Assembly: GCA_041396265.1 (NCBI GenBank)
Contig: JAWKYX010000009.1
Span: forward strand, 11,251 to 75,250
DNA from: Rhodocyclaceae bacterium
GTDB lineage: Bacteria; Pseudomonadota; Gammaproteobacteria; Burkholderiales; Rhodocyclaceae
DNA length: 64,000 nucleotides
Direction of reading: 5' to 3'
How positions within the stretch are numbered: position 1 is the first letter of the stretch; the number at the start of each line of letters is the position of its first letter. The notes beneath the pieces were generated by a model. It did not search any database. It saw only the letters and a program-made list of their open reading frames with translations, and was not told where the DNA came from. Shown here piece after piece: positions 1 to 64,000 of this stretch. A program made the position numbers and the translations under genes.

Positions 1-765
1 GCCGGCCACCTGCACTTCGGCAACGGCCCGGCCCATGCCCATGCGCCCGGCCTGTCGCAGGGCGAGATGGTACGCATCGAGCAAGACATCCTCGGCAAGA
101 ACGACCGCTTCGCCGACGCCAACCGCCGCTGGCTGGCCGGGCGCGGCATCTTTGCCCTCAACCTGGTCTCCAGCCCCGGCTCGGGCAAGACCACGCTGCT
201 GTGCAAGACCATCGAGGAGCTCTCCAGCCGGGTGCAGGTGGCGGTGATCGAGGGCGACCAGCAGACCGAATTCGACGCCGAGCGCATCCGCGCCACCGGC
301 GCGCCGGCACTGCAGATCAACACCGGCAAGGGCTGCCATCTCGACGCGGCCATGGTCGGCCAGGCGCTGCAGCGTCTGGCGCCGGTCGATGACAGCCTGC
401 TGCTGATCGAGAACGTCGGCAACCTGGTGTGCCCCTCGGCCTTTGACCTGGGCGAGGCGCACAAGGTGGTGATCCTCTCGGTCACCGAAGGGGAGGACAA
501 ACCGCTCAAATACCCCGACATGTTCGCCGCTGCCGACGTGATGCTGCTCAACAAGACAGACCTGCTCCCCTACCTGCGCTTTGATGCCGACAAGGCGGTC
601 GAATTTGCGCTGCGGGTCAATCCACGGCTCAAGGTGTTCCGCGTGTCGGCCAGCACCGGCGAGGGCTTCGCGGACTGGCTGGCCTGGATCGAGGCCGGGC
701 TGGCGGCCTCGGCCGGTGCGCGCGCCGTTGGTCAGGAGGAGGGTGCCGTTGTCACGGGAGACTGA
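1..765 (+). CDS. hypB: Hydrogenase nickel-incorporation GTPase HypB (5' partial)
   Basis: Frame open from base 1; [11 protein letters not shown]-loop, [27 protein letters not shown] and NKTD motifs. Confidence 0.97.
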
Positions 766-3103
766 AGGCGCATCGCAGCAGACCGACGCCCGCAGTGTCG
801 GCGCGACGGCGCGGTGCCGGGTGCGGGTGCGTGGGGTGGTGCAGGGCGTGGGCTTTCGGCCCTTTGTCTTTCGCCTGGCCCAGCAACTCGACCTCGCCGG
901 CTGGGTGCGCAACGACGCCGAGGGCGTGGAGATGGAAGTGCAGGGGGCGCCGGGCAATCTGTCGGCGCTGCTGGCGCGGCTGATCAAGGAAGTGCCGCCG
1001 CTGGCGCGGATCGACTCGGTCGAAAAGAACGACTGTCCGCCCCTGGCGGCGGATCGTGGCTTCACCATCCGCCCCAGCGAGGGCGGTGCGGTGACCACCG
1101 CCATCGGCCACGACAGCGTGGTTTGCCCCGACTGTCTCGACGAACTGTTCGACCCCGCCAATCGGCGCTGGCGCTATGCCCTGATCAACTGTACTCACTG
1201 CGGCCCGCGCTACACCCTGACCCGCGCGCTGCCCTACGACCGCGCCAACACCAGCATGGCCGGCTTCGTGCAGTGCGAGTCCTGTCAGGACGAATACGAC
1301 GCGCCCACCCACCGGCGCTTCCACGCCGAACCCAATGCCTGTCCGGCCTGCGGCCCGCAGTTGTCACTGGTGCAGGCCGATGGCGTGCGTGTGGCCTCGC
1401 ATGACCCGGTCGCCGATGCGCTGCTCCACCTGCTCACCGGCCATATCGTCGCCATCAAGGGCGTTGGCGGCTTCAACCTGGTGTGCGATGCGCGCAACCC
1501 CGAGGCGGTCGAGCGCCTGCGCGAACGCAAGCAGCGCGGCGACAAGCCCTTTGCGGTGATGGTGGCCAATACCGCTTCGGCGCGCCAGTATGCCCGGGTG
1601 CGCCCCGACGAAGCCGATCTGCTCGAGGCGCCAGAGCGGCCGATCGTGCTGCTCGACAAGCGGGGCGATGCCGACCTGCACCTGTGGGGCGTGGCGCCCG
1701 AGCTGGACCAGATCGGCCTGATGCTGCCCAACTCGCCGCTGCACTACCTGCTGTTCCACGATGAAGCGGGCCGCCCGGCGGGCACCGCCTGGCTCGCGCA
1801 GGCGCAGCCGATGGCCCTGGTGGTGACCTCCGCCAACCCCGGCGGCGAGCCGCTGGTGACCGGCAACGATGAAGCGCTGGCGCGCCTCAGCGGCATCGCC
1901 GACCTCTATCTGATGCATGACCGCGAGGTGCTGGTGCGCTGCGACGACAGCGTGGCGCGGATCACCGCCGGTGCGCCCGCGTTCATCCGCCGCGCCCGTG
2001 GCTACACGCCCCAGGCCATCCGCCTGGCCGACAAGGGCCCGACGACGCTGGCCTTCGGCAGCTACCTGAAAAACACCGTCTGCCTCACCCGCGGCGACGA
2101 GGCCTTCCTCTCGCCGCATGTGGGCGACCTGGCCAATGCGGCGAGCTGTGCGGCGCTCGACGCCGCCGCCGAACACCTGATGACCGTGCTCGCCTGCCGC
2201 CCCGAGTGGATCGCCTGCGACCGCCACCCCGACAGCTACGCCACACAAGCGGCCCACCGCTTTGCACAGATGCACGACCTGCCACTGGTCGCCGTCCAGC
2301 ACCACCACGCGCACATTGCCGCGGTGCTGGCCGAGCACGGCGTCGACGCGCCGGTGCTGGGGCTGGCGCTCGATGGTGTCGGCCTGGGGAATGACGGTGC
2401 GGCGTGGGGGGGCGAGCTGCTGTGGGTCGATGGCGCAGCGTTCGAGCGCCTCGGCCACCTCGCGCCGCTGGCGCTGCCTGGCGGCGACCGCGCCGCCCGC
2501 GAGCCCTGGCGCATGGCCGCCTCGGCCCTGCATGCCATGGACGCCGCGGCGGCCATCGCCGAGCGTTTCGCCCATCTGCGTGGGGCCGAGCGCATCGGCG
2601 CCCTGCTCGATGCCGGCACCCGCTGCCCGCCCACCACCAGCATGGGGCGCTGGTTCGACGCCGCGGCCGGCCTGCTCGGCATCTGCGACGTGATGCACTA
2701 CGAAGGCGAAGCGGCGATGCGGCTCGAAGCCATCGCGGCCGAGTACGGCCCGGCGCTGGCCTTGCCCGGGGGCTGGCATGTTGATGCCGCCAACACGCTC
2801 GACCTGCTGCCAACCCTCGCCGCACTGCGGTCGTCGATGCCGCCACCGCGTGGCGCGGCGGTGTTCCATGCCACGCTGATCGCCGCGCTCGAAGCCTGGG
2901 TGGTCGCCACCGCGCGTGCCCGGGGCGTGCGCACCGTCGCGCTCGGCGGCGGCTGTTTCCTCAACCGGCTGCTCACCGAAGGCCTCAGCCGGCGACTGGC
3001 CGTGCGGGGCCTGACCGTGCTGCGCGCCCGCCAGGCCCCCACCAATGATGGCGGCCTGTCGCTGGGCCAGGCCTGGGTGGCCATCCGCTCGGCGATGGCC
3101 TGA
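743..3103 (+). CDS. hypF: Carbamoyltransferase HypF
   Basis: Acylphosphatase [12 protein letters not shown], two CxxC-x18-CxxC Zn fingers, [17 protein letters not shown]; start placed at GTG743 (TTG749 is an alternative) after AGGAGG. Confidence 0.95.
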
Positions 3104-3119
3104 ACACGGAGTCCAATAC

Positions 3120-3365
3120 ATGTGCCTTGCCATTCCCGCCCGCATCGTTGAAAAGCTCGACGGCGACGCCGCCCGGGTCGACCTCGGTGGCGTGCGCAAG
3201 GAGATCTCGCTGGCGCTGGTCGACGGCGCCGAGATCGGCGACTACGTGATCGTGCACGTCGGCTACGCGCTGTCCAGGCTCGACCCCGAAGAGGCGGCCA
3301 AGACGCTCGCGCTGTTCGAGCAAAGCGGCCTCGACCTGCAGGCGATTGCCGAGGGCAGCGCATGA
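3120..3365 (+). CDS. hypC: Hydrogenase chaperone HypC
   Basis: MCLAIPA N-terminus, GDYVIVHVGYA. Confidence 0.97.
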   Translation: MCLAIPARIVEKLDGDAARVDLGGVRKEISLALVDGAEIGDYVIVHVGYALSRLDPEEAAKTLALFEQSGLDLQAIAEGSA

Positions 3366-4522
3366 AGTATGTGGACGAGTTTCGCGACGGCGACGTGGCC
3401 GCCACGCTGGCCGCGCACATCGCGCGCGAGGCCGAGCCCGGCCGCCAGTACGCCTTCATGGAATTCTGCGGCGGCCACACCCATGCCATCTCGCGTTACG
3501 GCGTGACCGACCTGCTGCCGGCCAACGTGCGCATGATCCACGGCCCCGGCTGCCCGGTGTGCGTGCTGCCCATCGGCCGCATCGACATGGCCATTGGCCT
3601 GGTGCTGTCGCGCCCCGACGTCATCCTGTGCACCTACGGCGACTGCCTGCGCGTGCCGGCCTCCGACCAGCTCTCGCTGCTCAAGGCCAAGGCGCGCGGC
3701 GGTGACGTGCGCATGGTGTATTCGGCGGCCGACGCACTGGCACTGGCGAGCAAACACCCCGAGCGCGAGGTGGTGTTCTTCGCCATCGGTTTCGAGACCA
3801 CCACGCCGCCCACCGCGCTGGTCATCAAGCAGGCGCAGGCGCTGGGGCTCGGGAACTTCAGTGTGATCTGCAACCATGTGCTGACGCCCTCGGCGATCAT
3901 GACCATCCTCGAATCGCCCGAGGTGCGCGAGCTGGGCACCGTGCCGCTCGACGGCTTCATCGGCCCGGCGCATGTATCCACCATCATCGGCAGCCGGCCC
4001 TACGCCTTCTTCGCCGAGGAATACCGCAAACCGGTGGTCATCGCCGGCTTCGAACCGCTCGACGTGATGCAGGCGATCCGCATGCTGATCCGCCAGGTGA
4101 ACGAGGGCCGCGCCGAGGTCGAGAACGAATTCACCCGTGCCGTCACCACCGATGGCAACCTCAAGGCCCAGGCGCTGGTCGGCGAAGTCTTCGAGCTGCG
4201 CCGCAGCTTCGAATGGCGCGGCCTGCGCGAGGTGCCGTACTCGGCCCTGCGCATCCGCGAAGCCTTCGCCGCCTGGGATGCCGAGCGTAAGTTCGAGCTC
4301 GCCTTCCAGTCGGTGCCCGACAACCGCGCCTGCGAGTGCGGCGCCATCCTGCGCGGCGTGAAGACGCCGACCGACTGCAAGCTCTTCGGCACGGTGTGTA
4401 CGCCGGAGAACCCGATGGGCTCGTGCATGGTGTCGAGTGAAGGCGCCTGTGCGGCGCACTATAACTATGGGCGGTTTCGGGATATTCCGGTGGTGGCCGC
4501 TACCGCCGCGGTGGCGGGCTAG
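3362..4522 (+). CDS. hypD: Hydrogenase maturation protein HypD
   Basis: CGGHTH, GPGCPVC, GFETT, C-terminal Fe-S cysteines (GSCMVSSEGAC). Confidence 0.98.
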   Translation: MKYVDEFRDGDVAATLAAHIAREAEPGRQYAFMEFCGGHTHAISRYGVTDLLPANVRMIHGPGCPVCVLPIGRIDMAIGLVLSRPDVILCTYGDCLRVPASDQLSLLKAKARGGDVRMVYSAADALALASKHPEREVVFFAIGFETTTPPTALVIKQAQALGLGNFSVICNHVLTPSAIMTILESPEVRELGTVPLDGFIGPAHVSTIIGSRPYAFFAEEYRKPVVIAGFEPLDVMQAIRMLIRQVNEGRAEVENEFTRAVTTDGNLKAQALVGEVFELRRSFEWRGLREVPYSALRIREAFAAWDAERKFELAFQSVPDNRACECGAILRGVKTPTDCKLFGTVCTPENPMGSCMVSSEGACAAHYNYGRFRDIPVVAATAAVAG

Positions 4523-4545
4523 CGCCGTGCCCGGCTTGCGGCGTG

Positions 4546-4845
4546 GTGCTCGCTTCGGAGGCTCGTTGGCCGGGTCTCGCCCCGGCGGGCGACCTCCTTT
4601 CTTGCACGCGCAAGAAAGGAGGCAAAGAAGGCGCCCCGCTGTGCCGCCGGCTTCGCCGGTGCCCTCACTGCGCCCGGCGCCGGCGGGTCGTGTCGCAAAC
4701 TCGCCCGTTCCGGGCTCAAACAGCGACACGACAATTCCCGCCGTCCCCGTTCTCCGTTCGGCGGCACAGAAGGGGAGAGGCACGCGGGCTCGGCTTCGCC
4801 ATCGCCCGCTCGGGCGGCGGTTCGTAGGGCGGGTTTCAACCCGCC
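4546..4845 (+). repeat. ~300-bp structured intergenic repeat, copy A, ending in a GTAG-type REP
   Basis: Colinear, highly similar to 6284-6581; internal hairpins (CTTTCTTGCACGCGCAAGAAAG); ends in GTAGGGCGGGTTTCAACCCGCC. Confidence 0.85.
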
Positions 4846-4869
4846 ATCGGTATTCGTTCCCAGACCATT

Positions 4870-5137
4870 GGCGGGTTGAAACCCGCCCTACAAGAACCCA
4901 CGGCCACGCTGTTTCAGCCTGGCACCCCATCCCCCTCTGTCGTGCCGAGCGCAGCAAGTGCGGGGCGGAAATAGCGGCTTCGCTGTTTGAGCCCGCAGGG
5001 CGAGTTTGCGAAGTCGCCCGCCTCGCGCTTGCGGAGGGCGGAGCCCGAAGGGCCGCGACAGTGGGGCGTGCATCGACGCTTATCTTTCTTGCACGAGCAA
5101 GAAAGTAAGTCGCCCGCCGGGGCGAGACCCGGCCAAT
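4870..5137 (-). repeat. Inverted, diverged copy B of the same repeat, also ending in the REP
   Basis: Minus strand starts TTGGCCGGGTCTCGCCCCGGCGGGCGAC (as at 4567), has the TTCTTGC..GCAAGAAAG hairpin, ends in REP 4870-4891. Confidence 0.75.
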
Positions 5138-5208
5138 GTCCGCATCAAGAAATGCACAGCCCGTCCTACGGGCAAAAAATACGAACCGCGCCGCGCCCCC
5201 ACCTATCC

Positions 5209-6265
5209 ATGAATAAAGTCAAAAAGGGCTACGTCCGCCCCCTGGACCTCAAATCCGGCCGCATCGACATGGGCCACGGCGCCGGCGGCAAGGCGATGGC
5301 GCAGCTCATCGACGAGCTGTTCGCCCGCGCCTTCGCCAACGACTACCTGGCGCAGGGCGACGACGGCACCGTGCTGCCGGCGCCCGCGCCAGGCGAGCGG
5401 CTGGTGATGGCCACCGATGCGCATGTGGTCTCGCCGCTGTTCTTCCCCGGCGGCGACATCGGCTGCCTGTCGGTGCACGGCACGATCAACGATGTGGCGG
5501 TGATGGGCGCGCGACCGCTGTATCTGGCGGCCAGCTTCGTCCTCGAAGAAGGCTTTCCGCTGGCAGACCTGAAACGCATCGTCGATTCGATGGCGGCGGC
5601 CAGCCGCGAGGCCGGCGTGCCGGTGGTGACGGGCGACACCAAGGTGGTGGAGCAGGGCAAGGGCGACGGGGTGTTCATCACCACCACCGGGGTCGGCGCG
5701 CTGCCGGCCGGGCGGTCGCTGTCGGGCGCCAATGCGCGGCCGGGTGATGTGATCCTGGTGTCGGGCACGCTGGGCGACCATGGCATGGCGATCATGGCGC
5801 AGCGCGAGTCGCTGGCCTTCGAGTCGGAAATCACCTCCGACACTGCGGCCCTGCACGGCCTGATCGCCGAGCTGCTGGCCGCCGTGCCGTTGGTGCGCGT
5901 GCTGCGCGATCCGACGCGCGGCGGGCTGGCGACCACGCTCAACGAGATCGCCACGCAATCCGGCGTGGGCATGCTGCTGGAGGAAAAGGCGATCCCGGTG
6001 CGCGAGCAGGTGGAGCGCGGCCTGCGAGCTGCTCGGCCTCGATCCGCTGTATGTGGCCAACGAGGGTAAGCTGGTCGCCATCGTGCCGCCCGAGGCCGCC
6101 GACGCGGCGCTGGCCGCGCTGCGCGACCATCCGTTGGGGCGCGAGGCGGCGCGCATCGGTGAAGTCACCGTCGACCCCAACGCCTTTGTGCAGATTCGCA
6201 CCGGCTTCGGCGGCAAACGCATGGTGGATTGGCTGTCGGGCGAACAGTTGCCGAGGATCTGCTGA
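5209..6265 (+). CDS. hypE: Carbamoyl dehydratase HypE, +1 frameshift near 6018 (possible sequencing error)
   Basis: HGAGGKAM, DAHVVSPLFFPGGDIG, RDPTRGG; CELLGLDPLYVANEGK and terminal PRIC continue in a shifted frame. Confidence 0.93.
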
Positions 6266-6283
6266 TGAACGCATGCCGCGACC

Positions 6284-6581
6284 GTGCTCGCTTCGGATTG
6301 ACGTTGGCCGGGTCTCGCCCGGCGGGCGACCGCCTTTCTTGCACGCGCAAGAAAGGAGGCAAAAAAGCGCCCCGACTGTGCCGCCGGCTGCGCCGGTGCC
6401 CTCTCTACGCCCGGCGCCGGCGGGTCGTGTCGCGAACTCGCCCTGCGGGCTCAGACGGGCGACACGACAATTCCCGCCGTCCCCGGGCTCCGTTCGGCGG
6501 CACAGAAGGGGAAGGGCACGCGGGCTCGGCTGCGCCATCGCCCGCTCGGAGGGTGCCTCGTAGGGCGGGTTTCAACCCGCC
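6284..6581 (+). repeat. Copy C of the structured repeat, ending in REP
   Basis: Direct repeat of 4546-4845; REP at 6560-6581. Confidence 0.85.
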
Positions 6582-6631
6582 AACCCTCCCGTGAAGCTGT
6601 GACAGCCTGCTGCGGCAAGGAGGCCTGACCC

Positions 6632-8358
6632 ATGCGCATCCTGCTGCTCACTCATAGCTTCAACAGCCTCACCCAGCGCCTGTTCGCCGAGTTGCGCGAG
6701 GACGGGCACGAGGTCTCGGTCGAGTTCGACATCGCCGATTCGGTGGCCGAGGAGGCGGTGGCGCTGTTCGCGCCGGAGGTGATCGTCGCGCCCTTCCTCA
6801 AGCGCGCGGTACCCGAGTCGATCTGGCGCCGGCATCTGACGCTGATCGTGCACCCCGGCATCGTCGGTGACCGCGGCCCCTCGGCGCTCGACTGGGCGAT
6901 CGTCAATGGCGAGGCTACCTGGGGCGTGACCGTGTTGCAGGCCGAGGCGGAGATGGACGCCGGGCCGGTGTGGGCGACACGCGAGTTCCCGATGCGCGCG
7001 GCGCCCAAGGCGAGTCTCTACCGCAACGAGGTAAGCGCGGGCGCGCTGGCGGCGGTGCGCGAGGCGCTGGGGTGCGTGGCCGACTGGCGCGCGGAGCGCT
7101 GGGCGCCCACGGCGCTGGCCGACTGGCCGAACGCCCGTGGTCAGTGGCGCGCGCTGATGCGCCAGGCCGACCGGCGTATCGATTGGTTGCAGGACAGCAC
7201 GGCGACGGTGCTGTCCAAGATCCGCGCCGCCGACGGCTTCCCCGGCGTGGCCGATGCGCTCTTCGGCGAGCCCTGTCAGCTCTTCGACGCGCAGCCGGGT
7301 ACGGCGCCGGCCGATGCCGTGCCGGGCACGGTGATCGGGCGGCGCGACGGTGCGCTGCTGCGCGCCACGGTCGACGGCGCGGTGTGGATCGGCCATGTGA
7401 AGCGCGGCGGCAGCGATCACCCCTTCAAGCTGCCGGCGACGCTGGCGTTCGCCGACGCAGTGGCGCAACTGCCGGTCATCGATGCCGACCCCGAGGCCGC
7501 CGAGATCGGCTACCGCGAGTCGGACGACGGCATGGTCGGCTTCCTGCGTTTCGATTTCACCAACGGCGCGATGTCCACCGCGCAGTGCGTACGCCTGCGC
7601 GACGCCATCGCGGCGGCCGGTGCACGGCCGACCCGGGTGCTGGTGCTCGAAGGCGGGCGCGATTTCTGGTCGAACGGCATCCACCTGAATGTGATCGAGG
7701 CGGCCGAGTCGCCGGCCGACGAATCCTGGGCCAACATCAACGCCATGAACGATGTGTGCCTCGCGCTGCTGACGCTGACCGGCAAGCGCACCGTGGCGGC
7801 GATGCGCGGCAACGCCGGCGCCGGCGGCTGCTTCCTGGCGCTGGCGGCCGACGCGGTGTGGGCGCGCGAGGGCGTGGTGATGAACCCGCACTACAAGAAC
7901 ATGGGCAACCTGTTCGGTTCGGAATACTGGAGCTACCTGCTGCCGCGCCGGGTGGGCGAGGCGGCGGGGCGCCGCCTCATGGGCGACCGCCTGCCGCTGC
8001 TGGCGCGCAAGGCGGTGGCGCTGGGGTTGATCGACGCCTGCTTCGGCGCTACGCCGGACGAATTCGCCGCCGAGGTGGCGCATCGCGCCGCGGCGCTGGC
8101 GGCCGATCCGGCGCTGCCCGAGCATCTGGCCGACAAGGCGGCCCGCCGCGCCGCCGACGAGGCCGACAAACCGCTGGCCGACTATCGCGCCGAGGAGTTG
8201 CGCCACATGCAGCGTAACTTCTACGGCTTCGACCCGAGCTATCACGTGGCGCGCTACCACTTCGTGCTGAAGAGCCCGCAGTCGTGGACGCCGCGCCATC
8301 TGGCCCGTCACCGGGACCTGGGCTGGCAGGTGCAGGCCACCGAGGAGAGTGCTGCCGT

Positions 8359-8362
<4 letters not shown>
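6632..8362 (+). CDS. hypX: Hydrogenase maturation protein HypX/HoxX (formyltransferase + enoyl-CoA hydratase-like domains)
   Basis: MRILLLTHSFNSLTQR, HPGIVGDRGPSALDWAI, NGAMST, WSNGIHLN, YKNMGNLFGSEYW. Confidence 0.95.
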
Positions 8363-9804
<1,442 letters not shown>

Positions 9805-9819
9805 GGGTGCCGGCGGCCG

Positions 9820-10074
9820 TCAGCGCGACAGCTCGGTCGGCATCTCGATTTCGTAGATGGCGTCGTTGATGTCGTCGAGCCGCTGGGCGATCACGGCCTG
9901 GGCGTCGTTCAGCCCACGGTTGTAGTAGTAAGCACCGATTTCTCGCGAGATGAAATCGAGCAGAAAGCCGGCCTCGAACTGGCCGACCTCCTGATCCAGC
10001 TCGTCGGCCAGATAGCGCTTGAGCTTGTCGGTCAGCAGGGCTTTTTCTTCGCTGGAAAATTCGATCTTCGACAT
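9820..10074 (-). CDS. DUF2164 family small protein
   Basis: LDQEVGQFEAGFLLDF..EIGAYYYNRGL.DA pattern. Confidence 0.8.
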   Translation of the reverse strand: MSKIEFSSEEKALLTDKLKRYLADELDQEVGQFEAGFLLDFISREIGAYYYNRGLNDAQAVIAQRLDDINDAIYEIEMPTELSR

Positions 10075-10083
10075 GGGGTCTCC

Positions 10084-11325
<1,242 letters not shown>

Positions 11326-11384
11326 GGAAATGTCCTGGTGGGTGGAGTCAGGCCGGGAGTATGCCGAACAGGTGGTCCGCAGAC

Positions 11385-11414
11385 AAAAAAAACGGGCAGC
11401 GCCGGGCTGCCCGT
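11385..11414 (-). terminator. Rho-independent terminator after the PiT gene
   Basis: Stem ACGGGCAGC/GCTGCCCGT followed by T8 on the minus strand. Confidence 0.75.
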
Positions 11415-11433
11415 CGTGACGGCGTGTGTCCGG

Positions 11434-13020
11434 TCAGGACATCATCATGCCGCGGATCATGAAGAACAGCATGGCGGCCATGATGGCCGAGGCCGGCACG
11501 GTGATCACCCAGGCGGCGGCGATGCGCTTGAGCTGCGAGCGCTTGACCAGTTCCTGGCGATAGACCCGCTTGAGGGCCTTGCGCTCCTGCTTGGAGAAGT
11601 GCGCCGGATCGAGGTGCGCCTTGGCCTGTTCTTTCAGCTCGGTGAGCATGCGGCCCTTCTCGGCCACCGGTGCGGCAGTGAAGCGCACCATGAAGGCATC
11701 GATGGCGCCCTGGTCGTCTTCGGGGTGGTGCGCCTTGATTTCGTCTTCCATGCGCGCGTACTTGTTCTTGATCCACTCGCGCAGGAAGCCGACGCCGAAC
11801 ACGCCGCCGACCGCAATGTGCGTGGAGCTCACCGGCAGACCGAGCTGGCTGGCGATGATCACCGTGATGGTGGCCGCCATGGCGATACAGTAGGCGCGCA
11901 TCTGGTCGAGTTCGGTGATCTCCGAGCCGACGGTGCGGATCACTTTCGGGCCGTACAGCGCCAGCCCCAGCGCGATGCCGATGGCGCCGACCATCATCAC
12001 CCAGGTCGGGATGGCCGCCTTGGCTTGCACCTGGCCGGAGGTGCTGGTGAGCACATCGACAATCGCCGCCAGCGGTCCGACCGCATTGGCGACGTCATTC
12101 GAGCCGTGGGCGAAGGACAGCAGCGCGGCGGCGAAGATCAGCGGTACGGTGAACAACTGCTTGATGCCGGCCTTGTCGTTGCCGAGTTTGTCGGCCTGGC
12201 GTGCAACCACCGGGCGCAGGACCAGGAACAGGGCAATGGCAAACAGCAGCCCGTACAGCATGGCGGCACCAAAGCCGATCTTGAGTACCGATTTGAGGCC
12301 CTTGAGCAGCAGGTAGGACGAGGTCGCCCAGCCCATCAGCGCGATCAGGAGCGGCACCCAGCGTTTGGCCGCGGCGCGCATGTCGGTGTGGTAGGTGATG
12401 CGATGCTTGATGAAGTACAGGAAGCCGGCCGCCACGATGCCGCCGAGCAGCGGCGAGATCACCCAGCTGGCGGCGATCTGCCCGACCTTGCCCCAGTTGG
12501 CCACACCGAAACCACTGGCTGCGATGCCCGCGCCGAGTACCGCACCGACGATGGAGTGGGTGGTCGATACCGGCGCACCCACGGCGGTGGCGATATTCAG
12601 CCACAAGGCGCCGGCGAGCAGGGCGGCCAGCATCAGCCACACGAAGCTCTGGCCGCTGGGCAGCTGGCTGGCGTCGATGATGCCGTTGCGGATGGTGCCG
12701 ACCACCTCGCCGCCGGCGATCAGCGCGCCGGCCGCTTCGAAGACGGCGGCGATGACCAGCGCCAGCCCCAGGCTCATGGCCTTGGAGCCCACGGCTGGAC
12801 CGACGTTGTTGGCCACGTCGTTGGCGCCGATGTTCATCGCCATGTAGCCGCCAATGACGGCGGCGACGACCAGCATCACATTGAGTTCGCCACCGATGCC
12901 CCGGGTCGTGGCATAGAGCATGACGCCCACCACGAACAGAAGCCCCATGCCGAGCCGGAACATCTCGCCGCTGCCACGCTGGGTTGCGCGTTCAAGTTCG
13001 CTGATGTGTTTGAGTTCCAC
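11434..13020 (-). CDS. PiT-family inorganic phosphate/anion transporter
   Basis: GANDVAN and HGSNDVANAVG signatures, PVSTTH/PVSSTH. Confidence 0.93.
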   Translation of the reverse strand: MELKHISELERATQRGSGEMFRLGMGLLFVVGVMLYATTRGIGGELNVMLVVAAVIGGYMAMNIGANDVANNVGPAVGSKAMSLGLALVIAAVFEAAGALIAGGEVVGTIRNGIIDASQLPSGQSFVWLMLAALLAGALWLNIATAVGAPVSTTHSIVGAVLGAGIAASGFGVANWGKVGQIAASWVISPLLGGIVAAGFLYFIKHRITYHTDMRAAAKRWVPLLIALMGWATSSYLLLKGLKSVLKIGFGAAMLYGLLFAIALFLVLRPVVARQADKLGNDKAGIKQLFTVPLIFAAALLSFAHGSNDVANAVGPLAAIVDVLTSTSGQVQAKAAIPTWVMMVGAIGIALGLALYGPKVIRTVGSEITELDQMRAYCIAMAATITVIIASQLGLPVSSTHIAVGGVFGVGFLREWIKNKYARMEDEIKAHHPEDDQGAIDAFMVRFTAAPVAEKGRMLTELKEQAKAHLDPAHFSKQERKALKRVYRQELVKRSQLKRIAAAWVITVPASAIMAAMLFFMIRGMMMS

Positions 13021-13060
13021 GGGTCGCCCGATTGCTGGAAAAAAAGCGGATTGTTTCAGA

Positions 13061-13076
13061 TTTGAGACAGGTCACA
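13061..13076. promoter_or_regulatory. Possible CRP/FNR-family box upstream of the PiT gene
   Basis: TTTGA-N6-TCACA, one mismatch to TGTGA-N6-TCACA, about 40 bp upstream of the start. Confidence 0.3.
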
Positions 13077-13245
13077 AAGGTGGAACCATCAATTTTTTTC
13101 GTGATCTGACCGCTGGCGGGCGCCGTCATAGGCCATCCGCCCTGATCTGAGACAAGCCGGCAGCGGCCCAAAGCCGCTAATCTGTCTCTCCTGAAACGGT
13201 GCCGGGTCGCCCGAGCCTGCGCCACTGACTGAGGAATAACCGCCC

Positions 13246-13530
13246 ATGGCGCTGGAAATGGCCTTTCCGATCGTACTCATCCTGACGCTGTTCATCACCG
13301 CCTTCATCGTGCTGACCAGGCACCAGGCGCACATGAAGGCACAGCGCGAGCTGCCCGATCGTGCCGAGTACTTCGCTTCGGCGGGCGAAGGCGGCGCCTG
13401 CAAGAAATGCGGCAGCACCGAGACGACCGAGCAGGGACTCGACGACAGCAGCGACAACACCCGCATCGTCAGCTGTGCCGGCTGCCGGGCGCTGCTCTAT
13501 CAATTCAAGCGCGAGCAGTCGCCCGACTGA
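13246..13530 (+). CDS. Small membrane-anchored protein with a CxxC...CxxC zinc-ribbon-like motif
   Basis: GAGG RBS, N-terminal TM helix, CKKC and CAGC. Confidence 0.65.
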   Translation: MALEMAFPIVLILTLFITAFIVLTRHQAHMKAQRELPDRAEYFASAGEGGACKKCGSTETTEQGLDDSSDNTRIVSCAGCRALLYQFKREQSPD

Positions 13531-13569
13531 CCCTGTGCGGCCAGCGGGCCGTGTGATTCAATACGCTCC

Positions 13570-14565
13570 ATGAACGTGCTCTGGCTCCAGTCCGGCGGTT
13601 GCGGCGGCTGTACCATGTCGCTGCTGTGCGCCGATACGCCCAACCTGATGGCCACCCTGGCCGACGGCGGTGTCGAGTTGCTGTGGCATCCGAGTCTGTC
13701 GGAGCGCAGCGGCGACGATGTGGTCGGGTTGCTCGAGGCGTGCATCGACGGCCGGCAGGCGCTCGACGTGTTGTGCGTCGAGGGTGCCCTGCTGCGTGGT
13801 CCCAAGGGCAGCGGACGCTTTCACATGCTGGCCGGCACCGGTCGGCCGATGATCGACTGGGTCGGCGCGCTCGCCGGGCAGGCACGTCATGTGGTTGCCG
13901 TGGGCACCTGCGCCGCCTTTGGCGGGGTGACGGCAGCGTCCTTCAACCCCACCGACGCCTGTGGCCTGCAGTACGACGGCGACGCCTCGGGCGGGCTGCT
14001 CGGGGGCGACTTCCGCAGCGCCAGCGGTCTGCCGGTGATCAACATCGCCGGCTGTCCGACGCATCCGGACTGGGTCATCGAGACCCTGCTGGCGCTGGCC
14101 ATGGACGAGGTCACGGCCGACAGCCTCGACGCCCTCGGCCGGCCGCGTTTCTACGCCGACCACCTGGTGCACCACGGCTGTTCGCGCAACGAGTTTTACG
14201 AATTCAAGGCCAGCGCCGAGAAGCCGTCGGACCTCGGCTGCATGATGGAGCACATGGGCTGCAAGGGCACTCAGGCGCATGCCGACTGCAACCTGCGGCC
14301 ATGGAACGGGCAGGGCTCATGCACCAACGGCGGCTATGCCTGTATCAGCTGCACCGAGCCGGGCTTTGAAGAGCCCGGCCACCCGTTTGCCCAGACCCCC
14401 AAGATCGGCGGCATTCCCATCGGCCTGCCGACCGACATGCCCAAGGCCTGGTTCGTGGCCCTGGCCGCCTTGTCCAAGTCAGCCACGCCGAACCGTGTGC
14501 GCACCAATGCCACGGCCGACCACCCGGTGGTCACCCCCGCCATCCGCCGGACCGGACGCAAATGA
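13570..14565 (+). CDS. hoxB: Regulatory (H2-sensing) [NiFe]-hydrogenase small subunit
   Basis: WLQSGGCGGC, GCPTHP, HHGCSRNEFY; no Tat signal; C-terminal PKAWFVALA tail as in HoxB/HupU. Confidence 0.95.
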   Translation: MNVLWLQSGGCGGCTMSLLCADTPNLMATLADGGVELLWHPSLSERSGDDVVGLLEACIDGRQALDVLCVEGALLRGPKGSGRFHMLAGTGRPMIDWVGALAGQARHVVAVGTCAAFGGVTAASFNPTDACGLQYDGDASGGLLGGDFRSASGLPVINIAGCPTHPDWVIETLLALAMDEVTADSLDALGRPRFYADHLVHHGCSRNEFYEFKASAEKPSDLGCMMEHMGCKGTQAHADCNLRPWNGQGSCTNGGYACISCTEPGFEEPGHPFAQTPKIGGIPIGLPTDMPKAWFVALAALSKSATPNRVRTNATADHPVVTPAIRRTGRK

Positions 14566-16019
14566 GCCGCCAGGTACTGGGCCCGTTCAACCGGGTCGAG
14601 GGCGACCTGGAGGTGACGCTCGAGACGCGGGATGGCCATGTCAGCGCAGCCTGGGTCAATTCACCCCTGTACCGCGGCTTCGAGCAGATCCTGCAGGGCA
14701 AGGCGCCCATGGATGCGCTCACCCTGGTGCCGCGCATCTGCGGCATCTGTTCGGTCTCGCAATCGGCGGCGGCCGCCGCCGCGCTGGCCAATCTGGCCGG
14801 GGTGGCGCCGCCGCCCAACGGTGAGCGGGCCAACAACCTGATGCTGGCGGCCGAGAACCTGGCCGACCACTTCACCCATTTCTACCTCTTCTTCATGCCG
14901 GATTTCGCCCGCGACGCCTATGCCGGCATGCCGGGCTTCGACGCCGTGCGGGCGCGCTTCAAGGCGGTCGAAGGCTCGGCCGCGGCCGAGGCGCTGCCGA
15001 CGCGGGCGCGCTTCCTGCAAGTGATGGGCACGCTGGCCGGCAAGTGGCCGCACACCCTCAGCCTGCAGCCGGGTGGTTCGGCGCGCGCCATTTTGCCGGC
15101 CGAGCGGGTGCGCCTGCTGAGCCTGCTGCGCGAGTTCCGCGGCTGGCTCGAGCGGCATCTGTTCGGGGATGCGCTCGAAGCGGTCACCGCGCTCGATTCG
15201 ACCGATGCCCTGTGGGCCTGGTTCGAGGCGGCGGGGCCGACGCGGGGAGATCTGGCACGCTTTCTCGACCTGTCACAGCAGCTGTCGCTCGACACCCTGG
15301 GACGCTGTCCCGAGCGCTATCTGAGCTTTGGCAACTATCCGCTGGGCCGTACCCGGCAGGTCATGCCCGGCGTCTGGGATGCCGCAGTTGGCGCGGTGCA
15401 CCCGATCGACTCGCGCGACATCATCGAAGATCTCTCCCATGCCTGGCTGGCCGGATCGGCCGAGCGCCACCATCCGCTGGCCGGTGAAACCCACCCCGAT
15501 GCCGACAAGCCAGATGCCTACACCTGGTGCAAGGCGCCGCGCTGGCGTGACAAGGTGGTGCAGTGCGGCGCCCTGGCGCGGCAGGTGGTTGATGGCCATC
15601 CGCTGGCACGCGAGCTCGCGGCGCACGGCGGCGGCAATGTGATGAGCCGGGAGGTTGGCCGGTTGCTGGAGATCGCCCGTGTGGTGCCGATGATGGAGGC
15701 CTGGGTGCGCGAGCTGGTGCCGGGAGAGCCCTTCTGTGTCGACACGGTGCTGCCCGACAGTGGTGTCGGCATCGGCCTGGTCGAAGCGGCGCGCGGCGCG
15801 CTCGGCCACTGGCTGGTGGTGCGCAACGGCCGCATCCAGAACTATCAGATCATCGCCCCCACCACCTGGAACTTCTCCCCGCGCGACGCGGCCGGCACGC
15901 CCGGCGCCCTGGAGCAGGCGTTGGTCGGCACCCCCGTTGGCGAGGCGGCTGGCATGCCACTGGCGGTGCAGCATGTGGTGCGCTCCTTCGATCCGTGCAT
16001 GGTGTGCACGGTGCACTGA
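14562..16019 (+). CDS. hoxC: Regulatory [NiFe]-hydrogenase large subunit (group 2b)
   Basis: GPFNRVEGDLE, PRICGICSVSQ, ends at DPCMVCTVH with no cleavable extension. Confidence 0.96.
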   Translation: MSRQVLGPFNRVEGDLEVTLETRDGHVSAAWVNSPLYRGFEQILQGKAPMDALTLVPRICGICSVSQSAAAAAALANLAGVAPPPNGERANNLMLAAENLADHFTHFYLFFMPDFARDAYAGMPGFDAVRARFKAVEGSAAAEALPTRARFLQVMGTLAGKWPHTLSLQPGGSARAILPAERVRLLSLLREFRGWLERHLFGDALEAVTALDSTDALWAWFEAAGPTRGDLARFLDLSQQLSLDTLGRCPERYLSFGNYPLGRTRQVMPGVWDAAVGAVHPIDSRDIIEDLSHAWLAGSAERHHPLAGETHPDADKPDAYTWCKAPRWRDKVVQCGALARQVVDGHPLARELAAHGGGNVMSREVGRLLEIARVVPMMEAWVRELVPGEPFCVDTVLPDSGVGIGLVEAARGALGHWLVVRNGRIQNYQIIAPTTWNFSPRDAAGTPGALEQALVGTPVGEAAGMPLAVQHVVRSFDPCMVCTVH

Positions 16020-16031
16020 GCGGGCCGCGTC

Positions 16032-17387
16032 ATGACCAAGCCCCCCGACAAGAAACACGACATCGGTCACACCGGTCACCCCGGCGAGCTGGTGGGCGTG
16101 GGTGAAGAGGTGTGGATGGATGTCATCCACAAGATGGACGAGGTCTACTCCGACCTGCTGCAGTACGAGGTGGCGCTCGAGGAGAAGAATGCCAAGCTGG
16201 AGGAATCACAGCAGTTCATCCTCTCGGTGCTCACCGCGATGTCCGACATTCTCGTGGTGTGCGGGCGCGATGGCGTCATCGAGGACGTGAACCCGTCGCT
16301 GGAAGTGATTACCGGCAAGAGCGCCGAGACCTTGCGCGGTAGCGCCATCTACGATCTGTTTGCCGACGAGGACGCCCGCGCCAAGGCGCGTCATCTGCTG
16401 ACCGTGTTCGGCGAACGCGAGGTGCACGACTGCGAATTGCAACTGCGTGCGCACGACGGCTCGGCGGTGCCGGTGTCCTTCAACTGCACGCCACGCTTCA
16501 ATGCAGTGGGCAAGTCGATGGGCATGGTGGTGACCGGCCGCCCGGTGGGCGAGTTGCGCCGCGCCTACCAGGCGCTGCGCCAAGCGCACGACGACCTCAA
16601 GCGCACCCAGCAGCAGCTGCTGCACTCTGAAAAAATGGCCTCGCTCGGCCGGCTGGTGGCGGGCGTGGCGCATGAGCTGAACAACCCGATCAGCTTCATC
16701 CTCGGCAATGTGCATGCGCTGCGTCGCTACGCCGACCGGCTGGAGACCTACCTCGGCGCGGTGCACGCGGGCGACTCGCCGGAGCAACTGGCCGAGCAGC
16801 GCCAGCGCCTGCGCATCGATCGCATCCTGTCGGATCTCGACCCGCTCATCGACGGCACCATCGAGGGCGCCGAGCGCACCCGCCAGATCGTCGACGGGCT
16901 CAAGCGCTTCTCGGCCATCGATCGCGACGAGCAACAACATTTCGATCTGGCCGAGGTGGTCGAGCGGGCGGTGCGCTGGGTCTGCCAGGCCGCGCGCAAG
17001 GAGTTCGAGGTGCGCCTCGACATCCCCGCGCCGCTACCGATGGTCGGTTCGGCCGGGCAGATGCAGCAAGTGATGATGAACCTGGTGCAGAACGCCTGGG
17101 ATGCCACCGGCGCACTCGACCACCCGGCCTTGCAGATCGCGGCGGAGGTGGACGCGGGGCAGGTGTGCCTGCATTTCAAGGACAACGGGCCGGGCATCGA
17201 GGCAGACCATCTGGCCCATGTGTTCGATCCGTTCTTCACCACCAAGCCGGTCGGGCAGGGCACCGGCCTGGGGCTGGCGATCAGCTACGGCATTGTCGAA
17301 CGCCACGGTGGCCGCCTGTCGGTGGCCAACGCCGCCGACGGCGGCGCCATCTTCAGCGTGCGCCTGCCGCTTACTCCAGCGAGCTGA
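16032..17387 (+). CDS. hoxJ: PAS histidine kinase HoxJ/HupT
   Basis: PAS domain, H-box GVAHELNNP, DPFFTTK..G.GTGLGL; directly after hoxBC. Confidence 0.93.
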   Translation: MTKPPDKKHDIGHTGHPGELVGVGEEVWMDVIHKMDEVYSDLLQYEVALEEKNAKLEESQQFILSVLTAMSDILVVCGRDGVIEDVNPSLEVITGKSAETLRGSAIYDLFADEDARAKARHLLTVFGEREVHDCELQLRAHDGSAVPVSFNCTPRFNAVGKSMGMVVTGRPVGELRRAYQALRQAHDDLKRTQQQLLHSEKMASLGRLVAGVAHELNNPISFILGNVHALRRYADRLETYLGAVHAGDSPEQLAEQRQRLRIDRILSDLDPLIDGTIEGAERTRQIVDGLKRFSAIDRDEQQHFDLAEVVERAVRWVCQAARKEFEVRLDIPAPLPMVGSAGQMQQVMMNLVQNAWDATGALDHPALQIAAEVDAGQVCLHFKDNGPGIEADHLAHVFDPFFTTKPVGQGTGLGLAISYGIVERHGGRLSVANAADGGAIFSVRLPLTPAS

Positions 17388-17988
17388 TGTAGGTCGCCAC
17401 CGCCTTGGTCTCCAGCTCGGTGAGCTTGGCGGCGATGGTGTGCATGATGGCGTTGTCGTTGGTGCGGGCGCGGCTGTTGAATGACGCGAGCTGGTTCTCC
17501 AGGTAGCGCGCGTTCTGACCGGCCAGGCGCGGCAGCGTGTCGGTGCCGTAGCCTTTCTCGCCATGACAGGAGGCGCAGGCGGCCACGCCGGAATACTCGT
17601 TGCCGCGCTCGAAGATGAACTTGCCGACCGCGTTGAGCCCCTCGTCGAGCACCCGTCGAGCGCGCGCCGGTTTTTTCTCGAAGTACACCCCCAATGCGAG
17701 CATCTCCTCGTCCGTCAGGCCGGTCACCATGCTGCTCATGGTGTCACTGGCACGCTTGCCGCTTTTGAAGTCGGCCAGTTGCTTGGCGATGTACTGGTAG
17801 TGCTGGCCGGCCAGCTTGGGGTGGGTGGTGGTCGAGCTCTCGCCATCGACGCCGTGGCACAGCGAGCAGCGCTCGGTGACGATCTGGGTGGCGCGGGTGA
17901 GGTCGACGGCGGGCAACTCGGCGGCCAGCGCGCCGGTCATCGGGGTGATCAATCCGCCCAGAACAAGGGCCGTGCGCAGCGAGGGCAT
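17371..17988 (-). CDS. Diheme cytochrome c4-type protein
   Basis: Signal peptide, CSLCH and CASCH, PKLAGQ/PRLAGQ. Confidence 0.9.
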   Translation of the reverse strand: MPSLRTALVLGGLITPMTGALAAELPAVDLTRATQIVTERCSLCHGVDGESSTTTHPKLAGQHYQYIAKQLADFKSGKRASDTMSSMVTGLTDEEMLALGVYFEKKPARARRVLDEGLNAVGKFIFERGNEYSGVAACASCHGEKGYGTDTLPRLAGQNARYLENQLASFNSRARTNDNAIMHTIAAKLTELETKAVATYISSLE

Positions 17989-18185
17989 GTCGTGTCTCCT
18001 GACAATAGCGAGGGCAATCGGTCAATGCGCAAAGCGTAGCAGAAGTGGCGGTGGGCTTCGACGGCTGCCACGATGCGGCATGGGGGTGGTTAGCGGATAG
18101 CCAACCGGTTGCCCCGGGTGGGAGTGCGCTTGCCGCACGATCGCCGTTGCGGCGGCTAAGTTGTTGATTTACGGGCGTGCGCTGT

Positions 18186-18202
18186 TTGGCACACATCTTG
18201 AT
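18186..18202 (+). promoter_or_regulatory. Putative sigma54 (-24/-12) promoter for hupE
   Basis: TTGGCACACATCTTGAT vs consensus TGGCAC-N5-TTGC (GA in place of GC at -12), about 50 bp upstream of hupE. Confidence 0.5.
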
Positions 18203-18252
18203 TCAGTAGACTACTGTCGGTTTTTTCTTCGATCTTCCTCAGGAGGTGTGTC

Positions 18253-18828
18253 ATGGCGACATCGCGTGTTCTACTTGCTCTCGTGCTGGCGGGCTGTGCC
18301 GGGTCGGCCATGGCGCATGGAGGGCATGCCGGCGCGCACTTCGGTGCCGGCCTGGCGCACCCGTTCTCCGGGCTCGACCATGTGCTGGCCATGCTGGCCG
18401 TGGGCATGGTCGCCACGCAATGCCCCGGCCATGGCCGCTGGCTGCTGCCCGCCGGTTTCGTGATGGCGATGCTGGCCGGCGCGGGGCTGGGGGCGCTCGG
18501 CGTGGCGCTGCCGGGGGTGGAGGCGGGCATCGCCGTGTCGGTGGTGGTTCTGGGGGCCTGGCTTGCGCTGGGTCGGCCGGCTTCGCTGTGGGTGATGCTA
18601 CCGCTGGTCGGGGTGTTTGCGCTGTTCCATGGCGCCGCGCATTTTGCCGAGGCGGGCAACGCCAGCCTGGTGCGCTATGCCGCAGGTTTCGCCGTCGCCA
18701 CCGCCACCTTGCATGGCGCGGGTTATCTGCTGGCGCGCTGGGCGCCGCGCTCATTGCTGGCCACACGCGCCAAGCGCGCCGCCGGGATGACCATGGCCGG
18801 GGTCGGACTGGTCCTGCTCGGCGGCTGA
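18253..18828 (+). CDS. hupE: HupE/UreJ family nickel transporter
   Basis: Signal peptide then His, HPFSGLDHVLAM, FHGAAH. Confidence 0.93.
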   Translation: MATSRVLLALVLAGCAGSAMAHGGHAGAHFGAGLAHPFSGLDHVLAMLAVGMVATQCPGHGRWLLPAGFVMAMLAGAGLGALGVALPGVEAGIAVSVVVLGAWLALGRPASLWVMLPLVGVFALFHGAAHFAEAGNASLVRYAAGFAVATATLHGAGYLLARWAPRSLLATRAKRAAGMTMAGVGLVLLGG

Positions 18829-18953
18829 TACCTGCGGCCGGGCGTGGGCCCGGCCGGGATGCCCTACCTCGCAAAGGGTTATTCCCGACAAAATTTGTCG
18901 GGATTGCGTCGACTTGGTAAACTCGCGCTCATTGCCTAACCGCCGGGATCGCG

Positions 18954-20987
18954 ATGTCGAACCGTCTCGCTGGGGAAACCTCCCCCTATCTGCGTCAGCA
19001 TGCCGACAACCCGGTGCATTGGCAGCCGTGGGATGCCGAAGCGCTGGCGCAGGCGCGCACCGAAGACAAGCCCATCCTGCTGTCGATTGGCTACTCGGCC
19101 TGTCACTGGTGCCACGTGATGGCCCACGAGTCCTTCGAGGACGCGGCGACCGCCGAGGTGATGAACCGGCTGTTCGTCTGCATCAAGGTTGACCGCGAAG
19201 AGCGCCCGGACCTCGATCACATCTACCAGAGCGCCCACCAGATGCTCTCCGGGCGCACCGGTGGCTGGCCGCTGACGGTGTTTCTGACGCCAGACGGCAC
19301 GCCCTTTTACTCCGGCACCTATTTCCCCCCGTCGCCGCGACACGGCCTGCCCGGATTTGTCGATCTGCTCGAGCGGGTGGCGGCCGGTTGGTCGGGGCAG
19401 CGCGCGGCGATCGTCGAGCAAAACACGCAATTGCATGCCGCGCTTGCGCAGACAGCGCAGGTGGGCGACGTGGCCCCCGAGCAGTTCGGCGACCAGCCCA
19501 TCCGAGCGGCCTGCGATGGCATGGAGGCCGCGTTCGACATGGACTACGGCGGCTTTGGCAAGGCGCCGAAGTTTCCGCACCCCGCAGACCTGGCGTTGCT
19601 GCTGCATCGCTACCGCTGCGCGGGCAATGCCAGCGCCGGTGCGATGGTCCGATTGACGCTGCAGCGCATGGCCGAGGGGGGCATTTTTGACCAGCTCGGC
19701 GGCGGCTTCTGCCGCTACAGCGTTGACGAGCGCTGGGAGATTCCGCACTTCGAGAAGATGCTCTACGACAACGGGCCCCTGCTCGCGCTGTATGCCGAAG
19801 CGGCCGTCTGTTGGGATGAGCCGCGTTTCCGCCAGGTGGCCGAGGACACCGCTGGCTGGGCACTGCGCGAGATGCGCACGCCGGCGGGCGCTTTCTGGTC
19901 TGCGCTGGATGCGGACTCCGAAGGCGAGGAGGGGCGCTTCTATGTGTGGACGCGGGATGCGGTGAAAGCCGCCGTGGCGCCGGCCGACCGGGCCTTTGCG
20001 CTCGCCGTGTTCGGCATGGAGGGCATGCCGAACTTCGACGGCCATGCCTGGCACCTGAGCCTGCGCAAGCCGCTCGACGAAGTCGCCGGCGAGGTGGGCC
20101 TGGACCCCGCACAGGCCGAGGCGACGCTGGCGCGGGTGCGCGCCGCGTTGCTGGCAGTGCGCGACGGGCGCGTCCGACCGGGGCTGGACGACAAGGTGCT
20201 CACCGCCTGGAACGGACTGATGATCCACGGCCTGGCCCGTGCCGGCCGGGTGCTCGGGCGGGGCGACTGGGTTGCCGCGGCGCAGGTCGCGATGGATTTC
20301 GTCCGCCAGCACCTGTGGGATGGCGAGCGCCTGCTGGCGAGCTGGAGCGGCGGCCAGGCGCGGCTCAATGGCTATCTGGATGACTACGCCTTTGTGCTGG
20401 CGGCCCTGGTGGAGCTGCTTCAGGCCGACTGGCGTCCGGCGGATGCCGACTTTGCGGTGTCGGTGGCCGACGCGCTGATCGCGCGCTTTGGCGAGCCTGG
20501 TAGCGGCGGCTTCTACTTCACCAGCGATGACCACGAAACCCTGTTGCTGCGCCCGCGCACCGGGCACGATGGCGCCTTGCCCTCGGGCAACGGCGTGGCG
20601 GCGCGAGCCCTGCAGCAACTGGGACACTTGCTGGGGGTGCCGAGCTACCTCAATGCCGCGACCGGTTGCCTGCGCGCCTTTTATGGCGGCATGCGACAGT
20701 CGGCCATGGGCTTCGGCAGCCTGCATGTGGCACTGGCCGAGTGGCTGGCGCCGCCGCGGGTGGTGGTGCTGCGCGGGCCGCAGGCCGATTGCGATCAGTG
20801 GGCCGCGCGCGCAGCGCGGCTGGCTGATCCGGCCACGCTGGTGGTGTCGCTGGGCACGCGGGACGATGTACCGCCGGCGCTGGCCAAGCCGGTTGAGAAT
20901 CATGTCAACGCCTGGGTCTGTTCAGGCGTTGAGTGTCTGTCGCCAATAGACGACTGGGTGCGTCTTGCGAGCGAATTGGGCGGGTAG
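18954..20987 (+). CDS. Thioredoxin-domain YyaL/SSP411-family protein
   Basis: [37 protein letters not shown]. Confidence 0.93.
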
Positions 20988-21052
20988 GCAAAGCCAGAGC
21001 CTTGGTTTAGTATCCGCCGATGTTGGTTCCACTTAACGATAAGGAAATACCG

Positions 21053-21361
21053 ATGAAAGCACTCGTTGCTGCTACCGTCGCCCTGGGTCTGCTGAGCGCA
21101 GCACCGGCCTTTGCCTCCGCCGATCTGGCCAAGTCCAAGAACTGCCTGGCCTGTCATGCGGTGGACAAGAAGCTGGTCGGCCCGTCCTACAAGGATGTGG
21201 CGGCCAAGTACGCCGGCCAGGCTGATGCTTCCGCCATGCTGGCCGAGAAGATCATGAAGGGCGGCAAGGGCAACTGGGGTCAGGTCCCGATGCCCCCCAA
21301 CCCGCAAGTGAACGCTGAACAGGCCAAGCAACTGGCCGACTGGGTGCTGAGCCAGAAGTAA
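21053..21361 (+). CDS. Monoheme cytochrome c551/c552
   Basis: AAGGA RBS, signal peptide, CLACH, KLVGPSYKDVA, WGQVPMPP. Confidence 0.93.
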   Translation: MKALVAATVALGLLSAAPAFASADLAKSKNCLACHAVDKKLVGPSYKDVAAKYAGQADASAMLAEKIMKGGKGNWGQVPMPPNPQVNAEQAKQLADWVLSQK

Positions 21362-21377
21362 TCAGGCGCAGGCCTTG

Positions 21378-21406
21378 AAAAAACCAGCCTTCGGGCTGGT
21401 TTTTTT
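21378..21406. terminator. Bidirectional intrinsic terminator
   Basis: AAAAAACCAGCC-TTCG-GGCTGGTTTTTTT between convergent genes. Confidence 0.85.
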
Positions 21407-23651
21407 ATGCCTGTTGCGCACTGGCGGGGAGGCTCAGGGCGCCCGGTGGCAGCGGCGGGGCGTCGAGCCAGCGGCTGACATCGTCGGCACTGATCGCCCT
21501 TGAAAACAGGTACCCCTGCATGGTGTCGCAACCCAGGTCTTTCAGGCGGTGGGCCTGTTCTGGCCGCTCGACACCCTCGGCGACCAGATGCAGGCCGAAG
21601 CCGCGGGCGATGCCGGTGATGGCCGAGATGATTGGCTGGGTGCCCTGGCCGTTGAGGTTGTTGACGAAGCTGCGGTCGATCTTGAGGCTGCTGACCGGGA
21701 ATTTCTGCAGGTAGGCCAGTGCTGAATAGCCGGTGCCGAAGTCGTCGATCGAAATGCCGACGCCGCACTCGCGCAGCCGCCGGATGCGGGCGATGACGTC
21801 GGCGGTGTCGCGCATCATCACCCGTTCGGTGATCTCAACCTCGAAGCGGTCCTGCGTCAGTCCGTAGCGCGCGACGCAGTCGGCGACCCGGTCGATGGTG
21901 TCGTCGCGGTCGAAATCCTGCGATGAGAGATTGATCGACATCCGCAAGCCAGGGTGGCCGCGGGCATGCCACTGTGCCAGCTGGGCGGTGGCGGTGTCGA
22001 CCACCCAGTGGCTGATCTCGCGGATCAGGCCGACTTCTTCGGCGACCTGGATGAACGCGGTCGGGCCGATCTGGCCATGGGTGGGGTGTTGCCAGCGCAA
22101 CAGGGCTTCGAGACCGACCAGGCGTCCGCTGGTCATGCTGATCTGGGGCTGGTAGGACAGCGAAAACTCGTTGCGCTGGAGGGCGCTGCGCAAGTCGTTC
22201 TCGAGGCTGATTCGCTCGCGGTAATGCGCGTTCAGGTCGGGGTCGAAGAAGCGGAAGCCGTTCTTGCCTTCGCGCTTGATCTGGTACATCGCGATGTCAG
22301 CGTGCTGGGTCAGCTGCTCGGCGACATCGCCGTCGCGGGGGAAGACGGCGATCCCGATGCTGGCGGTGACATGAAAGTCGCCGTGTTCGAGCTGAAACGG
22401 CGCTGCCAGCGCGGCGTGGATCTTCTGCGCGATGGTCTCGGCGTCTTCGGGGTGGGCGATGTCGGGCAGCAGGACGGTGAATTCGTCACCGCCGAGGCGG
22501 GCGAGGGTGTCGCCCTTGCGCAGGGTTTCCTTCAGCCGGGCAGCAAGCACGCGCAGCAGGCGGTCGCCCTCGCTGTGGCCGTAGGTGTCGTTGACCCGTT
22601 TGAAACGGTCCACATCGATGAACATCACGGCCAGCAGGCCGCCGCGTCGCTGCGCCTGGGCAATGGCCAGTTCGAGCCGGTCCTTGAACAGAATGCGGTT
22701 GGGCAGATGGGTGAGCTGGTCGTGATAGGCCTGGAAGGTGATGATCTCCTCGGCCCGCTTGCGCTCGGAGATATCGCGTGCCACGCCATAGATGCCGGCC
22801 GGGGCGGCGTTATTGTCGCCGGCGTTGCGGCCGTGGATCGGCACCGCATTGAGGGTGACGGTGACGGTGGACGCGCCAGGCTGGCCGTTGTTTGGATCGC
22901 AGCGCCGCAGGCGCAGTTCGAGCACTTGGTGCATGCGCTTGCCGCGAGCGGCTTCGCGCAGCATGGCCTCGACCCGGATGGCGTCGTCGTCGAGCAGCAG
23001 CGTGGTGAATGCCTTGCCGAGCAACTGTTCGCGCGAGTAGCCGAGCATCGCCTCGACCCGCGGGTTGACGTAGTTGAAGACGCCGCTGGGATTGAGGGTG
23101 AAGATGAAGTCGGGCGAGCTTTCGACGAGGTAGCGATGCAGGCGCTCCGAACTCTTCAGGCGCTGGCTCATGACGCCGTTGGCCTGTTCGAGCAAGGCCT
23201 TGTGCAGCACGTTCTGCACTGCACGCTGCAGTTGGGCCACATGGTAGGGCTTGCGCACGTAGTCGTCGGCACCGCGGCGCAGCGCGCCGATGGCGGCATC
23301 GATGGCGTCTTCGCCGCTGATCATCACCACGGCCTCGGGACGGCCGGCATTGGCGAGCCAGTCGAGCACGTCGAGGCCGGTGCCGTCGGGCAGGCGATAG
23401 TCGAGCAGGATCAGGTCGTAGCGGTTGTGCTCGAGCCGCGCAATGGCGTCGGCAACGGTACCGCATTCTTCGAAGCGGCGGCCCGGCTGGGCGAGAACAT
23501 GGGGCAGGGTGCGGCGAAGCGGCGCGTCGTCGTCGACCAGCAGGATACGGCTGGGCCGTTCGTGCGTTCCCGCACGATCGGTGATCGTATGACTAAAGAA
23601 GGGCGCTTCTCCGGGTATGACCATGATCTCCCCGTCGTCGCCAAGCGACAC
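21405..23651 (-). CDS. REC-PAS-GGDEF-EAL diguanylate cyclase/phosphodiesterase
   Basis: Receiver, PAS, RKGD I-site plus GGDEF, EALLRW, DDFGTGYS. Confidence 0.93.
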   Translation of the reverse strand: MSLGDDGEIMVIPGEAPFFSHTITDRAGTHERPSRILLVDDDAPLRRTLPHVLAQPGRRFEECGTVADAIARLEHNRYDLILLDYRLPDGTGLDVLDWLANAGRPEAVVMISGEDAIDAAIGALRRGADDYVRKPYHVAQLQRAVQNVLHKALLEQANGVMSQRLKSSERLHRYLVESSPDFIFTLNPSGVFNYVNPRVEAMLGYSREQLLGKAFTTLLLDDDAIRVEAMLREAARGKRMHQVLELRLRRCDPNNGQPGASTVTVTLNAVPIHGRNAGDNNAAPAGIYGVARDISERKRAEEIITFQAYHDQLTHLPNRILFKDRLELAIAQAQRRGGLLAVMFIDVDRFKRVNDTYGHSEGDRLLRVLAARLKETLRKGDTLARLGGDEFTVLLPDIAHPEDAETIAQKIHAALAAPFQLEHGDFHVTASIGIAVFPRDGDVAEQLTQHADIAMYQIKREGKNGFRFFDPDLNAHYRERISLENDLRSALQRNEFSLSYQPQISMTSGRLVGLEALLRWQHPTHGQIGPTAFIQVAEEVGLIREISHWVVDTATAQLAQWHARGHPGLRMSINLSSQDFDRDDTIDRVADCVARYGLTQDRFEVEITERVMMRDTADVIARIRRLRECGVGISIDDFGTGYSALAYLQKFPVSSLKIDRSFVNNLNGQGTQPIISAITGIARGFGLHLVAEGVERPEQAHRLKDLGCDTMQGYLFSRAISADDVSRWLDAPPLPPGALSLPASAQQA

Positions 23652-23676
23652 AATGACTGGCAGGATGATGCCCGAT

Positions 23677-25734
23677 TCAGGGGTTGCGGGCTAGTGGCAC
23701 GAAAATCTGGAAACTGGTGCCAGCATCGCGCTGGCTACGACAGAGTGTATAAGCGCCCGATTGCCGGAGTATGTCGTTGACGATCGACAGGCCCACGCCC
23801 TGGTGGTTGTTGCCCTTCTCGCTCGGCTGCACCGAGAACAGTTGGCTCAGACGCGCCTCGGGCAGTCCGGGGCCGTTGTCGACCAGCCGCAGCTCGAGGC
23901 AGGGGGCGCCGCCGGCAATGAGCACGCCGGGCGAGCTGATGTTCAGCCGTCCGCCCTCGGGCAGGGCCTCGGCCGCGTTGCGCATCAGGTTGAGGACGAC
24001 CTGCTTGAGCGCGGCGGCGGGCATGGCGACCGTCGGCAGGCCGCGCGGGATGCGCACGTCGAGTTCGCGCCCGCGGTGGCCGAACAAGGTGTCGCCGTAG
24101 ATCTGCTGCAGTTGCCGGACCACCTCGCCGATCTCGGCGGTGGCGCGGGTGTCCTCGGCGGGCTCGGGCTCGGTCATCTGCCGCAGCAGGGCGCCGATGC
24201 GGTCGATTTCCTTGCTCACCTGCGACAGCTCGCCGACCAGCGCCTTGTCGGCATTGTCGCGCTGGCTGATGATGCCCAGGTAGCTCTTGATGACGGTGAG
24301 CGGGCTGTTGACCTCATGGGTGATGCGGCGGGCCTTGGCCAGGTGCTCGGCCTGAGCGGTGGCGAGCAGTTGCTCGGCTTGCGCCTGTTGCTGGAGGTGG
24401 CGGACGAGGCTGGCGGCGGACTGGGTGACGAGCGAGAGCATCAGGCCTTGTTCGTCGGGCGAGATGTCGAGGCTCTCGTCGATGGCCAGCACGCCGACAC
24501 CGTGTTCGCCGCCCGCATGCCAGGGCAGGCACAGGATGCCCGCGCCGTCGAGCCAGCGCGCGACATGCCAGTCGCGCGTGCTGCGCCCCGGGCTGTCGCG
24601 GCCCGGGAAGTGGCTGGTGCTGGTCTGCGTGCGCATGGCGAGCGCAATGACGCTGGTTTCGTCGGACAGGCGCAGGTCGAGCTCGGCCAGCGCGGTGCTC
24701 AGGTCGGGGTCGTGTGCCGGGGCCAGTGCGCATAGTGTGTCGTCTTCGCTGCGCAGTAGCAGCGGCGGCGCTTTTCCGAACAGCAGGCGAAAGGCGTCTT
24801 GCAGCCGGCGCATGACGGTATCGGCGGAGGTGGCGTTGAACGCGGCCTGGATCAGCCCGTCGAGCGTGACCTGGCGCCAGTGCGGCGAGAGGCGGGGGTA
24901 GTCGGGGGTGTTGCCCGCCGAGACGACGGCATGACTGCCGATGGGCTGACCGATGCCAAGTGACTGCAGCCCCTGGCTGGACAGGTAGTCGACATCGGTC
25001 TGCAGGCTGAGTAGCGCCTCGCGCGAGAGCCCGCTCAGGTGCTGGGCCTCGTCCAGGCGGGGGGGCTCGGCCGCCAGGCATTGCGCGGCGCGAACGATGG
25101 CGGCCAGCGGGTGGGCACCATGCAGTTGCTCCTCGAGTGCACTGCCAAGGGCCAGGGCGTCGATCACCGGCCGGGGCAGCCGGCAGTGGCGGGCAAGCGT
25201 GGCGCCGAGGCTGACATGGTCGGTATCGAAGCGCTGGCGCTCGCGCGTGCGCAGCGCCTCCGGGGTGGCGCACTGGGCGCACAGCTGCGCGTAGTCGGGC
25301 GCCGAGGCGTGCAGGCTCAGTTGCCCCAGGGATGACCACAGGCCGGCAAGGAAGGCCTCTTCGGGGCCCCGGTAGCGTGTCTCGATGGCCAGATGCATGG
25401 CGCATTCGGCGGTGATGAGTGACGTGTGGTGCAGCGCCTGCACGGTGTCGGCGGTGTTCTGCCGGGCGCCGACATGGAGCAGCCAGGCGCGCAGCAGCGG
25501 GGCGCCGACGCGGCGCAGGCGCTCAGCCAGAGCGGCCTTGAGCGGCTGCGTGTCGGCGGCATCGAGCGGCTGTGTCCACAGCAAGGCGAAGCACAGCGCG
25601 GGGTCGCGGCTGGCGTGTTCGGCGATGGCGTCCCAGGGCGTATCGGCCGCTTCCATCAGGCGCAGCACGGCCTCTGCCGCACGGGGGTGCGGTGCAGGGC
25701 GCTGCATGCGGAAGGGCAGGACAGGCAGGGACAT
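23677..25734 (-). CDS. HDOD-domain sensor histidine kinase
   Basis: HDOD-like N-terminus (RDPAL, EEAFLAGL, DHVSLG), H-box THEVNSPL, HATPase NLMRNAAEA/DNGPG/GVGL. Confidence 0.82.
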   Translation of the reverse strand: MSLPVLPFRMQRPAPHPRAAEAVLRLMEAADTPWDAIAEHASRDPALCFALLWTQPLDAADTQPLKAALAERLRRVGAPLLRAWLLHVGARQNTADTVQALHHTSLITAECAMHLAIETRYRGPEEAFLAGLWSSLGQLSLHASAPDYAQLCAQCATPEALRTRERQRFDTDHVSLGATLARHCRLPRPVIDALALGSALEEQLHGAHPLAAIVRAAQCLAAEPPRLDEAQHLSGLSREALLSLQTDVDYLSSQGLQSLGIGQPIGSHAVVSAGNTPDYPRLSPHWRQVTLDGLIQAAFNATSADTVMRRLQDAFRLLFGKAPPLLLRSEDDTLCALAPAHDPDLSTALAELDLRLSDETSVIALAMRTQTSTSHFPGRDSPGRSTRDWHVARWLDGAGILCLPWHAGGEHGVGVLAIDESLDISPDEQGLMLSLVTQSAASLVRHLQQQAQAEQLLATAQAEHLAKARRITHEVNSPLTVIKSYLGIISQRDNADKALVGELSQVSKEIDRIGALLRQMTEPEPAEDTRATAEIGEVVRQLQQIYGDTLFGHRGRELDVRIPRGLPTVAMPAAALKQVVLNLMRNAAEALPEGGRLNISSPGVLIAGGAPCLELRLVDNGPGLPEARLSQLFSVQPSEKGNNHQGVGLSIVNDILRQSGAYTLCRSQRDAGTSFQIFVPLARNP

Positions 25735-25843
25735 TACGGGCGATCGGGTCGTGTCGGGCTGAGCAGACCGGATTCTAAAGGCTCCCGACGCGTCCAGACG
25801 TGATAGGTGTCTCGGGTGACGATCGGGCGCGAGGCAGTGGTGC

Positions 25844-26980
25844 TCAGGCTTGCAGGCTGTCGGCAAACTGCAGGCCGGAGAGCAGGGCACGATTGATGCT
25901 GTCGTGGTCGAGCGTCAGTTCGGTGGCGATGGTTTGCAGACGGGTGGGGTCGAAACGCTCGCAGGCGCGTGCCAGATTGAGGAAGGGCGCGTAGGAGCCC
26001 TGGTCGTTGATGAGTGCGTCGGTGATCGGCTCTGGCAGGCTCATCTCGCCAAGCAGATCGGCGAGTGAGGTGCCCAGCAGCGATGGCAGCAGGGAGAACG
26101 CGCCGGTAATGAACAGGTTGTCGTGGTCGGCCTTGTCAAAGAAGGGCGCGCCGACACGCTCCATCAGCCGGCCGCGGGCGATCGAAGCCTGCATCAATGC
26201 CGGTGCGGCGGGGTCGCGGCTGGCGGTGACCAGCAGCAATGACAGCCATTTGTTGAGGTTGTTGTAGCCGAGGATGGTGACGGCATGGCGGAAGGATTGG
26301 ATCTCGCACATCAGGCCGAAGCCGGCGGAGTTGATGTAGCGCAGGAGCTTGTACGACAGGGCCACGTCCTGCTTGAGGACGGCCTCGATTTCCTTGACGT
26401 CGGCGTTGTGACGCACCAGGTTGAGTAATCGCACGAGCTGTGCGTGCGAGGGCGACAGCTGCTTGGCTGGGGCATTGCCCTGCAGAAAGAACCAGCCGGC
26501 GGCGCCGTCGAAGCCACGGTGGATGGCGTCATCGAAGGCGGGGGTGTCTTTCAGGCCCCAGGCCAGACTCAGCCCCGGACAAGCGTGGGGGCTGGCGGGC
26601 TTGCGTTGATCCATGATCACGAAGCGCCAGTCGCCGTCGGGTGGCAGTGCCGTATCGGCGGTGTACCACGACAGACAGGTGCTGACGCCGGCCGCCTTGA
26701 GGCGCGGAAGCAACTCCTGGGTCTTGGGGTGCGCGAGGGTCGGCGCAGGGATCTCGACCATCAGGTTGTCGGGCATTGCCCATTCGAGCAGGTCGACCGT
26801 CGGGACGAGCTTGCCCAGCGAGAGGAACACCGAATGGTGGCGCGGCCACTCTTGTTCGAACTGCTGCAGCCCCTCGACCGCCTCGGCTACCGATGGCGCA
26901 TGCGCGATCAGCCGGTTGGCGGTGATCGCACGGTTGCGGTTGACGACGGGTTCGCGGGTCAGCAGCAGGGATTGGCTCAT
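25844..26980 (-). CDS. Degenerate EAL + HDOD (YuxH-like) signalling protein
   Basis: DVALSYKLLRYINSAGFG, AVTILG, FITGAFSLL. Confidence 0.85.
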   Translation of the reverse strand: MSQSLLLTREPVVNRNRAITANRLIAHAPSVAEAVEGLQQFEQEWPRHHSVFLSLGKLVPTVDLLEWAMPDNLMVEIPAPTLAHPKTQELLPRLKAAGVSTCLSWYTADTALPPDGDWRFVIMDQRKPASPHACPGLSLAWGLKDTPAFDDAIHRGFDGAAGWFFLQGNAPAKQLSPSHAQLVRLLNLVRHNADVKEIEAVLKQDVALSYKLLRYINSAGFGLMCEIQSFRHAVTILGYNNLNKWLSLLLVTASRDPAAPALMQASIARGRLMERVGAPFFDKADHDNLFITGAFSLLPSLLGTSLADLLGEMSLPEPITDALINDQGSYAPFLNLARACERFDPTRLQTIATELTLDHDSINRALLSGLQFADSLQA

Positions 26981-26984
26981 GGCG

Positions 26985-28010
26985 TCAGGCTTGCGATTCC
27001 AGGGCGTAGGTAAAAGCGTCGGCAAAAAACGCGTCGTCGGGCAGGCCGCACTGCTCGGTGAAATCCTGGCGGGCGGCGTCGATCATGACCGGTGCGCCAC
27101 AGGCATACACCTGGTGGCCCGACAGGTCCGGCAGATCGGCCATCACCGCCTGATGCACCAGACCGGTCCGGCCGGTCCACGGCTCACTGGGAATGTTATC
27201 GGAAAGTACCGGGACAAACTTGAACCAGGAATGGGTCTGCGCCCATGCCGCCGCCATGTCGTGCTGATACAGGCCGGCACGGTCGCGCGACCCCCAGTAC
27301 AGCGCCATCGGACGAGTCATGCCGCTGGCGATGGCGTGCTCGACGATGCCCTTGATCGGCGCAAAGCCGGTGCCGCCGGCTACCAGAACGATCGGCAGAT
27401 CGCTGTCCTCGCGCAGGAAGAAACTGCCCAGCGGGCCCTCGAAGCGCAGGATGTCACGCACCTTCATGGTCGAGAACACCTGGCTGGTGAAGAAGCCGTC
27501 GGGCACCTGGCGGATGTGCAGTTCCAGGTGGTCGGCGCCGGCCGGCGCGTTGGCGATCGAAAAACTGCGCCGCTTGCCGCCAGGGAGCAGGAAGTCGATG
27601 TACTGGCCGGCACGGAAGGCAAAGGTTTCGGTGGCGGGCAGCTTGACCTTGAGGATCATCACGTCCGGCGCGGCCAGCGTCATCTCCTGCACCCGGCAGG
27701 GCAGCTTCTTGACCGGGATGTCGTCCGCGCGGCTGACCGTGCGGCACTCGATGGTCAGGTCGCTGCGCGCGGTGGCGCAGCAGAACAGCGCCAGGCCGGC
27801 GGCCTTGTCCTCGTCGGTCAGTGTTTGCGGGCCGTGCTTGCCGTAGTCCACCGTGCCGTCGAGGATCTTGCCCTTGCAGGCGCCGCACACGCCGTCGCGG
27901 CAACTGTGCGGCAGCAGCAGGCCGGCATCGGCGGCGGCTTCGAGGAGGGTCTGGTTTTCGGAGACGGCGACGACGTGATCGCCCGGCAGGATGGTGAGCT
28001 GAAAGGACAT
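26985..28010 (-). CDS. 2Fe-2S/FAD/NAD reductase (CDP-6-deoxy-delta-3,4-glucoseen reductase family)
   Basis: CRDGVCGAC ferredoxin motif, RSFSIAN, GGTGFAP, YACG. Confidence 0.9.
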   Translation of the reverse strand: MSFQLTILPGDHVVAVSENQTLLEAAADAGLLLPHSCRDGVCGACKGKILDGTVDYGKHGPQTLTDEDKAAGLALFCCATARSDLTIECRTVSRADDIPVKKLPCRVQEMTLAAPDVMILKVKLPATETFAFRAGQYIDFLLPGGKRRSFSIANAPAGADHLELHIRQVPDGFFTSQVFSTMKVRDILRFEGPLGSFFLREDSDLPIVLVAGGTGFAPIKGIVEHAIASGMTRPMALYWGSRDRAGLYQHDMAAAWAQTHSWFKFVPVLSDNIPSEPWTGRTGLVHQAVMADLPDLSGHQVYACGAPVMIDAARQDFTEQCGLPDDAFFADAFTYALESQA

Positions 28011-28039
28011 GACGAAATCTGGCGTGAGATAATGCGGCG

Positions 28040-28918
28040 ATGAGAACGATTCTGATTGTGGGCTGCGGCGATGTCGCCCGGCGGGCCATACCGTGGCTGG
28101 CCGGGCGCTTTCGCGTAATCGCGATGATACGCGATGACAGCCAGCGTGCCGCCTTGAGGGCACTTGGCGCCCGCGTGCTGGTGGCCGATCTGGACAACCG
28201 GCACACGCTGCGCCGCCTTGCCGGCATTGCCGATGTAGTGTTGCATGCCGCGCCGCCGCCGCGCACGGGCGCTGTCGATTCGCGCACCCGCCATCTGCTC
28301 GCCGCGCTGGCGCAGGGCGCCACGCTGCCGCGCCGGCTGGTGTATATCAGCACCACCGGCGTGTATGGCAATTGCCACGGCGCCTGGGTGACCGAGACCC
28401 GCCCCGTGTCGCCGGACTCCGACCGCGCCGGGCGCCGGGTCGATGCCGAGCGCCGGCTGCGCGCCTTCGGCCGGCGTTGCGGGGTGTCGGTCGGCATCCT
28501 GCGCGCGCCGGGCATCTACGCCGCCGACCGTCTGCCGCTGGCCCGCCTCGAGCGCGGCGACCCCATCCTGCGCCCGGAAGACGATGTCCACACCAACCAC
28601 ATCCATGCCCAAGACCTGGCCCGCTGGTGCGCCATCGCCGCGTTTCGCGGCGGGGCGGGGCGGGTGTGGAACGCCTGCGATGACACCCGCCTGACCATGG
28701 GCGGCTATTTCAATGCCGTGGCCGACCACTTCGGCCTGCCGCGCCCCGAGGCGCTGAGCCGCGCGCAGATCGCCGAGCGCGTCTCGCCGCTGACGCTGTC
28801 CTTCATGCGCGAATCGCGACAGATCGACAACGCCCGCATCAAGCGCGAACTGCGCGCACCGCTCATCTACCCCGACATCCACGCAGGCCTGGCCGCCGTG
28901 CCGCCTGCCCAACCCTGA
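28040..28918 (+). CDS. NAD-dependent epimerase/SDR family protein
   Basis: ILIVGCGDV, YISTTGVYG, LRAPGIY. Confidence 0.88.
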   Translation: MRTILIVGCGDVARRAIPWLAGRFRVIAMIRDDSQRAALRALGARVLVADLDNRHTLRRLAGIADVVLHAAPPPRTGAVDSRTRHLLAALAQGATLPRRLVYISTTGVYGNCHGAWVTETRPVSPDSDRAGRRVDAERRLRAFGRRCGVSVGILRAPGIYAADRLPLARLERGDPILRPEDDVHTNHIHAQDLARWCAIAAFRGGAGRVWNACDDTRLTMGGYFNAVADHFGLPRPEALSRAQIAERVSPLTLSFMRESRQIDNARIKRELRAPLIYPDIHAGLAAVPPAQP

Positions 28919-28927
28919 GACCCCCTC

Positions 28928-29344
28928 ATGCTCGTCGTCAAAGCCCTGCACATCATCTTCGTCGTCAGCTGGTTCGCCGGCCTGTTCTACCTGCCGCGCA
29001 TCTTCGTCAACCTCGCCATGGTGCCGGCCGACAGCCCCGCCGAGCGCGACCGCCTGCTGCTGATGGCGCGCAAGCTGCTGCGTTTCATGACGCCGCTGGC
29101 CGTGCTGGCGGTGGTGTTTGGCCTGTGGTTGTGGTTTGGTTACGGTTTTGGCGGCGGTTGGCTGCATGCCAAGACCGCGCTGGTGGTCGGCCTGATCGGC
29201 TACCACGTCTATTGCGGCCGCCTGCTCGGGCAGTTTGTTGCCGGGCGCAATGCGCGCAGCCATGTCTGGTTCCGGGTGTTCAACGAGATGCCAGTGCTGG
29301 TGCTGTTCGTGGTGGTGTTTCTCGTCGTCCTCAAACCTTTCTGA
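28928..29344 (+). CDS. hemJ: HemJ-like protoporphyrinogen oxidase (CopD family membrane protein)
   Basis: KALHIIFVVSWFAGLFYLPR, FNEMP, VLKPF. Confidence 0.8.
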   Translation: MLVVKALHIIFVVSWFAGLFYLPRIFVNLAMVPADSPAERDRLLLMARKLLRFMTPLAVLAVVFGLWLWFGYGFGGGWLHAKTALVVGLIGYHVYCGRLLGQFVAGRNARSHVWFRVFNEMPVLVLFVVVFLVVLKPF

Positions 29345-29355
29345 GTTGAATTTCC

Positions 29356-30507
29356 ATGGCTGAACGTTTTTTTGCCCCATGCCCGCGCGGCCTCGAACCC
29401 GGTTTGCAGGATGAGCTCACCGCCCTCGGCGCCAGCCAGGTCCGGCAAGTGCCTGGTGGCGTCGCCTTTGCTGGCGACTGGTCGCTGGCCTGGGCGGTCA
29501 ACCTGGAAAGTCGCCTGGCCACGCGCGTGCTGTGGCAGGTCGCCCACGGCCGCTACCGTGGCGAGCAGGACATCTACAAGCTCGCCTACGGTGTGACCTG
29601 GGCCAAGTGGTTCACCCCCGAGCAGACGATGCGGGTGTACGTGACGGCGCGTCGCTCGCCGCTCAAGAGCCTGGAGTTCATCACCCTGCGCATCAAGGAC
29701 GCGGTGTGCGACCACTTCCGCGCCGTGCGCGGCGCGCGCCCCAGCATCGACACCGCCAACCCCGACGTGCGGGTGCATGCCTTCCTCACCGCCGACGAGG
29801 TCATGCTGTATGTCGACACCTCGGGCGAGCCGCTCTACAAGCGCGGCTTCAAGCAGGCCGCGGTCGAAGCCCCGCTCAAGGAAAACCTCGCCGCCGGCAT
29901 CCTGCGCATGACCGGCTGGCACCCCACCGAGGCCCTGCTCGACCCCATGTGCGGCTCGGGCACCTTCCTGATCGAGGCGGTGCAGATCGCGCTCGACATC
30001 GCCCCCGGCCTCGGCCGCCGCTTTGCCTTCGAAGCGCTCAAGACTTGCGACGAAGCCGCCTGGCGCCGCATCCGCCGCGCCGCCGAAGGCCGCCGCCGCC
30101 ACGCCACCGGCCTGCCCATCTTCGGCTCCGACAGCGACGCCGTGCAGGTCAAGCGCGCCCGCATCAACCTCGAAGCCGCCGGCCTGGCCGACATGGTGCG
30201 CCTGGAGCAGGCCGAACTCACCGAACGCACCCCGCCCGCCGACGAAGGCGTGATGGTGGCCAACCCGCCCTATGGCGTGCGTATTGGCGAAACCGCCGAA
30301 CTGGCCGAGTTCTATCCCAAACTTGGCGACGCCCTCAAGGCCCGCTGGGCTGGCTGGCGCTGCTACTTCCTCTCCGCCGACCCCGAACTGCCCAAACTCA
30401 TCCGCCTCAAGGCCAGCAAGCGCACCCCGCTGTTCAACGGTGCACTGGAGTGCCGGGTGTTCGAATACAAGATGCTCGCCGGCTCCAACCGCCGCGAAAA
30501 ACCGTAG
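29356..30507 (+). CDS. THUMP-domain RNA methyltransferase (RlmL-like)
   Basis: LYKRG, APLKENLAAG, DPMCGSGT, NPPYG. Confidence 0.9.
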   Translation: MAERFFAPCPRGLEPGLQDELTALGASQVRQVPGGVAFAGDWSLAWAVNLESRLATRVLWQVAHGRYRGEQDIYKLAYGVTWAKWFTPEQTMRVYVTARRSPLKSLEFITLRIKDAVCDHFRAVRGARPSIDTANPDVRVHAFLTADEVMLYVDTSGEPLYKRGFKQAAVEAPLKENLAAGILRMTGWHPTEALLDPMCGSGTFLIEAVQIALDIAPGLGRRFAFEALKTCDEAAWRRIRRAAEGRRRHATGLPIFGSDSDAVQVKRARINLEAAGLADMVRLEQAELTERTPPADEGVMVANPPYGVRIGETAELAEFYPKLGDALKARWAGWRCYFLSADPELPKLIRLKASKRTPLFNGALECRVFEYKMLAGSNRREKP

Positions 30508-30555
30508 GGCGGGATTCATCCCGCCAAAGCGTAGGGTGGGCACCCCGTGCCCACC
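30504..30555 (+). repeat. Tandem GTAG-type REP variants
   Basis: GTAGGGCGGGATTCATCCCGCC and GTAGGGTGGGCACCCCGTGCCCACC; the first supplies the upstream gene's TAG stop. Confidence 0.7.
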
Positions 30556-30647
30556 GATAACCGACAATCGGGGTCGCCCCGCGCAGGTTCATGTTCGGCG
30601 CACTGCATTCATCGCAACGACGCGGCCGTGCGAACGCTGTCAGCCGA

Positions 30648-31325
30648 CTATCCAAACTGTCTTTCAGGCACGAGACGATGATGCTTGCGCGCAGGCGCGT
30701 CTGGCATGAACACGCCCGGCGCATTGTCGTGTCGATCCTGCTCCCAGATGGAATGCGCCCTTTGTAGCTGAGTCTTGAGTGGTGCGGTCAGCGAGTCGGG
30801 CAGCATCACGCGCCGATCCTTGCTGCCCTTGCCTTGGTGCACTGTAATCGCTGTGCGGTCAAAATCCAGATCCTTCACCCTCAGCCGCAGCCCCTCCATG
30901 AGGCGCATGCCCGTTCCATACAACAGTCGCGCGATCAAGCCTTCCACGCCTTCGATGGCAGCGAGCAAATGCTTGACCTCTGAACGCGAAAGCACCACTG
31001 GAACGTAATCGCGCTGCTTGGGCCGCTGAAGTTCGGTGAGCCAGGGCAGCTCGACCTGCAAGACCTCACGGTACAGAAATAGAATCGCGGACAGCGCCTG
31101 GTTGTGCGTAGCCGGCGCACACCCCCGGGCGCCCGACAGCCAGTTCAGAAACGCCGTCACTTCCGCCGCGCCCATCTCTCTCGGATGCTTCAACCGGTGG
31201 TAATGTACGTAGGCGCGAACCCAATAGACATATGCCTTTTCGGTTCTCAGGCTATAGTGGCGATATCTGATTGAGGTTCTGAGCTGGCCCAGCAGTCGTG
31301 GGGCGGGCTGCACTGTACTTGCCAT
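30648..31325 (-). pseudogene. intI: Integron integrase IntI, C-terminally truncated
   Basis: RYRHYSLRTEKAYVYW, THNQALSAILFLY, LLYGTGMRLME, GKGSKDR, integron-type PGVFMPDA segment; catalytic H-x-x-R and Tyr box absent. Confidence 0.88.
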
Positions 31326-31406
31326 GACACACACCGAGGGAGTGAAAGAATGTACAGGCTGGCACCGGCCGCAAGAAAAATGAAGAATGCATGTGACGCG
31401 CTCTCG

Positions 31407-31465
31407 GATGTAGACGTCAAGCGTCAGATGTATACGTCACTTTTGACGTCTACAACACGTTAGGG
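31407..31465 (+). promoter_or_regulatory. Putative attI site
   Basis: Direct repeats GATGTA(G/T)ACGTCA (31407, 31427), inverted pair TGTAGACGTCAA/TTGACGTCTACA, then GTTAGGG core; lies between divergent intI and the first cassette. Confidence 0.6.
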
Positions 31466-31531
31466 CTGGTGAACAATATGGCCGCGCCATACATATAAAA
31501 ATAATTCGGAGTAAATAATGGCGAGAATTAT

Positions 31532-31763
31532 ATGTCTGATGTGAACTACCAAAAACAAGCGCAGGACTATTACGGGAAGGCCCCTGTCATCATTTTGGGT
31601 AGCGGTGCCTCGGCTGCACACGGCATGTCAGGGATGGGAGCGCTTGCAAAGCATCTCATCACGCACACCGACGCTTCCGGTCTGTCTGCTCCTGAGTTGG
31701 AGGTCTGGGAAAAATTCTGCCAGGTTTTGAGCGATGGCGTAGACCTAGAATCCGCCCTACATC
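31532..31763 (+). pseudogene. SIR2-like protein N-terminal fragment (first cassette), cut by IS4
   Basis: PVIILGSGASAAHG (GxGxS Sir2 motif), DLESAL; frame runs into the IS terminal repeat. Confidence 0.7.
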
Positions 31764-33131
31764 CAATGCCATTAAGTTAAGTAAAAAAGTCACATTAAAA
31801 CAGTGTGTTGCGTTAGAATGGTGTCGTTGCAATGACTTCTTAATGATGACTATGACATTGCAAATCCCGTGCCATATTTAGCGCCATTGGCCAATACCTT
31901 AGTTCGGACGCCTTTGCCCAGCAGGCACGAGAGAAACCGTCGGACTTTACCCGCACCCGTCGCCTTCCGCTCGCGCACATTGTCGCCTTCTTGCTCAACG
32001 CGCCGCGTGCGGGTCTGCAAAGCGAGCTCGACGCCTTCTTCGATCACTCGATCCAAGCACCGCTGCGCCGCCCACCGACCAAGAGCGCGCTGTGCCAGGC
32101 ACGCAGGCATCTTCGCCCACAGGCAATGCGCCAGTTGCTCGGCCATAGTGCACAAGTATTTGTCGAGCACAGCCAAACTCCCTTGTGGCATGGCTTGCGC
32201 GTGCTGGCGCTCGATTCGACCACGCTGCGTGTTCCCAATGTTCCCGAGAGCATTGAGCACTTCGGCGGCATGCTCACCTCCTGCGGCAAATTTCGACCTC
32301 TGGCGCGTGCTTCGGCACTGCTCGATGTGGCCCGTGATGCCTTTGTCGATGCCCGCCTCGGTGGCTTTGCCGACGATGATCGAACGCTTGCCGCCGATCA
32401 TCTCGAAGCGCTCGGTGCCGGCGATCTGCTCGTGATGGACCGCGGCTATCCTTCTCGTCAGTGGATGGCCCAGTTGTGCGCCAAAGGCGTGGCTTTCTGT
32501 GCGCGCATCGGACACCCCTGGGCACAGGTCAAGCGCTTCGCGCGTAGCGATCAGCACGATGCCGTGGTGGATCTGGGCACGACGAAGGCGCCCTTGCCGT
32601 TGCGTTTGCTGCGAGTCGTGTTGCCCAATGGTTCGACCTTGATGCTGGTGACCAATCTGTTCGACAACTCTCTCACTGGCCCGCAGTTCGCTTCCTTGTA
32701 CCGCAGTCGCTGGCGCATCGAGGAGGCCTTCAAGCGAATCAAGGCACGCTTGCAGGTCGAGAACTGGAGCGGTGTGCTGCCGCACACCGTTGAGCAGGAT
32801 TTCTATGCCTCATTGGTGCGCCACAACTGCGCCGCCGTCATGGCCATGGCCGTCCGGCCTGAGGAGAACGGTTTGGAACCTCCAGCCCCTGACGCCAAGG
32901 GATGGCGCAGCCGGATCAATCGCACGCTGGTGCTCAAAAGCTTGCGCCACTTCCTGCCTCGCGTGCTGCTAGCGCTCGATACGCACTCCCTTCTACTGCA
33001 CCTGATCGAGCGCCTTCGCGCCCCTTCGGCCATCGAACGAACACGACCCGACCGCCGCGCCCCACGCAACAAGGGTGTGCGCATCGCAGGGTTCCATTTC
33101 GCATACAAGGTGGCTTAACTTAATGGCATTG
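31764..33131 (+). mobile_element. IS4-family insertion sequence
   Basis: Perfect 18-bp terminal IRs CAATGCCATTAAGTTAAG (31764-31781) and CTTAACTTAATGGCATTG (33114-33131); no flanking target duplication. Confidence 0.93.
31991..33118 (+). CDS. IS4-family DDE transposase
   Basis: ALDSTT, MDRGY, YRSRWRIEEAFK (YREK motif); frame is open upstream to 31856 (DFTRTRRL), so the true start is uncertain. Confidence 0.92.
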   Translation: MLNAPRAGLQSELDAFFDHSIQAPLRRPPTKSALCQARRHLRPQAMRQLLGHSAQVFVEHSQTPLWHGLRVLALDSTTLRVPNVPESIEHFGGMLTSCGKFRPLARASALLDVARDAFVDARLGGFADDDRTLAADHLEALGAGDLLVMDRGYPSRQWMAQLCAKGVAFCARIGHPWAQVKRFARSDQHDAVVDLGTTKAPLPLRLLRVVLPNGSTLMLVTNLFDNSLTGPQFASLYRSRWRIEEAFKRIKARLQVENWSGVLPHTVEQDFYASLVRHNCAAVMAMAVRPEENGLEPPAPDAKGWRSRINRTLVLKSLRHFLPRVLLALDTHSLLLHLIERLRAPSAIERTRPDRRAPRNKGVRIAGFHFAYKVA

Positions 33132-33305
33132 GGGCTACGCTCGCTACACCCTCACCCGCCGCGGCCCCAAATCTCAGATCGACGCCTACAAGTTCTATCG
33201 CAAGAGTTGCGGGCGAGACTCCCCCGTCGCAGACCTATGGGGCGCCGATGCGCCGTTTGTGCATCACGGGAAGTAAGGCGCGGTCGTGCAGGAGGATGTC
33301 GGTCG

Positions 33306-33337
33306 GTAGGGTGCAATAGGCGCAGCCGTATTGCACC
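33306..33337 (+). repeat. GTAG-type REP variant
   Basis: GTAG-GGTGCAATAGGC-GCA-GCCGTATTGCACC hairpin. Confidence 0.55.
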
Positions 33338-33494
33338 GCTTCAAGCGTTGATCGGTGCAATGCTTATCCGTTGCGTTGCGAACGCAAGCCAAGCGTAACC
33401 CATTGATATTATTGTCGTTAATAAATTTGGCGCTTAGACGCATCAAAAGCCAGTGAATAGTCCATGCATCGACATATTCCTTGGAGCGACAATC

Positions 33495-34352
33495 ATGACC
33501 ATCCCGAAAGAGCATAGAACTACACACCACGAAGGATCGCGGGTGCGTCGTACCGAGCGCGCGGCCACTCTCGAGACATACGATCCCAATCTAGTCACTT
33601 TTTTCGCATGGAAAGGGGGTGCGCTGAAAGACGCCGACTACCGCGTCTATGATGCCATTCGTGCCTGCTGTCGCGAGTACGACATTCGTGATTCCGGTGC
33701 CAGTCCCAGCAAAGACAGCTGCTTGTTCTGGCTTGGTCGAAATGCACCGTCGAAGTCACGTCGAATCTATATCGTTATCAGTGATTCTGAGGAAGATGCG
33801 AATGTCATTGCAGATCACATTGACGTTGAAGCGCATGTCTATCTTCTTGTCGCAACTTTCATCGAGAGAGGCCATGCGGAAACGCCAGAAATAGATTCCG
33901 TTGACATGGTTCACCCACATCTTCGAATTATCCGACTAAGATTAGACACCCGGTTAAGTTCGCTGCTTCCCATCTGGGTCAGCCTGATCTTGCACGCTGA
34001 ATTTTCGGGCGTTTCGACCGCTATCAAAGATTTTGATCGGCTATGTCACTTGGCCTCGAGTGGTGCTCAATGCCTCATCAGCCAAGAACTCTCTATCGCT
34101 GCACATGCTTCGCCAGCGAGAAATATTGAAGTCAATGAGATTTTGAAGAATGTTGCAGCGAATCATGCGGCTAAACCTACACATGTCATCGGTTTTCACC
34201 GGTTGATCACTGATCCGACAGACGAAGTAGGTGCACTGAACATTGTGGCACCGTATCTCGCACGGTCTGGGCTTCTTGCCGACAGTTTGCGACTGGTAGG
34301 GGTGGCCCCGGTCAGAAAATTCGAAATCGCTGTGTTCGTGCTGGTGATATGA
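33495..34352 (+). CDS. Hypothetical protein (lower GC)
   Basis: Long ORF in AT-richer DNA with GGAG RBS; no confident family. Confidence 0.6.
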   Translation: MTIPKEHRTTHHEGSRVRRTERAATLETYDPNLVTFFAWKGGALKDADYRVYDAIRACCREYDIRDSGASPSKDSCLFWLGRNAPSKSRRIYIVISDSEEDANVIADHIDVEAHVYLLVATFIERGHAETPEIDSVDMVHPHLRIIRLRLDTRLSSLLPIWVSLILHAEFSGVSTAIKDFDRLCHLASSGAQCLISQELSIAAHASPARNIEVNEILKNVAANHAAKPTHVIGFHRLITDPTDEVGALNIVAPYLARSGLLADSLRLVGVAPVRKFEIAVFVLVI

Positions 34353-34413
34353 GCAAGTGCGGAAGAAGCGCTTAGCAACACCATACGTATAACGTCTTTT
34401 TGGAGAAAATAAA

Positions 34414-35079
34414 GTGCATCAAGTCATTACAAAGAACTACCCAGAAAACATGAACGGTGGGGTAATGTTGTGTGGAATAAACTTCGGTTATTCGCTGGGT
34501 GACGAAGAGGCAGAGAGAGAAGGCATCCTGGCGCGCTCGGGGCCTCAATCGTTTTTCTCGGATACTTCGGTGAACGAAACAAGGTTCAGAGACCGTATCT
34601 TGAAGTGGATGAATAGCTTCGGGCTGGGCTTGGCAACTCAGTCAGGTAGCGATGGCATCAGAGAGCGCCTGTTCTTTCAAACGAATTGGCTCGATACGCA
34701 AACACGTAGTGTGAGCAGCAACGAAAAGATCGGCGTAAGTAGCCTTGTTCGGGATTCGGGCGGTGTTTTGGGGTTGCTTGAGCAGCGCAAGCCGAAAGCC
34801 ATTATTTTCTTCGGAGCGGATCTGATCGAAGCGTTCAACGACATTTCTCTGCGTGGTCGTCTTGAGTCCTTGTTCGGCGCTCGCTCCGGCAATGCCGAAG
34901 TTCACAAATGGGATGCCTACCACGGAAGAAAGTTTCGAGTACTGACTCAGTCCTACGGGGATACACAGCTAATCAGCCTGCCACACCCCCAAACACGCGG
35001 GTTGTCCGATGAATACGTTGCCCACTTCAAGCCACAGATCATGGCAGCGCTTGGGCGGGCCTATCCTTCACTTTTTTGA
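34414..35079 (+). CDS. Hypothetical protein, possible uracil-DNA-glycosylase-like fold
   Basis: GGAG RBS; motif order CGINFG...FFQTNW...KPKAIIFFG...LPHP. Confidence 0.6.
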   Translation: MHQVITKNYPENMNGGVMLCGINFGYSLGDEEAEREGILARSGPQSFFSDTSVNETRFRDRILKWMNSFGLGLATQSGSDGIRERLFFQTNWLDTQTRSVSSNEKIGVSSLVRDSGGVLGLLEQRKPKAIIFFGADLIEAFNDISLRGRLESLFGARSGNAEVHKWDAYHGRKFRVLTQSYGDTQLISLPHPQTRGLSDEYVAHFKPQIMAALGRAYPSLF

Positions 35080-35121
35080 AATTGGGTGAGTGTGTCGGGA
35101 AGAACGCTGGGCGGATGCCCT

Positions 35122-36351
35122 TCACCCCTTCACACAAACCACCTGCCTCAACCGATACACCACTTCCACCAACTCAGCCTGTGCTTCCATCACGGCGTCG
35201 ATATCCTTATACGCCATGGGAATCTCGTCAATCACTTCTGCATCCTTTCTGCATTCGACGCCGGCTGTCGCACGCACCTGGTCGTCGACGGTGAATTGCT
35301 TGCGCGCGGCCGTGCGGCTCATCACGCGCCCGGCGCCGTGGCTGCATGAGCAGAAGCTCTCCGGGTTGCCCTTGCCGCGCACGATGTAGCTGGCGGCGCC
35401 CATGGAGCCGGGGATGATGCCGAGTTGGCCGGCCTGGGCGGAGACGGCGCCTTTGCGGGTGATGAAAACCTCGCGGCCGAAGTGGGTCTCTTTTTGCACG
35501 TAGTTGTGGTGGCAGTTCACCGCCTGCTGGTCGGCGGTGAAGGGCTTTTTGATGACGTGGCGGGCGGCGTCGATGAGGTGGGCCATCATCAGTTCGCGGT
35601 TGGTTCGGGCGAAGTCCTGCGCCCAGCCGACGGCTTCGACATAGTCGTCGAAGTGCTGCGCGCCTTCGGTGAAGTAGGCCAGATCGCGGTCGGGCAGGTT
35701 GGCCAGGTGCTGGCGCATGTCGGCCTGTGCCAGTTCGATGTAGTGGCGGCCGATGGCGTTGCCGACGCCGCGTGAGCCGGAGTGCAGCATGAACCACACG
35801 CGGCCGGCCTCATCCAGACACACCTCGATGAAGTGGTTGCCGGTGCCGAGCGTGCCGAGGTGGGCGTGGTTGTTGGTCTTCTCGAGGCGGGGCGCCAGCT
35901 CGACAAGGCGGCGGAAGCCCGGCTGCAGGCGTTTCCAGGCGGCGTCCACGTTGGCGGGCGGTTTGCCCCAGCTGCCGTGGTCGCGCTTGCCGCGGGTCAT
36001 GTCGCGGCCGTGGGGCACGGCTTTTTCGATGGCGCTGCGCAGGCCGTGCAGGTTGTCGGGCAGGTCGGCGGCGTCGAGCGTGGTGCGCACGGCCATCATG
36101 CCGCAGCCGATGTCGACGCCGACGGCGGCGGGGATGATGGCGCCGAGGGTGGGAATCACGCTGCCGATGGTCGAGCCCTTGCCCAGATGCACATCGGGCA
36201 TCACCGCCAGGTGCTTGTAGATGATGGGCAGGCGGGCGGTGTGGATGAGCTGCGTGCGGGCGGCGCCTTCGACCGGCACGCCGTGGGTCCACAGCTTGAT
36301 CGGGGCGGCGCCGGGCAGGGTGAGGGTGTCGTGGTCGGCGGGGTGGGGCAT
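35122..36351 (-). CDS. rtcB: RNA ligase RtcB
   Basis: MPDVHLGKG, VGVDIGCG, GTGNHFIE, HSGSRG, CHHNY, SHGAGR, DEIPMAYKDI. Confidence 0.96.
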   Translation of the reverse strand: MPHPADHDTLTLPGAAPIKLWTHGVPVEGAARTQLIHTARLPIIYKHLAVMPDVHLGKGSTIGSVIPTLGAIIPAAVGVDIGCGMMAVRTTLDAADLPDNLHGLRSAIEKAVPHGRDMTRGKRDHGSWGKPPANVDAAWKRLQPGFRRLVELAPRLEKTNNHAHLGTLGTGNHFIEVCLDEAGRVWFMLHSGSRGVGNAIGRHYIELAQADMRQHLANLPDRDLAYFTEGAQHFDDYVEAVGWAQDFARTNRELMMAHLIDAARHVIKKPFTADQQAVNCHHNYVQKETHFGREVFITRKGAVSAQAGQLGIIPGSMGAASYIVRGKGNPESFCSCSHGAGRVMSRTAARKQFTVDDQVRATAGVECRKDAEVIDEIPMAYKDIDAVMEAQAELVEVVYRLRQVVCVKG

Positions 36352-36575
36352 GGCCAGTCCGGGGGAGGGCGTATGTGTACTTTAGCTGTGCAGCGCCGCG
36401 TTCAGCTGTCGCCGTAGCAAATCGATCGATGCCCTCCGCCGTGCCGCGCCCGTCGTGCGCCTGCAGGCGCGCTGCGTCATAGTGCCGCACACGCAAGCAA
36501 ATATGACGTCTATCAAACATGATGCGACGCCAGCACCGCTAGAGTGCGCTCCCCTCCCCAACTGCAGGTAACCCC

Positions 36576-38585
36576 ATGCTCGCCCCCCGACTGACCCCGA
36601 TCGCGCTGGCGCTGTGCCTGGCGACCTCTCAATCCGCCCTGGCCGAAAATGCCGTCCTGACGCTTGGAGAAGTTGTGGTCAGCGGTGAGGCAAGCGGCCC
36701 GCTCGATGCGGCCAGCCTGCTGACCTCGGTCGACGTGCTGCCGACGGCACGCATCGAGAATCAGGTGGTGCTCAACAACTGGCAGTTGCTCGGGCAGGTG
36801 CCGGGGGTGATGCTGACGCAGTTCGGCCAGGGCACGACATCAGGCAAGTTCTCCATGCGCGCCTTCAATGGCGAAGGCGAGATCAATGCGGTCAAGCTGC
36901 TGATCGACGGGGTGCCGTCCAACAGCAACGACGGCAACATGCCCTATATCGAACTCGCGCCGCGCCTCGACATCGAGTCGATCGAGGTGGTGCGCGGCAC
37001 CAACGATCCGCGCTACGGCCTGCACAACATTGCCGGCAACGCCAACATCCGCACCAAGACCGGCGGGAACTACGCGCTGGGTCGCGCCACGCTCGGCAGC
37101 TTCGGCATGCAGGAGCTGCAAGCGGCGCTGGGCGTCGACGGCGGTGTGCTGTCACAGAACTACGCAGTCGCGCTGCAGCATACCGATGGCTACCGGGATC
37201 ATGCCGAAGCCGACAACGCGGCGTTCTCGGGCAAATGGTTCGTGTCGCTGGATGAGGGCGCCACCCGGTTCGGGCTGATCGCGCGCCATTCAACGGCAGA
37301 CGCCGAAGAGCCGGGCTACCTGACGGCGGCCCAGCGCCGGGCCGACCCGGACCAGTCGCCGGCCCACAATGCCAGCGATGAAGACCACCGCGAAGCGACC
37401 CAACTGGCCCTGCAAGGCGAATCGGAGATCAACGAACAGCTGTTCTGGACCGGCCTGGTCTACCGCAACGAACTGGACGACCGGCGTTTCGTCAGATTCT
37501 CGGCTGGCGTGTCGCAGCAGGAGCGCATCACCGAAGAAGTGCACTCCGGCGCCGCGACCACGCTCACCTGGCGCGCCGGCGAGACCGCCATCGGCAATGT
37601 CTCGGTCATGGTCGGGCTGGACGTGGAGCATCAGGACAACCGCAGCCTGCGCTACACCACCATCAACCAGGTACGCCAGACGCAGACGCGCAAACAGCAG
37701 TTCGATCTCGACACCAGCGGCGCATTCGTGCAGGCGGCCATCACGCCGCTGGTGGGGCTGACCGTTACCCCTGCCTTCCGGGTCGACCGCATCGATGGCA
37801 GCTATACCAACGGCCTGAATGGCAAGACCTACGATGTGAACGACTATGGCACCATCGAGCAGCCGAAGATCAGCGCGGTGTATGCGCTGACCGAACGCTA
37901 CTCGGTGTATGGCAACTGGGGGCGCAGCTTCCAGATCGGCGTCGGCACCGCTTCCTACAAGGTGAATCAGACCGAAGACCTGGCGCCCTCGATCAACGAA
38001 GGCTGGGAGATCGGCCTCAAACTGCGGCCGCTGGACTGGCTGGACGGTCGCGTGGCGCTGTGGCGCCAGACCGCGTCCAACGAAGCGCGCCGCAAGCTCA
38101 ATGACCCGTCCAACGATTCGGAGAACATCGGCGAGACGCGCCGCCAGGGGATCGACCTGCAGCTCAACGCCCAGCCCACCCGGCAACTCAGCGTGTGGGT
38201 CTCGGCGGCGATCCAGCGCTCCGAAATCCTGAAGGCCGACGCGGCCTCGTCCAACACCACCGGGAAGGAGGTCGACCATGTGCCGCACCTGCTGTACGGC
38301 CTGGGGGCCGACTACCAGGCCAGCGACGCTCTGCGCCTGTCGGCCTGGCTCAACGGGCAGAGCAGCTACTATCTCGAGCGGACCAACAGCACCGGGAAGT
38401 TCGGTGGCTTCGCTCTGGTGAATCTGTCGGCGGCCTATCGCATGAGCCCGGCGGTCAGTTTCGAGCTGCAGGTGCGCAACCTGTTTGACCGCTACAACGA
38501 GTACGTGTGGTGGGACGGCACGCAGTCGCTGCACGCACCGGGCGCGCCGCGCAGCATTTACGGCACCGTCAGCCTCAAGTTCTGA
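36576..38585 (+). CDS. TonB-dependent outer membrane receptor
   Basis: Signal peptide, EVVVS TonB box, IESIEVVRG plug, NLFDR, C-terminal Phe. Confidence 0.93.
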   Translation: MLAPRLTPIALALCLATSQSALAENAVLTLGEVVVSGEASGPLDAASLLTSVDVLPTARIENQVVLNNWQLLGQVPGVMLTQFGQGTTSGKFSMRAFNGEGEINAVKLLIDGVPSNSNDGNMPYIELAPRLDIESIEVVRGTNDPRYGLHNIAGNANIRTKTGGNYALGRATLGSFGMQELQAALGVDGGVLSQNYAVALQHTDGYRDHAEADNAAFSGKWFVSLDEGATRFGLIARHSTADAEEPGYLTAAQRRADPDQSPAHNASDEDHREATQLALQGESEINEQLFWTGLVYRNELDDRRFVRFSAGVSQQERITEEVHSGAATTLTWRAGETAIGNVSVMVGLDVEHQDNRSLRYTTINQVRQTQTRKQQFDLDTSGAFVQAAITPLVGLTVTPAFRVDRIDGSYTNGLNGKTYDVNDYGTIEQPKISAVYALTERYSVYGNWGRSFQIGVGTASYKVNQTEDLAPSINEGWEIGLKLRPLDWLDGRVALWRQTASNEARRKLNDPSNDSENIGETRRQGIDLQLNAQPTRQLSVWVSAAIQRSEILKADAASSNTTGKEVDHVPHLLYGLGADYQASDALRLSAWLNGQSSYYLERTNSTGKFGGFALVNLSAAYRMSPAVSFELQVRNLFDRYNEYVWWDGTQSLHAPGAPRSIYGTVSLKF

Positions 38586-39739
38586 TGGCCGGGCGACGCG
38601 CGCGACAGCTGTGGCTTGGCGTGCACCTATACGCCGGCCTGCTGCTGGGCGCGCTGTTTGCGCTGCTCGGGCTCACCGGAAGCGTGCTGACCTTCTACCT
38701 GGAGGTCGACACCGCATTCAACCCGGCCCAACGGGTGGCGCAGCCGGCCCTCACCGCCCCGGCGCCCGACGCCGTACTGGCGCGCCTGAAAGCGCTATAC
38801 CCTGATCGCGACGGCCCGTGGCGCATTGAAATGCCGCTTGCCGCCGACGACGCCCTTCGGGTGCGCTACTACAACCCGGTCGAGACGGCAGGGCGCGGCT
38901 TTGCCCCGCTGATGCTGAGCCTCGATCCGGCCACGCTGAATGTCACCAGCGAACGCTTCTGGGGCGACTACGCGGTCACCTGGCTGTACGACCTGCACTA
39001 CACCTTGCTCCTGGGCGCGCCTGGCACCCAATGGGTCGGAATCGCCGGCTGGTTGATGCTGCTGTCGATGTTCAGTGGCCTCTACCTGTGGTGGCCCAGC
39101 CGGGCCCGCCTCGCCAGCGCCCTCAAGCCGGTGCTCAGGCGCGGCATCGTGCGCACCGTATACGACCTGCATGTGCTGACCGGGGTGTACGGCTTTGTTG
39201 TGCTGGCCACCCTCGCCTTCACCGGCTGCGTGCTCGCGCTTCACGGACCGACCCGCGCGGTGGTCGAGGTGTTCTCCCCGGTACAGGACCTTTATCGCGC
39301 CCCCGCCGGGCTGGCCACTGGCGAGCCGCGCCTTGCCCTGGAGGCCGCCGTGGCCATTGCCCGCCAGCGCTTTCCCGATGCCGAGCTCCGCTGGATCGAA
39401 TCCTCGGGCGCGCGCGGCACGCCGATCATGCTCCGCCTGCGGCAGCCCGACGAACCGGGGCGGCGTTTTCCGCAAACCCGGCTGTGGCTGCACCCGGTCA
39501 GCGGCGACATCCTGGCCGTGCGCGATCCGGGCCAGAACAGCGGCGGCGATACCTTTTTTGCCTGGATGCACCCACTGCACAACGGCGAAGCCTTCGGCCT
39601 GCCGGGGCGGATATTGGCCTGCATTGGTGGCGTGATGCCGCTCATCATTTTCGTGACCGGTTGGATCCGGTGGCGACAAAAGCGCCGCGCGCGGCGAGCC
39701 GGTGAGCGGGGGCGGTCGGCCAGCGGCGCTCCTGCCTGA
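38585..39739 (+). CDS. PepSY-associated TM helix protein
   Basis: VHLYAGL, LGLTGS, LYDLHY, YDLH...G, PLHNG; TGATG coupling to the receptor gene. Confidence 0.9.
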   Translation: MAGRRARQLWLGVHLYAGLLLGALFALLGLTGSVLTFYLEVDTAFNPAQRVAQPALTAPAPDAVLARLKALYPDRDGPWRIEMPLAADDALRVRYYNPVETAGRGFAPLMLSLDPATLNVTSERFWGDYAVTWLYDLHYTLLLGAPGTQWVGIAGWLMLLSMFSGLYLWWPSRARLASALKPVLRRGIVRTVYDLHVLTGVYGFVVLATLAFTGCVLALHGPTRAVVEVFSPVQDLYRAPAGLATGEPRLALEAAVAIARQRFPDAELRWIESSGARGTPIMLRLRQPDEPGRRFPQTRLWLHPVSGDILAVRDPGQNSGGDTFFAWMHPLHNGEAFGLPGRILACIGGVMPLIIFVTGWIRWRQKRRARRAGERGRSASGAPA

Positions 39740-39740
39740 G

Positions 39741-41159
39741 TCAGCCGCCGCACTGGGCGCGGATCATCTCGCCCAGCGTGGCCACGGCGCGTTCGGCGGC
39801 GTCGGTCCACGGGTGGCCGGTGTTGAGGCGGATGCACTGGTTGAAGCCGCGCGTGGCCGAAAAGATCGGGCCGGGGGCGATGCTGATGCCGCGCGCCAGC
39901 GCCTGGCGGTGCAGGGCGAGGGCGTCGGCGCCGGGGGGCAGGGCGATCCACACGAAGTAGCCACCGCGCGGGCTGGCCAGCTGCACGCCGGGCGGAAAAT
40001 GCCGCTCGATGGCGGCAATCGCCCGCGCGGTCTGGCTGGCCAGGGCTTGGCGCAGGCGGCGCAGGTGGTGGTCGTAGCCGCCGTGGTGCAGGTAGTTGGC
40101 CAGTGCGGCCTGCAGGGGCACGGCGGTGCCGAGGCTGGTCGACAGCTTGAGCCGCTGCACCGCGCGCGCATGCCGCCCGGCGGCCACCCAGCCGACGCGG
40201 TAGCCCGGTGCCAGGCATTTGGCGAAGGACGACACATGCAGCACCTGCCCGGCGCTGTCGAGCGACTTGGCCGGCAGCGGGCGCGGCTCGCCAAAGTGCA
40301 GCTCGGCATACACGTCGTCTTCGATCAGCGGCACGTCGTGGCGCGCCAGCAGGCTCACCAGTTCGCGCCGGCGATCGTCGGGCACGCAGGCGCCGAGCGG
40401 GTTCTGGTGGTTGAGCATGAACAGGCAGGCGCGGATCGGGTGGCGCGCCAGCGCCTCGGCCAGCGCGCCCACGTCGACCCCGTCGCGCGGATGGGTGGGG
40501 ATCTCGATCACGCGCAGGCCGAGCCGCTCGATGGCCTGCAGGCCGCCGTAGAAGGCGGGCGACTCGATGGCCACCAGGTCGCCCGGGCGGGTGACCGCCT
40601 GCAGGCACAGGTTGATCGCCTCCATGGCGCCGGAGGTGATGACGATCTCCTCCGGCGACAGCGACACCCCGGCCGACAGGTAGCGCAGCGCGATCTGGCG
40701 GCGCAGCTCGTCGTTGCCCGGCGCCAGGTCGGTGACGCTGCGCCACGGGTCGAGCCGCCGTGCACTCACGGCCAAGGCGCGGGCCAGGCGGTCGAGCGGA
40801 AACAGCTCGGGGCTGGGAAAGCCCGAGCCGAGCGGCACCACCTCGCGATCCTTGGTGGAGTCGAGGATGTCGAAGATGAAGTCGCTCACCGTCAGCGCGG
40901 TGGCGTCGGTGCCCGGCCGGCTGACTGGCGGCTCGGCCAGCGTCTGGCCGAGGCGGGCGCGCACGTAGTAGCCCGAGCGCGGGCGCGCCTCGATGAGGCC
41001 GCGGCTCTCGAGCAGGGCGTAGGCCTGCAGCACGGTGGACGGGCTGGCGTTCTGGCTGCGGCAGGCATGGCGTACCGACGGTATCCGTTCGCCGGGGCGC
41101 AGGGTACCTTCGGCAATGCGTCGGGCCATGTCGTCGGCCAGTTGCTGGTAACGGTTCAT
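39741..41159 (-). CDS. MocR/GntR regulator with PLP-aminotransferase domain
   Basis: wHTH PGERIPSVR, IEARPRSGYYV, IEDDVY, SSFAKCLAPGYRVGW. Confidence 0.93.
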   Translation of the reverse strand: MNRYQQLADDMARRIAEGTLRPGERIPSVRHACRSQNASPSTVLQAYALLESRGLIEARPRSGYYVRARLGQTLAEPPVSRPGTDATALTVSDFIFDILDSTKDREVVPLGSGFPSPELFPLDRLARALAVSARRLDPWRSVTDLAPGNDELRRQIALRYLSAGVSLSPEEIVITSGAMEAINLCLQAVTRPGDLVAIESPAFYGGLQAIERLGLRVIEIPTHPRDGVDVGALAEALARHPIRACLFMLNHQNPLGACVPDDRRRELVSLLARHDVPLIEDDVYAELHFGEPRPLPAKSLDSAGQVLHVSSFAKCLAPGYRVGWVAAGRHARAVQRLKLSTSLGTAVPLQAALANYLHHGGYDHHLRRLRQALASQTARAIAAIERHFPPGVQLASPRGGYFVWIALPPGADALALHRQALARGISIAPGPIFSATRGFNQCIRLNTGHPWTDAAERAVATLGEMIRAQCGG

Positions 41160-41311
41160 CGTCCCTCTGTCGTGTGGGTACGCGACACCATGATACGCAT
41201 CAAGCGCGACCCCAATTTCTGTATTGCCGGGCGGTCGGACAAACTGTCCCTGCCCGTGGCGAATGCGCTGTGCGCTAATGGTAGCCGTGTTCTTCCCGCC
41301 AGGCCGATGCC

Positions 41312-41908
41312 ATGCAACTGACGCTCGACGCCATACCTCATTCGCCACCCGCACGCAGTCCGGTCCCCGGCAATCGCGGCATCTGGGTGGGCATTTTCTG
41401 CGAGCTGACCGAGTTCGCCTTGATGTTCCTCGCCTATGCCTATTTTCGCCTCACCTTTCCCGAGGACTTCCACCGCGGCCCCGGCCTGCTCAACACCACG
41501 GCCGGCGTCGCCAACACCCTGGTGATGCTCACCAGCAGCTACTGCGCCATGCGCGCCATGATCGCCATCCGCCGCAACCGGTCGCGCGCCTGCCTGCGCT
41601 GGCTGGCGGCCACGCTGGGCCTGGGCGTGGTGTTCTTGCTGGTGAAGGCCTGGGAGTTCAACTGGAATATGGCGCATGGCGTGGTCGGCACCGGCAACAG
41701 CTTCATCGCCATGTACTACTACCTCACCCTCAACCACCTGGTGCATGTGGTGTGGGGTTGCCTCGGGCTGATCTGGGCGCTGCTGCGCACCTGGGGCGGC
41801 GCCTACAGCCCGGCCGACCATGAAGGCGTGGAGGCAGCCACGCTGTACTGGCACGCCACCGATCTGGCGTGGATCGTGATTTTCCCGCTCATGTATGTGC
41901 TGCGCTGA
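41312..41908 (+). CDS. Cytochrome c oxidase subunit III-like (NorE-like) protein
   Basis: PGNRGIWV...E..EF, NTLVMLTSS, YYYLTLNHLVHV, YWHATDLAW. Confidence 0.85.
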   Translation: MQLTLDAIPHSPPARSPVPGNRGIWVGIFCELTEFALMFLAYAYFRLTFPEDFHRGPGLLNTTAGVANTLVMLTSSYCAMRAMIAIRRNRSRACLRWLAATLGLGVVFLLVKAWEFNWNMAHGVVGTGNSFIAMYYYLTLNHLVHVVWGCLGLIWALLRTWGGAYSPADHEGVEAATLYWHATDLAWIVIFPLMYVLR

Positions 41909-41921
41909 CGGAGGCCGCCCC

Positions 41922-42176
41922 ATGTCTGCCGAAACCGTTATGACCCGCATCTGGCTCCTCCTTGTGGGGCTGACCCACCAGTGCCGTATTGGCCGACGGT
42001 GGCGCCTGGTGCGCGACCGCCCTGATCGCACTGGGCGGCTGGCGTCAAATATGCTGGTGATCCGCCATTTCATGGAACTGGACGGCCGGTTTCCGCGCCT
42101 GCACCGGCTCATGAACGGCTACATCGTGCTGGTGCCGGCGCTGCTCTTTGTGCTGGGCAGCGTGTTCGCCGGGTAG
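41922..42176 (+). CDS. Small CoxIV/NorF-like membrane protein with internal indels
   Basis: RIWLLLVGLT start and RHFMEL motif; the hydrophobic middle helix reads only in another frame. Confidence 0.6.
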   Translation: MSAETVMTRIWLLLVGLTHQCRIGRRWRLVRDRPDRTGRLASNMLVIRHFMELDGRFPRLHRLMNGYIVLVPALLFVLGSVFAG

Positions 42177-42202
42177 GGCTGGCGGACCTGCCCCGACCTG
42201 GC

Positions 42203-42248
42203 GTAGGGCCGGCGTCCGCCGGCCTTGGCGGGTTGAAACCCGCCCTAC
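42203..42248. repeat. REP doublet (REPIN-like)
   Basis: GTAGGGCCGGCGTCCGCCGGCC + GGCGGGTTGAAACCCGCCCTAC. Confidence 0.75.
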
Positions 42249-42384
42249 GTGTCGGCCGGCGCGGCGCAATCTGTAATCCCCAAAAATCGTGTTCTCTGGA
42301 ACTGTACCGTAATTCTCGGCACTGGTTTACTCGCCTCACCCCGTCGGCGCCGCGCCGTGGCGCCGGGGGCGATCGAGGACCGTC

Positions 42385-43764
42385 ATGACCGTCGCCACCA
42401 TTACCTTTCACCGCCACCCCCCGCAACAGATTCACCCGCGCGAGACGGCCGGCCGCTACAACCGCCTGCGCTGGGCCATGGTGTGGTTCAGTCAGGTGAT
42501 TTTCTACGGCGCCTGCTGGCTGCGCTGGGACGACCGGCAGGCGGTGCTGTTCGACATTGCCGGACGCAAGGCCTACCTGTTCGGCCTGGTGCTGTGGCCG
42601 CAGGATGCGCTGCTGCTGGCCTGGACGCTGGTGCTGGCGGCGACGGCGCTGTTCTTCGTCACTGCGCTGGCGGGGCGGGTGTTCTGCGGCTTTGCCTGTC
42701 CGCAGACGGTGTATACCGCCATCTTCCGCTGGATCGAGGCGCGTATCGAGGGCGATCACCTGGCGCGGGCGCGGCGCGATGCGGCGCCCTGGGGCCCGGC
42801 CAAGCTGGCCCGGCGCGGCAGCAAGTTTGCGCTGTGGGCGCTGGTGGCCGGGTGGACCGGCATCACCTTTGTTGGCTACTTCACACCGATGCAGCCCTTG
42901 CTGACGGATCTGGCGGCGGGCGCGCCGGGGCCGTGGGCGGGGGCTTGGATCGTGGGGTACGCGTTGTTCACCTTCGTGCTGGCGGGCTTCGCGCGCGAGA
43001 TGGTGTGCCTGCACATGTGCCCGTACGCGCGCTTCCAGGGCGTGATGTTTGACGCCGACACGCTCACCATCGGCTATGACCAGCCCCGCGGCGAACCGCG
43101 CCGGCCGCGCGGGGCGCGCCAGGTCGAGCCGGCCGGCGACTGCGTGGCCTGTAATCAATGTGTGCAGGTGTGCCCGACCGGCATCGACATTCGCGACGGT
43201 CTGCAATACCAGTGCATCAATTGCGGCCTGTGTGCCGATGCCTGCGACACGGTGATGACCCATGTCGGCGCGCCCACCGGGCTGATCCGCATGATGTCGG
43301 CGCAGCCGGGCGGCCAGGCGGCCCACGGCTACTGGCGCGAGATCGCCCGGCGCCTGCGCACGCCGCGCGCACTGGCCTACCTGGCGGTGATGGCGGCGGT
43401 GAGCCTGGCCATGGCCTGGCAACTGGCCACGCGGGTGCCGCTGCAGCTCGACGTGCTGCGCGACCGCCAGTCACTGGCGCGCGAGGCGGCCGACGGGCGC
43501 ATCGAAAACAGCTACACCCTGCGCCTGCTGAACATGCGCGAAACCGCGCGGAGCGTAGCCATCGAGGTGCGCGACCTGCCCGGTGGCGCGCTGCTCGGCC
43601 CGGCCGTGCATACCGTCGAGGCCGGCCGGGTGAGCACGGTGTCGATCACCGTGGCGGCGCCGCCGGGTGAGCGCCGCCAGCAGCCGCTGCGGCTGCAGGT
43701 GCAGGCGCTGGACGGCTCGGGTGATCGCGCCGAGGCGGCCAGCGTGTTCTTCAACCCGCTGTGA
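42385..43764 (+). CDS. ccoG: Cytochrome c oxidase accessory protein CcoG/FixG
   Basis: GRVFCGFACPQTV, CLHMCPYARFQ, two 4Fe-4S CxxCxxCxxxCP clusters, IENSYTL. Confidence 0.93.
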   Translation: MTVATITFHRHPPQQIHPRETAGRYNRLRWAMVWFSQVIFYGACWLRWDDRQAVLFDIAGRKAYLFGLVLWPQDALLLAWTLVLAATALFFVTALAGRVFCGFACPQTVYTAIFRWIEARIEGDHLARARRDAAPWGPAKLARRGSKFALWALVAGWTGITFVGYFTPMQPLLTDLAAGAPGPWAGAWIVGYALFTFVLAGFAREMVCLHMCPYARFQGVMFDADTLTIGYDQPRGEPRRPRGARQVEPAGDCVACNQCVQVCPTGIDIRDGLQYQCINCGLCADACDTVMTHVGAPTGLIRMMSAQPGGQAAHGYWREIARRLRTPRALAYLAVMAAVSLAMAWQLATRVPLQLDVLRDRQSLAREAADGRIENSYTLRLLNMRETARSVAIEVRDLPGGALLGPAVHTVEAGRVSTVSITVAAPPGERRQQPLRLQVQALDGSGDRAEAASVFFNPL

Positions 43765-43770
43765 GCGTGC

Positions 43771-45575
43771 TCACAGGCCGAAGGCGAAAATGACGATCAG
43801 CCCGCCCAGCAGCCATGCGCCGCGCAGGGCACCGGCCTCGCGGTGGATCAGGCCGCGGCTGACCATCCACACGCCGAGGCCGATCTTCATGCAGGCCGCC
43901 AGCGCCAGCCATGGCGTGCTGCCCAGCGCGGTGAGCGCGGGGTTGGCGATGAAGGCCAGCGGCACGATGTACAGCCCGATGCCCAGGCGCATCGCATGCC
44001 AGGCCACGCTCAACCACGGCGCGCCGGCCATGCCGGCGGCGATGAACACCGCGCCGCACACCGGCGGGGTGATGGTCGACAGCAGCGCGAACCAGAAGAT
44101 GAACAGGTGCGCATGCAGCGGCTCGACGCCGATCTCGATCAGCGCCGGGCCGGCCACCGCCACGCAGATCACATAGGCCGCGGTGGTCGGCACCTCCATG
44201 CCGAGGATCAGGCAGGCCAGGCCGGTGAGCAGCAGCGCGCCCCACAGGTTGCCGCCCGACAGGCCGAGGATCAGCGAGGTGATCTTGACCCCCAGGCCGG
44301 TGATGTTGAGCACGCCGATGATCAGCCCGGCGCAGAAGATGATGGCGGCGATGGTGGCGATCTGCCGCGCCGCGCTCACCGCCGCCTCGACCAGCCGCGC
44401 GCCCCAGCGGCGCAGAGACGGGCGCAGGCGGGCGTCGAACAGCAGCAGCGCCGCGCTGGCGCCGGTGGCCGCCGCGCCGGCGTATTGCGGCGTGTTGCCC
44501 GACAGGAACAGGATCGCCAGCAACAGGCCGAAGGGGATCAGGAAGAACAGTACCAGCCGCGCCACGCGCGCAAAGGGCGGGATGTCTTCCCGGCGCATCG
44601 GCTCCAGCCCGTAGCGCCTGCCGTAGAGGTCGCAGCCGGCCCACACCCCCCAGAAAAACAGCACCGCCGGCAGCAGCGCGGCCATCAACACCTCGTTGTA
44701 GGTGGTGCGCAGCAGCTCGACCATGATGAAGGCGCCGGCGCCCATCACCGGCGGCATGATCTGCCCACCCGACGATGCCACCGCCTCCACCGCCGCCGCC
44801 AGCGCCGGCGGATAGCCGAGGCGCTTCATGGTGGGCAGGGTGATGGCGCCGGTGGAGGCCACGTTGGCCGAGGCCGAGCCGGAGATCGAGCCGAACAGCG
44901 CCGAGGACAACACCGACACCTTGGCCGCGCCCGCGCGCAGCCGCCCGGCCAGCGCGATCGATGCTGCCATGAAACCCTGCCCGCCCTCACCCGCGCCGAC
45001 CACCGCGCCGAGAATCACGAACACCGCCACCACCTCGGCCGAGACGCCGGTGAGGCTGCCCCACAGCCCGCCCTCGGTGATCGTCAGCGTGCCCAGAAAA
45101 CTCGCCAGCGGAATGCCCGCATGGCCCAGCTCGCCCGGCAGATACTGGCCAAACAGCCCATACAGCAGCGCCAGCACGGCAGTGCCGGGCATGGCCCACT
45201 TCACCTGCCGGCGCGCCATCTCCAGCGCCAGCAGGATCAGCCCCCAGGCCACCACGAACTGCAGGGGGCCGCGCAGGCGGCCGTATTGGTTGTCCAGCAG
45301 ATCGTGCTGCACCACCACAAACAGGCAGGCCGCCAGCCCGAAGGCGCACAGCAGCACATCCACGACGCACGCCAGCCGCTGGCCGGCCGCGCGGAAAACA
45401 GGAACACGAAGGGCAGCGTGGCGATGATGTGCAGCGGCCGGCTGATCAGATGCGGAATCAGCCCCGCCATTACCAGCCAAAGGTGATAGGCGACCGAGGC
45501 GAAGGCCAGCGTTACCATCACGGAGTGCAGCGAAAACAGAGGTCTGCTCGGTGCCAGTCGGCGTGTGTCTGTCAT
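43771..45575 (-). CDS. TRAP (TAXI) fused 4TM/12TM permease, frameshift near 45390
   Basis: ISGSASANV, EAVASSGGQIMPPVMGAGAF, ITPPVC; N-terminus (RPLH) in another frame starting at 45575. Confidence 0.88.
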
Positions 45576-45617
45576 GGGGCGTCGGATGGCCCGCGTGAGC
45601 GCGGGTCTGTGCGGTAC

Positions 45618-45653
45618 AAAAGCAGCGCGGCGTCCTCGGACGCCGCGCTGCTT
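45618..45653 (-). terminator. Strong intergenic hairpin (terminator or mRNA stabiliser) after the TAXI gene
   Basis: AAGCAGCGCGGCGTCC/GGACGCCGCGCTGCTT stem followed by a T-run on the minus strand. Confidence 0.6.
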
Positions 45654-45663
45654 CAGGAGCGGA

Positions 45664-46632
45664 TCACTTCAAGCGGTCGGGCACCGGAATGCCGGCCTCG
45701 CGGTAATACCTGAGCGCCCCCGGATGCAGCTTGACGGCGATGTTCTCGAGCAGCGAGGCGTCGATGCTCTTCCACCACGGGTTGGACTTGGCCATGGCCG
45801 CCAGCCCCTCCCAGTAGGCGCGGGTGAGCTGGTAGGCGGTGGCCTCGTCCATGTCCGACAGCGCATAGGCGACCACCGGCAGCGAGGTGGTCACCACGTC
45901 CTCATCCACGCCCGGGTAGGTGCCCTTGGGGATCACCAGCCGCGTGCGGCCGGACGCCTTGATCTGATCCTCGCTCATCGACAGCAGGCGTACCGGCGAG
46001 CTGGCCGCCACCTCCACCACGTTCGGCGCCGGCCACGAACCGGCGGTGGCAAAGCCGTCCACCTGGCGGTTCTTCATCGCCGCACCGGCGCCCGACAGCT
46101 CGATGTCGATCACCTCGACCTTGCCCTCCAGCCCCAGCTGCTTGAAGGTCTTGACCGCCTCGGTGGCACCGAACGAACCCTTGCCCGTCACGAAACGCTT
46201 GCCGGCCAGGTCGGCAAAACTGTGGATGCCCGCATCGGCCCGCACCACGTAGTGCATGGTCAGCGACGGGATCGGGAACATGCCGCGGATCTTCTTGAAC
46301 GCCTCGTCGGCCGGCTCGAACGGTTTCTCGCCCGCCGCCGCCTTCTCCACCAGCGCCGGGGGCGAGGTGAACATGTAGTGCGAACCGCGCGCCGCCGACT
46401 CCATCACGTTCTGCACCGAACCCTGGCTCTCCTCCACGGTCACGATGATGCCGCCACCGCTGGCCGCCTTCACCGTCTCGCCGATCTGTACCGCCATCTG
46501 GTAGTACGACGTGCCCGCCTTGGCGGCCTTCAGCGTCACGCGGGTTTCGGCCGCCGCCAGGGAAGAAGTCAGGGCCAGCGCCAGTGCCGTGCCCAGGGTT
46601 GCAACGCGTCCAAGCATCATTGTGATCTCCAT
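45664..46632 (-). CDS. TAXI-family TRAP solute-binding protein
   Basis: Signal peptide, GTSYY, SQGSVQN, IPKGTYPG, LHPGALRYY. Confidence 0.93.
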   Translation of the reverse strand: MEITMMLGRVATLGTALALALTSSLAAAETRVTLKAAKAGTSYYQMAVQIGETVKAASGGGIIVTVEESQGSVQNVMESAARGSHYMFTSPPALVEKAAAGEKPFEPADEAFKKIRGMFPIPSLTMHYVVRADAGIHSFADLAGKRFVTGKGSFGATEAVKTFKQLGLEGKVEVIDIELSGAGAAMKNRQVDGFATAGSWPAPNVVEVAASSPVRLLSMSEDQIKASGRTRLVIPKGTYPGVDEDVVTTSLPVVAYALSDMDEATAYQLTRAYWEGLAAMAKSNPWWKSIDASLLENIAVKLHPGALRYYREAGIPVPDRLK

Positions 46633-46817
46633 CGATTCGCGTTCGCCGGGAGCGGGGCGAACAGGTCAGGACCGGGCCTGACGGATTTGTTGGTTCTTGT
46701 TGTGGATGAATCTTGCCGGCATCGGGGGGCGATGCAACGAAAGTACTATGGCACAAACATCCGTACAGGGCAGCGGATTTGTTGGTGTGAGCGATGTGCG
46801 GCCAGGGGGAGCGGCTG

Positions 46818-49232
46818 GTTTCAATCCACGCCCCTCGTTGCCGAGGGGCGAAGCCCGCGTCACCACGGCCCGAAAATCCCGCCGATGCGCGTTTCAATCC
46901 ACGCCCCTCGTTGCCGAGGGGCGAAGCGCCACATCGGATTGTGAAGGCCGTCGCGGTCAATGCGGTTTCAATCCACGCCCCTCGTTGCCGAGGGGCGAAG
47001 CCATCGGGGCGCTCAACCCCAACGAGATCCGCGAGTACGTTTCAATCCACGCCCCTCGTTGCCGAGGGGCGAAGCGCTCGTAGAGGATCTTGGGCCGGCC
47101 GTCGGGCAGGTTTCAATCCACGCCCCTCGTTGCCGAGGGGCGAAGCTTGCGGCGGCATTCGTGGCGGCGGTATGGCTCAAGTTTCAATCCACGCCCCTCG
47201 TTGCCGAGGGGCGAAGCCCTTGCAACCGCGCGCCATGAATTCATCGAGCGGTTTCAATCCACGCCCGTTGCCGAGGGGCGAAGACGCCGATCCGGTGCGA
47301 GGGCTGAATCCACCGGGCACGCAGTTTCATCCACGCCCTCGTTGCCGAGGGGCGAAGCTTCACGGGGCCGTCGAGAAGTTCAAACAGCCATTCGAGCGAA
47401 TTTCTTGAATCCACGCCCCGTTGCCGAGGGCGAAGCGAAATCATCCGCATGGCCCGGTCGTGGAGTTACGCGGTTTCAATCCATGCGCCCCTCGTTGCCG
47501 AGGGGCGAAGCCGCCATCGGTTCGGCGCAAGCCCATCACCGTCTCAGCTTCATCCACGCCCTCGTTGCCGAGGGGCGAAGCGAACACCAAAGGACCAGAC
47601 GGCCACGCCAAACCCATGTTTCATCCACGCCCCTCGTTGCCGAGGGGCGAAGCAGTCCGAGCACAAACAATGCATCGAGGCCGGTCAATACCATCCACGC
47701 CTTCGCCGAGGGGCGAAGCTGTTGATGGGCCGTGCGAGGATCGAAATGGCGTCGAGGCGTGTTTTCCAAATCCACGCCCTCGCTGCCGAGGGGCGAAGCA
47801 CAGCGGCACGCGAATCAGTGTGGCCGGGATGCTGTTGTTTCATCCACGCCCCTCGTTGCCGAGGGGCGAAGCTTGTTCAAGCCGAGGAAGTCTGGCGCTC
47901 GGTGAGTCAGTAAGTTTCATCCACGCCCTCGTTGCCGAGGGGCGAAGCGGCCATGTCGGTGAGCTTGCCGGGCTCTGGGGTGTTTTCATCCACGCCCCTC
48001 GCCGCCGAGGCGAAGCGACATCCCCCAGGTGCTCGGTTTCGATCAGCGTGTTTTCATCCACGCCCTCGCCGCGCCGAGGTGCCAGCTTTGACGGCGGTTA
48101 ACGCATTGTCGGTCGAGCGGAGTTTTCATCCTCTCACGCTCCCCGTTGCCGAGGGCGAAGCAAAGAAAGGCTATCCGGACTGACGCATCAACACCCGGTT
48201 TCAACCACGCCCTCGCTGCCGAGGGGCGAAGCGCCCAAATCATTGCCGCCACCATTACGACGCCAGCACGGGGAGGTTTCAACCACGCCTCGTTGCCGAG
48301 GGGCGAAGCCGCGCGGTCTGTCGGTGGCGCCGGCGAGGTTTGTAACGTTTCAATCCACACGCCCTCGTTGCTGAGGGGCGAAGCACACAGGATGGCGCGC
48401 TCGGTGGGCTCCGGAAGCCAGCTTCGATCCACGCCCCTCGTTGCCGAGGCGAAGCCAGCGCAAAAAGCCGCGCGCCGCCTAAGCCTGTCGAAGTTTCCAA
48501 TCCACGCCCTCGTTGCCGAGGGGCGAGCGACAGCGGCACGGCCGCGCTGCGCACGGCCGTGCCGGCAGGTTTCAATCCACGCCCCTCGCCGCCGAGGGCG
48601 AAGCAGCCTTGCCAAAACGCACTGCCCTGGATTCCAGTCGATAGCCACGTTTCAATCCACGCCCCTCGTTGCCGAGCGAAGCATCGAACTGGAGTCTGTA
48701 CTGATGGCGAATGAAATCGTTTTCTGAAGTCCACGCCCTCGGCTGCCGAGGGCGAAGCTCGCATGCCGGCAGGATGAATGGCTGGGTAATTAATCCACGC
48801 CTCGTTGCCGAGGGGCGAAGCCGGTGACCGGCCATAATTGCCGCCACCAACATAGCCATCCACGCCCCCGCTTGCCGAGGGCGAAGCTCAGCCCGGCTCG
48901 GTGCCAGCGCCGACGATACCAATCCACGCCCTCGTTGCCGAGGGGCTACGACGATCGTGGCGCGCCGCTCATCGACATCGAGTTTAACCACGCCCTCGTT
49001 GCCGAGGGGGCTAGGCCGGGATACTTGCCGCTGCTTAATGCTTGCCGAAAACGTAGTTTCAATCCACGCCTCGTTGCCGAGGGCGAGTTTCCCGCCATGC
49101 GGATATCTGCAGAACGGATATCCAGGTTTCATCCACGCCCCCCGTTGCCGAGGGGCGAAGCCTGGGTTACTTGCTTGTGGAGTCGATGACGGAACGTTTC
49201 AATCCACGCCCCTCGTTGCCGAGGGGCGAAGC
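46818..49232 (-). CRISPR. Type I-C CRISPR array, about 34 repeats (37 bp) and about 33 spacers
   Basis: Plus-strand consensus GTTTCAATCCACGCCCCTCGTTGCCGAGGGGCGAAGC at roughly 70-75 bp period; minus strand ends ATTGAAAC; the first six and the last copy match consensus, most internal copies carry indels. Confidence 0.97.
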
Positions 49233-49420
49233 TCTTCATCGGCAACTGATTGATTTGACGTGCCTGCGGTGTTGAGTTGCGCGAACCAGGCTGCGCAGGC
49301 TGGACACGATCGGGGTTGCGAATGAGCGAATCATGAAAAATGTCGTCGATTCAGAGCCTTGTGACTCGCGCGAACCCCATGGCGGTTTCTCCATCGCTTG
49401 GGGTTCGCGCGTCGTCGATT
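49233..49420 (-). promoter_or_regulatory. CRISPR leader
   Basis: Non-coding gap between cas2 stop and the nearest repeat; CGCGAACC repeats and a CGCGCGAACCCCA/TGGGGTTCGCGCG hairpin. Confidence 0.75.
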
Positions 49421-49711
49421 CTACAAGACGAGCGGGCCTTCGAAGTCGGTGGCGCGGAAGGTGCCGTGCTCTCGCACTTCGGCGCCGCGGCTGTCGGGCA
49501 GCCGGTAGAGGCGCAGGTTGTCTTCGTCGAGTTCGATTTCGGAGAGCAATCGCTGTTCGAGGGCTTCGAGCTGCATCCGGTCGATCTGGAACTCGAAGAC
49601 AGATTTCTGGACCCGTTGGCCGACACCTTCGCAGACCTTGGCCACGCGGCGCAGGCGACGACGACCGGCACGGGTTTCGGTGTTGATGTCGTAGCAGGCG
49701 ATGACCAGCAT
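49421..49711 (-). CDS. cas2: CRISPR-associated Cas2
   Basis: YDI...[12 protein letters not shown]...[15 protein letters not shown]. Confidence 0.97.
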
Positions 49712-49714
49712 GGC

Positions 49715-50743
49715 TTACCTCGTGAGATAGGGCGGGTAGTCGTGGGTTTCTTCGCGCAGGGTGCGGGCGAGCAGCCGGGCCTGGACGAGGGGGATGAGGC
49801 CAAGGGCGACCGGCTGGGCCAGCAGGGTGTGGGTGATCTGCTCTTGTTTGCGCTCCTGCCAGGCGACCACGACGGTCTTGCGGGCATCGCCTTCGAGCAT
49901 GACGGCGCCGCCTTCGCGGTGCTCGAAATCGTCTGCATGGATCTGGCCCCGGTTGATGAGGGTGAGCGCGAGGCGGTCGGCGACATGACGGAACTCTTCC
50001 ATCAGGTCGAGAGCGAGGGCCGCGCGGCCGGGGCGCAGGGCGTGGAGAAAGCCGACTTGCGGGTCGAGCCCGGCTGCCTCCAGCGCGGAGCGGCAGTCGT
50101 TCATGAGCATGCTGTAGAGGAAGGAGAGCACGGCATTGAAGCGGTCGCGGGGCGGGCGGCGGCTGCGGCCGTTCATCAGGAAGGCGTCGCGCATGTCCTT
50201 GCGCAGCAGCAGGTTGAGCGCGCTGAAGTATTGCCGCGCGGCTTCGCCTTCGAGGCCGCGCAAGGTGTCGAGGTCGGCTGCTGTGGGCAGTGCGCGCAGG
50301 CTGGCGGCCAGGTCTTTGGCGGTGCGGGTGATCTGGCTGGCCTCGGCGGCATCCTTGGCTTCGCGTGCACCACGCAGTAGCACCTGGCGGCTGTTGCGGA
50401 TTTTGCCGGCCACGAAGTTGCGCGCCACGGCGAGCGCGAAGGCTGGGTCGCGGGCCTTGTCGAACTGGGCGGCGCGCAACAACACGTTGCCGGAAACCGG
50501 GCCTTCGAGCCGCGCCTTGAAGCGGCCGTTGCCGTCGAGCATGACGAGCGATATGCCTGCGTCGGCAACACGGTGAATGAGGGGCGTGGATAGCCGGATG
50601 TTGCCAAGGCAGACGATGGCGCCGAGGTGGTGCAGCGGTACGCGCAGGCGGGTGTCGTGTTCGACTTCGACCCGCAGGGTGTCGTTGTCCAGGTGCAGGT
50701 AGCTGTCCGGCGTGGTGACGTAGAGCGTGTTGAGCAGTTGCAT
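49715..50743 (-). CDS. cas1: CRISPR-associated Cas1 (I-C)
   Basis: LNTLYVTT, GNVLLR, LRGLEGEAA..YF, RRPPRD..NA.LSFLY, LDLMEEFR. Confidence 0.97.
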   Translation of the reverse strand: MQLLNTLYVTTPDSYLHLDNDTLRVEVEHDTRLRVPLHHLGAIVCLGNIRLSTPLIHRVADAGISLVMLDGNGRFKARLEGPVSGNVLLRAAQFDKARDPAFALAVARNFVAGKIRNSRQVLLRGAREAKDAAEASQITRTAKDLAASLRALPTAADLDTLRGLEGEAARQYFSALNLLLRKDMRDAFLMNGRSRRPPRDRFNAVLSFLYSMLMNDCRSALEAAGLDPQVGFLHALRPGRAALALDLMEEFRHVADRLALTLINRGQIHADDFEHREGGAVMLEGDARKTVVVAWQERKQEQITHTLLAQPVALGLIPLVQARLLARTLREETHDYPPYLTR

Positions 50744-50745
50744 GG

Positions 50746-51372
50746 TCAGGCATCCGGGTCGAACAGATGGGAAGGGGTGTCGGCCAGGCGCGTCAGGGCG
50801 TCGGGTTGGCACAGGTCGCGCAATGAGCAGGCGTGGCAGCGGTCGTCGTTGACCGGCGGCGGGGTGCGCCGGGCGGCGAGCATCTGCCGTATCTCGCGGG
50901 TGGCCGATTCGACGCGCTCGCGCAGGGCGGGGGTGATCGATACGACCCGGCGCCGCTTCGATGTGGCGTAGAACAGCGCGCCTTCCGGCACGGGTTTGCT
51001 GGTCATCTCTTCCAGGCACAGGGCCTGTGCGGCCAGTTGCAGGTCGTCGCAGGCGGCGACGGCGGCCTTCTTGTTGCGGCTGCCGTGTTTGTACTCGACA
51101 GGGTAGGCGGTGCCGTCGGGCAGGAATTCCACCACATCGGCCTTGCCGATCAACCCGAGGCGCTCGCTCCACACCGGCAGTGCCCGCTCGACGCGCAGGC
51201 CGGGGCGTAGTTCCACGCCGGGTTGATCGACACGCGCGTGCACGGCTTGACCGCGCTGGGTGTAGAGGTTGTCTTCGAACACCTGTTCCAGATGGATCAA
51301 GGCCCACTGGCGCGGGCAATAGGCCCAGTGCTGCAGGGCGGACAACGGGATGAAATCGTCGCCGTCAGTCAT
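50746..51372 (-). CDS. cas4: CRISPR-associated exonuclease Cas4
   Basis: LQHWAYCPRQWAL, GKADVVEF, PVEYK, QALCLEEM, CHACSLRDLC. Confidence 0.96.
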   Translation of the reverse strand: MTDGDDFIPLSALQHWAYCPRQWALIHLEQVFEDNLYTQRGQAVHARVDQPGVELRPGLRVERALPVWSERLGLIGKADVVEFLPDGTAYPVEYKHGSRNKKAAVAACDDLQLAAQALCLEEMTSKPVPEGALFYATSKRRRVVSITPALRERVESATREIRQMLAARRTPPPVNDDRCHACSLRDLCQPDALTRLADTPSHLFDPDA

Positions 51373-51387
51373 TGCGCTTGAAGCTTC

Positions 51388-51422
51388 TGATTGCGTTGCT
51401 ATCATTGATAGCGTTGTTATCA
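51388..51422. promoter_or_regulatory. FitA-type operator half-sites between divergent cas4 and antitoxin
   Basis: TGCTATCA-T-TGATAGCG palindrome (51397-51413) with related half-sites TGATTGCG (51388) and TGTTATCA (51415). Confidence 0.65.
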
Positions 51423-51434
51423 AAGGAGTGGGTC

Positions 51435-51683
51435 ATGGCTGACATGGTGCTGAGAAATCTGGACGACGATCTGAAGCAGCGGCTGCGCGAGCGCGCGGCC
51501 AGGCATGGCCGTTCGATGTCGGCCGAACTGCGCGCCATCGTGGCGGAGGCGCTGTCGCGCCCCGAGCCGGCAGACCCGGTCGAGGAGTTCAAACGCCTCG
51601 CGGCCAAGGTGCGAGCCTTAAGCGCCGGGCGGCCGCAAACGCCCTCCGAGGAATTGCTGCGCCAGAGCCGGGACGAGCGATGA
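51435..51683 (+). CDS. FitA/StbC-like ribbon-helix-helix antitoxin
   Basis: AAGGAG RBS; MADMVLRNLDDDLKQRLRERAARHGRSMSAELRAIV; ATGA overlap with toxin. Confidence 0.9.
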   Translation: MADMVLRNLDDDLKQRLRERAARHGRSMSAELRAIVAEALSRPEPADPVEEFKRLAAKVRALSAGRPQTPSEELLRQSRDER

Positions 51684-52105
51684 GGTGGGTGGTCGATGCC
51701 AGCGTCGCTGCCAAATGGTTTGCGCCAGAGCCCGACGCGGAGGCGGCACAACGGATATTGGGGTACGAACTGTATGCCCCGGATCTGCTGTTCGCCGAAG
51801 TGGCCAATATCTTGTGGAAGAAGCAGCGGCGCGGCGAGCTGGCGGACGAGGTGCCCGAGATCGCCGCCCGCATGTTGCTGGGCATCGGCGTGCATGCGAG
51901 CCCCTGCGCCGACCTGATGCCCGAGGCGAGCGCGCTGGCGGCTCGCCTCGACCACCCCGCCTACGACTGCTTCTATCTGGCGCTGGCGGTGCGCCATGGC
52001 ATCGCCATGGTGACGGCAGACCGGCGTCTGGTCGCCCGCTGCCAGCAGCCTGACGCCGCCGATCTGCAGCAGTTCGTCCGGCCGCTGGCAGCGTTCGAGC
52101 ATTAA
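51680..52105 (+). CDS. vapC: PIN-domain VapC-family toxin
   Basis: [39 protein letters not shown] acidic tetrad. Confidence 0.93.
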
Positions 52106-52989
52106 CCCACCCGGCGCTGCAGGCTGACGCCGGCCGGCAGGGCCGCGTCGTCGATGCTGACGGCGTAGTCGGCGAAACTGCGCGGTACTTCCGCCTCGGG
52201 CTTACGTGCGATGCGAATGCGATCGAACAGGTCGTGGGCATGCGCGTTGCCCAACTCGGAATCGTGCTTGAACACGTACAGCCCGCGGGTGGACATCTCA
52301 CCGCGTGCGGCCGAGCGATCATGCTCGAACATGTGCTCCAGCGACTGCCACAGCAGTTCGAGGTCGTCATCGCTGAAACCGGTCTGCCTGGCGAGGAAGG
52401 ATGAGACGAAGCCGTGAGCGACGTAGATGCCGTAGGGCACGGTGTGCTTGCGGCCCATGGTGCGGTTGTCGCCTTCCTGCTTTTCCGCCTCGGCCTCGGT
52501 GGCCACCGCCATGCGGGTGATGGAATGCTCCAGCGCCACGACAGGATCGACCGAGCGAGCGAAGGTCAGCTGCACCGGGCCGCGAACCTGGCCGCAGTTC
52601 ACGCCGGTGGACATCACGGCGCCGAACGTGCGCACGTCGAAGAAATTGGCGCACATCCAGTCGCGAGCCTTGCTCACCGTGTCGCCTTTGCCCTTGCGCT
52701 TCTTGTCTTCGCCTTTCAGTTCGTCCTCGGCACCCACCGACACATAAGCGCGTTCGTGCGTGCGGTTGAGCACGGCCTTTTCCTTCACGTAGATCTCGAA
52801 AGGCGGCTCTTCGCCTTTGACCAGTCCGACGAAGTTGCGGACCTTGCGCTTGAGGGATACGTCGGTGACCAGTCCGTGACCGGATTCGGCATCGAGGCGT
52901 GGCAGGTTGCCGGCGTCCGGGTCGCCATTGGGGTTGCCATCCTTCACATCAAAGACGAGGACGAAGTCGTAGCGGTTGGTGAGTGCCAT
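52102..52989 (-). CDS. cas7: Cas7 (Csd2) backbone, type I-C
   Basis: [45 protein letters not shown]. Confidence 0.97.
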
Positions 52990-54734
52990 CAGAGGGTCTC
53001 CTCAAGGGGTTCGGTGGATTCGGCAGGGGTGGATTTGGTGAAGAAGGCCTGGCGCTGGTGGTAGTAGCCGAGGGCGAAGCGGCCCTGATCGGCGAGCGCA
53101 AGGTGTTTCGGGAAGTCGGACAGGCCGTCCATGATTTCGCCGATCGTCTTTTCGAAATTGACGACTCGGCCTGTCGGCAGCTTCTTGAGATGGGCGTTCT
53201 TCAATCGCAGCAGGGTCGTGAATACGGCCACCGGCGTGCTGGAGGCGGCGCCGTAGTAGCGATCGCGGATTGTCGCGTTGAGCCCCGGGCTGGCGGCTTC
53301 CTGGATGCGTTCGAGCACGGCGAAGAGCCGGCCGAGGCGGTAGGCCGGGTTGGCTTGGGTCGGGTCGAGCATGGGGCGATACTCCTTCTCGGAAGTCGGA
53401 TGGCGGGAAGCGGTCTGGCGGATCTGGCGATTGAGGCAGGCCTTGATGGCGGCTGCGCGCAGGGTGTTCACGTGCTGTTCCGCACGGCAGCGCTGAACGG
53501 CTGCGTTGAGCCAAGTGGGCGGAAACGGTACGCCGTCGAGAATCGCGCGCATGATGTCGCCGCCCAGCCGGGGCGGAATGTTGTCGGCCTTGTGCTGTAC
53601 GGCAATGGCCGTGAGCAGGCGGAACAGGCTGGGGAACTCCGGGTCATTCGGTCCGCGCGTAATCGCCAGATCGTCGAACCAGGCGGTGATGCGCCGGGCG
53701 ATCTCGCCCAGCGGTGCCACATGCCAGAAGCGGATCGCGATGCGCGCGGCGTTGGGCGCCAGCCCGAGCACGAAGAAGCGTGTCTCGCCCCGCGTGCCAT
53801 CGAATTTGCCGCTGTGCACCGCTTCGTACAGGGCGCGAACCTCGCCCGTGCGGGCATCGGGGTCGTCACCCTCGCCGAACAGGGTGGCGAAGATGTCTTC
53901 GACCGTGTCGGCCTTCTCGGCCCAGAACACGGTCGAGGCGTCGCCGACCTGGATGCGTTGGCGGGAGCCCTTGGCGAGCAGGTGGTTGAGCGCCGTGGTG
54001 TAGGCGAAGGCGGCGGCGGGGCTGACAGGGGCGTTGGCGCCTTGCTCCTTGCCGAACGAGCGGAAGGCGTCGAGGTTGAAGGACACGATGTTCGCGCCCG
54101 ATGTTTGTGCTCCCCAAACGCCCTTGATGGCGTTGTGCAGCCGCTCGGCGTCGCTGCTGCGGCCAGTCACGAGGCAGATGCCGCTGGCGTCGATCGGTGC
54201 CGTTTCGTGGCTGATGCCGTCGACTACCTCGGGGCGTTGGCACACCAGATCGGTGTCCGGCGCAATGCGAAAGCTCATTAGTGGATTGGTTTCGAGCACC
54301 TCGGGCCAGGCCGGTTGCGAGGCGAGTTCAGCAACGGGGTTGCGGCCGAGAAACGCCAGCACGGCGCGGATGGCCGGATCGTCCTGGGCGGGCAGGGCCT
54401 CGATCCGCTCCCGGAAGGCCGCCCGCTGCTGAACAATGCGCTCGGGCTTGCCCTTGGTGTCGATGCCGACGACGTACTCGGCGGTGTCCCACAGCAGATT
54501 GGCGGCGACGCCCGATGTCTTCTTCACGCCTTGCGGTACGAGAAAACGCGCTGCCACCTTTGTCTTGCCTTCGAGTTGCCGCGTGTCCTTCAGGCCGAGC
54601 AAGGCGCCATCGGCGTCGAGTTCGATGATGAACGGGATCTCCTTGTCCTCGAAGCCATAGGCCGGCAGCCGGCGGGCGGGGTCGGGATTGCGCTGCTTGC
54701 GTTGGTAGTAGTCATGCAATGCCTGAAGAATCAT
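52989..54734 (-). CDS. cas8c: Cas8c (Csd1) large subunit
   Basis: [54 protein letters not shown]. Confidence 0.96.
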
Positions 54735-55390
54735 CCCCGCACCTCGATGCCGTTGAGGTCGAGCACGCCGTGCTTGATGTTTGCGCGGAAGAAGGTCGGG
54801 CGCGGATCGGCGGGGTTGGAAAAGTCCATGTCGTGGAGCATCCAGCCCAGGTCGCCGTCGACCTCCGCGACCGGTGGCGGGCCAGCCTCGTCCGCGTCGA
54901 TCAGGCGGAATCGGGCGGCGAATTCGCGGCAGCCGAGATAGGGCTGATTGACGCATTGCCCCTTGGAGGCGCGGCGGCGAAACATCTCGGCGTACTTGGC
55001 AGCGGTGTCCTTGGGCGCGCGATCGGGCAGGAATTCCAGCTCCGCATGCAGCCGGTAGGCCACGTCACGCAGGATCAGGCCGGCGCGCTGTTGGCGCTCA
55101 TCCTCCACGTAGAGCGCCAGTTGCCCGCGCCCGGTGTTCATGGCCGTGGTGACGTTACGCGTCGAAATCACAGCGCCGACTTCGTTGCGTCGCACGCTGG
55201 TCCAGCGTACCGGCTTGAGCACTTCGATGCGTCGCACATGCCAGCGGATCGCTGGCTTCCACAGGATGCTCTCGAACACGGCGCGGGCAGCCGACGGCGT
55301 GATGAGGTCGTAGGAGACACGCTCGACTTTCATCTCCGGGCGCGTGAAGCAGGCGAAGTCGCCACCGACTTCGAGGCAGAATCGATTCAT
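54731..55390 (-). CDS. cas5: Cas5c (Cas5d) pre-crRNA processing subunit
   Basis: GDFACFTRPEMKVERVSYD..TPSAAR, QPYLGCREF. Confidence 0.97.
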   Translation of the reverse strand: MNRFCLEVGGDFACFTRPEMKVERVSYDLITPSAARAVFESILWKPAIRWHVRRIEVLKPVRWTSVRRNEVGAVISTRNVTTAMNTGRGQLALYVEDERQQRAGLILRDVAYRLHAELEFLPDRAPKDTAAKYAEMFRRRASKGQCVNQPYLGCREFAARFRLIDADEAGPPPVAEVDGDLGWMLHDMDFSNPADPRPTFFRANIKHGVLDLNGIEVRG

Positions 55391-55416
55391 GGTTTCATTC
55401 CTTGTCTCTCCCGAAT

Positions 55417-57833
55417 TCAAAACACCAGTGCTGCCGGATCGCCCGGCGCCCCTGCCGCATTCGCGCCGAGCACGTCGTCGTAGAACACATCCGAAGCCTG
55501 CACATACAGACCGGGGCATCCGCCGAGTTCCCGGATGTCGCCGCCTGCCAGCAGGCGCTGGATGTCGCGTTGGTACAAGGTGACGCCGTAGCGCTGCAGC
55601 TTGCGCAGCAGGCCGCGGTTCGGCCCGTCGCGCTCGATCTTGCCGACGATGGCGTCGACGTTTTCCGCTGCGTCCGGTCGCCGGTAGTTCACGATCACCG
55701 TGCCGCCGTCGTCGTTGTCGATCAGGCGGAAGGCCTCGGCGGCGTCACGAAAGCGCACCGCGCCGTGGTCGACGCGCAGCATGTCGCAGATGCCGCGGCG
55801 ATCAAGTTGGGCGTCGGCATACAGCTGGCGGAAAAATCGATCGAACAGCGCCAGGCCGAGCGGGTCATCGTTTGTTGTGCTTTGCCAAAGGGTCTTGCAG
55901 GTGTCGCGCGCCTGCCGCAGCAGACCGGGTGGCGCGGCTCGGAGGGCGGCACGAACACGTGCACCTCGCCGCCATCGGCCAGTCGTCCTTCGCGGTTGCA
56001 GCGCCCTGCGGCCTGGGCAATCGAGTCCAGCCCCGCCATGGCACGAAAGACCACGGGGAAGTCGAGATCGACGCCGGCTTCGACCAGTTGGGTGCTGATC
56101 ACGCGCACCGGTGGGGCTGCATCGCCGCGTGCAATCGCCGCGCGGCGTGAGGAGAGAGCGTCCTTGATGCGGGCGATGGTGTCGCTACGGTGCTGCGGGC
56201 ACATCAAGGCCGAGAGGTGGTAGAGGCCGTCGGGTGCGCGGGCCTTGAGCAAGGCGTGCAGGTCGCGCGCATCCTGGCGGTGGTTGACGATGGCGAGCGC
56301 GGCGGGCTGTGCGGCGATCCGGTCGGCGATGGCCGGCCAGTCTTCGCGCAGGTTGAGATCGGTCGGGCGGTGTATCCGGACGCGGCGCAACGCGTCATAG
56401 AGGGCGGGCACGTCGTCGATGATTTCGGTCACCGTGTCTGGGTCGAAGCCGCGCAGGTTCTTGCGCGCGTCAAAGCCTTGTGCGTGGGTCAGCGCCGGCT
56501 GGGTGGCGGTGCACAGCACGAGCGTGACGCCATAGCCCTCCACCAGCAGACGCAGCACGTCGAGCATGGGCTGCAGGAAGTCCACGGGCAGCAGTTGCGC
56601 TTCGTCGAGCACGATGACGCTGCCGACCAGGTTGTGCAGCTTGCGGCAGCGCGAGGTGCGCCGCGCGAACAGGCTTTCGAAGAGTTGGACGTTGGTGGTG
56701 ACGATGACGGGGGCGTCCCAGTTTTCGCAGGCGAGGCGGGAGCGGGCGGTTTCCTGGCGATCGTCGAGTTCGGCGTTGCTGTGGTGTTCGACGACGTTCT
56801 CGTCACCGAGCACGGCGCGGAAGATGTCGGCCGTCTGCTCGATGATGGAGGTGTAGGGAATGGCGTAGATGATCCGGCGCTTTTCATGCTCGGCGGCATG
56901 CCGCAGCGCGAAGCCGAGGCTGGCGAAGGTTTTGCCGCCACCGGTGGGGACGGTCAGCGTGAACACGCCGGACGGGCGAATCGCCTTCTCGCGGCACTGG
57001 CGCAGGACGCTGGCACGCAGGCGATTGACCGGTGTGCCGGCCGCGGCCGCGGTGAGGGTCGCCATGTAGGTGTCAAAGCGTTCCTTCAGGGTGGTGAGTG
57101 CTGCAAAGCCGTTGCGACGTGCGGCCTGGTCGCCATCCATGAAGGCTTCGGTGTCGAGGAAGTCGGCATCGACGAGGCACGAGAACTGCATGCGCAGCCA
57201 CAGTGCGAAGCTGCCGGGGGTGCCTGTTTTGTGGTCGGTGGGTAGATTTACCAGCGAGGGCAATGGCAGGTCGGGGTCCAGCAGCGTGGCAGGCGGTGCC
57301 GCCAGGCGCGTGTCGTGAAGTTCTCGCTGCGCGTCCTCCCCAGCCAGACGCTCGTTGAGGCCCTGGTGCCAGTTGTCGAGCCCGGCGTGGTGGCCGGCGA
57401 TCAGGTAGCTCAGGACATGGGCGACGAATTGTCCGTGCGGTCCGTGGGTCTGTGTCAGATAGTCGCGCGCATGCAAGGCACCAGCGGCCGAATGGGTCTT
57501 GTCCTTGCCGGCGACACGGCCTTCGATGTGGGCGTCGGCATCGTGTGATTGCCGAATGTAGCGTTGAAACCCGCGACGGTACTTGCCCAGGTCATGCCAG
57601 AGGCCTGCAAATGCCAGCCAGTCTGCGGCCATGAATGGATGGCCGAATGCGCTGGCCAGCGTCGACACACTGGTCAGATGGTCGTCGAGTGCGTGGCCGC
57701 TCGTGGTGCCGTCCGAAGCGATGCGCAGGTGGGCCAGGGGGATGTCGATCATGGTCGGCTTGTCGTTCGAGGGATGCGCTGCATTGTCCGCGCCATGAGG
57801 CTCACCGAGTGAGCCCGTCGATTTGTCAGCCAT
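55417..57833 (-). CDS. cas3: Cas3 HD nuclease-helicase, single frameshift near 55935
   Basis: WHDLGK, CLVDADFLDT, PTGGGKT, DEAQ, QAAGRCNREG; C-terminus (PPGLLRQA...FRLID...RKLQRYGV) continues in a shifted frame; alternative start 57752. Confidence 0.93.
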
Positions 57834-58800
57834 AGGCTCTGCTCATCTGCCGCATCTCCTCCGCCACCACCGCCCGCAACCCCGCCGGTCCCAGCACCTC
57901 GCAGTGCCGCCCGTGCTTGAGGATGTCCATCATCAGCTCGCGGTGGTCGGCGTAGGGTATCTCCAGAAGGTAGTGGCCGTCGGCATCGAAACTGCCGCGT
58001 TGGTCGGGATGCCAGTGTTCGGCGGCGACCCAGCGGGCGCGTTCGGGGGAGAAACGCAGGCGGGCGGTCTGGACGGCGGTGCCGGCGAAGATGCCGTAGC
58101 CGGGGCCGAGGATGGTGTCGAGGCGGGCGTCGGGGATGTCGTGGGCGGGGGTTTTGAGCAGGTGGACGTGGCGGATGCTGTCGACGGCGAAGTTGCGCAG
58201 CTCGCTGCGCAGGTGGCACCAGGCGTCGAGGTACCAGTTTTCGCGGTAGTGCACGAGGCGCTGGGGGGAGATGTCGCGCTCGCTTTCTTCGCCCTTGCCG
58301 CGCGCGAAGTAGCGGATGGCCAGGCGTTTGCGCTGCAGCAGGGCGGCGCCGATGGCTTCGAAGTGGGTGAGCTTGGCGCTGCGCTTGCCGATGCCGACGA
58401 TGAGCACGCGCTTGCGCACTTCGTCGGCGGGGTGGCGGGCGGCGCCCATGAGGGCGTTGAGGCGGGCGACCAGCGGGGCGACATGCGGCGCGAGGATGCC
58501 GCCGGGGTCGAGGTTGGCGAGCAGGTGCTGCATGGTGAGCAGGGCGTGGATCTCTTTGTCGGAGAACCACATGCCGGGCAGTTCGATCTGGCTGCCGACG
58601 GTTTGCGTGGGGTCGATGCGGTAGCCGGCCAGTTCGCGATCCCAGACGATGGGGGTGTTCATGGTGTCGCGCAGGAAGGCCAGATCGCGCTTGAGCGTGG
58701 CGGGCGACACTTCGAGTTGATCGAGCAGCATCTGGCGGCTGACGCTGCGCCGCTCATCGAGCAGGCGGCGGATGCGGGCGAGGCGGTCGGTTTGGCTCAT
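57826..58800 (-). CDS. HTH-WYL domain transcriptional regulator (YafY/PafB-like)
   Basis: wHTH LEVSPATLKRDL, ISPQRLVHYRENWYLDAWCH..LRNFAVDSI, C-terminal EVLGPAGLR. Confidence 0.94.
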   Translation of the reverse strand: MSQTDRLARIRRLLDERRSVSRQMLLDQLEVSPATLKRDLAFLRDTMNTPIVWDRELAGYRIDPTQTVGSQIELPGMWFSDKEIHALLTMQHLLANLDPGGILAPHVAPLVARLNALMGAARHPADEVRKRVLIVGIGKRSAKLTHFEAIGAALLQRKRLAIRYFARGKGEESERDISPQRLVHYRENWYLDAWCHLRSELRNFAVDSIRHVHLLKTPAHDIPDARLDTILGPGYGIFAGTAVQTARLRFSPERARWVAAEHWHPDQRGSFDADGHYLLEIPYADHRELMMDILKHGRHCEVLGPAGLRAVVAEEMRQMSRAYG

Positions 58801-58984
58801 GCGCAGGCTCGTCGGACGAGAACGCAAAGCTTATCGGGTATTTGCAGAATTCACAGTGGTTATGCATCAAGATTTGCCGATGACGGCCGTGTGACATCGG
58901 CGCGCGCAGATGCCGCGTCCTTGGGCAGGGTCGTGGACATGGGCGCGAGCGATTCGCTGCCGCCTCGGTGGGGCGGCGGCGGGG

Positions 58985-59776
58985 TCAGGCGTGGCGCAGC
59001 GAGTGGCCCAGGCGCTGCGAGATTTCGCGGGCGCAGGCCATCAGGCGGGTGGCGATGGGGCCGTCCCAGGCGGGGTCGAAGCTGTTGGCCGGGCCCATCG
59101 CGGTGAGCGCCAGGGTGAGGTGGTTGCCGCTGTCGAAGACCGGGGCGGAGAAGGCGTTGATGCCGGGGATCGGGTTGCCCAGTGCGCGTGCCAGGCCGTG
59201 CTGGCGGATCTCGGCGATGGTTTCGTCCACATGGCGGCGTGACTGGCGCAGGGCGGGCTGTTCGGCGCCGCTGAGCTGGGCCAGTTCGCTCTCGACCAGC
59301 GGGCGGGTGATGCGCTCGGGCAGGAAGGCGGCGAACAGGCGGCCGGTGGCCGAGGACATGAGCGGCGTCATGACCGTGCCGGGGCGCATGTTCACATGGA
59401 TGGGGCGGTTGCACTCCTCGATGCGCACGATGGTCGGGCCGCGGTTGCCCCACACCGCGATGGCGATGTTGAGCTGCAGGTCGTCGGCCAGCTGGGCGAC
59501 GGCGGGGGTGGCGGCGCGCAGCGGCTCGACCTGTTCGAGAGCCGACAGGCCCAGTTGCAGCGAGAAGGCGCCCAGGCCGTAGCGGCCGGTGGCGGCGTCC
59601 TGTTCGATCAGACCGAGCTTGCAGAAGCTGACCAGGTAGGGATGGGCCTTGGCTGGCGGCATGCCGGCCTCGCGCGCCAGGTCGCGCAGCATCATGGGAG
59701 CGCCGTGGCGCGCCAGCGCCTGCAGCAGCGTGCCGCCGACTTCGATCGACTGGATGCCCCGGCGATCACGTTCCAT
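58985..59776 (-). CDS. IclR-family transcriptional regulator
   Basis: GIQSIEVG, AKAHPYLVS, SSATGRLF, AFSAPVFD. Confidence 0.92.
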   Translation of the reverse strand: MERDRRGIQSIEVGGTLLQALARHGAPMMLRDLAREAGMPPAKAHPYLVSFCKLGLIEQDAATGRYGLGAFSLQLGLSALEQVEPLRAATPAVAQLADDLQLNIAIAVWGNRGPTIVRIEECNRPIHVNMRPGTVMTPLMSSATGRLFAAFLPERITRPLVESELAQLSGAEQPALRQSRRHVDETIAEIRQHGLARALGNPIPGINAFSAPVFDSGNHLTLALTAMGPANSFDPAWDGPIATRLMACAREISQRLGHSLRHA

Positions 59777-59978
59777 GGGTGGATGCCTTCCGTGTTTTTG
59801 GCGGCATCTTAGCAGTTTTCGGGCAAAAAACCGGGGCCTGCCGCCGGGATGGAAGTTTGCTATTAACAAAACGATTGACTAATAACGAATCGAAAACTAG
59901 GATGCAGATGTCGCGGTCAACCGGATGCCTGCATCCGTTTCGATTGACCCGCCCCACCCCAAGATCACGGAGTGCCCC

Positions 59979-60944
59979 ATGAACACCAAAGTCTTCGCCT
60001 CCCAGGCCGACCTGGAAGAGAAAAAAACCACCTTCGAACAACTGTCCGCCCACTGCTGGGCCTACACCGCCGAGGGCGACCCCAACACCGGCGTGATCAT
60101 CACCGACGAGGCGGTGCTGATCTGCGACACGCTGGCCACGCCGGTGATGGCGCAGCGCCTGATCGCCGAGATCCGCAAGGTCAGCGCCGCGCCGATCAAG
60201 TACGTGGTGCTGTCGCACTACCACGCGGTGCGCGTGCTCGGCGCCTCGGGCTACAAGGCCGAGGGCATGGAGCAGATCATCGCCAGCCAGGGCACCTACG
60301 AGATGATCGTCGAGCGCGGTGAGCAGGACATGAAGTCGGAATACGAGCGCTTCCCGCGCCTGTTCCAGAACTTTGACTCGGTGCCGGGCCTGACCTGGCC
60401 GACGCTGGTCTTCAAGGACGCGATGACGCTGTGGATGGGCAAGCTGGAAGTGCAGATCCTGCACCTCGGCCCCGGCCACACCAAGGGCGACACCGTGGTG
60501 TGGGTGCCGAGCGAGCAGGTGCTGTTCTCGGGCGACCTGGTCGAGTGCGACGCCGCCTGCTACACCGGCGACGCCCAGCTCGAAGAATGGCCCGCCACGC
60601 TGGACGCGATTGCCGCGCTCAAGCCGCAGGCGGTGGTGCCGGGCCGCGGCCCCGCGCTGACCACGCCGGAAAAGGTGGCCGAAGGCCTGGCCTACACCCG
60701 CGATTTCGTCACCACGCTGTACAGCTCGGCCAAGGAAGCGGCCGCCCAGGGCATGGACCTGAAGGCCGCCATGGCGCTGATCCGTCAGCAGATGGATCCG
60801 AAGTTCGCCCAGGTGTTCATCTACGAGCACTGCCTGCCCTTCGACGTGACCCGTGCGGTCGACGAGGCCAGCGGCATCAAGCATCCGCGCATCTGGACCG
60901 CCGAGCGCGACCAGGAAATGTGGCACGCGTTGCAGGCGGACTGA
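59979..60944 (+). CDS. MBL-fold metallo-hydrolase
   Basis: LSHYHAVR variant metal motif, GHTKGD, FSGDL, VPGRG. Confidence 0.88.
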   Translation: MNTKVFASQADLEEKKTTFEQLSAHCWAYTAEGDPNTGVIITDEAVLICDTLATPVMAQRLIAEIRKVSAAPIKYVVLSHYHAVRVLGASGYKAEGMEQIIASQGTYEMIVERGEQDMKSEYERFPRLFQNFDSVPGLTWPTLVFKDAMTLWMGKLEVQILHLGPGHTKGDTVVWVPSEQVLFSGDLVECDAACYTGDAQLEEWPATLDAIAALKPQAVVPGRGPALTTPEKVAEGLAYTRDFVTTLYSSAKEAAAQGMDLKAAMALIRQQMDPKFAQVFIYEHCLPFDVTRAVDEASGIKHPRIWTAERDQEMWHALQAD

Positions 60945-60949
60945 ACCCC

Positions 60950-60995
60950 GTAGGGCGGGTTTCAACCCGCCATGGCCGGCTGAAGCCGGCCCTAC
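60950..60995. repeat. REP doublet (REPIN-like)
   Basis: GTAGGGCGGGTTTCAACCCGCC + GGCCGGCTGAAGCCGGCCCTAC; inverse arrangement of 42203-42248. Confidence 0.78.
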
Positions 60996-61114
60996 GTAAC
61001 CGAACAGACTACTGAACAACCCCTGGCGGCCCCGGCGGGCCGCCCGATCCTCAAGCCGGCAGCGCAGCGAACAGACCGGCCGAGATCCCAGATTTGTCCA
61101 AAGGAGGACGCAAC

Positions 61115-62788
61115 GTGTTGAGCATGTACAAGTATCCGAAGTTCGAATACCGCAAGCCGGCGGAGCTGGCCGCGGGTGAGAACGGCGTGCCGGGTCGCTA
61201 CCCGGTGGTGGTGGTCGGTGCAGGCCCGGTGGGCCTGGCGGCGGCGATCGACCTGGCCATCCAGGGCCAGAAAGTGGTGGTGCTCGACAATGACGACACC
61301 GTGTCGATCGGCTCGCGCGGCGTGTGCTATGCCAAGCGTGCGCTGGAGGTGCTCGACCGCCTCGGCTGCGGCGACGAGATGGTGGACAAGGGCGTGTCGT
61401 GGAACGTCGGCCGCACCTTCTTCCGAGAGGAAGAGGTGTTCAACTTCAACCTCTGTCCCGAGCCGGACCATCACCGCCCGGGCATGATCAACCTCCAGCA
61501 GTACTACCTCGAGGAGTACCTGGTGAAGCGCGCCGAGGCGGTGGGCGTCGAGCTGCGCTGGAAGAGCACCGTGATCGCCGTCAATCCGGGCGAGGACAGC
61601 ACCGCGCTGCGCGTCGAGACGCCCGACGGCGTCTACAACATCGACACCGACTGGCTGATCGTCGCCGACGGCGCGCGTTCCAGCATCCGCACCATGATGG
61701 GCCTGGACATCGAAGGCAAGATCTTCATGGACCGCTTCCTGATTGCTGACGTGGTGATGAAGGCCGACTTCCCGACCGAGCGCTGGTTCTGGTTCGACCC
61801 GCCCTTCCACCGCAATCAGTCGGTGCTGCTGCACCGCCAGGCCGACAACGTGTTCCGCATCGACTTCCAGCTGGGCTGGAACGTGGACCCCGAGGTCGAG
61901 AAAAAGCCCGAGAACGTGATCCCGCGCATCAAGGCCATGCTTGGCGACGACCGCGAGTTCGACCTGGAATGGGTCAGCGTGTACACCTTCCAGTGCCGCC
62001 GCATGCACAGCTTCCGCCACGGCCGCGTGCTGTTCGTCGGCGATGCCGCGCACCAGGTCTCGCCCTTCGGCGCGCGCGGCGCCAACTCCGGCATCCAGGA
62101 CACCGACAACCTGGCCTGGAAGCTCAAGCTCGTCATGGACGGCAAGGCCCCGGCCGCGCTGCTCGACACCTACTCCGAAGAGCGCGTGTTCGCCGCCGAT
62201 GAAAACCTGATGAACTCGACCCGCTCGACCGATTTCATCACCCCCAAGAGCACCACCAGCAAGACCTTCCGCAACGCCGTGCTGGGCCTGGCCGAGCACT
62301 ACACCTTTGCCCGCGCGCTGGTGAATTCCGGTCGCCTGTCGGTGCCCGCCGTGCTCACCGAGTCCAGCCTCAACACGGCGGATGCCGAGGCCTTTGCCGG
62401 CAACATGGTGCCCGGCGCGCCCATGGACGACGCCCCCATCGAGACCGACACCGGCGAGCCCTGGCTGCTCAATGTGCTCGGCAACCGCTTCCAGCTGCTC
62501 TATTTCATTGAGGATGCCGGCACGCTCGACGCCGCCACCGCCCACACGCTCGCCGCGCTCGGCGAGGGCAGCATCCCGGTGCAGGCCCTCGTGGTGGCGC
62601 GCACCGGCATGGCCCCGGCCGGCCTCAAGACGCTGACCGACAGCCGCGGGCGCATCGCCGAGCGCTACGACGGCCAGCCCGGCACCTGCTACCTCGCCCG
62701 TCCCGACCAGCATGTGGCTGCCCGCTGGCGCGCCCTCGACCCGGCCGCCGTGCAGCGCGCCGTGGCCGTGGCCACCTGCAACGCCTGA
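61115..62788 (+). CDS. FAD-dependent aromatic monooxygenase (MhpA/MhaA-like)
   Basis: GAGPVG, ADGARS, GDAAHQVSPFGARGANSG, RPDQHV; AGGAGG RBS before GTG. Confidence 0.9.
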   Translation: MLSMYKYPKFEYRKPAELAAGENGVPGRYPVVVVGAGPVGLAAAIDLAIQGQKVVVLDNDDTVSIGSRGVCYAKRALEVLDRLGCGDEMVDKGVSWNVGRTFFREEEVFNFNLCPEPDHHRPGMINLQQYYLEEYLVKRAEAVGVELRWKSTVIAVNPGEDSTALRVETPDGVYNIDTDWLIVADGARSSIRTMMGLDIEGKIFMDRFLIADVVMKADFPTERWFWFDPPFHRNQSVLLHRQADNVFRIDFQLGWNVDPEVEKKPENVIPRIKAMLGDDREFDLEWVSVYTFQCRRMHSFRHGRVLFVGDAAHQVSPFGARGANSGIQDTDNLAWKLKLVMDGKAPAALLDTYSEERVFAADENLMNSTRSTDFITPKSTTSKTFRNAVLGLAEHYTFARALVNSGRLSVPAVLTESSLNTADAEAFAGNMVPGAPMDDAPIETDTGEPWLLNVLGNRFQLLYFIEDAGTLDAATAHTLAALGEGSIPVQALVVARTGMAPAGLKTLTDSRGRIAERYDGQPGTCYLARPDQHVAARWRALDPAAVQRAVAVATCNA

Positions 62789-62799
62789 GGAGACCGACC

Positions 62800-63024
62800 A
62801 TGGCCCTGACCACCACCCCCAACTTCGCCGAACCCGGCAAGCGCTATTTCCATGCCTTCACGCCGGGCGACGACTTCTACGAAGCCCTCATCGAGACCCA
62901 TCGTGACCTCACCGACGAGCAGTCGGCCATGCTCAACGCCCGCCTGATCCTGCTGCTGTCCAACCATATTGGAGACATCAGCGTGCTCAAGGAGGCGATG
63001 GCCATCGCACGTGAAGGCGTCTGA
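62800..63024 (+). CDS. DUF2783 small protein (MhaB-like coupling subunit)
   Basis: DDFYEALIETHRDLTDEQSAMLNARLILLLSNHIGD. Confidence 0.85.
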   Translation: MALTTTPNFAEPGKRYFHAFTPGDDFYEALIETHRDLTDEQSAMLNARLILLLSNHIGDISVLKEAMAIAREGV

Positions 63025-63044
63025 GGCATTGCGTGGCACGGATT

Positions 63045-63074
63045 GCGGCGGGCTTCGGCCCGCCGTCTTTTTTT
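63045..63074 (+). terminator. Rho-independent terminator
   Basis: GCGGCGGGC-TTCG-GCCCGCCGT followed by a T-run. Confidence 0.8.
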
Positions 63075-63226
63075 GACCCTTGCCCAGGACGGCCCGCACG
63101 GCCCGTTCGTCGCAGCACACCGCGCCGAAAGCACCGCCCAGCCTTGATTCCATCGGTCGAACGGGGTAAGTTCGCCGGCAGTCGCCGTGGGCTTTTCCGG
63201 CGTCGCATCGCAAGGAAAACGAAGGC

Positions 63227-64000
63227 ATGACCCGGCCGCAGAAGATCCGTCTTGGTGAAGTGCTGGTGCAGCAGGGCCTGCTCTCCGACGCGCAGCTCAA
63301 GCAGGCGCTGGAGGAGCAGAAGATCACCGGCCGCCGCCTGGGCCGGGTGTTCGTGGATAGCCGCTTCGTGACCGAAGAGCAGATCGCCGAGGCGATCGCC
63401 CGCCAGCTTGCGGTGCCCTACGTCAATCTGCGCAGCTTCAATCTCGACCGCGAACTGGTCCGCAAGCTGAACGAAACCGCGGCGCGGCGTTTCCGCGCCA
63501 TCGTGCTCGAGCAGGGCGCCGCCGGCCTGCGTGTGGGCTTTGCCGACCCGTCCGACCTGTTCGCCTACGATGAAGTGGTCAAGCTCGTGGGTGGCGACGT
63601 CGATGTGTGCGTGGTGGCCGAGGGGCAGTTGATCGAGACCATCGACCGGGTCTATCAGCGCTCCGAGGAAATCAGCGGCCTGGCCGATGAGCTGACGGCC
63701 GAGCTGGGCGATTCGGCCATCGACCTGGGCGCCCTGGGCATCACGCCGGGCCTGGAAGACGCGCCCGTGGTCAAGCTGCTGCAGTCGGTGTTCGAGTCGG
63801 CCGTGCAGGTGCGCGCCTCGGACATCCACATCGAGCCGCAGGAAGCCAATCTGCGCATCCGCTACCGCATCGACGGCGTGATGCATGTGCAGACCGAGGC
63901 CGACCGCAAGGTGGCCACCGCGCTGGTGCTGCGCCTGAAGCTGATGTCGGGCCTCGACATCTCCGAGCGCCGCCTGCCGCAGGACGGGCGCTTCAACATC
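63227..64000 (+). CDS. GspE/PilB/MshE secretion ATPase with MshEN domain (3' partial)
   Basis: RLGEVLVQQGLL...L..AL..Q...RRLG MshEN motif; APVVKL, ASDIHIEP, RIDG, LDISERRLPQDGR; absent from the ORF track because it has no stop in the window. Confidence 0.92.
   Translation, partial: MTRPQKIRLGEVLVQQGLLSDAQLKQALEEQKITGRRLGRVFVDSRFVTEEQIAEAIARQLAVPYVNLRSFNLDRELVRKLNETAARRFRAIVLEQGAAGLRVGFADPSDLFAYDEVVKLVGGDVDVCVVAEGQLIETIDRVYQRSEEISGLADELTAELGDSAIDLGALGITPGLEDAPVVKLLQSVFESAVQVRASDIHIEPQEANLRIRYRIDGVMHVQTEADRKVATALVLRLKLMSGLDISERRLPQDGRFNI

Follow-up and report, generated by a model that had tools for sequence, protein, structure and literature searches.

Interchangeable toxin-antitoxin cassettes recur at the cas7-cas4 junction of type I-C CRISPR-Cas loci

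The seam between cas7 and cas4 in type I-C CRISPR-Cas loci is a recurrent cargo slot with interchangeable toxin-antitoxin (TA) cassettes, and the cassette described here is not a one-off insertion. It lies in a window of 64,000 nucleotides (the whole stretch of DNA that was analyzed) from contig 9 of a Rhodocyclaceae-like MAG that is 76% complete. The window holds a complete type I-C locus on the minus strand, consisting of cas3, cas5d, cas8c/Csd1, cas7/Csd2, cas4, cas1, cas2, and an array, without cas6, and the TA pair sits in its middle on the plus strand. Sequence comparison with related loci indicates that the window cassette is a long-term resident of the slot, inherited and transferred with the cas locus and diverging roughly in step with it. 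The features of this region, in window coordinates, are as follows.

46818-49232, minus strand: CRISPR array; its 37-nt repeat, read on the cas strand, ends in ATTGAAAC (repeat search)
49421-49711, minus strand: cas2, a 96-aa ORF 71-90% identical to the PF09827 genes of related loci
49715-50743, minus strand: cas1, start MQLLNTLYV (Pfam PF01867, 9e-102)
50746-51372, minus strand: cas4, the first adaptation gene (Pfam PF01930, 7e-22, and PDDEXK_1)
51365-52102, minus strand: 245-codon open frame antisense to the TA pair, its ATG overlapping the cas7 stop (TAATG) and its stop 5 nt inside cas4
51378-51422, plus strand: TA promoter TTGAAG-16-TATCAT and two tandem 17-nt palindromic operator-like repeats, within the gap to cas4
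51435-51683, plus strand: RHH antitoxin, VapB-type with a FitA-like ribbon-helix-helix, 82 aa (Pfam PF22513 FitA-like_RHH, E 1.3e-15)
51680-52105, plus strand: PIN-domain toxin of the VapC family, 141 aa (Pfam PF01850 PIN, E 1.6e-14)
52102-52989, minus strand: cas7 (Csd2), the last interference gene (Pfam PF05107, 2e-108)
52989-54956, minus strand: cas8c (Csd1) (Pfam PF09709, 9e-184, match from residue 80)
54731-55519, minus strand: cas5 (Cas5d), start uncertain (Pfam PF09704, 4e-38)
55722-57833, minus strand: cas3, HD nuclease and helicase (Pfam Cas3_HD, DEAD, and Cas3-like_C_2)
57826-58827, minus strand: HTH-WYL-WCX regulator gene (Pfam WYL, 2e-22; WCX, 1e-17; HTH_11)

The TA pair is in itself ordinary. 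Open reading frames and Pfam matches agree in placing an RHH antitoxin and a PIN toxin between cas3-cas5-cas8c-cas7 and cas4-cas1-cas2, as the first-pass annotation had done, and the antitoxin stop overlaps the toxin ATG in the motif ATGA. The antitoxin has a second Pfam match to Arc (4e-7), and its closest PDB sequence is the Mnt repressor (8e-5). For the toxin, the closest PDB sequence is that of the archaeal PIN protein PAE0151 (1e-12); the PDB sequence search (E ≤ 0.01) returned only PAE0151 and PAE2754, both archaeal, with FitB absent from the matches, and no equivalog was found in NCBIfam. Two features of VapBC systems, a PIN domain with four acidic residues and a small DNA-binding antitoxin encoded upstream in the same operon, were found. 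The earlier label of FitAB/VapBC suits a VapBC-type PIN/RHH pair with a FitA-like antitoxin, but it does not extend to the toxin, which is not close to FitB. Judged by its sequence, the toxin would be a generic VapC-type PIN protein, the FitA likeness being confined to the RHH domain of the antitoxin.

The pair also looks intact and functional, and it appears to be under purifying selection. The PIN acidic quartet is complete: D6, E40, and D96 do not vary among 28 homologues, and conservation of D114 is at least 90%. In comparisons with four cas-resident relatives, the toxin has a dN/dS of 0.09-0.23 and the antitoxin one of 0.04-0.13, and the dS of the TA genes is about that of cas7 in the same genome pairs.

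The cas strand is open along the whole cassette, which raises the question of whether the 245-codon frame (read from 52102 to 51365) is the real gene and the TA frames are its shadows. Such an annotation artifact could account for the observation that the frame is uninterrupted between the end of cas7 and the beginning of cas4 not only in the window but also in loci L003, L004-6, L009, L103/104, L107, and L108/109. We nevertheless consider it very improbable: both plus-strand frames have strong independent Pfam matches, the catalytic residues are conserved, dN/dS is low, the cassette has its own conserved promoter and operator-like core, and toxin homologues number in the thousands. The antisense frame is, moreover, also open in 5 of 14 non-cas homologues, as GC-rich codon usage predicts, compared with seven of the eight cas-resident RHH-PIN cassettes. 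All single-cassette RHH-PIN loci keep it open, down to 60% toxin identity and even with an alternative toxin. It is open in only two of nine antisense ParE cassettes and in three of five antisense MazF cassettes at the cas4-cas1 junction; among 24 sense cassettes, two have an open opposite strand. Stop-free cas-strand frames through an antisense TA were also seen in L008, L010, L018, L043, and L067. Base composition could have left the bridging frame open as a shadow, or the frame could be translated as a bridge. The counts are suggestive, but GC-rich codon usage and common ancestry could produce them as well; translation through the cassette, which would keep the operon translated and avoid Rho polarity, is possibly under selection.

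At its downstream end, the cassette abuts cas7 directly. The letters TTAA serve both the toxin stop TAA (52103-52105) and, on the minus strand, the cas7 stop (52102-52104), and the 4-nt overlap of stops described earlier can thus be read in the sequence at 52102-52105. At the other end, the antitoxin is divergent from cas4 (ATG at 51372, in frame), with a gap of 62 nt between the two genes. A hairpin scan found no terminator-like site between the toxin and cas7, the only hairpin called being the operator palindrome. An IS scar could not be accommodated either, since the cassette leaves 0 nt toward cas7 and 62 nt toward cas4. The absence of both terminator and scar, as first noted, is thereby borne out.

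The gap to cas4 contains the cassette's control region. Its tandem palindromic repeats (51388-51422) overlap the sigma-70-like -10 element and lie 16-50 nt upstream of the cas4 start, and a promoter scan of the gap detected no separate sigma-70-like promoter for cas4. Eleven relatives, cas-resident ones as well as two non-cas ones, retain a core, GCTATCATTGATAGC / GATATCATYGATATC, at 25-35 nt before the antitoxin ATG. Because the core is kept in both settings, we infer that the predicted operator is the TA's own control element, overlapping its -10. The distance between the antitoxin and cas4 start codons is smaller still in L103 and L107, at only about 30 nt.

Several further observations concern the surrounding locus. 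The HTH-WYL-WCX gene abuts cas3 in the same orientation, and its product is likely a transcriptional regulator of the cas operon. The true start of cas8c may lie further downstream than annotated. Only 7 of about 33 repeats in the array match perfectly, six of them at the end far from cas and the seventh adjoining cas2; the others carry 1-3-nt deletions, mostly in homopolymer runs, and the cas genes are intact. The pattern looks more like an unpolished long-read assembly of repetitive DNA than like true decay.

The history of the window cassette can be followed in close relatives. Among 60 related genomes, four of the same genus carry the window's I-C locus (Cas7 92-99% identical); each of them has a TA pair at this position, likewise antisense. 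One of them has the window's pair. The other three (L004, L005, and L006) have, in the same slot, an antitoxin that is 79% identical over its full length together with a PIN toxin only 42% identical, which suggests replacement of the toxin under a conserved antitoxin and raises the question of cross-neutralization.

The toxin has more than 2,400 homologues in a collection of 5.8 billion proteins. We sampled 11 of them, at 56-89% identity, and inspected their contigs. Seven lie between I-C cas7 and cas4, all convergent with cas7 and divergent from cas4, and several of these share the 4-nt overlap of stops; the remaining four are at unrelated non-cas sites. Toxin and antitoxin identities roughly track those of Cas7 and Cas4. 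The first-pass annotation had held that its proposal would fail if, among other things, the same TA were found at unrelated loci in close relatives and were absent from orthologous cas loci, and the opposite pattern was found, with a pair in every same-genus locus and most sampled relatives in the slot. A recent stray insertion was likewise ruled out by the occurrence of a TA in all same-genus I-C loci and by its co-divergence with cas. The co-phylogeny of VapC and Cas7 that had been put forward for testing was borne out only in part. In the toxin tree, the subclade of the window (five rows) is confined to cas loci, but a single clade of all cas-resident rows is rejected (AU p 0.008), so that the toxin family must have switched several times between the slot and ordinary sites on the chromosome. 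Distant homologues (≤47% identity) never adjoin cas genes in 300 genomes of the order. Strict TA-Cas co-phylogeny is thus ruled out for the toxin family, as it is for cassette types on the Cas7 tree, where these turn over fast.

To place the window in a broader frame, we used a Cas7-based scan with one genome per species, which yielded 80 related I-C loci (Cas7 identity 63-93%); the slot counts rest on the 73 of them that have cas4 downstream of cas7. A canonical cas7-cas4 gap (≤72 nt) is present in 28, whereas 45 have an insert of 237-1398 nt. The statement that cas7 is directly followed by cas4 in canonical I-C loci accordingly describes the former but not the latter. According to BLAST clustering, with Pfam searches on representatives, 36 of the 45 inserts are of TA type and belong to about ten families, so that the survey for TA pairs at this junction, proposed at the outset, uncovered a recurrent slot. 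The most frequent is HicA with a small partner, in sense orientation, at about 14 loci, followed by ParE with an Unstab_antitox antitoxin, in antisense orientation, at eight. A DUF433/DUF5615 cassette occurs at five loci, DUF4258 with an MqsA-like partner at two, and a DUF2281/PIN cassette at two; the further families are RHH/PIN, MNT/HEPN, RHH/ParE, HigB/HigA-like, and DUF2442. The 68-aa partner of HicA has no sequence match in Pfam, NCBIfam, or PDB and is HicB-like by position only.

Both orientations occur, and about 26 of the 36 TA-type cassettes are in sense. Because of this majority, convergent transcription, which had been suggested to uncouple the two cas modules in the window, is ruled out as a generally selected feature of the slot. 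In the sense cassettes, stops and starts overlap those of cas7 and cas4 and the small HicA partners are without a recognizable DNA-binding domain, an arrangement that suggests integration into operon expression.

Nine of the 45 inserts are not of TA type; they are Bro-N proteins, four-helix-bundle proteins, or unknowns. Five loci (L059, L061, L069, L076, and L081) have a Bro-N-domain protein of about 293 aa in the slot, and three (L060, L076, and L083) have a four-helix-bundle protein (TIGR02436/TIGR04258); these two proteins are recurrent non-TA cargo. In an even sample across the phylum (400 genomes, with 24 evaluable I-C loci), the slot holds Unstab_antitox/ParE in sense orientation in five loci and another small gene in one, and 18 loci are canonical.

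The remaining junctions of the operon are used far less. No inserts were found at cas5-cas8 (0/78), cas8-cas7 (0/79), or cas1-cas2 (0/66); cas4-cas1 has inserts in 7 of 68 loci, mostly antisense MazF/RHH. At cas3-cas5, only two or three true TA or NYN inserts were found in 72 loci despite a natural spacer of about 200 nt. Apparent inserts at this junction in 14 loci proved to be mostly an extra C-terminal Cas3-like segment, true ones being limited to L019, L042 (Phd/PIN), and L076. A conserved segment of about 110 aa (FRTAAEKFRLID...LRKLQRYTV) follows Cas3 in L010, L019, L036, L042, L048, L049, and others and is not seen as such in the 703-aa Cas3 of the window; it could represent a C-terminal domain that only some Cas3 proteins have or a separate small gene.

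Cassettes in the slot are exchanged frequently. On a Cas7 tree of 78 loci, the cassette type needs at least 32 changes, and tight, well-supported clades carry differing cassettes, such as L019 and L025 (ParE) versus L024 (HicA) and L047 (HicA) versus L048 (HigBA); basal I-C loci have no insert. Sliding identity profiles suggest that the adaptation side can have a somewhat different history from the interference side, which would fit with module recombination at the seam. Stacking and decay were also observed. In L011 (6885-8287), a sense HicA pair adjoins cas7 and an antisense RHH-PIN pair adjoins cas4, the older PIN toxin having a premature stop right after the catalytic glutamate, and in L040 and L043, an antitoxin-like gene alone remains. 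In L036 (6892-7032), a short ORF resembling the Cas4 N terminus (ISALQHYAFCPHQ) lies directly after cas7, upstream of the TA, and may be a duplicated junction left by cassette insertion. Apart from the slot, nucleotide identity within the groups L019/L025/L024 and L047/L048/L051 falls to 30-50% over the end of cas5 and the initial part of cas8c, compared with 85-95% elsewhere in the operon; the 5' half of cas8c is a hypervariable or recombined segment of the large subunit.

We hypothesize that the cassette stabilizes itself and the flanking cas locus against deletion, and, arguing from the addiction common to all TAs, we put the chances of this proposal at about even. As in other type II TAs, the labile antitoxin would need continuous synthesis to restrain the stable toxin, and a deletion of the cas locus that included its middle would leave the cell to be poisoned by the toxin. 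Protein-based addiction of this kind would stabilize the cassette and the surrounding CRISPR-Cas genes whether or not that is its selected purpose. The diversity of families in the slot points to a property common to all TAs, not to a particular enzyme activity, and the rarity of inserts at cas3-cas5, together with the tight coupling of sense cassettes, argues for more than mere tolerance. In the window, the RHH antitoxin is predicted to autoregulate the pair at the palindromic operator over the cassette's -10. Because this operator is so close to the cas4 start and no separate cas4 promoter was detected, transcription of cas4-cas1-cas2 would have to cross the TA operator and run antisense through the TA, a geometry from which TA autoregulation and expression of the adaptation module likely influence each other. 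Point mutations and small deletions in cas3, the Cascade genes, or the array are common escape routes, and a TA in the center of the locus gives no protection against them.

Persistence, purifying selection, turnover, and position are, however, also expected of selfish cassettes at a place where insertion is tolerated. The seam may simply be where modules recombine and where an insertion spares translationally coupled genes; TAs would land there, resist loss through their own addiction, hitch-hike on mobile I-C loci, and be replaced, with no selected effect on CRISPR immunity and any stabilization incidental. We regard this as a real possibility, though not the probable one. It agrees with the many cassette changes on the Cas7 tree and the tight clades with different cassettes, with the adaptation side being able to differ in history from the interference side, with the presence of both orientations, about ten unrelated families, and non-TA cargo (9 of 45 inserts), and with the remnants and pseudogenes in L040, L043, and the L011 toxin. 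The movement of the toxin family between the slot and non-cas sites and the absence of an insert from basal and many phylum-level I-C loci (TA pairs in only 5 of 24 of the phylum sample) point the same way and count against a guarding function. The rarely used spacer at cas3-cas5 does not, since intergenic availability then fails to explain the preference for cas7-cas4; nor do co-divergence with cas down to about 60% toxin identity under purifying selection and the close coupling of sense cassettes to cas7 and cas4, which suggests integration in operon expression. The present data cannot separate stabilization of the locus from such passive residence.

Two further roles seem unlikely to us. 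A coupling of immunity and dormancy has been hypothesized previously (PMC3506569), and in the window, a drop in antitoxin upon infection, an anti-CRISPR, or cas transcription shut-off could at once release PIN-mediated growth arrest and derepress cas4-cas1-cas2, so that the cell would buy time and raise spacer acquisition. This idea of dormancy or abortive infection coupled to adaptation, which we rate as improbable, would fit the clustering of cassettes directly upstream of the adaptation genes, the antisense operators that abut the cas4 start in the window, L103, and L107, and the lack of a detected cas4 promoter. It is, however, a purely geometric argument; most slot cassettes are sense and have no operator beside cas4, and some cassettes are at cas4-cas1 or cas3-cas5. 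A more encompassing view, which we find equally doubtful, is that the seam has been selected as a place where exchangeable protein toxin modules dock and safeguard CRISPR-Cas. Sense cassettes without a DNA-binding domain of their own would then report loss of cas-operon transcription, antisense cassettes would set their operator on the only route to cas4-cas1-cas2 and gate spacer acquisition, and ribosomes translating the open cas-strand frame would accompany RNA polymerase across the antisense cassette.

Maintaining a CRISPR-Cas locus is costly, and such loci are lost often. How they persist has, to our knowledge, been answered experimentally so far only for RNA-based CreTA modules. With its many natural with/without pairs and swapped cassettes, the I-C cas7-cas4 slot is a test bed for asking whether type II TAs stabilize immune loci, couple arrest to spacer acquisition, or hitch-hike. 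Annotators should expect small genes between cas7 and cas4 of type I-C loci and should not label them cas genes.

Among known systems, the closest to the pair itself are VapBC modules with an RHH antitoxin, of which FitAB of Neisseria gonorrhoeae is the structural archetype. Common to both are a PIN domain with an acidic quartet and an overlapping upstream RHH antitoxin, which in the window matches the FitA-like_RHH Pfam family, as well as palindromic operator-like repeats at the promoter. The putative operator half-site of the window, TGCTATCA, presumably resembles the FitAB site; a literature search on the FitAB half-site turned up nothing specific. The window pair differs in having a toxin far from FitB in sequence, with PAE0151 as its best solved relative, in having operator half-sites that are adjacent rather than widely spaced, and in being set inside a cas operon.

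CreTA, a Cascade-repressed toxin with a CRISPR-like antitoxin RNA, safeguards type I loci, and the first-pass annotation had drawn on it for comparison. The likeness is a loose one: a toxin module inside a type I cas locus could put a price on losing that locus, but no CRISPR-repeat-like element is found near the TA. A search of the window for the CRISPR repeat or its 3' handle, allowing up to 2-3 mismatches, gave no match outside the array, and a CreTA-like mechanism is thus ruled out. The window TA is all protein, with no psi-repeat or mini-array, and its repression would be through the RHH antitoxin instead of Cascade, so that the cell would not be made dependent on Cascade itself. With the TA cassettes of chromosomal integrons and defense islands, the slot has in common small, interchangeable, self-stabilizing two-gene cassettes at a defined site, with stacking and decay as in L011; unlike in integrons, no integrase or attC-like sites were seen at the cas7-cas4 seam, where exchange appears to proceed via the flanking cas genes and module recombination.

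TA pairs in cas loci and the idea that they serve maintenance are already known: Garrett and colleagues described vapBC and other TA pairs within the cas cassettes of Sulfolobales and suggested that they aid locus maintenance, as reviewed previously (PMC4390879). A literature search found no specific description of a TA slot at I-C cas7-cas4, that is, of one I-C junction with about ten TA families in about half of the related loci, with co-divergence and rapid swapping. As in Sulfolobales, the window has a protein TA pair placed between functional cas modules that recurs in related loci. It differs from them in that it belongs to a bacterial type I-C system and to one defined junction, occupied in about half of the related loci, and in that this slot takes about ten TA families in either orientation, with co-divergence and turnover that can be measured.

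Follow-up and report, generated by a model that had tools for sequence, protein, structure and literature searches.

A predicted toxin-antitoxin operator next to cas4 in a type I-C cas operon of a Rhodocyclaceae bacterium

How bacteria keep spacer acquisition low but still inducible is not settled. In a widespread type I-C clade, a toxin-antitoxin (TA) cassette that is predicted to repress itself splits the adaptation genes from the interference genes, and the locus described here raises the question of whether the operator of this cassette serves its own genes only or also acts on cas4-cas1-cas2. Should operator occupancy alter the expression of cas4-cas1-cas2, a protein TA switch would for the first time be linked to CRISPR adaptation. 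If it has no effect, the palindrome is an ordinary TA operator that happens to adjoin cas4.

The cassette, the gap and the palindrome

The window (the whole stretch of 64,000 nucleotides that was analysed) comes from a metagenome-assembled genome (MAG) of Rhodocyclaceae, genus Denitromonas, and its cas locus shares 97% identity with the D. iodatirespirans IR-12 locus. The same arrangement is found in two cultured isolates, Denitromonas iodatirespirans IR-12 and Methyloversatilis thermotolerans 3t. The TA cassette lies antisense between cas7 and cas4 of the type I-C operon, as can be seen from the following genes.

55725-57833, minus strand: cas3 (Pfam match)
54734-55519, minus strand: cas5d (Pfam match)
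52992-54956, minus strand: cas8c/csd1 (Pfam match)
52102-52989, minus strand: cas7, the last interference gene, convergent with the toxin gene (PF05107, 362 bits)
51680-52105, plus strand: PIN-domain (VapC-type) toxin, 141 aa (PF01850, 55 bits)
51435-51683, plus strand: FitA-like ribbon-helix-helix (RHH) antitoxin, 82 aa (PF22513, 57.4 bits with a cut-off of 27; Arc, 30 bits)
50746-51372, minus strand: cas4, 208 aa (Pfam match)
49715-50743, minus strand: cas1 (identified by translation, and by tblastn in relatives)
49421-49711, minus strand: cas2 (PF09827, 73.9 bits)

At the distal end of the cassette, the toxin stop codon and the cas7 stop codon share the tetranucleotide TTAA. At the proximal end, a gap of 62 bp (51373-51434) separates the antitoxin ATG (51435, plus strand) from the cas4 ATG (51372-51370, minus strand); its GC content is 0.45, compared to 0.666 across the window. 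The AT-rich gap between divergent cas4 and antitoxin genes that a sequence-only reading of this DNA had described is thus real. The gap contains four 8-bp boxes that follow each other with a 9-bp period and together extend over 51388-51422.

51388-51395: box 1, TGATTGCG, a degenerate half-site
51397-51404: box 2, TGCTATCA, the left half of the core
51406-51413: box 3, TGATAGCG, the right half of the core
51415-51422: box 4 (auxiliary), TGTTATCA, downstream of the predicted transcription start
51397-51413: core operator, made up of boxes 2 and 3 (TGCTATCA and TGATAGCG)

The two core boxes contain a perfect inverted repeat, GCTATCA-T-TGATAGC, at 51398-51412, with arms of 7 nt and a spacer of 1 nt, so that the palindrome with a central T noted earlier is confirmed. 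The whole array can also be read as an 18-bp direct repeat across 51388-51422, the copies of which are 88% alike. The boxes had been placed about 15-50 bp upstream of the cas4 ATG; the measured distance is 16-50 bp, and the operator at 51397-51422 is 26-50 bp away. When the window was shuffled 100 times with its dinucleotides preserved, the palindrome pattern, with at most one mismatch allowed, gave 0 matches. Within the 3.33-Mb assembly, the 15-mer (at most one mismatch) is present in a single copy, as is its 10-base core, TATCANTGATA. A search for a regulon, i.e., for further operator copies across the same 3.33 Mb, retrieved none, and the genome contains one FitA-like gene.

A predicted promoter within the palindrome and the comparison with FitAB

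The region between 51000 and 52400 was scanned for promoters. The only σ70-like site in this region (0.0 expected) is on the plus strand and is directed toward the antitoxin gene.

51378-51405, plus strand: predicted antitoxin promoter, with the -35 element TTGAAG at 51378-51383, a 16-nt spacer and the TG-extended -10 element TATCAT at 51400-51405
51423-51428, plus strand: Shine-Dalgarno sequence of the antitoxin gene, AAGGAG, conserved in relatives

The -10 element is located inside the left arm of the palindrome: box TGCTATCA together with the central T forms the extended -10 (TGcTATCAT), and the predicted transcription start falls within the right arm. Since the box doubles as the -10 element, bound antitoxin or TA complex would be expected to silence the TA pair. 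An equivalent promoter, with 10 of 12 matches in each case, was predicted in two relatives (L004 and L020).

Type II TA pairs are known to control themselves through a palindrome over their promoter, to which the antitoxin or the complex binds (PMC3920265). The palindrome of the window likewise covers the -10 element and the start of the pair's own promoter, its register is kept across orthologues regardless of context, and the two genes share 4 nt, the antitoxin gene being the first of the pair. Unlike in the generic case, the neighbour is unusual, with the cas4 start 26 bp off; the operator itself is ordinary. By its features, then, the palindrome is a predicted autoregulatory operator of an RHH-antitoxin/PIN-toxin cassette (VapBC-type, FitA-family), and antitoxin or TA complex bound to it would, as in other members of this family, turn its own transcription off.

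Comparison of relatives is consistent with this assignment. The distance between the core TATCA-N-TGATA and the antitoxin ATG is constant in the 12 loci of the family survey that lie within cas operons, and also in the cas-embedded loci of the genome collection in which the flank is visible (L071-L086), L087 having just a degenerate half. The core is also kept outside cas loci (L007/L076) and is degenerate in L083 (Ideonella), L084 (Rubrivivax) and L122. Since its register is constant both inside and outside cas loci, the operator appears to belong to the cassette and to travel with it. The spacer between the -35 and -10 elements and the cas4-proximal bases diverge among relatives.

The two degenerate half-sites that had been proposed to accompany the palindrome fared differently. 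Box 4 is TGATATCA, TGACATCA or TGCTATCA in close relatives, is degenerate in L014 and is not conserved in distant ones. Box 1 is not conserved even in loci of the same genus (L004-L006) and is probably without function.

The half-sites invite comparison with FitAB of Neisseria gonorrhoeae, the IR36 operator of which is reportedly TGCTATCA-N12-TGATAGCA (Wilbur 2005; Mattison 2006). The system and its operator have been reviewed (PMC3920265), structures are available (PDB 2H1O and 2BSQ), and the FitA operator is known to consist of 8-nt halves with six positions contacted (PMC6118392). We searched 400 genomes of the order with a 38-aa FitA fragment and found a full-length FitA orthologue (L124, E 2e-22 to PDB 2BSQ_E) that carries TGCTATCA-N11-TGATAGCA at 1432-1458, ending 36 nt before its ATG. 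The claim that the half-site of the window is that of FitAB is therefore supported by the sequence upstream of a true FitA orthologue. The N1 arrangement of half-sites seen in the window is also present upstream of two further FitA-like genes (L129 and L130).

The likeness extends to the proteins. Both cassettes combine a PF22513 RHH antitoxin with a PIN toxin, the DNA-reading strand is MVLRNL in our antitoxin and VVIRNL in FitA (xV[IL]RNL in both), and here too an 8-bp half-site, TGCTATCA/TGATAGC(A), forms an operator over the promoter. There are also clear differences. FitAB half-sites are about two helical turns apart (N11-N12), each occupied by a single FitA dimer, with the toxin as the bridge, whereas the spacer here is 1 nt, i.e., 9 bp from centre to centre, compared to N11 in L124; given this spacing, the tetramer-of-heterodimers geometry of FitAB cannot apply. 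The match of the antitoxin to FitA is only at E 0.007 and requires a profile (2H1O_E, residues 2-39), and the best solved match of the antitoxin is Mnt (E 7.9e-5 in PDB). The nearest solved chain of the toxin is PAE0151 (E 9.7e-13), with FitB not retrieved at E <=0.01, and the genomic setting here is a cas operon. The earlier designation of a FitA-type operator thus stands as regards the PF22513 antitoxin, the shared RNL strand and the half-sites; the spacing of the arms, which is N1 and not N11-N12, differs from FitAB, as the sequence-only reading had itself remarked. We suggest that the cassette works like FitAB and is not a strict member of the FitAB system.

The partner of the antitoxin varies. 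Three loci of the same genus (L004, L005 and L006) have the same antitoxin N-terminus and operator and a PIN partner that is only 42% identical, and their antitoxins diverge mainly in the C-terminal, toxin-binding half. By this comparison, the cassette appears to be a mosaic.

TA cassettes at the cas7-cas4 seam

The gap between cas7 and cas4 was measured in 61 Rhodocyclaceae type I-C loci, and its contents were identified by tblastn and Pfam. A TA pair from one of five families, in either orientation, is present in 44 of the 61 loci, and a gene for a YhcG nuclease in one more. In the following list, a locus that has two pairs, one behind the other, appears in the row of each family, so that the rows exceed 44 distinct loci.

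FitA/PIN: 12 loci, antisense to cas
ParE/PF09720: 11 loci, antisense to cas
HicB-like/HicA: 7 loci, same strand as cas
Gp49/HI1420: 6 loci, same strand as cas
DUF433/DUF5615: 9 loci, same strand as cas
YhcG nuclease gene: 1 locus, same strand as cas
Unclassified insert of 416 bp (L023): 1 locus, antisense ORF
Short unclassified gaps of 111 and 239 bp (L016 and L062): 2 loci
Canonical gap shorter than 60 bp: 13 loci

In L021/L081, L033, L037 and L022, a single gap holds a stack of two TA pairs, each from another family, e.g., HicB-like/HicA followed by antisense FitA/PIN. On the tree of Cas7, the TA type changes at least 20 times. Cas7 is of two types with a mutual identity of about 35%, and yet the Cas4 proteins to which they are joined are similar: in L009, L017, L022, L027, L029, L032, L036-L038, L044 and L046, Cas7 is about 35% and Cas4 66-80% identical to that of the window. 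The combination of divergent Cas7 with similar Cas4 suggests that interference and adaptation modules recombine at the seam occupied by the TA cassette.

Frequent turnover of cassettes at the seam would also suit a palindrome that is a recombination site at the cassette boundary, or an RNA hairpin or terminator, rather than a protein operator. The palindrome is indeed flagged as terminator-like on the plus strand, and a cas4-strand leader would fold at -14.5 kcal/mol (z -2.07). However, the same class of motif precedes FitA-like genes in unrelated contexts, and other TA families occupy the seam without the palindrome. A terminator can be rejected, as the palindrome lies upstream of the plus-strand genes and not after them, and the minus (cas) strand has no T-run. 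We consider explanations of this kind very improbable.

The closeness of the operator to cas4 has a simple geometric explanation. Any antisense cassette turns its promoter toward cas4, and the operator is found beside cas4 since the cassette sits antisense. Accordingly, ParE-type antisense cassettes are located 39-76 bp from the cas4 ATG (eight of them at 50-76 bp) and have a different motif there. In four of these (L024, L027, L028 and L030) the cas4-side motif is TTGGCAA followed, after about 15 nt, by ATTGCCCAA, which is probably the ParE-type operator.

TA genes within cas loci have been described before. Pairs of vapBC genes are interspersed in archaeal cas cassettes (Garrett et al. 2015, PMC4390879; Vestergaard 2014, PMC3973734), and these are also protein TA pairs, including PIN toxins, between cas modules, for which a role in keeping the locus was proposed. 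Unlike those, the pairs described here belong to bacterial type I-C loci and alternate among five families at one fixed seam, cas7|cas4; a regulatory link to adaptation was not proposed in the archaeal studies. CreTA and CreR also involve a TA element that lies inside a cas operon and is coupled to CRISPR-Cas (PMC12737573, PMC10097628). However, CreTA is an RNA pair that is repressed by Cascade through a repeat-like guide, whereas both parts of the cassette studied here are proteins with Pfam matches. A search for the CRISPR repeat (at most three mismatches) returned the array copies only, and the insert holds no sequence similar to the repeat. A 2025 review of TA-CRISPR coupling covers only CreTA, CreR and CrePA (PMC12737573), and our literature search found no protein-antitoxin operator controlling adaptation genes, in agreement with the earlier statement that no circuit of this kind had been described.

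One copy of the cassette now stands apart from a complete I-C locus. In a groundwater MAG of Rhodocyclales (L073, 2501-3171), a 95%-identical antitoxin/PIN cassette with its operator has an RND efflux gene for a neighbour; the CRISPR array beside it is a different one, and cas7 and cas1 are reduced to scraps. This cassette appears to have outlived its I-C locus.

Possible reach of the operator to cas4-cas1-cas2

The sequence-only reading had gone further and proposed that the operator also co-represses cas4-cas1-cas2, either at a divergent promoter or as a roadblock, so that loss of antitoxin under stress would both free the PIN toxin and start acquisition. The coordinates bear out the position of the operator relative to cas4 on which this proposal was based. 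An independent promoter would not fit between an operator 26-50 bp from the cas4 ATG and the gene, and, wherever transcription may begin, the operator stands, by geometry, between that point and the cas4 start codon. There is also a precedent. Arc and Mnt of the immI region of phage P22 are RHH repressors whose operators lie within overlapping, oppositely directed promoters. The antitoxin is likewise an RHH protein, with Mnt as its best solved match; unlike at immI, where both promoters are mapped, one promoter is predicted here.

The shared divergent promoter pair was not seen. Scans for a σ70-like promoter on the cas4 strand found none in the gap or in the cassette, either in the window or in L004, L020 and L019; these were consensus scans, which are weak in a betaproteobacterium of 67% GC, and a non-canonical cas4 promoter could exist. 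The central base of the palindrome gives TATCAT on the antitoxin strand and TATCAA on the cas4 strand, a difference that also speaks against a second promoter within the palindrome. Terminators were not predicted either, neither inside the cassette of the three relatives nor, in the window, on the cas strand.

The palindrome also bears on where cas4 begins. Its centre is an ATG on the cas4 strand (51405-51403), in frame with cas4 and joined to it without a stop codon, 33 nt upstream of the usual start. The frame from this ATG into cas4 is open in most loci, and in most loci the cas4 start is located seven codons before an IPLSALQH motif. In L078, L081 and L070, which belong to one genus (L070 was read by eye), the usual cas4 start is missing, and the ATG at the palindrome centre is the only start codon, so that every cas4 transcript of this genus would have to cross the operator; this could mean a tighter, selected link between operator and cas4. 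L079, in which a stop codon separates the central ATG from the usual GTG start, is a counterexample, and the central ATG was rejected as a general start of cas4.

The genes downstream are maintained. For loci bearing FitA/PIN, dN/dS was 0.09-0.24 for cas4 and 0.05-0.20 for cas1 (with dS above 1), and the genes are intact; the antitoxin gave 0.04-0.26. Since cas4 and cas1 are under purifying selection, they are presumably still expressed. Taken together with the lack of a predicted cas4-strand promoter or terminator and with the start codon of L078, L081 and L070, this suggests that cas4 transcripts either start on the operator or cross it.

One can expect that cas4-cas1-cas2 mRNA is most likely produced by read-through of the cas3-cas5-cas8c-cas7 transcript, which would traverse first the cassette, in antisense, and then the operator. 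Read-through is favoured because the 62-bp gap has neither room for a separate cas4 promoter nor any sign of one, and no terminator is predicted in the cassette. A bound repressor, or the opposing promoter once derepressed, could damp this read-through; such damping would be a by-product, and we see no sign of an evolved gate here.

Transcript data, in the form of assembled contigs, do not discriminate between modes of cas4 transcription. In two RNA libraries of "organism A", with library contigs of up to 44-56 kb, a single contig of ca. 10.8 kb each spans the whole locus at flat depth, for which DNA carry-over or pervasive cover is possible and in which strand and ends cannot be read. In a wastewater metatranscriptome, exact-match contigs are found only on cas1 (50082-50355) and cas7 (52187-52938), as separate pieces. 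This separate coverage, together with the clear maintenance of the adaptation genes, would fit with cas4-cas1-cas2 having a cas-strand promoter of their own within the antitoxin or toxin coding sequence and with the operator and the TA state being without measurable effect. However, a cas-strand σ70-like site is absent from the cassette in the window and in three relatives, and RNA polymerase that starts there would in any case meet the operator on its way to cas4. We regard such an internal promoter as unlikely.

A similarly low probability is assigned to the co-repression of cas4-cas1-cas2. In families inserted on the same strand, the last TA gene overlaps or abuts the cas4 start (in L008 it overlaps), and cas4 would thus necessarily be co-transcribed with an autoregulated pair, which speaks for control. 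On the other hand, any cassette inserted antisense ends up next to cas4, as the ParE-type cassettes also do, and the sign of the effect is uncertain, since derepression would also fire a strong promoter that transcribes head-on into cas4 read-through and yields antisense RNA. Operator control of cas4-cas1-cas2 is a fair hypothesis, the grounds for which are only positional.

The same reasoning can be extended to the whole slot. It would then be a regulatory seam at which the autorepressed promoter of each occupant stands either in line with cas4 (HicAB-like, Gp49/HI1420 and DUF433/DUF5615) or back-to-back over its start (FitA/PIN and ParE), and the TA state would gate the acquisition genes. 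Antitoxin level, stress and phage attack would be the inputs, and the operator at 51397-51422 would be the gate of FitA/PIN cassettes. This generalization, too, seems doubtful to us.

Two loci are of interest in this respect. L081 (the same locus as L021, Ca. Methylophosphatis) and L085 have stop codons in the PIN frame, and the antitoxin and operator are intact beside cas4. An intact antitoxin next to a broken toxin fits a regulatory role and is also the expected order of decay; the two loci could thus be either orphan repressors or the expected first step of TA decay.

We therefore return to the cassette's own operator, brought next to cas4 by antisense insertion, with cas4-cas1-cas2 expressed by read-through and any damping a by-product. 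We hold this account, as a whole, to be probable, with appreciable room for error. The description of the palindrome as an ordinary TA operator in an unusual location, judged from sequence, is well supported.

A further feature of the locus was observed downstream of the adaptation genes. The CRISPR array is in two parts: six repeats of 37 nt occupy 46818-47217, and a lone identical repeat is located at 49196-49232, just past cas2, the two parts being separated by 1978 bp of non-repeat DNA. A DNA contig from the metagenome that is the probable source joins position 46817 directly to 49196.
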